Under the pieces are notes generated by a model, which saw nothing but the letters and a program-made list of their open reading frames with translations, was not told the origin of the DNA and did not search any database. DNA of 32,473 bases from assembly GCA_043812495.1 (NCBI GenBank), contig JBDRMG010000015.1, forward strand, positions 1 to 32,473, in the 5' to 3' direction. Position numbers and translations under genes: made by a program. Of this stretch, positions 1 to 32,473 are shown piece after piece (the stretch's first letter is position 1; the number at the start of each line of letters is the position of its first letter). This stretch comes from Candidatus Omnitrophota bacterium. Its GTDB lineage: Bacteria > Omnitrophota > Gorgyraeia > Zapsychrales > JBDRMG01.

Positions 1-20
1 TCGGCAAAGGGGTTTTTTGT
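1..20 (+). terminator. 3' half of a probable intrinsic terminator, truncated by the window edge
   Basis: GGCAAAGGGG followed by TTTTTT; the 5' arm lies outside the window. Confidence 0.35.
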
Positions 21-39
21 CCGCAAAACAAATGGTAAA

Positions 40-146
40 TTAAAATTTTAATTTAACGCCCCCCCCCCCCCCCCCACTTTTCACAAAAAAGTGGTGGGGG
101 GGTCAATGAGCCCGCCACTGAATCAATGGCGGGCTCATTGAAAGGG
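40..146 (+). repeat. Reduced scaffold-A-type palindromic element: poly-C/CCAC..GTGG hairpin, GGTCAA, then the caatgagcccgcca..tggcgggctcattg hairpin
   Basis: 14-bp perfect stem at 104-117/127-140. Ends in ctcattgaaaggg, identical to 20964-20976. Core 112-132 is the exact reverse complement of 4469-4489. Confidence 0.75.
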
Positions 147-152
147 AGCCCA

Positions 153-338
153 ATGAGAATATTATTAGGGATCATTTTGCTTTTGACTCTTCTTGGATGC
201 GAAACCGTTCATGAAGGCGCCAAGGCCGGCGGCAACGTGGTGGGAAAAACAGTAGATACGTTCGGCGGTGTTACCGAAGGGGCGGCCGAAGCGATGCAAG
301 GCGAGACAACAGCGGAAGATAACCCATACGGACGTTAA
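153..338 (+). CDS. Small lipoprotein (Gly/Ala-rich)
   Basis: MRILLGIILLLTLLG-C signal peptide with lipobox. AAGGGAG RBS precedes ATG 153. The ORF-track start at 126 lies inside the repeat. Confidence 0.75.
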   Translation: MRILLGIILLLTLLGCETVHEGAKAGGNVVGKTVDTFGGVTEGAAEAMQGETTAEDNPYGR

Positions 339-357
339 CAGATTAGCAAAAGAAAAT

Positions 358-396
358 AATCAGGGGCCCTACGCCAAAGGCGTAGGGCCCCTGATT
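358..396. terminator. 18-bp perfect hairpin between convergent genes; probable bidirectional terminator
   Basis: aatcaggggccctacgcc-aaa-ggcgtagggcccctgatt; the A-rich flank on the left gives a U-tract for the - strand gene. Confidence 0.7.
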
Positions 397-410
397 CATA
401 ATACCCTCCG

Positions 411-1724
411 TTATTTCCCAAATTGATAGGTCAAGCCGAACAAAAAGGAATACGCGTCCCAGTTCACTTCATTGAGACGGCTATCCGTAATCGTCCCATT
501 AGCCAAAAAGAGCCGATCGATTCCGTCTTCAATCCGCCAGCGTTGTATATCCGCAGCAAAATCCAAACTCCAGGCATCAGTCATCTGATAGCCTGCCCCC
601 GCGTTAAAAACAAGACCATATCCTTCTCCCCAATGAATAAAGCTTTCAGGGTGTTGATAGTCACTGCGCGTGTTCCAATCGGCCGTTGCATCATAATCTG
701 CGAAGTGATATTCAAAGCGGACATTGCCTTTTAAACGATTTTTTGTTGCGGCCAGTTCAAATCCGGCCCAAGGGCTTCTCCATTGCGTATCATAGGTATA
801 ATGAAGCCCTGCCGTCGTGACACCTGTACCGACTTCTTGCACAGCATTGTCAATCATCAGATTTTGCTCGTGATAGGAATAGCCGCCTAAAAGCGTGAGC
901 CATAGTTTGTCGATATTCAGAAGATTGCGGTCATTGCCGAGATAAAAACGATAACCGATACCTCCGGAAAGATCAAAAACCTCCCCGTCGTCTGACTGAC
1001 CGATGACGCGGCGAACCTCATCGGTCCGGTTATCACTTGCGTATCCTGAATTTTTGTTCTTGCCGTTTAAGATCCACGAGTAAGCGCCTGAACCCTCAAG
1101 GACAAAATGATCAAAAAATACAAGGTCACCTGTGGCTTTGACCTGATACAAATCAAGATCTTTCCATTTAAGCTCTGAAAGCACATTGGGGTTCGCTCCG
1201 GCCGAATCTCCGGCGATATTCCAATTAAAATCATCCATCCGGTATCCGCTGGACACGTTAAGATTTGTTTCGAATGCCTTGGAGGGCGTTTCCTTAATAG
1301 CAACATCATAGGCGCGGTCATCCTGTTGAATTTTTTGTTCTGAAAGCAGATATGGATCTTCGCTCTCCTCTTCTAAGGGGACAAAGACTTGCTTGGGCGC
1401 ACTCCGACTTCGCAGCGAAGGCTCCTCGATGAACAGTTTCTTATCCTGGATAGAATTGCCCTGGCTTCTTAATTGGTCAGCGATACGATCAAGGTTTTCT
1501 TCAACCTCACGAAGGTTCTTTGATACATCCTTGTCTGTCTCTATGCGGGTTGCGCAGACATCCCCCCACGCGACATCCGCGTCTTGGTTCATGGAACCCG
1601 CGACGCGATCAAGTTCATTTCGGATCATTTCTTGCTTTTCTAATTCACTATCACTTGAAGCAAAGGAAGGAAAGAGGCAAAGGGTAGAACATATCGATAA
1701 GAATAAAATAAGTTTTTTAATCAA
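411..1724 (-). CDS. Outer-membrane beta-barrel protein (omptin-like/autotransporter-like barrel) with a charged N-terminal extension
   Basis: Signal peptide, LSELKWKDL motif, alternating amphipathic strands, C-terminal GLTYQF barrel signature. Confidence 0.65.
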   Translation of the reverse strand: MIKKLILFLSICSTLCLFPSFASSDSELEKQEMIRNELDRVAGSMNQDADVAWGDVCATRIETDKDVSKNLREVEENLDRIADQLRSQGNSIQDKKLFIEEPSLRSRSAPKQVFVPLEEESEDPYLLSEQKIQQDDRAYDVAIKETPSKAFETNLNVSSGYRMDDFNWNIAGDSAGANPNVLSELKWKDLDLYQVKATGDLVFFDHFVLEGSGAYSWILNGKNKNSGYASDNRTDEVRRVIGQSDDGEVFDLSGGIGYRFYLGNDRNLLNIDKLWLTLLGGYSYHEQNLMIDNAVQEVGTGVTTAGLHYTYDTQWRSPWAGFELAATKNRLKGNVRFEYHFADYDATADWNTRSDYQHPESFIHWGEGYGLVFNAGAGYQMTDAWSLDFAADIQRWRIEDGIDRLFLANGTITDSRLNEVNWDAYSFLFGLTYQFGK

Positions 1725-1840
1725 GCGTGGAATCCTTTTTTATAAATTTTGTTTCTTCAATTTAATTATAGGGCGCTTGTTTTCATGACGCAATGCATTT
1801 CTTGCCTTTTTAAGCAAAAGTCCACAAATAATAAAATATA

Positions 1841-1869
1841 TTGTCGAGTTCGCTGAATAGATTTATAAT
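1841..1869 (+). promoter_or_regulatory. Putative sigma70 promoter for the ACT gene
   Basis: TTGTCG-17 bp-TATAAT; AGGAGGT RBS at 1888-1894. Confidence 0.5.
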
Positions 1870-1899
1870 GAATCAAATCAGAAAAACAGGAGGTGCAAA

Positions 1900-2307
1900 A
1901 TGGTAAAAGCAAAGCTTGAAAAACAATTGATGATTTCCGTTGAGAACAAGGTCGGAGCCTTGGCTGATGTTTCGCAGATCATTTCCCTGGCAGGAATCAA
2001 TCTGATCGCTGTCTGCGGTTATGTCATCGATAACAAAGGCTTTATTCTGTTTGTCACAGAAGACAACAAAAAAGCCAAAGCTCTTCTTATGGGAAAAAAT
2101 TATAACATCCGGGAAGAAGAAGTTGTTTTAGTGACATTAGACAATAAACCGGGATCTCTTCAGAACCTGGCCCGAAGAATCGCTGACGAAGGAATTGATC
2201 TCAATTTGATTTACGGAAGCGCGGATGCGAAAGGAAAATCAAGCCAGCTCGTTTTAGTTTCCGAAGACAATCAGGGTGTATTGAATATTGTTAAAGCTGG
2301 CCAATAA
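1900..2307 (+). CDS. Tandem ACT-domain protein
   Basis: Two repeats, ENKVGALADV..GINL and DNKPGSLQNL..GIDL. Confidence 0.85.
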   Translation: MVKAKLEKQLMISVENKVGALADVSQIISLAGINLIAVCGYVIDNKGFILFVTEDNKKAKALLMGKNYNIREEEVVLVTLDNKPGSLQNLARRIADEGIDLNLIYGSADAKGKSSQLVLVSEDNQGVLNIVKAGQ

Positions 2308-2323
2308 ACCCAATTCAACGCGT

Positions 2324-2493
2324 ACCCTCTGCATGTCAAGCTCTGCGGCCTCCTGCCTTGCCTGATCGGCAAGGCAGGAGGCCGCAGTATTTTTTAGTTC
2401 CGACACTCCTTCTGAGGTCGGAACCCCGACACCAGTCCGCTTCAATTTATGGCGGACTGGTGTCGGGGTAAATAAGTTGCAGAGGGTTTTTTT
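2324..2493 (+). repeat. Nested hairpin cluster inside a terminator stem
   Basis: Outer accctctgca (2324-2333)/tgcagagggt (2478-2487) plus T-tract. Inner perfect stems of 20 bp (2343-2387) and 18 bp (2423-2469), and gttccgac/gtcggaac (2397-2424). Confidence 0.85.
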
Positions 2494-2547
2494 ATTGATA
2501 TAATACTTTAAGCAACAATTAAGAAAATTTCTGAAAGCCCCCAAAAA

Positions 2548-3450
2548 ATGAATCTCCGACTTATCAATATCAATAAGGTTGTTTGGATAAGCGCCATTCT
2601 GAATATCTTCTTATCGCTTTTAAAGGTTTTCGCGGGCATTTATGGCCGAAGCGCTGCCATGATTGCCGACGCCGTTCATTCACTTTCCGATTTAGCGACT
2701 GATGTGATCGCTTGGTTGGGGTTACGCGTGGCTGACCGTCCGGCCGACAAATCTCATAATTACGGCCATGGAAAGGCCGAAACCTTGACTTCAACCATTA
2801 TCGGATTGGTTTTGATTGTTGTTGGTCTAGATATTTTCTGGTCCAGCGCCCAGAGTATTTTGAAAAGTTTCGATGGAATGATACTGCCAAAACCCAAATG
2901 GATTGCGGTCTATGCGGCGATCGTCTCGATCGTGACAAAGGAATGGATTTTCCGTTATTCAATGGAAAAAGAAAAGAGTATCAAAAGCCAGGCGATTGTG
3001 GCCAATGCCTGGCATCACCGCTCGGATGCCTTGTCATCGGTTTGCGCCCTGATCGGTATTAGCGGAGCCATTTTACTTGGAGACAAATGGCGTATTCTCG
3101 ATCCGATTGCGGCTGTCTTGGTCAGTTTATTTATATGTAAAATTGCCATAACCATCTGCGCGCGGAGCATCAATGAACTGCTTGAAGCCTCTTTGGATGA
3201 GAAAACAATTAAGGAAATACTCCAAACGATTCGCTCTGTTGACGGTGCGCAAAATCCCCATGACATGCGTACGCGACGTTTAGGGAATAATATTGCCATA
3301 GACGTACACATCGACGTCAACAGAACTTTAGATATTGTGAACGCGCATGATATCTCAACGCAAGTCGAGAAGAAACTTAAAGACAAGTTTGGAAGAAAGA
3401 CGTTTGTCTCAATTCATATTGAACCGGCCCGTAACGCCCCAACTCGTTAA
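2548..3450 (+). CDS. Cation diffusion facilitator (FieF-like) transporter
   Basis: ADAVHSLSD, HNYGHGKAE and AWHHRSDA motifs; C-terminal IHIEP. Confidence 0.93.
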   Translation: MNLRLININKVVWISAILNIFLSLLKVFAGIYGRSAAMIADAVHSLSDLATDVIAWLGLRVADRPADKSHNYGHGKAETLTSTIIGLVLIVVGLDIFWSSAQSILKSFDGMILPKPKWIAVYAAIVSIVTKEWIFRYSMEKEKSIKSQAIVANAWHHRSDALSSVCALIGISGAILLGDKWRILDPIAAVLVSLFICKIAITICARSINELLEASLDEKTIKEILQTIRSVDGAQNPHDMRTRRLGNNIAIDVHIDVNRTLDIVNAHDISTQVEKKLKDKFGRKTFVSIHIEPARNAPTR

Positions 3451-3586
3451 ATATGTCGGATAAGAGTAATGCAAGGTCTCAAAATAGCTGTTAAAAAGAT
3501 TAGGAATTCCAGGGACATTCTGATCGAAGGAACTTTTAGGGAAAGCGGAACGCCTGATAACTTAATTTCTTTTTAAAGGAAAATCA

Positions 3587-4339
3587 GTGAAAAATATACA
3601 TCTTGTCCTTTTAAGACACGGTGAGAGTACCTGGAACAAAGAAAACCGGTTTACCGGATGGACGGATGTCGATTTGTCACCCAAAGGCATCCAAGAGGCT
3701 CATCAGGCAGGGCAGGTTCTCAAGAAAGAAGGCTATCTCTTTGATATCGCCTACACATCCGTTTTAAAAAGAGCGATCCGAACGCTCTGGATCGCACTTG
3801 AGGAGATGAATTTAATGTGGATTCCGGTTGAGCGTTCTTGGCGATTAAATGAGCGGCATTACGGAACTTTGCAAGGGCTGAATAAATCCGAAATGGCCAA
3901 GAAATTCGGCGAAGATCAGGTGCACATCTGGCGGCGCAGCTATGATATTCGGCCGCCGGCCTTAGAAAAAAATGATCCGCGTTATCCGGGCCATGAGAGC
4001 ATATACCGGGATCTTGACGAAAAAAACATTCCTTTAACCGAATGCCTGAAAGATACAGTCGCGCGTTTTTTACCGTATTGGCACCAGACCATCGCGCCGG
4101 CCGTCAAAGCCGGTCAGCGTGTCTTGATCTCTGCTCATGGCAATAGCCTGAGGGCCCTGGTCAAATACCTTGATGATGTGCCTGAACAAGAGATTGTCAG
4201 CTTGAATATCCCAACGGGCATCCCGCTTGTGTATGAACTCAATCATGATTTGAAACCGCTCAGGCATTATTATCTGAGCAATCCGGAAGATATTAAGAAG
4301 GCCGAAGAGGCTGTTAAGAATCAAGGAAAAACAAAATGA
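3587..4339 (+). CDS. gpmA: 2,3-bisphosphoglycerate-dependent phosphoglycerate mutase
   Basis: LLRHGES.WN.ENRFTGW, LNERHYG, AHGNSLR; GTG start. Confidence 0.97.
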
Positions 4340-4347
4340 ATTGTTGG

Positions 4348-4465
4348 AGGTCTTAGGAGGGCAAAACTTACGGAGTGCAATGCCCGCCAAATTTCATCGA
4401 AATTTGGCGAGGTCTCGCAAAACCAAAGATTTTAGCGGAACGTAAGTTTACGCCCGACTTAGCCC
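4348..4465 (+). repeat. Scaffold-B structured element, copy 1
   Basis: Shares aggtcttaggagg..aaacttacg, ccgcca.atttc..gaaat.tggcgag.tctcgc and gcggaacgtaagttt..ccgacttag with 32136-32291. Confidence 0.85.
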
Positions 4466-4500
4466 AGCCCGCCATTGATTCAGTGGCGGGCTCATTGAGG
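4466..4500. repeat. CCGCCA..TGGCGG hairpin cassette abutting the ilvD RBS
   Basis: agcccgccattgattcagtggcgggctcattga; its loop is inverted relative to the copy at 109-141. Confidence 0.85.
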
Positions 4501-4506
4501 GAGATT

Positions 4507-6264
4507 ATGTTCATGAAAAATACAGCTGTGAATCCGGGAATTGAGAGTATTCGAAAAAAGGGAAGCGGGGTGTTTCGCGAAGGCGCCCATATGATGCCGA
4601 GTATATCTTTAATGATTGCCGAAGGTGTTATCAAATCGGTCAAAGATCTAAAAAAACCGTTTGTCACGGTGATCAATTCCTACACAAACCAAATTCCCGG
4701 TCATGTGCATTTGAATATCATCGGAGAGCTTGTCAAAAAAGAATTAGAAAAGCAAGGCGTCAATGTCTGGTATGCCAATATCGGCGCGGCGATCTGCGAC
4801 GGTATCGCCATGGGGCATTTTGGCATGAAATATTCTCTGCCATCGCGTGAATTGATCGCGGACCAAATCGAAAGCATTATCGGCGCGCATCCGCCGGATG
4901 CCTGGATCGGTATCGGCAACTGCGACAAGATTGTTCCGGCCATGTACAATGCGATGGTGCGCATTAATATTCCGGCCATTTATGTGAGCGGCGGTCCCAT
5001 GCTCGCGGGAACAAGAAACACCGACTTGATTTCCATATTTGAGGGCGTAGGAAAATACAGCGCGGGCAAAATGAGCCAGAAAAAATTAGAAAGCCTGGCC
5101 TGCTCGGCCTGCCCCGGATACGGAAGCTGCGCCGGCATGTTTACGGCCAATTCCATGAACTGCTTGGGAGAGGTTTTAGGCTTTGCCTTACCGGGCAACG
5201 GAACGATTCCGGCCACAAAGAGAATCAAAGGAAAGGTCAGGCAAGTCCATCTGAATCCCGAGCGCCTGGCCTTAGCCAAAAAAGCCGCGCAACGGCTTAT
5301 TTATCTTTTAAAGAATGACATTCGTCCGTTAGATATTCTCACAAAAACATCGATTGATAATGCCTTTGTTCTCGATACGGCCATGGGCGGGTCCACCAAT
5401 ACTGTTTTGCATGTGATGGCTCTCGCTCACGAGGCAGGTATTCCCTATAATCTGAAGCGCATTAATCAAATCTCAAAATCAACGGCGAACGTGATCAAAA
5501 TCGCCCCCTCGCGGCCGGAAGTTCATCTTGAGCATGTGCATAAAATCGGAGGAATGGGAGCGATATTGAAATCTATTCATGACGCGGGGCATAAATTTTT
5601 AAAACTCAAAGCAAAAACTGTTTACGGAACGCTGGGCGATTATGTTCTTAAATCTCGAAAGCCGGACGGACAAGTGCTCAAATCGGTAAAGAATGCATTT
5701 TCACAGGAAGGCGGGCTAGAGATTCTTTTTGGCAATATCGCGAAGAAAGGCGCTGTTTTAAAAACAGCGGGCGTAGATAAAGATATGTTCACATTTCGGG
5801 GTCGCGCTAAGGTTTATGAATCTCAGGAGGAGGCTCTGCGAGCAATTCTTAAAGGAAAAGTTAAGAACGGAGATGCGGTCATTATCCGCTATGAGGGCCC
5901 GAAAGGCGGGCCAGGAATGCAGGAAATGCTCTCCCCTACATCGGCCATCAGTGGAGCCGGCATCAAAGCCGCTCTGATCACAGACGGACGATTTTCCGGG
6001 GGAACAAGAGGCTTATGCATCGGTCATGTGGCTCCTGAAGCCGCGAGCGGCGGAGAAATAGGAATTATCCGCAACGGCGATATCATCGAAGTGGATGTGC
6101 GCAAAAAGAAAATCAATGTCCTTTTGTCACAAGATGAAATCAAACGCAGGATGAAAAGAAAAAAGCCGTTTCGCTCTAAGATCAGGGGCGGGTGGCTTGC
6201 GCGCTACATGGCCTTTGTCACAAGCGCGGATACGGGCGCTGTTTTGTCTAATCCAAGAAATTAA
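4507..6264 (+). CDS. ilvD: Dihydroxy-acid dehydratase
   Basis: PGHVHL, CDGIAMGH, NCDK, GSCAGMFTANSM, GPKGGPGMQEML and TDGRFSGG motifs. GAGGGAG RBS before ATG 4507 (4513 possible); the 4375 start is inside the repeat. Confidence 0.95.
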   Translation: MFMKNTAVNPGIESIRKKGSGVFREGAHMMPSISLMIAEGVIKSVKDLKKPFVTVINSYTNQIPGHVHLNIIGELVKKELEKQGVNVWYANIGAAICDGIAMGHFGMKYSLPSRELIADQIESIIGAHPPDAWIGIGNCDKIVPAMYNAMVRINIPAIYVSGGPMLAGTRNTDLISIFEGVGKYSAGKMSQKKLESLACSACPGYGSCAGMFTANSMNCLGEVLGFALPGNGTIPATKRIKGKVRQVHLNPERLALAKKAAQRLIYLLKNDIRPLDILTKTSIDNAFVLDTAMGGSTNTVLHVMALAHEAGIPYNLKRINQISKSTANVIKIAPSRPEVHLEHVHKIGGMGAILKSIHDAGHKFLKLKAKTVYGTLGDYVLKSRKPDGQVLKSVKNAFSQEGGLEILFGNIAKKGAVLKTAGVDKDMFTFRGRAKVYESQEEALRAILKGKVKNGDAVIIRYEGPKGGPGMQEMLSPTSAISGAGIKAALITDGRFSGGTRGLCIGHVAPEAASGGEIGIIRNGDIIEVDVRKKKINVLLSQDEIKRRMKRKKPFRSKIRGGWLARYMAFVTSADTGAVLSNPRN

Positions 6265-6295
6265 AACAATTGAAAAAAGGGGAGGGGAGGGACTT

Positions 6296-6553
6296 ATGAA
6301 ACTCAACGTAAAAGCTTTTGGATTGACTTTTGGTTTAGTGTGGGGTTTCGGATTATTCTTTCTAACCTGGTGGATCATCGGTTTTGACGGTGCCACGGGC
6401 GAAGCCACGATGATCGGCCGGCTCTATCGGGGATATACCATCAGCCCCATCGGAAGCGTGATCGGGCTGGTTTGGGCATTTTTTGACGGCCTGATTGGCG
6501 GTTTGATATTCGCATGGTTATATAATAAAATTGTTGACCGCTTCTCAAAGTAG
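6296..6553 (+). CDS. Small 2-TM membrane protein (resembles a family often auto-annotated as holin-like)
   Basis: Two Gly-rich hydrophobic segments ending FAWLYN; strong GGAGG RBS. Confidence 0.7.
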   Translation: MKLNVKAFGLTFGLVWGFGLFFLTWWIIGFDGATGEATMIGRLYRGYTISPIGSVIGLVWAFFDGLIGGLIFAWLYNKIVDRFSK

Positions 6554-6589
6554 CTTGCATCTTGTCCGTAAGATATTGCGAAAAGAGCC

Positions 6590-7126
6590 ATGAAGCGAAA
6601 AAGAATTCTTGCTGAAGGAAAGTTCATCCGCTTCGTCAAAGAAGGAACTTACGAATACACGGAACGCTCTAACTGCCGAGGAACCGTTGTCGTCGTTGCC
6701 TTAACGGATGAAAAGAAAGTGCTTTTTACGGAGCAGTATCGACTTCCGGTAAGAAAAAATGTCATTGAATATCCTGCCGGCTTGATGGACGGTCAAGCGT
6801 TTCAAAATAAAGAATCCGCTTCATGCGCGGCCAGACGCGAACTCTTAGAAGAAACAGGTTATCGCGCTCAAAAAGTTATCAAGCTGATCGAGGGCCCTGT
6901 TTCAAGCGGGATGACAGCCGATCGCGTAACACTGTTTCGCGCCAGCGGTCTTAAGAAAGTCGCCAAAGGCGGCGGAGATGAAACAGAAAAGATCACGGTG
7001 CATGAAATTCCTCTTAAGAAAGCGGATCAGTGGCTATCAGGCATGCGTAAAAAAGGATACCTGATCGAGCCAAAAATTTATGCCGGATTGTATTTTCTTC
7101 GGCAAAAAAAAGGAAAAAGAAAATGA
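6590..7126 (+). CDS. Nudix hydrolase (ADP-ribose pyrophosphatase-like)
   Basis: EQYRLPV..IEYPAGL..E..AARRELLEETGY. Confidence 0.9.
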   Translation: MKRKRILAEGKFIRFVKEGTYEYTERSNCRGTVVVVALTDEKKVLFTEQYRLPVRKNVIEYPAGLMDGQAFQNKESASCAARRELLEETGYRAQKVIKLIEGPVSSGMTADRVTLFRASGLKKVAKGGGDETEKITVHEIPLKKADQWLSGMRKKGYLIEPKIYAGLYFLRQKKGKRK

Positions 7127-8085
7127 AAGCCATTAGTGTTTCTGAATTCGGCGATACCGGTGTCCTGCGGCTCCAGGATGTGCCGGATCTCAAACCCGTA
7201 GCTAATGAAATACTGGTTGACATCAAAGCCATCGGGGTTAATCCCGTCGACACCTATATTCGCGCCGGTACTTATCCGGTTCGCCCGACACTGCCTTATA
7301 CGCCGGGTATGGACGCAGCCGGCCTCGTGGCCGCTGTTGGCGAAGAAATTAAAGAGTTCAATGCCGGTGACCATGTCTATGTCGCAGGATCCATCACAGG
7401 AACGTATGCGCAGCAGGCGATTTGCAGCCCTTCTCAAGTGCATCCTTTACCGGACAATATTTCCTTTAAGCAGGGAGCGGCCATCGGCGTACCCTACGTT
7501 GCGGCCTATCGCGCGTTATTTACCAAGGCCAAGAGTGTTTCCAAGGAAACAGTTTTGGTTCATGGGGCCAGCGGCGGTGTCGGAACAGCCAGCGTTCAAT
7601 TAGCCAGAACACTGGGAATGAAAATACTTGCAACCGCTGGAACAGAAAAAGGCCGTCAGCTTGTTCTGGAGCAAGGCGCCGATTTTGCCATCGATCATCA
7701 TGCAGAAAACTATTTGGATGAAATCATGAAGATCACAGAAGGTCAAGGCGTCAACGTGATCCTCGAAATGTTATCGAACGTGAATTTAGGAAATGATTTG
7801 AAAATGATAGCCAAAAAAGGACGCATTGTCGTGATCGGCTGCCGCGGAGAAGTCACCATTAATCCCCGTGACGCCATGAGCAAGGACGCGACCATCTTAG
7901 GGATGACGGTCATGAATGCCACAAAAGAAGAGAAGGCCAAGATCCACGAAGCGCTTGGCATAGGCTTTGAAAAAGGAAAACTTTACCCCGTTATCGGAAA
8001 GGAATTTTCTCTTAAAGAGGCAGGTTTGGCGCATAAAGCGATTCTAGAACCCGGCGCCCACGGAAAAATTATTCTCATCCCTTAA
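7123..8085 (+). CDS. NADPH:quinone reductase (zeta-crystallin/MDR family)
   Basis: GVNPVDTYIR.G, PYTPG.D.AG, VHGASGGVG, GKIIL. Confidence 0.93.
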   Translation: MKAISVSEFGDTGVLRLQDVPDLKPVANEILVDIKAIGVNPVDTYIRAGTYPVRPTLPYTPGMDAAGLVAAVGEEIKEFNAGDHVYVAGSITGTYAQQAICSPSQVHPLPDNISFKQGAAIGVPYVAAYRALFTKAKSVSKETVLVHGASGGVGTASVQLARTLGMKILATAGTEKGRQLVLEQGADFAIDHHAENYLDEIMKITEGQGVNVILEMLSNVNLGNDLKMIAKKGRIVVIGCRGEVTINPRDAMSKDATILGMTVMNATKEEKAKIHEALGIGFEKGKLYPVIGKEFSLKEAGLAHKAILEPGAHGKIILIP

Positions 8086-8132
8086 GGAAGAGAAAAATAA
8101 TTTGAACGCAGATTTGCGCAAATATCCGCTAA

Positions 8133-8371
8133 GGATATCAGAAGATCGGGTGATCAGGGACTGGGTTATTAGGAGATAAGGAGATCGGGGACACATTCAT
8201 TTATTGACTTTCTCTTTATTAAAGGAACGGTGGAAGTCAATATTAGGTCTTCTTTCTCGTATAGAGAGAATATTATTGACTGTTCCATTAATAAGGAAAA
8301 GACCAATAAAAGTCCCCAATATCCAAATATCCAAATCTCCTAGTTCCGGATTCCCAAATTACCAAATCACC
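8133..8371. repeat. ~240-nt imperfect inverted repeat: mirrored degenerate 8-mer arrays enclosing a 130-nt GGGGAC..GTCCCC fold-back
   Basis: Left GGNNATNN-type units, right NNATNNCC-type units. Inner pairs: ggggac/gtcccc, tttattg/caataaa, ttattaa/ttaataa, ggaac/gttcc, agtcaata/tattgact, ttctttct/agagagaa. Confidence 0.8.
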
Positions 8372-8377
8372 TGAATT

Positions 8378-9298
8378 ATGGAATACATTAAAATACCGAA
8401 AACAGATTTGAATGTTTCCGCCATCACCCTGGGCACCTGGGTCTTTGGAGGAGAGTCATGGGGCGGCGCCAAGGACGAAGAATCGATTCAAGCGGTTCAT
8501 CAGGCGATCGAATGCGGTATCAATACGATTGATACGGCGCCTATTTACGGCGACGGACATTCCGAGGAAATTGTCGGCAAGGCCATCAAGAATAGGCGAG
8601 ATCAAGTTATTCTGGCGACCAAATGCGGCTTGATCAAGAAAGGAAAACAGGTCCTTATTGATTTAAGTCCGGCCTCAGTCCAAAAAGAAATAGATGACTC
8701 TTTAAGAAGGCTGAATGTCGATCAAATTGATTTATATCAATGCCATTGGCCGGATAAAAACACTCCTATTCAAGAAACCATGGAGACGCTGCTTGCGTTA
8801 AAGGACAAGAAGAAGATACGTTATATCGGTGTATCCAATTTTGATTTGAATCTTTTGAAAGAGTCAAGAAAAAACGCGGATGTCGTGACCCAGCAAGTTC
8901 AGTATTCCATGCTTGAGAGATCCATCGAAAAGGACATCCTACCGTATTGCCAAAAACAGGAAATTGGTATTCTGACGTACGGCGTCTTGGCCGGAGGCAT
9001 CCTTTCGGGAAAATATGCACAAGAAAAGAATTTTCAAGGAAGCGATGCCAGAAGCTTCCTTTATCCTTATTATCGTGGCGAAAAGTTTATCCAAACAAAG
9101 GCATGCGTTGACGCCATCAGGAAAATAGGAAAACCTCCTTATGAGACGGCCATCAATTGGGTGCGTCAGCAACCGGGTGTGACAAGCGTCATCGTTGGAT
9201 GCCGGAATGCCGAGCAGGTTAGGATGAACGCGCAAGCGGCCCAGTGGACCCTCAGCGAAGATCAAATACAGCTATTGTCGCAATTTAAGTTCTCATGA
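8378..9298 (+). CDS. Aldo/keto reductase
   Basis: LGTW, DTAPIYG, LATKCG, IDLYQCHWPD, IGVSNF. Confidence 0.95.
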   Translation: MEYIKIPKTDLNVSAITLGTWVFGGESWGGAKDEESIQAVHQAIECGINTIDTAPIYGDGHSEEIVGKAIKNRRDQVILATKCGLIKKGKQVLIDLSPASVQKEIDDSLRRLNVDQIDLYQCHWPDKNTPIQETMETLLALKDKKKIRYIGVSNFDLNLLKESRKNADVVTQQVQYSMLERSIEKDILPYCQKQEIGILTYGVLAGGILSGKYAQEKNFQGSDARSFLYPYYRGEKFIQTKACVDAIRKIGKPPYETAINWVRQQPGVTSVIVGCRNAEQVRMNAQAAQWTLSEDQIQLLSQFKFS

Positions 9299-10614
9299 TC
9301 AAACCAGAATTGATCCGGAACTTTGTGGACCAGAAGTGCCAAAATTTTGGTCCGAATAAGCGCCAGGAAATCACCCGCCTTATTTATGAAATCTCAAAAC
9401 GCGAGAATTTGGTATATTCCGATCTTCTCAAAGAATTCTCACTTTCCAAAGCACCGTTTCCTTATTTTAAAGACAATCTCATCCAAAGACGATTTCCGAA
9501 CATCTCCTCGATAAGACAGAAAAACCGCCTGCGATTAGCGAAACTGGATATCGATCGCGCGCATAAAGTCAGCATAAAATCATCCTTAAAATTCTACCCA
9601 AAGGATATTTTTATTGAAAAAACCGTCGAGCAAAGTTTACTAGCCCGGCGCGTTAAACGACTATTCCCCGAAAGTCATTTTCAAACCATTGGCTCATATA
9701 AAGATTGTGTGAATGACAAAAACTTCACTCTAAAAGATTACAACCAAAGACTAAGAAATCTCTTTATCGTGAAGGAAAGTTTTGATCATCTCAAGAAATG
9801 CCCTTGCTCGTTGCGCGCCGTCTCCTGCGGGTATCATATTCTGAATCTAGGATTTGGATGCCCTTATGAATGCACCTATTGCTATCTGCAGGATTACATC
9901 AATTCACCGGGAATTGTTCTTCCCGCGAATATTGAAGATTTCTTTCAAGCGGCATCGGGTATCAAAAGAAAAATGCGCCTTGGTTCCGGCGAATTCACGG
10001 ATTCCCTTGTCTTCGACCCGATCACGCGATATTCTCAAGAAATCGTGGAATTCTTTCGGCGTAAGCCACAGGTGACATTCGAGTTTAAGACAAAAAGTAC
10101 CAATATCGATCTATTGCTAAAAACACAACCTGCGAAAAATATCGTTATTTCATGGTCTGTGAATCCTGAATCAATTGCTTGTGAAAATGAATTCTATGCC
10201 CCTTCAGTTGGCGAAAGGTTACAAGCGGCACAACACTGCGAAAATGCCGGTTACAAAATAGGTTTTCATTTTGATCCTATTATAAAAACCCGTACATGGG
10301 AAAATGATTATCGACAACTTGTGGATCGCATTTTTGACTCAGTCGATGCTAAAAATATTGCCTGGATAAGCCTAGGAACGCTTCGCCTACGGCCTTCCCT
10401 GAAGAAAGCTATCGAAAACAGATTCCCGGATAATTCCATTCTCAATGAGGAATTATATGTGGGTTTTGACGATAAATTGCGCTACGACGATAAAATAAGA
10501 CAGGAAATATACGGTAAAATGAACGATTGGATAACCAAACGAAGCAGAAAAGTTTGGGTTTACCTATGCATGGAAGAGCGCTTCATCCGGAATCAATGGA
10601 GAAAAACTGAGTGA
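9295..10614 (+). CDS. Radical SAM protein, spore photoproduct lyase-like, with N-terminal extension
   Basis: CPC..CGY, GCPYECTYCYLQ (CxxxCxxC), GEFTDSL, EFKTKS, FHFDPII, YLCME. Confidence 0.85.
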   Translation: MIKPELIRNFVDQKCQNFGPNKRQEITRLIYEISKRENLVYSDLLKEFSLSKAPFPYFKDNLIQRRFPNISSIRQKNRLRLAKLDIDRAHKVSIKSSLKFYPKDIFIEKTVEQSLLARRVKRLFPESHFQTIGSYKDCVNDKNFTLKDYNQRLRNLFIVKESFDHLKKCPCSLRAVSCGYHILNLGFGCPYECTYCYLQDYINSPGIVLPANIEDFFQAASGIKRKMRLGSGEFTDSLVFDPITRYSQEIVEFFRRKPQVTFEFKTKSTNIDLLLKTQPAKNIVISWSVNPESIACENEFYAPSVGERLQAAQHCENAGYKIGFHFDPIIKTRTWENDYRQLVDRIFDSVDAKNIAWISLGTLRLRPSLKKAIENRFPDNSILNEELYVGFDDKLRYDDKIRQEIYGKMNDWITKRSRKVWVYLCMEERFIRNQWRKTE

Positions 10615-11132
10615 TGCGAAAGTTAACCCATAATGAGATTGTTCGCCGTCAGAAGAAAAAAATGAAAGATGATAAGCTTTCGTTTCATGTCATCTTGAAC
10701 AATATCCGCAGCTTGTATAATGTCGGTTCAATATTTCGAACGGCTGACGCAGCGGGTTGTGAGAAGTTATGGATTTGCGGAATCACCGGTCACCCTCCCA
10801 ACGCGCAGATATCCAAAACAGCACTTGGAGCACAAGAGACGGTTACTTGGGAGTACCGCGAAGATATTATTTCTCTTGTTAAGGAACTAAAGAAAAACGG
10901 TTTTCAAATTGTTCTTTTGGAGCAAATAAAGGAAAGTAAATCTTACAGTCAATTTATTCCCCGTGCTCCGGTGTGCTTGATTGTAGGAAATGAAATTACC
11001 GGCGTATTGCAAGAGCTGCTATCTTTATGCAAAGAAGCTGTTGAGATTGAAATGTGCGGTCTTAAGAATTCACTCAACGTGTCTGTAGCCTTTGGGATTA
11101 TCGCGTATCATATTCGGCAAAAATTAAGATAA
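10611..11132 (+). CDS. TrmH/SpoU family RNA methyltransferase
   Basis: NIRSLYNVGSIFRTAD, VGNEITG, IEM.GLKNSLNVSVA. Confidence 0.93.
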   Translation: MMRKLTHNEIVRRQKKKMKDDKLSFHVILNNIRSLYNVGSIFRTADAAGCEKLWICGITGHPPNAQISKTALGAQETVTWEYREDIISLVKELKKNGFQIVLLEQIKESKSYSQFIPRAPVCLIVGNEITGVLQELLSLCKEAVEIEMCGLKNSLNVSVAFGIIAYHIRQKLR

Positions 11133-11158
11133 AAGAATAATAATCAATTGTTATTGAG

Positions 11159-11186
11159 TTGCATTATTTTATTTATTGAATATAAT
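11159..11186 (+). promoter_or_regulatory. Putative sigma70 promoter
   Basis: TTGCAT-16 bp-TATAAT in an AT-rich spacer. Confidence 0.4.
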
Positions 11187-11240
11187 AAAAGTGTCTTCCT
11201 GCAGCCCATTTTGACAACAAGGGTCCATTAAACAAAATTT

Positions 11241-12911
11241 ATGAACACTAAAATAATATTTCTTTTGATCGGCGGAGTCGGGTTCTTTTTCTTCGGCATG
11301 CGGACAATGTCTGAAGGCCTCAAGAAGGTTGCCGGTGAACGACTCAAATCAATCTTGAATATGGTCACTAAAGTTCCGCTTGTGGGCGTCTTGGTGGGAG
11401 CGGCGGTCACTTGTATTATCCAGTCCTCCGGCGCCACAAGCGTTATGGTCGTCGGCTTTGTCAATGCAGGATTACTCACTCTTAAGCAGGCTATTAGCGT
11501 TGTGATCGGCGCTAATATCGGCACAACGATGACAGCCTGGCTTGTGTCCTTCATGGCGCTTTTTAAGATTACCCAATATGCTCTTCCTTGCGTCGGAATC
11601 GGTTTTGTTATGTCCACGTTTGGAAAGACCAAACGCATCAAATCCTGGGGAGAGGTAATCTTAGGGTTCGGAATTTTATTTATTGGCTTAAGCTACATGA
11701 AGGAAGCCTTTGAGCCCCTCAAAGATAGTCAGCGCGCCAAAGATATTTTTGTCATGTTCAGCACGAATCCGCTTCTGGGTATTTTGGTTGGAATTATTTT
11801 TACCTTTCTTTTGCATAGCTCAAGTGCCACGATTGCCATTACCCAGGTTCTTGCCTACAACGGGCTGATCAGTTTTTCTTCCACGATTCCTTTGATTCTG
11901 GGAGATAATATCGGCTCTACGACAACAGCTCAATTAGCTGCTATTGGAACGAATTTAACAGCCAGGCGTACGGCCATGGCGCATACGGTTTTTAACGTTA
12001 TCGGTGTGACGTATATGTTATTTTTTGTTTATACAGGATGGTTCGCCAAGGCCGTTGAGTTTGTTATTCCGGGTGGCATCACGCAGAAGAATATCATGTT
12101 TCATATTGCTGTTGCTCATAGCATGTTTAATGTCGTCAACACAGCTATCTTCTTGCCTTTGATTGGTTGGCTTGAGAAAGTAGCCATATGGCTTGTTCCC
12201 AAACGAAAAGGCGCCATTGAGCTCGGACCGCAATATTTAGAGAAGCATTTGTTGGACACACCTCCCTTGGCCATGCAGCAGGCCCGCAATGAGGTTCGCT
12301 ATATGTTAAGCGTGGCCGCAAAATCCGTGACGCATGCCATAGAATGTTTCATGAATAATGATGAGAAAGATTTAGACAAAGTTGCTCAATACGAGAGGAT
12401 CACGGATAATCTTCAATCAGAAATTACCCAATATGTGATTGAACTTTCTCAAAGAGAACTAGCGAGTGAAGAATCGCAAGAGATTCCTGTTTTGATTCAC
12501 AATGTCAACGATATCGAACGCGTGGGAGATCATTCAACTAACATCGCCGAACTGGCAGAAGCAAAGATCGACGAAAAGATCGTCTTTTCCCCGGAGGCCA
12601 TAAAAGAATTGAATATGATGTCTCATGAGCTTCAGGAAATGCTCAAAGAAACAGAAGAAGCGCTCAAGCAGAATGATCCCATGATTGCCCAAAATATCCT
12701 CAAGCGCGAAGAGCGTATCAATGAATATCAGATTCGTTTTAAAGAGAGCCATATCGATCGATTAAACCACGGTGTTTGCGTGTTAAGTTCTAATTTCACT
12801 TTTTTGGATTTTATTGACAACTTAGAAAAGATTGCGGACCACTTAACAAATATCGCCCAGGGAGTTATCGGGCGCATGCGTTGGACAATGCACAGGCACG
12901 AAAACACATAA
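11241..12911 (+). CDS. Na/Pi cotransporter family protein with PhoU-like C-terminal domains
   Basis: QSSGAT/HSSSAT repeats, GANIGTT/GDNIGST, DIERVGDH/LEKIADH. Confidence 0.93.
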   Translation: MNTKIIFLLIGGVGFFFFGMRTMSEGLKKVAGERLKSILNMVTKVPLVGVLVGAAVTCIIQSSGATSVMVVGFVNAGLLTLKQAISVVIGANIGTTMTAWLVSFMALFKITQYALPCVGIGFVMSTFGKTKRIKSWGEVILGFGILFIGLSYMKEAFEPLKDSQRAKDIFVMFSTNPLLGILVGIIFTFLLHSSSATIAITQVLAYNGLISFSSTIPLILGDNIGSTTTAQLAAIGTNLTARRTAMAHTVFNVIGVTYMLFFVYTGWFAKAVEFVIPGGITQKNIMFHIAVAHSMFNVVNTAIFLPLIGWLEKVAIWLVPKRKGAIELGPQYLEKHLLDTPPLAMQQARNEVRYMLSVAAKSVTHAIECFMNNDEKDLDKVAQYERITDNLQSEITQYVIELSQRELASEESQEIPVLIHNVNDIERVGDHSTNIAELAEAKIDEKIVFSPEAIKELNMMSHELQEMLKETEEALKQNDPMIAQNILKREERINEYQIRFKESHIDRLNHGVCVLSSNFTFLDFIDNLEKIADHLTNIAQGVIGRMRWTMHRHENT

Positions 12912-12965
12912 TTATTTCCTTCCAAGATAAAATTTTTCAAACATTGATAAATTAGAGGAAAAAGA

Positions 12966-14322
12966 TTGAATATCAGCAGCTTCATAGCGCAATTTAGCTC
13001 ATGGGTCTGGGGCCCGCCGATAATGATCCTTTTGGTGGGAACCGGATTATTCTTAAGCCTATTGCTTAAAGGGGTCCAAATCAGAGGTTTCCGGCATGCG
13101 ATCGGTATTTTAAGCGGCAAGTACGACAATGCCGAAGATCCTGGAGAGATTTCTCATTTTCGCGCTTTAGCTACGGCGCTTTCTGCCACCATTGGTACAG
13201 GAAATATCGTCGGGGTGGCTGCGGCGATTCTTATCGGCGGGCCGGGCGCTGTCTTCTGGATGTGGGTCACGGCCGTGGTCGGTATGGCCACAAAGTTCAC
13301 AAGCTGTACGCTGGCCGTCCATTTTCGCCGGATTGATGAAAAAGGAGAGGCTCATGGCGGTCCTATGCATTTTATCGAGAAGGGAATGGGACCGAAATTC
13401 AAATGGCTGGCTATTTTATTTGCCCTTTTCACAATGGTTGCCAGCTTAGGAATCGGCAACATGTTTCAGATCAATAATATGGTATCGTCTATTAACGGAT
13501 TGATTTTGGGAGAGGGAGCGAAGATTTCATTCTCTTTAAGCATGACGGTGGGTGTCCTGACGGCTGTTTTAGTGGCGAGTGTCATTATCGGTGGAATTAA
13601 AAGGATCGCGCATTTGGCCGGACTCCTCGTCCCTTTTATGTGTATTTTTTATGTTCTCTCGGGGCTTCTTATTTTACTCAAGAATTATCATCTCATCGGA
13701 CATGGATTCAATCTTATTTTTATGCAAGCATTTCATGCGCCTGAGTCTGTGGCCGGAGGCCTTGTCGGCGGTGTTATCCGTTCAGGTGTCGCGAGAGGAC
13801 TATTTTCAAATGAAGCCGGATTGGGAAGTGCGCCGATGGCCCATGGCGCGGGCCCGCACGAAGGAACCTGTTCGGGAAGGTCTTGTGGCCATGCTCGGAC
13901 CTTTTATCGATACCATCGTTGTCTGCAGCATCACAGCTCTTGTGATTGTCTGCATGGGAACTTATGAAACAGTCACGATCAAAGGACAATTAACATCCGC
14001 TGCTTTTGAGGCCGGATTACCGGGGTCACGGTGGGTTGTCTCGGTCGGCATCAGCCTATTCGCCTTCTCAACGCTGATTGCCTGGTCTTATTACGGAGAC
14101 CGGGCGGTTGATTATCTTTTTGGGGCAAAGGCTGTTTTACCTTACCGAATCATTTATACGGGCTTTGTCGTGATAGGAGCGATTAGACCCTTGGATGATG
14201 TGATCAATTTCTCCGACGCCCTTAACGGCCTCATGGCCATTCCGAATCTTACAGCTCTTCTTGTTCTCTCGCCACTTGTGGTTAAGTTAACAAAAGATTA
14301 TAGGAAAAAATATAGAACATAA
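12966..14322 (+). pseudogene. Alanine/glycine:cation symporter (AGCS) with a +1 frameshift at 13850-13852 (pseudogene or sequence error)
   Basis: Frame 1 runs ALSATIGTGNI..GGPGA.FWMW..RGLFSNEAGLGSAPMAH. The other frame continues ARTKEPVREGLVAMLGPFIDTIVVC..FAFSTLIAWSYYG..GLMAIPNL. Removing one G restores HGAARTKEP. Confidence 0.85.
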
Positions 14323-14332
14323 CGGTGCCCTT

Positions 14333-14995
14333 ATGAAAAATCAGATCAGGACAAAAGCAATTATTTTTGATATGGACGGCGTGATCACCAATACCATGCC
14401 GGATCATTATCGCGTATGGAGTAGTCTATTCCGCGCACAGGGAATTCCTGCCTCTCGCTTGGACGTTTACAAAAGAGAAGGGCAGAGGGGAATCGATAGC
14501 GTTCTAGAAATCTTCCAAGAGCATCAGAAAGGGATTAGTTTAAAAGAAGCGCAAAATTTGCTGACACAAAAAGAGAAAATGTTTAAGAAAATCGTGAAAC
14601 AAAGATTTATTCCCGGCGCGAGGCGTTTTCTTCGCACTCTTCATCGCCAAGGTTTTCAACTTGGCCTTGTGACAGGTACGTCGCGTCATGAACTCAGGAA
14701 AATTCTGCCTGAATCGATCGCCAAAAGGTTTGATGTGATCATCACGGGAAGCGATGTGAAAAACGGCAAGCCTCATCCCGAACCCTACTTGACGGCGCTC
14801 AAGAAATTAAAGCAAAAGTCGAGAAACGCCGTTGTGATTGAGAACGCCCCGTTCGGCATTCAATCCGCAAAAAAAGCCAAATTGAGATGTTTCGCCATTG
14901 CAACATCTTTGTCGAAGTATTATTTAAAAGAAGCCGATGACGTCTTTGGATCCATCAAAGAGCTTCAAAAGAGAAATCAATTTATCAAATCGTGA
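14333..14995 (+). CDS. HAD-family phosphatase (beta-PGM-like)
   Basis: FDMDGV, VTGT, GKPHPEPY, IENAPFG. Confidence 0.92.
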   Translation: MKNQIRTKAIIFDMDGVITNTMPDHYRVWSSLFRAQGIPASRLDVYKREGQRGIDSVLEIFQEHQKGISLKEAQNLLTQKEKMFKKIVKQRFIPGARRFLRTLHRQGFQLGLVTGTSRHELRKILPESIAKRFDVIITGSDVKNGKPHPEPYLTALKKLKQKSRNAVVIENAPFGIQSAKKAKLRCFAIATSLSKYYLKEADDVFGSIKELQKRNQFIKS

Positions 14996-14996
14996 T

Positions 14997-15857
14997 ATGA
15001 AAATAAAAAATATATTATTGATTTACAAAAAAAGCTATTACCGACTGCATTCTATGGACGAAAGACGCGGTATTTTTGCTAGGAGCGTTACTTTTCAACG
15101 AAAGGATATTGAGCGTTTCAGACAGGCGCATGATGCGCACACCAAGACCCTTCGCTCTGTTGAGAAGACCCTACGCGCGCTGAAACTTTCCTATCGAAAA
15201 TGCTATCGCGGCAGCCGAATCAACTACCGATCATTTGATTTTGTTATTACGGTCGGAGGGGACGGGACTTTTTTAGAAGGCGCGAGATACGCGAACAAAC
15301 AACCCATGCTCGGAGTTAATTCTGACCCCGAGCGAAGCATAGGCCGATTTTGCTCAGCCAACAAGCAAAGTTTTAGTAAAACCATCTCGCGCATATTATC
15401 AAATCAACTCAAACCCAAAAGTCTGCACAGAATAAGAATATCAATCAGAGGCCTTAAACCCGTTAATGTCCTCAACGACATTCTGATCAGTAATGACAAT
15501 CCGGCCGCCATGAGCCGTTATGTTCTTAAAATTGGCCAAAGAAAAGAATTTCAGCGGAGTTCCGGATTATGGATTTCTACGGCGGCCGGGTCATCAGGCG
15601 CTATCAAATCGGCCGGCGGAAAAGTGATGAAGCTTCAAAGCAAAGACGGACAGTATCTTCCGCGTGAATTGCAAATATGCCCGAATGAGACATTGAAGCT
15701 TAAAGGGGGCATTTATCGTCTTAAGAACCCAATCGTCGTTACATCCCTTATGCGCAAAGGCATGATCTATGTGGATGGCGCTCATTTGAGGATTCCGTTT
15801 CCTTTTAATACCAAGTTGATTGTTTCTCGCTCGCCAGATCACATAAGCGTTTTTTAG
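14997..15857 (+). CDS. nadK: NAD(+)/NADH kinase
   Basis: VGGDGTFL, GVNSDP, VLND, SSGLWISTAAGSS..IKSAGG; ATG 14997 follows the HAD stop. Confidence 0.85.
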   Translation: MKIKNILLIYKKSYYRLHSMDERRGIFARSVTFQRKDIERFRQAHDAHTKTLRSVEKTLRALKLSYRKCYRGSRINYRSFDFVITVGGDGTFLEGARYANKQPMLGVNSDPERSIGRFCSANKQSFSKTISRILSNQLKPKSLHRIRISIRGLKPVNVLNDILISNDNPAAMSRYVLKIGQRKEFQRSSGLWISTAAGSSGAIKSAGGKVMKLQSKDGQYLPRELQICPNETLKLKGGIYRLKNPIVVTSLMRKGMIYVDGAHLRIPFPFNTKLIVSRSPDHISVF

Positions 15858-15869
15858 GCAAATTTTCAA

Positions 15870-16922
15870 ATGTCCAAAATTCACCTATTCTCAAAGAAGC
15901 TTATTCAATGGTATAAGAATAATGCGCGCGCCTTGCCATGGAGGAAAACAAGAGATCCTTATAAGATTTGGATTTCTGAAGTTATGCTTCAGCAAACAAC
16001 CGTGAACGCCGTTATTCCTTTTTACCTTCGGTGGGTCAAAACATTTCCGACTATTCAAAGTGTTTGTCGCGCTCCGTTACAAAAAACCCTTCGCTTATGG
16101 CAAGGCCTGGGTTATTATCATCGCGCAAAAAATATTCATGAGACCGCCAAACTCGTAGCCCGTCAATTCAACAAAAAGATTCCCGATGATCCTGAGATTT
16201 TAAAACGCCTACCGGGATTTGGGCCTTATACGATCGGAGCGGTCTTAAGCATCGCTTTTAATCGACGATATCCGATCATCGATGCCAACGTGCGAAGAGT
16301 TCTGATGCGGCAATTAGCCATTCAAGGTCATGCAGACACAAGAGTCGATCGAAGGCTGAGCAGCTATCTTGAGGATGTCATGCCCTATGAGGATATGAGC
16401 TCTTTTAATCAAGGCCTGATGGAGCTGGGCGCGCTAATCTGTCGAAGCAAGACGCCGTTGTGTCCAAATTGTCCCGTCAATCAATCATGCAAAGCGCATG
16501 ATAAGGGATTGCAGGAAATTATTCCTCAGCCGAAGACAAAAGTGATTCGAAAGATCAAATCCGTTGTGGCGATCGTAAGAAAGGACAATCGCTATTTGAT
16601 TCAAAAGCGTCCGCCCAAAGGACTCCTCGCCAATTTATGGGAATTTCCCGGCGGAAAGGTGAGAAGGAAAGAATCGCTCAAAGACGCGTTGAGACGCGAG
16701 ATAAAAGAAGAACTGGACTGCAGCGTAACACGCAGTCATAAAATTATGAATATCAAACATTATTACACGCAGTTTTGCGTTGATTTAAACGTTTATCAGT
16801 GTCGTTTGAACAATCTGCCGGTATTGCAAAAGACACAAAGGTGGGTGAAGAGAAGCGAATTTCATCGATATCCTATGCCATCGGGAACAGTTCGGATTAT
16901 CGAACAATTAGAAAATTTATGA
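15870..16922 (+). CDS. mutY: A/G-specific adenine glycosylase with C-terminal MutT-like domain
   Basis: LPWR..PYKIWISEVMLQQT, WQGLGYY, LPGFGPYT, DANVRRV, C-x6-C-x2-C-x5-C Fe-S motif. Confidence 0.95.
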   Translation: MSKIHLFSKKLIQWYKNNARALPWRKTRDPYKIWISEVMLQQTTVNAVIPFYLRWVKTFPTIQSVCRAPLQKTLRLWQGLGYYHRAKNIHETAKLVARQFNKKIPDDPEILKRLPGFGPYTIGAVLSIAFNRRYPIIDANVRRVLMRQLAIQGHADTRVDRRLSSYLEDVMPYEDMSSFNQGLMELGALICRSKTPLCPNCPVNQSCKAHDKGLQEIIPQPKTKVIRKIKSVVAIVRKDNRYLIQKRPPKGLLANLWEFPGGKVRRKESLKDALRREIKEELDCSVTRSHKIMNIKHYYTQFCVDLNVYQCRLNNLPVLQKTQRWVKRSEFHRYPMPSGTVRIIEQLENL

Positions 16923-17905
16923 CATTATTGAGTCCTATATTGCGCCTGGTCATTTTGACCCTTTTTGCTTTTGCCTTGATCAAGCTTTCGACCTATGGCT
17001 TTCGACCATCCGGGATATGGCCGATTTCATTAACAGCCGATGAAATCAAAACAGCCCAGAACCTCAAAGATATTGTTGAATTTTTGGCCGGCAGGATTGG
17101 TCATCGAAGTTTTTCATCTTATGAAAATTTGAACCGATCAGCAGAGTTTATTATCAACGCATTTGAAGAACTTGGCTATCAAGTCGAGATTGTATCTTAT
17201 AGCGTGAATAATCAGTTGTTTAAGAATATTGTGGCTGAAGACCCAAGAACGGACAAAGGACAGGGGGTCATAATCATCGGCGCTCATTATGATACGTGTT
17301 ATAACCCTGGGGCAGATGACAACGCAAGCGGTGTGGCCGGACTGCTGGAATTGGCTCAATTGCTCAAAGGTCAGGATTTAGACAAAAGAATAAGATTTAT
17401 TGCATTTGTCAACGAAGAGCCGCCATTTTTTATGACGGAAAATATGGGAAGCTATGTCTATGCGCGCCACATAAAACAGAAAAATGAACAGATTGAACTT
17501 GCAATCATTCTGGAATCCATCGGTTATTATACAAATAAGAAATTTTCACAGAGATATTTGCCTTTAATGGGAATTTTTTATCCCAATCGAGGTAATTTTG
17601 TGGGTGTTGTAGGCAATTTCAAATCACATCGTTTTACGTCTTTTTTGACTAAGGAATTTAAAGCATTAAGCAATATACCTGTTGAATCTGTGACGTGCCC
17701 TAGCTTTGTGCCTGGAGTTAATTTTTCAGATCATTGGTCGTTTTGGAAAGAAAATTATACGGCTGTCATGGTTACGGATACCGCGTTTCTTAGAAATCCT
17801 AATTATCATCAACCTTCGGATTTGCCTTCCACCCTTAATTATGAGAAAATATCTTTAGTGGTTCATGGTTTAAAAAGGGCAATCATGAACCTGGCCAATA
17901 AATAG
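16919..17905 (+). CDS. M28 family metallopeptidase, N-terminally anchored
   Basis: GAHYD..PGADDNASG, NEEPP, SDHWSFW, YHQPSD; ATG overlaps the mutY stop (ATGA). Confidence 0.9.
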   Translation: MTLLSPILRLVILTLFAFALIKLSTYGFRPSGIWPISLTADEIKTAQNLKDIVEFLAGRIGHRSFSSYENLNRSAEFIINAFEELGYQVEIVSYSVNNQLFKNIVAEDPRTDKGQGVIIIGAHYDTCYNPGADDNASGVAGLLELAQLLKGQDLDKRIRFIAFVNEEPPFFMTENMGSYVYARHIKQKNEQIELAIILESIGYYTNKKFSQRYLPLMGIFYPNRGNFVGVVGNFKSHRFTSFLTKEFKALSNIPVESVTCPSFVPGVNFSDHWSFWKENYTAVMVTDTAFLRNPNYHQPSDLPSTLNYEKISLVVHGLKRAIMNLANK

Positions 17906-17962
17906 TAAATTTTCATGTTACATTTCTTCTTTTTTTGATTAAAATGGAAATAAAGGGAGAGT

Positions 17963-19027
17963 TTGACTATGGATGACAGAGAAATATTGAGCGCAAGAAT
18001 TCTCATCGTAGACGATCAACGACTGCATATTCGCCTTCTGGAAGGAATTCTGACTTCAGCCGGTTATACCGCTCTTCAGAGCCTAACGGATTCACGCCAA
18101 GCGGTTTGTGTATGTCAGGATTGGATGCCGGATTTGATTTTTCTTGATCTCAAAATGCCGCATGTCGATGGTTTTCAAGTCATGGAGCAATTAAGAGATT
18201 TAAGGCAAAGAGAATATATTCCCATTCTTGTCTGTACGGCCATAACGGATCAGGAATCAAGATTACGCGCCCTTAAAGCAGGCGCAACAGATTTTATCAA
18301 TATCCCCTATGATAGCCTGGAAGTCCTCATTCGCATCAAGACCATGATCGAAGCCAGACTTTTACATCAGCAGATCAAAAACCAGAAAGAAATTCTCGAG
18401 TCGAAAATTCAGGAACGCACCAAGGAATTGCGCGATACGCAGTTAGATATTATTCGTCGTTTGGCGCATGCCGCTGAATACCGTGATAATGAAACGGGAA
18501 TTCATATTATCCGCATGAGTCACTATTGCGCTAAACTCGGTGAGGCAATCGGTTTGAACGAATCCGACCGGGAACTTCTTTTAAACGCAAGCCCCTTGCA
18601 TGATATCGGAAAAATCGGTATTCCCGATCATATCCTTTTGAAACCGGGAAAATTAACGGACGAAGAATATGAAATTATGAAAACTCACACGACCATCGGC
18701 TCAGAGCTTTTATCGGGAAGCGATTCTCCTCTAATGAAAATGGCCCAGACGATTGCCTTAACGCATCAAGAAAAGTGGGATGGCACCGGTTATCCCAAGG
18801 GCTTAAAGGGGGAAGAGATTCCATTGGTGGGGCGTCTTGTTGGATTGTGTGATGTCTTTGATGCCTTGACGAGCAATCGCCCTTATAAAAAGGCCTGGAG
18901 CACGCAAGACGCTGTCGAAGAAATCAGAAACCAGAAAGGCAAGCAATTTGATCCCAAGCTGGTTGAAGCTTTCATGAAGATTTTACCGGAGATTAAAGCC
19001 ATCCAAAAGAAGTACCTAGAAGAATAA
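17963..19027 (+). CDS. Response regulator with HD-GYP c-di-GMP phosphodiesterase (RpfG-like)
   Basis: REC (VDD, LDLKMP), coiled coil, EYRDNETGIH, LHDIGKIG, HQEKWDGTGYP, RPYK. Confidence 0.95.
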   Translation: MTMDDREILSARILIVDDQRLHIRLLEGILTSAGYTALQSLTDSRQAVCVCQDWMPDLIFLDLKMPHVDGFQVMEQLRDLRQREYIPILVCTAITDQESRLRALKAGATDFINIPYDSLEVLIRIKTMIEARLLHQQIKNQKEILESKIQERTKELRDTQLDIIRRLAHAAEYRDNETGIHIIRMSHYCAKLGEAIGLNESDRELLLNASPLHDIGKIGIPDHILLKPGKLTDEEYEIMKTHTTIGSELLSGSDSPLMKMAQTIALTHQEKWDGTGYPKGLKGEEIPLVGRLVGLCDVFDALTSNRPYKKAWSTQDAVEEIRNQKGKQFDPKLVEAFMKILPEIKAIQKKYLEE

Positions 19028-19038
19028 CCCCAATCTTT

Positions 19039-20820
19039 ATGACTAAAGAAGACCTCATATACCATCCGCAAATACCGAAGCTCAATTTGCCTGGTAACGA
19101 GGATATACTTTCAGACTTCGTCACAGAGGCCTTAAGTTATTTGATGAGCGGAGAGAATGCCTTATTTACTTTAGAAACTGTATCCGGAGATCCGGGGTCG
19201 ATTCAAAACCTTTTTAAAATATTCCACACCCTACGGGGACTCACCGGCTTCTTGAATCTTGAGGATATCCAATCTTTGTCTCAAGAAGCTGAAGGAATGA
19301 TAGATGATGTGCGCAAAGGACACCTATCCTTTGATCGAGACATCATGAAATTAACTTCAGAGATCATCAACGGCTTAAGAAAACTTTTGTCCTTATTGAA
19401 TGAGCAAATTATTCAAAAAGGAACGCTCAAAAGTGAATATTATGACGTGGGTCCCCTGATCCAAAAGGTGGTTTGTATCCGCCAAAAGAACATACCGGTT
19501 GAACAGAAAAATGATGGCGCAGCGCAGCAAAATACGCAAGAGCCTCAGTCCGAATTGATTCAAGACAAAGAGGATGCGGACAAGACGGGTCAGCGCCAGC
19601 GCGATTTAATCGAAGAAAGAGATTTTGCTATTCAATTAAGCAAGCAATCTCAAGGTGCCGCAAGGCTTAAAGGCAACTTATTGGCAAGCTTGGCGCACGA
19701 TATACGCGCCCTGACCGCGTCGATCCTGGGATTTTCCAATATGCTACAAACCGGGCAGCTGAACGTCAAGCAGCATGACCAGGTGAATAATATTACTTTA
19801 AGCGCGACTTTATTGTTGGGTATTGTGAATAATATTTTGGATTTTGCTAAGGTAGAAAGCGGAAAGTTTGAACTGGAAAATGTATCTTTTGATTTAAATG
19901 TAATTATCGATGAAATATCAAGAATCTTTTTGCCGCGCTTTGAAGGCAAAAGCACTCGACTTTATTTCAATATTGACGATGATGTTCCTGCCAATTTGAT
20001 CGGTGATCCCGTGCGTTTGAAGCAGATTTTGATTAATCTCCTTGATAATGCCATCAAATTTACTCAAAAAGGTGAAATCAGGCTTATGGTACGCCGAGAA
20101 CCCCAAACAAAAGAGGATGTCAAGAAGGATGAATGCGTTTTACGTTTTGCTGTGAGCGATACAGGGATCGGTATACCGGAAGATAAAAAGGAAATTATTT
20201 TTGATGCGTTTACCCAGGTTGATGCTTCAACGAGCCGGCAGTACGGGGGCACAGGGCTCGGATTGTCTATCTGTAAGAATTTTGTTAATCTTTTGGGCGG
20301 TCATATTTGGGTCGATTCTCAAATCGGGTCCGGAAGTACATTCGCCTTTACGATAAAGCTTGAAATCTCAGAATTCAAAAAAGAAAAGGCTAAAATTGCG
20401 GCAGAAGAAAAGAAAGTTCAGCAAAGATATGCCGAGCTTGAGAAAATTTCTTGTCAGGGTATTAAAGTGCTTGTAGCAGAAGACAGTATCACAAACCAAG
20501 AATTGATTGCGGCCTATTTTGAGCAATTCGGCTGTGAAGGAGATTTTGTTTCCAATGGTCAAGAAGCGCTTGAAAAAATCAAAAATATTAAGTATGATTT
20601 ATGCATTATTGACCTTCAGATGCCCGTCCTCGACGGGATTGAAGCGACGCGTATAATTCGAAAAGATTTAAAGTTGGATGTCCCAATCATGGCCTTGACC
20701 GCGGCTGATTCAAAAGAAGAAAAAGAACTCTGTTATACAGTCGGCATGAATGACTACATCTCCAAACCGTTTGACATGTACGACTTGAAGGAAAAAATTA
20801 TTAAACTGACCAAGTCGTAA
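19039..20820 (+). CDS. Cytoplasmic hybrid histidine kinase, Hpt-HisKA-HATPase-REC
   Basis: CheA-P1-like [16 protein letters not shown]-box [31 protein letters not shown] with AED, DLQMP, LTA and SKP. Confidence 0.9.
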
Positions 20821-20831
20821 GAAATATGAAG

Positions 20832-20976
20832 GAAATATTATAATTTAATTTGTTTAATCCCCTCGTCCGCCATAGATTATATCAACGGACTCGGGGTCAG
20901 TTCGACCTTATGACTTATGTCGCTTACTGACTGCCGCCAGGCGAAGGCTCCATAAGTCATGGTCTCATTGAAAGGG
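20832..20976 (+). repeat. Scaffold-A modular leader element upstream of the CheY-like gene
   Basis: Three blocks match the reverse complement of 30825-30963 (26/29, 26/28 and 17/19 by manual alignment), separated by non-matching cassettes. Confidence 0.85.
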
Positions 20977-20983
20977 TTGGCCA

Positions 20984-21367
20984 TTGAAAATTCTCGTGAT
21001 TGATGATTCTGATTTAGAACGCGAACTTCTCATTGAAGTTCTCAAAGGCGCAGGCGTCAAAGACGAATTTTTAGAAGCCAGAAGCGGAGAAGAGGCGATT
21101 CAGGTCTTGGGGACACGCTACAAAGAAATCGGCCTTATTCTTCTGGACTGGCAGATGCCTGAAATGTCCGGCATGGAATTCATGGAAGGCGTGGTGAAGG
21201 TTGATAAAGTGGCGAATATTCCGATTGTGATGGTCACGGCCTCGGGTTCCGAAGAAAATAGAAAGAAAGCAAAAAATATCAATCCCAAGCTTGCCGGATA
21301 CGTGGTAAAGCCTTATACGCCAAATTCCATATTGGAAATCATAAAATCATATGTTAAATGTGAGTAG
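20984..21367 (+). CDS. Single-domain CheY-like response regulator
   Basis: IDDS, LLDWQMPEMSG, MVTA, VKPYT; TTG start. Confidence 0.9.
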   Translation: MKILVIDDSDLERELLIEVLKGAGVKDEFLEARSGEEAIQVLGTRYKEIGLILLDWQMPEMSGMEFMEGVVKVDKVANIPIVMVTASGSEENRKKAKNINPKLAGYVVKPYTPNSILEIIKSYVKCE

Positions 21368-21385
21368 CGGGAGGTAACGCAGTAG

Positions 21386-21964
21386 ATGTTTGGAAAAAAA
21401 AGTAATCCGGAATTAAATAAATTCGCAGAGTATTTGACCAAAGGCATCAAGAATCTTTTTGGGGAACGCGGAGAAATCAAATTTTCAAAAGATCCCGAAA
21501 TTGTCAAGAAAGATATTATTGAGTATCAGGGGCGTATGCGCACGGACGGCATGGAAAAGTTCAACAGTCCCACGTATGTTTCTTTCCTCAATTACTTCGC
21601 CAACAAAGCTGATATGGAAAAGAAAAAGGCCCTGGGAGCCCTTGTGCTTTATGTGGAACAAAATTTTATGGCTCCCTTAATGAAAAAGCTGAAGTATCCA
21701 GCCGTCAATGACGAAGATGAAGAGGCGCTCAAAGACAGCTGCGGGACCCTTTGCAACTTGATCGGCGGTCGTTTCAAATCAGAAATTTCTTGTCAGGGCT
21801 ATGCTGAGCTGGAGATGTCGCATTTTTATACGTATCGCAACAGCGCTTCCGATGGCGTGGCTTTTTGTTTTAGTGAGTATGAAAAATATGAAATATCTTT
21901 TACCATTGATAATGAGAAACGCGTCGTCGTTGAAATGACCATGGGCATCGTCCCAAGGCGGTAA
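21386..21964 (+). CDS. CheX-like protein (divergent)
   Basis: DSCGTLCNLIGGRFK resembles the CheX DAxGExxNxIxG helix; lies directly after the CheY-like gene. Confidence 0.6.
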   Translation: MFGKKSNPELNKFAEYLTKGIKNLFGERGEIKFSKDPEIVKKDIIEYQGRMRTDGMEKFNSPTYVSFLNYFANKADMEKKKALGALVLYVEQNFMAPLMKKLKYPAVNDEDEEALKDSCGTLCNLIGGRFKSEISCQGYAELEMSHFYTYRNSASDGVAFCFSEYEKYEISFTIDNEKRVVVEMTMGIVPRR

Positions 21965-22064
21965 GTAAGTAAGTAAGAATAGTCATGTTCTTTGTTGATT
22001 TAAGATCAATTTTATTATATGATGAAAACAATAATGTTCAGAACCGGAAGAGGAGTCAGCCCGG

Positions 22065-22403
22065 ATGTTTGAGTATGATATCAACAAGGTTAGCGAGGAG
22101 CTTCATATCCGAACGGAAATATTGAACCGATTGGTGCATAGCTTTGCTAATACCTTGTCCCAGAAGATTATTACTCTAGAAGAAGCTGTAACCAAGAACG
22201 ATATTATAACCATGAGAGCTATTTTGCATGAAATCCGGGGGACATCAGGAAATCTTCGCTTGGAGTCCGTTTTGGCGGCAACTAAAATAATGCATGAGGC
22301 GGTTAAAGCAGAGAAAGACTCAGGCAGTATCCCCGGACACTTTAAGGTCCTCAAAGAGAAGTCAGACGAATTTAAGAATTATATCGAAAGCCAGGCGGGT
22401 TGA
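22065..22403 (+). CDS. Stand-alone Hpt domain protein
   Basis: Helical pattern with ILHEIRGTSGNL; AGGAG RBS. Confidence 0.85.
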   Translation: MFEYDINKVSEELHIRTEILNRLVHSFANTLSQKIITLEEAVTKNDIITMRAILHEIRGTSGNLRLESVLAATKIMHEAVKAEKDSGSIPGHFKVLKEKSDEFKNYIESQAG

Positions 22404-22404
22404 A

Positions 22405-22803
22405 ATGTGGAAAGTTTTAATTGTTGACGATAATTTTGAGAACAGAGAATTAATGGCTGAAATCCTGCGCGATGTGGCCGAATGTGATCTTGCTGTCAGC
22501 GGTCAGGAAGCTATCGAAAAATATAATAACGCTTTAAGCCTCAGGCCCTACCAGGTCATTCTTTTAGATATTATGATGCCGGATGTGGATGGTCTTCAAG
22601 CCCTTCGCATAATCCGTAAAAATGAGCGTGATCACGGCATTGAACTGGGGGATGGAGTTCCCGTCATTATGGTCACAGCCCATAAAAAACCGTATCTGGA
22701 TGCCTTTTTCCAGGGCTGTACGGATTATATTATGAAACCGATTGATCCGGCCAAATTGATCAAGAAAATCGAAGAAAAAGTCCACAAACCCTACGTTTCT
22801 TAA
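22405..22803 (+). CDS. Single-domain response regulator
   Basis: MWKVLIVDD, LLDIMMPDVDG, MVTA, YIMKP; ATG 22405 follows the Hpt stop. Confidence 0.9.
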   Translation: MWKVLIVDDNFENRELMAEILRDVAECDLAVSGQEAIEKYNNALSLRPYQVILLDIMMPDVDGLQALRIIRKNERDHGIELGDGVPVIMVTAHKKPYLDAFFQGCTDYIMKPIDPAKLIKKIEEKVHKPYVS

Positions 22804-22944
22804 TCTGTAACTCTTTCATTTCTCTCCAGTTAGCACTCATCGATAAACCCGCGTAAAAATCAATTACCCCTTGCATAATAATGGGCTTCATAATATAATT
22901 GTTTCGCTTCACAAATCCGAACCGATTTACAATAAGGAGCTAGT

Positions 22945-24237
22945 ATGGATAATAAGGCAAGATTGGATGTCAGCGGAAAGTCCTTTGAACTGCCGATCGT
23001 CACAAGCACGACCGGTGAAAAAGGAATTGATATATCCAATTTACGCAAAGAAACTTCGTATGTCGTCCTGGATCAAGGATTTGCCAACACCGCATCCTGT
23101 AAGAGCGCGATTACCTATGTCGATGGAGAGAATGGAATTTTACGTTACCGCGGCATTTCGATCGAAGAGATCGCCGAGCGAGCGTCTTTTATAGAAGCGG
23201 CTTATCTTTTGATCTATGGGAATCTTCCTGATCATAAACAGCTGAATTATTTCTCCGAAGCCTTTACGCGTTACTCGATGATTCATGAGGATATGAAGAA
23301 TTTCTTTGACGGCTATCCTTCCAGCGGTCATCCGATGGGAATCCTCTCAGCTATGGTCTGTTCACTTTCGGCCTATTATCCGGAATTGGTCAAACCCAGC
23401 CCGACCAAAGAAGAAATCGATACGGTTGCGGTTGAGTTACTATCCAAGGTGCGTACGATCGCAGCTTTTTCCTATAAAAAGTCAATCGGTCAGCCGTTTG
23501 TTTATCCGCGGCATAGCTTGAAATATGTTACCAATTTTCTAAATATGATGTTTTCAAGTCCTTCGCAGGAATATAAGATTGACGAAAATATTGTTGGGGC
23601 TTTACAGAAGCTTCTCATCGTCCATGCCGATCATGAACAAAATTGCAGCACGTCGACCGTTCGTCTTGTTGGGAGCTCACTTGCGAATTTGTTTGCTTCG
23701 ATTTCAGCAGGTATTTGCGCGCTTTGGGGGCCTCTGCACGGAGGTGCCAATCAAGCCGTGATTGAAATGCTGCAAAATATTCACGAGAATGGCGGAAACA
23801 CAAAGAAATTCATTGACCTGGCTAAAGATAAGAATTCGAAATTCCGGTTGATGGGGTTCGGTCACCGCGTCTACAAGAATTTTGATCCGCGTGCAACGAT
23901 CCTTAAGAAAGAAGCCCATGCACTCCTTGGAAAATCCGGCCGCAGCGATCCCTTGCTGGATATTGCAGTGAAATTGGAGGAATCGGCTTTGAAAGACGAA
24001 TATTTTATAGAACGAAAACTTTATCCGAACGTTGACTTCTATAGCGGGATTATCTTACGCGAAATAGGAATCCCGATTGATATGTTTCCGGTAATTTTTG
24101 CGATCGGCCGCATGCCCGGATGGATCGCCCACTGGAAAGAAATGATCGAGGATCCGTCAACCAAAATAGGCCGACCACGCCAAATTTATGTCGGTGAAGT
24201 CAAACGTGATTTTGTTCATATCGATCGCCGGAAATAA
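22945..24237 (+). CDS. gltA: Citrate synthase (type II)
   Basis: HADHEQNCST, LWGPLHGGAN, LMGFGHRVYKNFDPR, YPNVDFYSG. Confidence 0.97.
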   Translation: MDNKARLDVSGKSFELPIVTSTTGEKGIDISNLRKETSYVVLDQGFANTASCKSAITYVDGENGILRYRGISIEEIAERASFIEAAYLLIYGNLPDHKQLNYFSEAFTRYSMIHEDMKNFFDGYPSSGHPMGILSAMVCSLSAYYPELVKPSPTKEEIDTVAVELLSKVRTIAAFSYKKSIGQPFVYPRHSLKYVTNFLNMMFSSPSQEYKIDENIVGALQKLLIVHADHEQNCSTSTVRLVGSSLANLFASISAGICALWGPLHGGANQAVIEMLQNIHENGGNTKKFIDLAKDKNSKFRLMGFGHRVYKNFDPRATILKKEAHALLGKSGRSDPLLDIAVKLEESALKDEYFIERKLYPNVDFYSGIILREIGIPIDMFPVIFAIGRMPGWIAHWKEMIEDPSTKIGRPRQIYVGEVKRDFVHIDRRK

Positions 24238-24274
24238 CCCTATTGCCCTCAACTGTTCTTAAAGGTCCGCGCTG

Positions 24275-24850
24275 ATGAAGGCATTATTAATCGTTGACGT
24301 CCAGAATGATTTTTGCCGCGGAGGATCTTTAGCTGTCCAAGACGGCGATCAAGTCATCCCCGCTTTAAATAAGTACATTCAATATTTTCAGAAGAGAAAA
24401 CTTCCCATTTTTGCGTCGCGTGATTGGCATCCCGAAGTCACCCCGCATTTTCAAAAACATGGCGGTGTTTGGCCTGCTCACTGTGTTCGAGGGACAAAAG
24501 GCGCGCAATTTCATCCCAAACTCAATCTTCCGGCCTCCGTCATTGTTATTTCGAAAGGCATAACTTCTGATCAAGAAAGTTACACGGCTTTCTTGGGATG
24601 TGATCAAAATGGCGTTCCTTTTGAGCAAGTCCTTGAGAAGCTTGATATTGAGGAATTATTTATCGGCGGGTTGGCAACTGATTATTGCGTGAAGACCTCC
24701 TGCCTGGATGCTCTGAGGTTAAAATTTCGCGTGCATTTGTTAATGGATGCTATTAGGGGTGTCGACTTAATCAAAGGCGATTCAGAAAAGGCCATCAAAG
24801 AGATCTTGGCTGCCGGCGCCGAGGAGGCGTCCTTAAAACAGCTAAAATAA
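24275..24850 (+). CDS. pncA: Nicotinamidase/pyrazinamidase
   Basis: VDVQNDF..GGSLAV, SRDWHP, WPAHCV, GLATDYCV. Confidence 0.93.
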   Translation: MKALLIVDVQNDFCRGGSLAVQDGDQVIPALNKYIQYFQKRKLPIFASRDWHPEVTPHFQKHGGVWPAHCVRGTKGAQFHPKLNLPASVIVISKGITSDQESYTAFLGCDQNGVPFEQVLEKLDIEELFIGGLATDYCVKTSCLDALRLKFRVHLLMDAIRGVDLIKGDSEKAIKEILAAGAEEASLKQLK

Positions 24851-24918
24851 ATATCATGCGGAACGCTGATTTAGACAATTCCCAGTATTTGACGAGCTGC
24901 AGGATTATTCTTTTTGCC

Positions 24919-24946
24919 TTGCGGCAGATTTTGAGAATGTTATAAT
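24919..24946 (+). promoter_or_regulatory. Putative extended -10 promoter for the diguanylate cyclase
   Basis: TTGCGG-16 bp-TATAAT with a TGn extension. Confidence 0.5.
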
Positions 24947-24988
24947 TTTACCAGAGACTTAAGGAGAAATTTATCAGACAAGAGGTAC

Positions 24989-26158
24989 ATGATGGACAAT
25001 GAAAAAGAAACGACATTTTTAGGCGAAGATCTCTTGGAACGCATTGCTTATGTATCGAGTGAGCTTGACGAAATCGTGGATATCACGAAAGGCGAGAAAA
25101 AAGATGATGAATCACAACGGTTACACAAGCCGACAACTCTACAATCCATCTTTAAATATTTAGTTCTTAAGAATGTCACGCGCGGTCGGATGGCTTTAAG
25201 CGTATATTTTTCAGGTAAAGAAGTCGGTTTTGCATGTCAGCCGAAGACAAAGGAAGATCTCGTTAAGCTTGTCCGTCGTCTGGGCTTGGGGACTTTGAGT
25301 ATTAACGAATTTGGAGAAGAAAATATCATTCTTGAGTTGAAAGACAGTCTCAGCTCAAGAGATATCAAGGGTCTCCAGAAAAATGTATGCTACTTTGAAG
25401 CAGGTTTCTTTGGAGGCGCGATTGAGAATATCTTAAATAGAAAGATTGATTTTAAAGAAAGTCAGTGTGTGGCTAGTGAAGCAAGCGAGATTTGCCGATT
25501 TGAGATGATCAAACCGGGCGAGCAGATCAAGATTGAAGGGGTGACGATCCCTATCCTGACCGTCAAAGGATATTCGCCGGAAAATGTAAAATTATTGACA
25601 TCGTTGGCGTCCCATGCGATTGCGGCAATCGAAAATGCGCTAGTTTTTGAAACAACGCGTAAGCAAGCCCTGATTGACGGGTTGACGGAAACATTTAATC
25701 ACCGGTTTTTTCAGCAGACCATTCGCACAGAATTAAAAAGAAGCAGCCGGCATGATATGCCGCTTGCGATGATGATGTGCGATATTGACAAATTCAAAGA
25801 ATACAATGATAAATACGGGCATTCCGTAGGAGATGATGCCCTTAAGAAAATTGCCAATATCCTAAAATCTAATATCAGAGAAATTGATTTTGTATCGCGT
25901 TATGGCGGTGATGAGTTTGCGGTACTATTTCCTCAAACCTATCAGCAGGGGGCCATGATAGCGGCTCAGCGCATCTTAGAGAAAGTGAACCAATGCAAAT
26001 TTCCGAAGCTGGAATCCGATAGTTACTTGAGTATCAGTATAGGAATTGCAGGAATCCCGGGGCGCACAGAGTTAAGCGCCCAGGATCTTATCGACAAGGC
26101 GGACAAAGCGCTTCGCATCGCCAAAAAGGGAAAATTAAAAATCGTTGTTGCTGAATAA
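24989..26158 (+). CDS. V4R-domain diguanylate cyclase
   Basis: V4R pattern ([20 protein letters not shown]); [19 protein letters not shown]; RxxD I-site followed by GGDEF. Confidence 0.9.
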
Positions 26159-26181
26159 GGAACAATAATTTGGGAAATGCC

Positions 26182-27579
26182 ATGAAATATAGAAAAGAAA
26201 ATGATAGCTTGGGTGAAGTGAGTATACCACAAGGAAAATATTACGGAGCTCAAACAGCCCGGGCTTGCGAAAATTTTAAAATAGGAATGGAAATGTTTCC
26301 CGAAGAATTTATTCAAGCCATTGCCCTCATCAAGAAAGCCTCCGCAATCAGCAACAAGGAATTAAAATTGCTGGACCCCAAAAAAGCGAAGAACATTGAG
26401 AAGGCAGCCGATGAAATCATTAAGGGAAAGCTTTTTGATCATTTTCCCTTAAGGATCTGGCAGTCCGGAAGCGGCACGCAAATCAACATGAATGTCAACG
26501 AAGTCATCGCCAACCGAGCGATAAAGTTAACAGGCGGCAAAGTAGGAAGCAAAAATCCTATCCATCCCAATGACGACGTGAATAAAGGGCAATCCTCAAA
26601 TGATGTGATTCCGACTGCTATGCATATCTCGGCAGCCCAACAGATAAAGAACACATTAATTCCTCAGATAACACATTTGCGCGATAGCCTGAAAAAGAAA
26701 GCAAAAGAGTTTAAGTCAATCGTAAAAATAGGCCGCACACACCTGATGGACGCGACACCTTTAACACTGGGACAGGAATTCTCCGGTTACGTTACACAAT
26801 TATCTAAAGGCATTGAAAGAATAGAGCAATGCTTAGATGAGTTATATGAATTACCGATCGGCGCAACAGCCGTAGGGACCGGTTTGAACACCGATTCGCA
26901 ATTTGCCGGGAAGGTTGTCAAAAAGATCTCTCAAATGACAAAAAATCATTTTGTAGTTTCGAATAATAAATTCCATTTATTAGCCGCGCACGACGCTTTG
27001 GTCCAGCTCAGCGGTACGATGAAGACCTTAGCCGTTTCTTTGATGAAGATTGCCAACGATATTCGATGGTCGGCAAGTGGGCCCAGATGCGGATTAGGAG
27101 AAATAAGTTTGCCCGCCAATGAACCGGGCAGCTCAATCATGCCCGGTAAAGTCAATCCTACACAGGCTGAGGCGCTAACCATGGTTTGCGTCCAGGTGAT
27201 GGGTAATGATGTGGCCGTGAGCATGGCCGGTGCCGGTGGAAATTTTGAACTCAATGTTTATAAACCGGTTATTATTTACAATATCCTGCAGTCGATTCGG
27301 CTTCTTTCGGATGCCTGTAAAAGTTTTGCAGACCATTGTGTATCTGGTATTAAGATAAATAAAGAGACAATCAAGAAGAACGTGGATAATTCCCTTATGT
27401 TAGTCACGGCCCTATCCCCGCACATTGGTTACGATAAAGCGGCAAAGATAGCGCAAAGGGCGCATGCGCAAGGAATCACCCTCAAAGAAGCAGCGCTGTC
27501 CTTAGGTTTTTTGAAAGAGAATGAATTTGACCGAATCGTTCGTCCGGAGAATATGATCGGCCCAAGTAGAAAGAAGTGA
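26182..27579 (+). CDS. fumC: Class II fumarate hydratase
   Basis: [40 protein letters not shown]. Confidence 0.97.
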
Positions 27580-27588
27580 GCAAAGAAT

Positions 27589-27951
27589 ATGACCAAAAAA
27601 AGCAGAGTCGAACGACGTAAGCATCCACGCGTCAAGCGCATTCTGTGCATCCATCATCGCTTGCACAAGCGAAAAGGAAAACAGATGAAAGACGCCTGGC
27701 ACTGGCATTTGTCCGACACAGAAAACATGAGCATGGGCGGTGTATTATTTCAGAGTGACATTCATTATCAAGTCAATGATGTCATTGAAATCAAAATTGT
27801 GATGTCGGGTGTGTTAGAGATCTTTAATGGTTTTGGAAAAGTTGTTCGCGTTGAGCAGAAAAAGAAGGGTTATTTATATCCTACCGCTGTTGCCCTATCT
27901 CAAATATCCAACCGAAGGCGCAAGATCGCATCGGCAAGATCAATCATCTAA
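27589..27951 (+). CDS. PilZ-domain protein
   Basis: ERRKHPR (RxxxR), NMSMGG (D/NxSxxG), GKVVRV. Confidence 0.85.
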   Translation: MTKKSRVERRKHPRVKRILCIHHRLHKRKGKQMKDAWHWHLSDTENMSMGGVLFQSDIHYQVNDVIEIKIVMSGVLEIFNGFGKVVRVEQKKKGYLYPTAVALSQISNRRRKIASARSII

Positions 27952-27956
27952 AGAGA

Positions 27957-29336
27957 TCACTTTAGTCCTTCCTTAAATTCCGAAACCAATTCTGAAAGCG
28001 ATTGTTTGGCATCCCCGAAAAGCATGCGTGTGTTTTCAAAATAAAAAAGATCATTGGGGATACCGGCAAAACCCGTGGCCATCGAGCGCTTGAGCACAAA
28101 GACCGCCTTGGCTTTGTCGGCGTCGATGATGGGCATACCGTAGATGGGACTTTGAGGATCATTGCGGGCCGCGGGATTGACGACATCATTGGCGCCGATC
28201 ACAACGGCTACATCCATTTGGTTCATCATCGGATTAATCTGATCCATTTCAACAAGCTGATCGTAAGAAATGTTGGCTTCGGCCAAAAGAACATTCATAT
28301 GCCCGGGCATGCGGCCCGCAACAGGATGAATGGCATAACGCACATCAGTTCCGTTTTTCTCCAGCAGCTGCGCTAATTCACGAAGCACATGTTGAGCTTG
28401 CGCGGCCGCAAGACCGTATCCGGGAATAAAGACAACAGAACGAGCTGCCTCCAAGAGATAATAGGCATTCCGTGTATTGATCGGCCTGGCCTTGCCTTTT
28501 GCTTCTTGCGGATTTTGCGTGACTTGCGCGCCGAATCCGCTAAAGAGGACATTCACCAGGGAACGATTCATCGCTTTACACATAATATTCGTAAGGATGA
28601 TACCGCTTGCGCCCACTAAAGATCCCGCGACAATCAACATATTATTCATGATCACAAAACCCGTCGCGCAAGCCGCCATGCCCGAATAGCTGTTGAGAAG
28701 TGAGATAATAACCGGCATATCCGCACCCCCAATCGGAAGTACAACCAAAATACCCAAGACAAGCGCAAAGATAATAATAAAAATATAAAATGGATAAAAG
28801 ACCAAGGGATCAATGCAGTAGATAATTCCAAGGATGAGGATGATGACAAGGAGAGTAGCATTAAAAATCTTTTGATAATGAAAAAGAATCGGTCTTGAGG
28901 GAATAACGCCTTGAAGTTTACCCCAGGCCACAACGCTACCGGTAAACGTTACGCCTCCGATCAGGGTCGATAAAAGAATGGAAACAGCTTTGAAGGTGTT
29001 TGCGTCTAAACGGTAATGATAAGACGCCCAGGCGACCAAAAGACTGGCCAATCCGCCAAAGCCGTTTAAGAGAGCCACCATTTGCGGCATGGCGGTCATG
29101 GCGACATGTTGAGCGCTGAAAGCCCCCAGGACGCTTCCGATCAACAAGCCAATAATAATCCATAGGAAACTTAAACCTTTGACCAAGCACGTGGCGAGAA
29201 TAGCTATCAACATACCAAATGCCGAAAGGCGGTTGCCTCGACGGGCGCTTACAGGAGAGTTCATCATCTTAAGGCCCAAGGCAAATAAAACAGCCGCTAG
29301 GATGTACGCAAAGGAAATAATGATATTAAGATTCAC
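27957..29336 (-). CDS. pntB: NAD(P) transhydrogenase beta subunit
   Basis: MPQMVALLNGFGG, GGADMPVIISLLNSYSG, HPVAGRMPGHMNVLLAE, GANDVVNP. Confidence 0.97.
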   Translation of the reverse strand: MNLNIIISFAYILAAVLFALGLKMMNSPVSARRGNRLSAFGMLIAILATCLVKGLSFLWIIIGLLIGSVLGAFSAQHVAMTAMPQMVALLNGFGGLASLLVAWASYHYRLDANTFKAVSILLSTLIGGVTFTGSVVAWGKLQGVIPSRPILFHYQKIFNATLLVIILILGIIYCIDPLVFYPFYIFIIIFALVLGILVVLPIGGADMPVIISLLNSYSGMAACATGFVIMNNMLIVAGSLVGASGIILTNIMCKAMNRSLVNVLFSGFGAQVTQNPQEAKGKARPINTRNAYYLLEAARSVVFIPGYGLAAAQAQHVLRELAQLLEKNGTDVRYAIHPVAGRMPGHMNVLLAEANISYDQLVEMDQINPMMNQMDVAVVIGANDVVNPAARNDPQSPIYGMPIIDADKAKAVFVLKRSMATGFAGIPNDLFYFENTRMLFGDAKQSLSELVSEFKEGLK

Positions 29337-29638
29337 GTGGATTGACCTTTTGTTTTAGATTTGAAAAATGAAAGCATGCGGTCCGTAACGAGGTAACCGC
29401 CTACGACGTTGATTGTGGCAAAAATAACGGCCAAGGTTCCGAGGATCGTACAAAAAAGACTTCCGGGCGTGGCTCCGGCCGCGATAATGGCTCCGACAAC
29501 GGTAATACCTGAAATGGCATTGGAGCCCGACATAAGCGGCGTGTGCAAGGTGGAGGGGACTTTGGAAATCAGTTCAAACCCAAGAAAAATCGCTATGGCC
29601 AGAAGAAAGAAAGCATTGAGTAGAAGCTGCGTATTCAT
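29333..29638 (-). CDS. pntA: NAD(P) transhydrogenase alpha subunit, part 2 (membrane)
   Basis: VPSTLHTPLMSGSNAISG, INVVGGYLVTDRML. Confidence 0.95.
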   Translation of the reverse strand: MNTQLLLNAFFLLAIAIFLGFELISKVPSTLHTPLMSGSNAISGITVVGAIIAAGATPGSLFCTILGTLAVIFATINVVGGYLVTDRMLSFFKSKTKGQST

Positions 29639-29649
29639 AGAATACTCCT

Positions 29650-30774
29650 TTATAGTTTAAAAGCGTCGTGGATGATTTCTCCCGCGTGAGCGAGAAGACA
29701 ACTTTTGATAATTTCATTTTCCAATGGCAACTCAAAAGATTTTGTGTCTTTATTCCAAAAATACTCAATAAGGTTAGCGAGGTTATTCGTGTACATTTGA
29801 CTGGCGTGAAGGCACACAAATCCAGGTAAGTTCAAAAGTCCAATTACCTGTACATTGTTGAATTCAATTTCTTCGCCGGGCTTTGTTATTTCCACATTAC
29901 CGCCAGTTTCTGCGGACAAATCGACGATTACGCTCCCAGGTTTCATCTGTTTCAGAATATCTTTTGTGATAATTAAGGGAGCCTTTTGACCAAAAATTTG
30001 AGCCGTTGTAATGACAACATCCGATTGGGCGCATATTTTCACAATGCCTCGATGTTGTTTTTCGATTTGATCCTTTGATAGGGCCTTGGCATAACCTTCT
30101 TGAGTCTCTTGAGTTTCTCCAAGATCAATTTTTACAAAACGTGCCCCTAGAGAATGAACCTGTTCTTCGGTAGCAGGTCTTGTGTCAAAAGCCTCAACGC
30201 GCGCCCCCAGACGTCTGGCCGTAGCGATCGCTTGCAATCCGGCAACGCCGGTACCGATGACAAGAACACGCGCAGGCGCGAGCGTACCGGCCGGTGTCGT
30301 CATCATGGGAAAGATCTTATTGAGTCGTTGCGCGGCTAAAATAACAGCGACATAACCGGCCAAGTTGGCCTGCGAGCTTAAGGCGTCCATTTTCTGAGCA
30401 ATGGTTGTGCGCGGAATCATATCCATGCTGATAGAGCTAACCTTCTGCTTGGCCAATGCTTTGAGTATTTTTTGCTCTTGAAAAGGATTAAGAAAGCCAA
30501 TATAAATACATCCTTCTTTGAGAAGATTGACTTCATCCAAAGCGGGCTGGCCTACACGTAAGATGATATCCGCGCCAGAAAGAAGGGTTTCGCGTTTGGT
30601 CTGGATCAAGGCGCCGGCTTTTTTGTAATCCTCATCCTCATAACCTAAGGTTAAACCCAGGGATGACTCAATGGAAATTTTAGCGCCAAGCGCTGCAAGT
30701 CTTTTGGAAGAATCGGGCGTAAGAGCGATACGCTTTTCTTGATTGTTGAGTTCTTTGAGAGCAACAATATGCAT
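29650..30774 (-). CDS. pntA: NAD(P) transhydrogenase alpha subunit, part 1 (domain I)
   Basis: EKRIALTP, PRTTIAQKMDALSSQANLAGY, GTGVAGLQAIATA; likely start MHIVALKE at 30774 (the 30873 start is inside the repeat). Confidence 0.95.
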   Translation of the reverse strand: MHIVALKELNNQEKRIALTPDSSKRLAALGAKISIESSLGLTLGYEDEDYKKAGALIQTKRETLLSGADIILRVGQPALDEVNLLKEGCIYIGFLNPFQEQKILKALAKQKVSSISMDMIPRTTIAQKMDALSSQANLAGYVAVILAAQRLNKIFPMMTTPAGTLAPARVLVIGTGVAGLQAIATARRLGARVEAFDTRPATEEQVHSLGARFVKIDLGETQETQEGYAKALSKDQIEKQHRGIVKICAQSDVVITTAQIFGQKAPLIITKDILKQMKPGSVIVDLSAETGGNVEITKPGEEIEFNNVQVIGLLNLPGFVCLHASQMYTNNLANLIEYFWNKDTKSFELPLENEIIKSCLLAHAGEIIHDAFKL

Positions 30775-30824
30775 ATTACTCTTATAACAAAAAGGCGAGT
30801 AAACTTCAATAGATAACATCTCCA

Positions 30825-30963
30825 GGAGGCCATGACTTCTGGAGTCCACTATTGATTCAGTGGCGGACGACATAAGTCATAAGGCCGAATTGACCTCGCC
30901 CACCAAAATTGTTTAACAATTTTGGTGAGGCGGTGGATTAAGCAAATACAATTATAATATTTC
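30825..30963 (-). repeat. Scaffold-A modular leader element upstream of the pntA operon
   Basis: Same three conserved blocks as 20832-20976; cassettes are caccaaaattgt..acaattttggtg and tccgccactgaatcaatagtgga. Confidence 0.85.
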
Positions 30964-31126
30964 AACAATAATAGTTTCGCTTGTTTTCGTAAAATTTATA
31001 GGATAAAATTAGTAAGTTTATAAACTTGCAGAAGAGGAGAACTTGAGCAACCATAAACATTAATGTTCGACTTGGGAACAGATGACTGAAAAAGGCAGAG
31101 TATCTTTGTAAGCCAGAAAAGATCAA

Positions 31127-31702
31127 ATGAAATCAATAGGCCGAAAGCAAAGAGGCTTTCATGCAAAGATTTTCGTTCTTTCTATATGTTTTTTATGGAC
31201 AAGCTTAACTGCTCATCAGAGCACAGGAGAGACGATGCAAAAAGCAAGTTTTGCGGCCGGCTGTTTTTGGCATATTGAGGACGAATTTGGAAAAATCAGC
31301 GGTGTGACCGAAACATCCGTAGGCTACATGGGAGGGTCGAAGGAAGAACCAACCTACAAAGATGTTTGTTCTAACACGACCGGTCATGCCGAAACGGTCG
31401 AAGTTATTTATGATCCGAACGTCGTTTCTTATGAAGAATTGCTCGATGTATTCTGGAATATCCATGATCCCACAACCCTCAATCGGCAAGGTCCGGATGT
31501 CGGGTCTCAGTATCGTTCCGTCATTTTCTTTAACACGCCCGAACAGGAAAAGATCGCCAGGGCATCAAAGGCAAAACTTGAAAAATCGGCAAGATTTAGA
31601 GGTAAAATCGTCACACAAATAGAGCCCACAACACAATTTTACAAAGCCGAAGAATATCACCAGCAGTATTTAGAAAAACTAAAGAAACTCAAAAATCATT
31701 AG
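31127..31702 (+). CDS. msrA: Peptide-methionine (S)-S-oxide reductase
   Basis: [40 protein letters not shown]; alternative start at 31235 with an AGGAGA RBS. Confidence 0.95.
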
Positions 31703-31705
31703 ACA

Positions 31706-32134
31706 ATGCCTAAGAAGATACCCAAAAAGATCCTCATTATCGATGACGATCCAAACATGATTGAAACTCTGACAAAATGGCTTATTGTATCCGGACGCAA
31801 CGTCATCAGTGCGCTTAACGCCGATGCCGGTCTCAAAATGGCCCATGAAGAATTGCCCGATCTGATTCTTTCCGATTTGTTAATGCCTGGAATCGACGGT
31901 GTGCAATTGACGAAAAAACTCAAAGAATGCAATGCAACAAAAGACATTCCCATCATTTTCACGACCGTAGCCATGGGTGTCGAAATGGACAAAGGCAATG
32001 AAACGATTAATATAGACGGTTGTCTCTATCGGGTTTTCGCTAAACCCTTGCATGATCCCAAGCTCTTAAGCGAAATCCGGAAATCCATCAATCGGCGTAT
32101 CCATGGAGGAAAATCCATAGCGCCGGGAAGTTAG
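31706..32134 (+). CDS. Single-domain response regulator (atypical alpha4-beta5 region)
   Basis: IIDDD, PDLILSDLLMPGIDG, IPIIFTT, AKP. Confidence 0.85.
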   Translation: MPKKIPKKILIIDDDPNMIETLTKWLIVSGRNVISALNADAGLKMAHEELPDLILSDLLMPGIDGVQLTKKLKECNATKDIPIIFTTVAMGVEMDKGNETINIDGCLYRVFAKPLHDPKLLSEIRKSINRRIHGGKSIAPGS

Positions 32135-32135
32135 A

Positions 32136-32291
32136 AGGTCTTAGGAGGCCCAAACTTACGAATAGTTAAAGAAAGTCCGCCAGATTTCCTTTCGGAAATC
32201 TGGCGAGATCTCGCTCGCCTCGCTGAACTTCGGCGAAGCGGGCCGAAATCTTCGATTTCGGCGGAACGTAAGTTTGAGGCCGACTTAGACC
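32136..32291 (+). repeat. Scaffold-B structured element, copy 2, with an extra inserted hairpin
   Basis: Matches 4348-4465 with compensatory changes; extra hairpin at about 32213-32243. Confidence 0.85.
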
Positions 32292-32343
32292 CCCACACCA
32301 ATTTGACTGCATGGGAATATTTTGAATTAATGGCAGGACTTTG

Positions 32344-32472
32344 TTAATTTTTGAGCCGTTCTTTAAACCTTTGTGATTTAATCTTGAGGATTTCAGCCGC
32401 TTTAGGGTTCTTTGATAACAAGCAAGTAGAGTCGATGATGATAAGAGACGCGACAGCTTCTTTACATTGTCC
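32344..32472 (-). CDS. Probable 3' end of a gene entering from the right edge; product unknown
   Basis: Open frame GQCKEAVASLIIIDSTCLLSKNPKAAEILKIKSQRFKERLKN-stop on the - strand. Confidence 0.45.
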   Translation of the reverse strand, partial: GQCKEAVASLIIIDSTCLLSKNPKAAEILKIKSQRFKERLKN

Positions 32473-32473
32473 G

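Follow-up and report, generated by a model that had tools for sequence, protein, structure and literature searches.

Hairpin insertion elements with exchangeable slots, probably derived from a GIY-YIG nuclease cassette, at gene junctions of an Omnitrophota genome

Introduction

Correia elements of Neisseria are promoter-bearing MITEs, that is, short non-autonomous inserts with a −10-like hexamer at one end. Another kind of repeat in Neisseria and other organisms, the NTS (SRM) or dRS3 hairpin, is paired with SsnA, a GIY-YIG nuclease of the cd10448 group that acts on single-stranded DNA (ssDNA). According to the main text of its description, SsnA binds the hairpin on one strand, tolerates changes of the loop, and makes its cut in the flank, a few bases from the hairpin, and an IS-like origin was suggested for the system (PMC11893778). 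REPINs and REP-BIMEs, as far as two published accounts describe them, are extragenic, high-copy repeats with lineage-specific expansion, in which palindromic units form inverted doublets around a variable hairpin spacer (PMC3116915; PMC3733652). The second account makes no mention of GIY-YIG genes.

The stretch of DNA analyzed here (the window, 32,473 nt) is contig C15 of a 1.94-Mb, 66-contig Omnitrophota genome (G000). A preliminary description had singled out two similar intergenic sequences in it (copies A and B) and interpreted them as a mobile promoter/leader element whose hairpin cassettes are exchanged at fixed positions. Here we report that both sequences lack a gene and belong to a small hairpin-forming insertion element with more than 100 intergenic copies in the genome, which probably derives from a cassette with a tiny GIY-YIG nuclease gene. 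This element is thus a real, nuclease-associated hairpin repeat; the exchange of slots is supported, and a role as promoter is unlikely. The preliminary description was right about mobility and exchangeable slots but not about the promoter/leader nature, and the link to a GIY-YIG cassette was not part of it.

The element works like the REPIN/BIME and Ssn/NTS systems and fails membership in both. Shared with the latter, as its main text presents it, are a small single-domain GIY-YIG gene with oriented hairpin repeats on both sides (here at loci L024, L057–L060, and L063), the occurrence of gene-less repeats in hundreds of copies, and a variable hairpin loop. In contrast to that account, the repeats described here are two-tiered (arms plus outer units), 100–200 nt long, nested, and situated 5′ of ribosome-binding sites. 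The SRM pattern fits none of the 116 catalogued units and neither window copy, and its seven genome-wide matches equal the seven in the reversed genome. Furthermore, the L024 protein falls outside the 29-row clade (support 100/100) to which the proteins with SRM-like flanks belong in a nuclease tree that comprises 81 of 112 loci, 31 having been dropped by the ORF parser; SsnA is not in this tree, so that the SRM-like flanks stand as proxy for cd10448, and most other forks are unresolved. With REPINs and REP-BIMEs, as portrayed in the two accounts, the element has in common its extragenic location, high copy number, lineage-specific expansion, compensatory changes, tandem mosaics, and use as an IS-insertion target; the inverted doublet around a hairpin spacer is found in the symmetric form, whereas the block-1 copies that dominate G000 are asymmetric. 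It differs in that the gene carried is a GIY-YIG nuclease and no unit-flanked RAYT was found here, and in its ends (TYAAT/ATTRA with a GA/GA loop instead of a GTAG tag); CGTC is confined, by eye, to the foot of one apical hairpin type. Correia elements resemble it in being short, in lying near gene starts, and in having a −10-like hexamer at one end, but the block-1 form has no true terminal inverted repeats, its internal modules exchange, no target duplication was shown, and no matching DDE transposase is among the genes met here. Searches of the open-access literature brought up no description of this family; related motifs may be included in the supplementary data of PMC11893778.

Results and Discussion

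Anatomy of the window copies

The copies present in the window are listed in Table 1. On recount, the three blocks shared by copies A and B (alignments starting at 20832 and 30963, 20895 and 30895, and 20948 and 30844) retained the identities first reported for them (26/29, 26/28, and 17/19), and both intervening slots indeed hold unrelated hairpins. Blocks 2 and 3 pair as described, with a stem that covaries between the copies (GACC/GGTC versus GGCC/GGCC). The extent of the hairpins had been underestimated, however, as the slot-1 hairpin is wider in both copies and the block-2/3 hairpin closes further out, by TYAAT/ATTRA. In folding, each copy forms a slot-1 hairpin followed by the long block-2/3 hairpin. 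The right unit of copy A has a TC/TC internal loop, which corresponds to GA/GA on the minus strand. Compared to the symmetric element described below, block 1 of copy A occupies the place of the left hairpin unit, and its slot-1 hairpin sits where the collapsed inverted arms of the GIY-YIG cassette would be.

Copy A was thought to head an operon, but it lies 11 nt past the stop codon of a hybrid histidine kinase gene, with the cheY-like start 12 nt away on its downstream side. Copy B is located in the divergent pntA/msrA gap, 46 nt ahead of the pntA ATG. The reduced version recognized earlier ahead of the ORF at 153 is present (copy C); in its slot-1 arm, a 17-C homopolymer (59–75) exceeds its G partner and might be a slippage or assembly artefact. 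Copy D is flanked by phosphoglycerate mutase-like and dihydroxy-acid dehydratase-like ORFs, named by inspecting their translations.

Table 1. Coordinates of the element copies in the window and of adjoining features.
Feature	Position	Strand	Remarks
Copy A, block 1	20832..20858	+	AT-rich left module with TATAAT; private to G000 among the genomes scanned
Copy A, slot 1	20859..20896	+	GC-footed hairpin
Copy A, right hairpin unit (blocks 2 and 3)	20897..20971	+	Closing stem TYAAT/ATTRA, covarying outer stem
Copy A, slot 2	20922..20948	+	Exchangeable apical hairpin
Copy A, host flank	20972..20986	+	AAGG, Shine-Dalgarno-like; TTG start of CheY-like gene
Copy B, block 1	30937..30963	−	
Copy B, slot-1 hairpin	30894..30936	−	CACCAAAATTGT type
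Copy B, right hairpin unit	30821..30893	−	Degenerate end
Copy B, apical slot	30868-30844	−	Common CCGCCA hairpin
pntA ATG beyond copy B	30774		
Copy C, overall	34..141	+	Ahead of ORF at 153
Copy C, block 1	34-58		Degenerate
Copy C, slot-1 arm hairpin	59-102		
Copy C, right unit	103-141		Minimal
Copy D, overall	4352..4498	+	
Copy D, left unit	4352-4462		With nested hairpins
Copy D, right end	4463-4498		Fused hairpin/right end
Copy E	32140..32335	+	Left hairpin unit and one cassette arm, truncated

Copy number, covariation, and folding

A PWM search of the whole genome found block 1 at 110 sites of at least 18 bits, compared to none in the reversed genome. The block-2/3 hairpin, searched genome-wide with the pattern TYAAT-TC, stem, apical hairpin, stem, TC-ATTRA, is represented by at least 116 units and was likewise not found in the reversed-genome control; this count is a minimum, as even copies A and B did not pass the filters. 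Block 1 lies upstream of 82 of the 116 units. The closing pair, which the pattern leaves unconstrained, covaries among these units (75 C-G, 36 T-A, 4 T-G, and 1 T-T). Among 49 distinct units of other genomes, Watson-Crick pairing holds for outer pair 2 in 45 and for outer pair 3 in 41 cases (shuffle means 28 and 14.5), counts that are uncorrected for relatedness among the units. TC/TC occupies 102 of 107 2 × 2 internal loops and thus reads GA/GA on the opposite strand. In DNA, tandem GA pairs are stable when they stand in a pyrimidine-GA-purine context. The reverse strand is the more stable one in 93 of 111 copies folded as DNA and in 100 of 111 folded as RNA.

Strong covariation is also what a structured cis-regulatory RNA family, such as riboswitch-like or mRNA-stabilizing leaders, would display. 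The placement 5′ of start codons would suit such a family as well, and so would the sense strands of the two window copies, which fold better than shuffled sequences (z = −2.0 and −5.8). Their antisense strands, however, fold better still (z = −4.2 and −8.1), antisense copies are common, the adjoining genes are unrelated to each other, and some members carry a nuclease gene. Rfam gave no relevant match for the window and eight loci, in agreement with the initial remark that no named family was recognized. The sites are moreover unconserved in the sister genus (see below), which largely refutes the RNA reading, and we consider it most improbable.

An initial excess of A·C over G·T mismatches at 1 × 1 loops (32 versus 8) was gone after deduplication (12 versus 8, p = 0.5). 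No replication-strand bias was detected, with 29 of 51 units on the leading strand (p = 0.40) and 63 of the 116 unclear because the skew was too weak.

The GIY-YIG cassette

In its full, symmetric form the element comprises, in this order, a left hairpin unit (consensus YAART-GA...GA-AYTTR), a GC-rich arm, an 84-aa GIY-YIG gene, the inverted arm, and a right hairpin unit (TYAAT-TC...TC-ATTRA). G000 contains one intact cassette (L024, contig C5), which is located inside a slot-1 hairpin and has dapF-like and dapA-like neighbors (named by inspection). The encoded protein possesses the residues Y5, Y16, G18, R26, H30, and E62 and matches UPF0213 and SLX1 proteins best among PDB entries. Of 78 related loci, the five that represent the closest homologues of Omnitrophota type (L057–L060 and L063; 61–74% identity) have both units and the same arms; four of them are titled Omnitrophota and L060 “bacterium”. 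Homologues of the Patescibacteria type (L064–L070, L076, and L127) have inverted arms and no units, and some of their arm types reappear in G000 as empty slot-1 hairpins. At the 24 GIY-YIG loci of five unit-rich genomes, both units were seen by eye six times.

Loss of the GIY-YIG gene leaves the arms behind as slot-1 hairpin. The arm types CCCCCACACCAATT, CCCGCACCTTTT, CCCCCACCACTTT, and CCCAGCACT recur without a gene in slot 1 of G000, and at one orthologous site shared with the sister genus (G001) the latter keeps a decayed GIY-YIG gene between the arms where G000 has a 107-nt hairpin. Both units at this site also have different apical hairpins in the two genomes, so that both gene loss and slot change have taken place in situ. 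Most slot-1 types of G000 have no match among gene-bearing cassettes, and the longer slot-1 hairpin loops align only weakly to cassette interiors (best z 1.1–5.2).

In the dominant G000 subfamily, block 1 has replaced the left unit. On the left side of the right unit, other genomes often have another hairpin unit (29 of 52, using a loose pattern). Block 1 might be read as a left unit that has shrunk (TAAG-GA-AATA...TATT-TG-CTTA), but by eye this agrees with the AAG-flanked subset only. At G000:C3:10025-10128, block 1 flanks a slot-1 hairpin on both sides in inverted orientation, giving a MITE-like structure without right unit.

Fifteen further GIY-YIG matches exist in G000 besides L024. Many of the 16 (loci L021 and L025–L031) adjoin a tRNA or tmRNA-like gene and often have, on the other side, an incomplete tRNA copy broken by a small palindrome, a pattern that also occurs in other genomes of the order. 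A GIY-YIG ORF that looks Ssn-like by eye (L022, G000:C64:52802-53020, minus strand; WKR...LIE...W.DL tail) is flanked by its own inverted GATCC/TCATCCTG hairpins and is absent from the nuclease tree. Loci L062, L067, and L068 are arm-flanked GIY-YIG cassettes whose flanks resemble rRNA genes by eye and which would thus be insertions into rRNA genes.

Exchange of slot contents

Grouped into classes by hand-written regular expressions, the 116 units display 81 slot combinations. Slot-1 type and apical hairpin show no linkage (NMI 0.279 versus 0.266 after shuffling, p = 0.31, n = 68 classified units), slot-1 type and outer stem a weak one (p = 0.0005, n = 95), and outer stem and apical type a strong one (n = 73). 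The CCGCCA apical hairpin occurs at 121 loci genome-wide, 76 of them within family loci, and is used in both slots. Since the contents of slot 1 and slot 2 assort independently, the swappable-slot idea is supported, most clearly for slot 1 against slot 2. Together with the copy number, the empty orthologous sites presented below, and the differing apical hairpins at the shared site, this upholds the original view of a mobile element with exchangeable hairpin slots.

Distribution and insertion sites

The right-unit pattern occurs in 56 of 301 genomes of the phylum, with one control match. Block 1, on the other hand, gave 61 matches in G000 in the phylum scan and none in the 300 other genomes, nor was it found in the 1.87 Mb of the about 2.1-Mb G001 genome that were compared. 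In a separate lineage-specific expansion of right units (L160–L170, in G018), the slot-1 hairpin is minimal and the left module is a distinct one.

The comparison with G001 shows that the elements were inserted into gene junctions that had been tight before. A census of 140 element sites with two flanking genes yielded 82 distinct gene pairs that are adjacent in G001, a few sites being false PWM matches or affected by the simple gene caller. A check for empty orthologous sites, proposed at the outset, found 81 of the 82 pairs without a unit. The median gap at these pairs is 30 nt in G001 compared to 193 nt in G000, and 50 of the 82 gaps in G001 are at most 50 nt long. The junction orthologous to that of copy A measures 14 nt in G001, and its AAGG-to-start spacing of 8 nt is the same as in G000; copy A therefore entered 5′ of a native, operon-internal ribosome-binding site. 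No flank duplication is evident in the flank logos, with a TAA or TTA repeat in single cases.

BLASTN of copy A against 40 relatives returned one weak match, which is due to the restriction of block 1 to G000 and to the variability of the unit. The plasmid collection contained no match to the element, and all 24 pattern matches in viral contigs failed the stem-pairing test (0/24) and are attributed to chance. No RNA run containing the genome was listed. From three DNA runs (shares 0.05–0.10), only short pieces of low depth were obtained, none of them a contig that spans an empty site; two joints at the elements may be other copies of the repeat.

Orientation and the promoter question

Of the 116 units, 73 are in sense and 32 in antisense orientation between co-directional genes, 4 are in divergent and 2 in convergent gaps, and 5 are at contig ends. 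The sense placement noted for the first two copies is a real bias (51:23 for block-1 copies, p = 0.0015), although about 30% of all copies are antisense. It would be expected if block-1 copies had spread as portable promoter/leader, with the TATAAT driving transcription that runs across the hairpins as far as the ribosome-binding site behind them and so cancels polarity. This view gains from the conserved −10-like hexamer (T82 A91 T91 A60 A72 T91, in %), from start codons 11–20 nt past the element in 46 of 77 sense copies, from Shine-Dalgarno-like words in the flanks of 45 of 77 sense but only 7 of 39 other copies, and from the prevalence of block-1 copies (82/116) over the symmetric form in G000. 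However, a search for σ70-type pairs at a 16–18 nt spacing found the −10-like hexamer and no −35, the −35 position is not conserved, and promoter scans placed no σ70-type site on the block-1 TATAAT of copy A or B. Antisense copies, which make up 32 of the 105 between co-directional genes, do not differ from sense copies in their −10 score (p = 0.51). Divergent gaps are not enriched either, as they harbor only 4 of the 111 copies with two flanking genes (background for gaps of at least 100 nt, 9%). Furthermore, the orthologous junctions are mostly tight and already contain the Shine-Dalgarno sequence, and block 1 is private to G000 while the hairpin unit is widespread. Spread as a portable promoter/leader is therefore rather improbable in our view, and a dedicated promoter or RNA leader is unlikely to be what the element is, but it may have incidental promoter activity.

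A Shine-Dalgarno-like target preference, combined with tolerance at gene boundaries, explains the sense placement more simply. The putative preference is for a flank of T-R-A followed by AARGA, which would put most copies just 5′ of ribosome-binding sites and thereby cause a sense bias without any leader function. The AARGA consensus persists in the flanks of non-sense copies (A64 A66 A53 G58 A58, in %; n = 39), and it could partly be the element's own end.

Mobilization

Taken together, the element is likely to be a non-autonomous, REPIN/BIME-like hairpin insertion element that derives from the symmetric GIY-YIG cassette and is mobilized by the nuclease in trans. The units might be recognized as ssDNA hairpins, on the strand that presents the invariant TC/TC loop as GA/GA, and the GIY-YIG protein of the cassette would nick close to them. 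Host recombination or repair could then copy elements to new sites and, in existing copies, convert segments that lie between conserved blocks, which would produce the slot mosaics. The enzymatic steps are proposed in analogy to SsnA. To our knowledge, GIY-YIG nucleases form no covalent intermediate and cannot religate, which leaves the copying step unexplained.

Alternatively, the same element might be mobilized by a Y1 (HUH) transposase, an IS200 TnpA or RAYT-like enzyme cutting at TYAA, with the GIY-YIG cassette as a passenger that itself inserted between the units. G000 has seven Y1_Tnp matches, and three of three copies of an IS200-type left end directly follow TCAA or TTAA at the junction of slot 1 and right unit (TYAA/TTCG), so that a Y1 enzyme could be involved; one gene-less copy is located between TCAA and TTCGG without duplication. 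A passenger cassette would also fit the arm-only GIY-YIG cassettes and a doublet with empty slot 1 (L218, in G308), which lies between ribosomal protein genes (named by inspection) and differs from filled doublets by the hairpin and a repeated TTA. Yet empty-centre doublets are at chance level overall (8 genomes versus 6 control matches), and L218 alone folds as a unit. Among the seven Y1 matches none is flanked by the repeats, as RAYTs would be, save the IS200-type TnpA at the junction, whose gene contains a stop codon and is bounded by ends of its own; the other six have no units within 260 nt upstream and 150 nt downstream. The genes that are found between units encode GIY-YIG proteins, and we regard mobilization by a Y1 enzyme as unlikely. 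The three left ends of the IS200/IS605 type (G000:C64:87-625, minus strand; C8:76602, plus strand; C18:19034-19160, plus strand) belong to a TnpA gene with a stop, a fragment, and a gene-less miniature.

Mobilization by the GIY-YIG nuclease could be extended to a transposase-free class of mobile elements, a possibility that we put forward tentatively and with some doubt. An SLX1/UPF0213-like GIY-YIG protein outside the Ssn clade would read ssDNA hairpins marked by GA/GA and nick at a Shine-Dalgarno-like flank, and host repair would copy the elements to gene starts and shuffle their internal hairpins. By rewiring transcription within operons, the variant with the −10 box might have prevailed over the ancestral form in this lineage.

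The association described here carries the theme of nuclease plus hairpin repeat beyond Ssn (cd10448) and RAYT into a further GIY-YIG clade, and makes it testable how repeats spread when the partner gene encodes a nuclease and not a transposase. The many natural pairs of enzyme and hairpin are candidates for new site-specific ssDNA nucleases. For the Omnitrophota, it means that more than 100 operon junctions of a single 1.9-Mb genome were remodeled since the split from the sister genus. Because of their resemblance to promoters and structured leaders, these inserts will give misleading results in scans for promoters and RNA motifs.

Other features of the window

Other palindromes cluster at 2330–2470 (CCTGCCTTGCC...GGCAAGGCAGG, TCCGAC...GTCGGA, and CCCCGACACCAGTCCGC...GCGGACTGGTGTCGGGG), between an ACT-domain-like and a cation-efflux-like ORF. 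The intergenic region 8085–8378 contains short pyrimidine/purine-skewed repeats, for example CCAAAT units, which surround a set of ATTGAC...GTCAAT palindromes also present on other contigs. A tandem GTAA run with stops in all frames lies past the CheX-like ORF (21960–21980). The alanine/glycine:cation symporter-like gene at 12966–14322 appears to be split into two overlapping frames (12966–13967 and 13579–14322), which suggests a frameshift.
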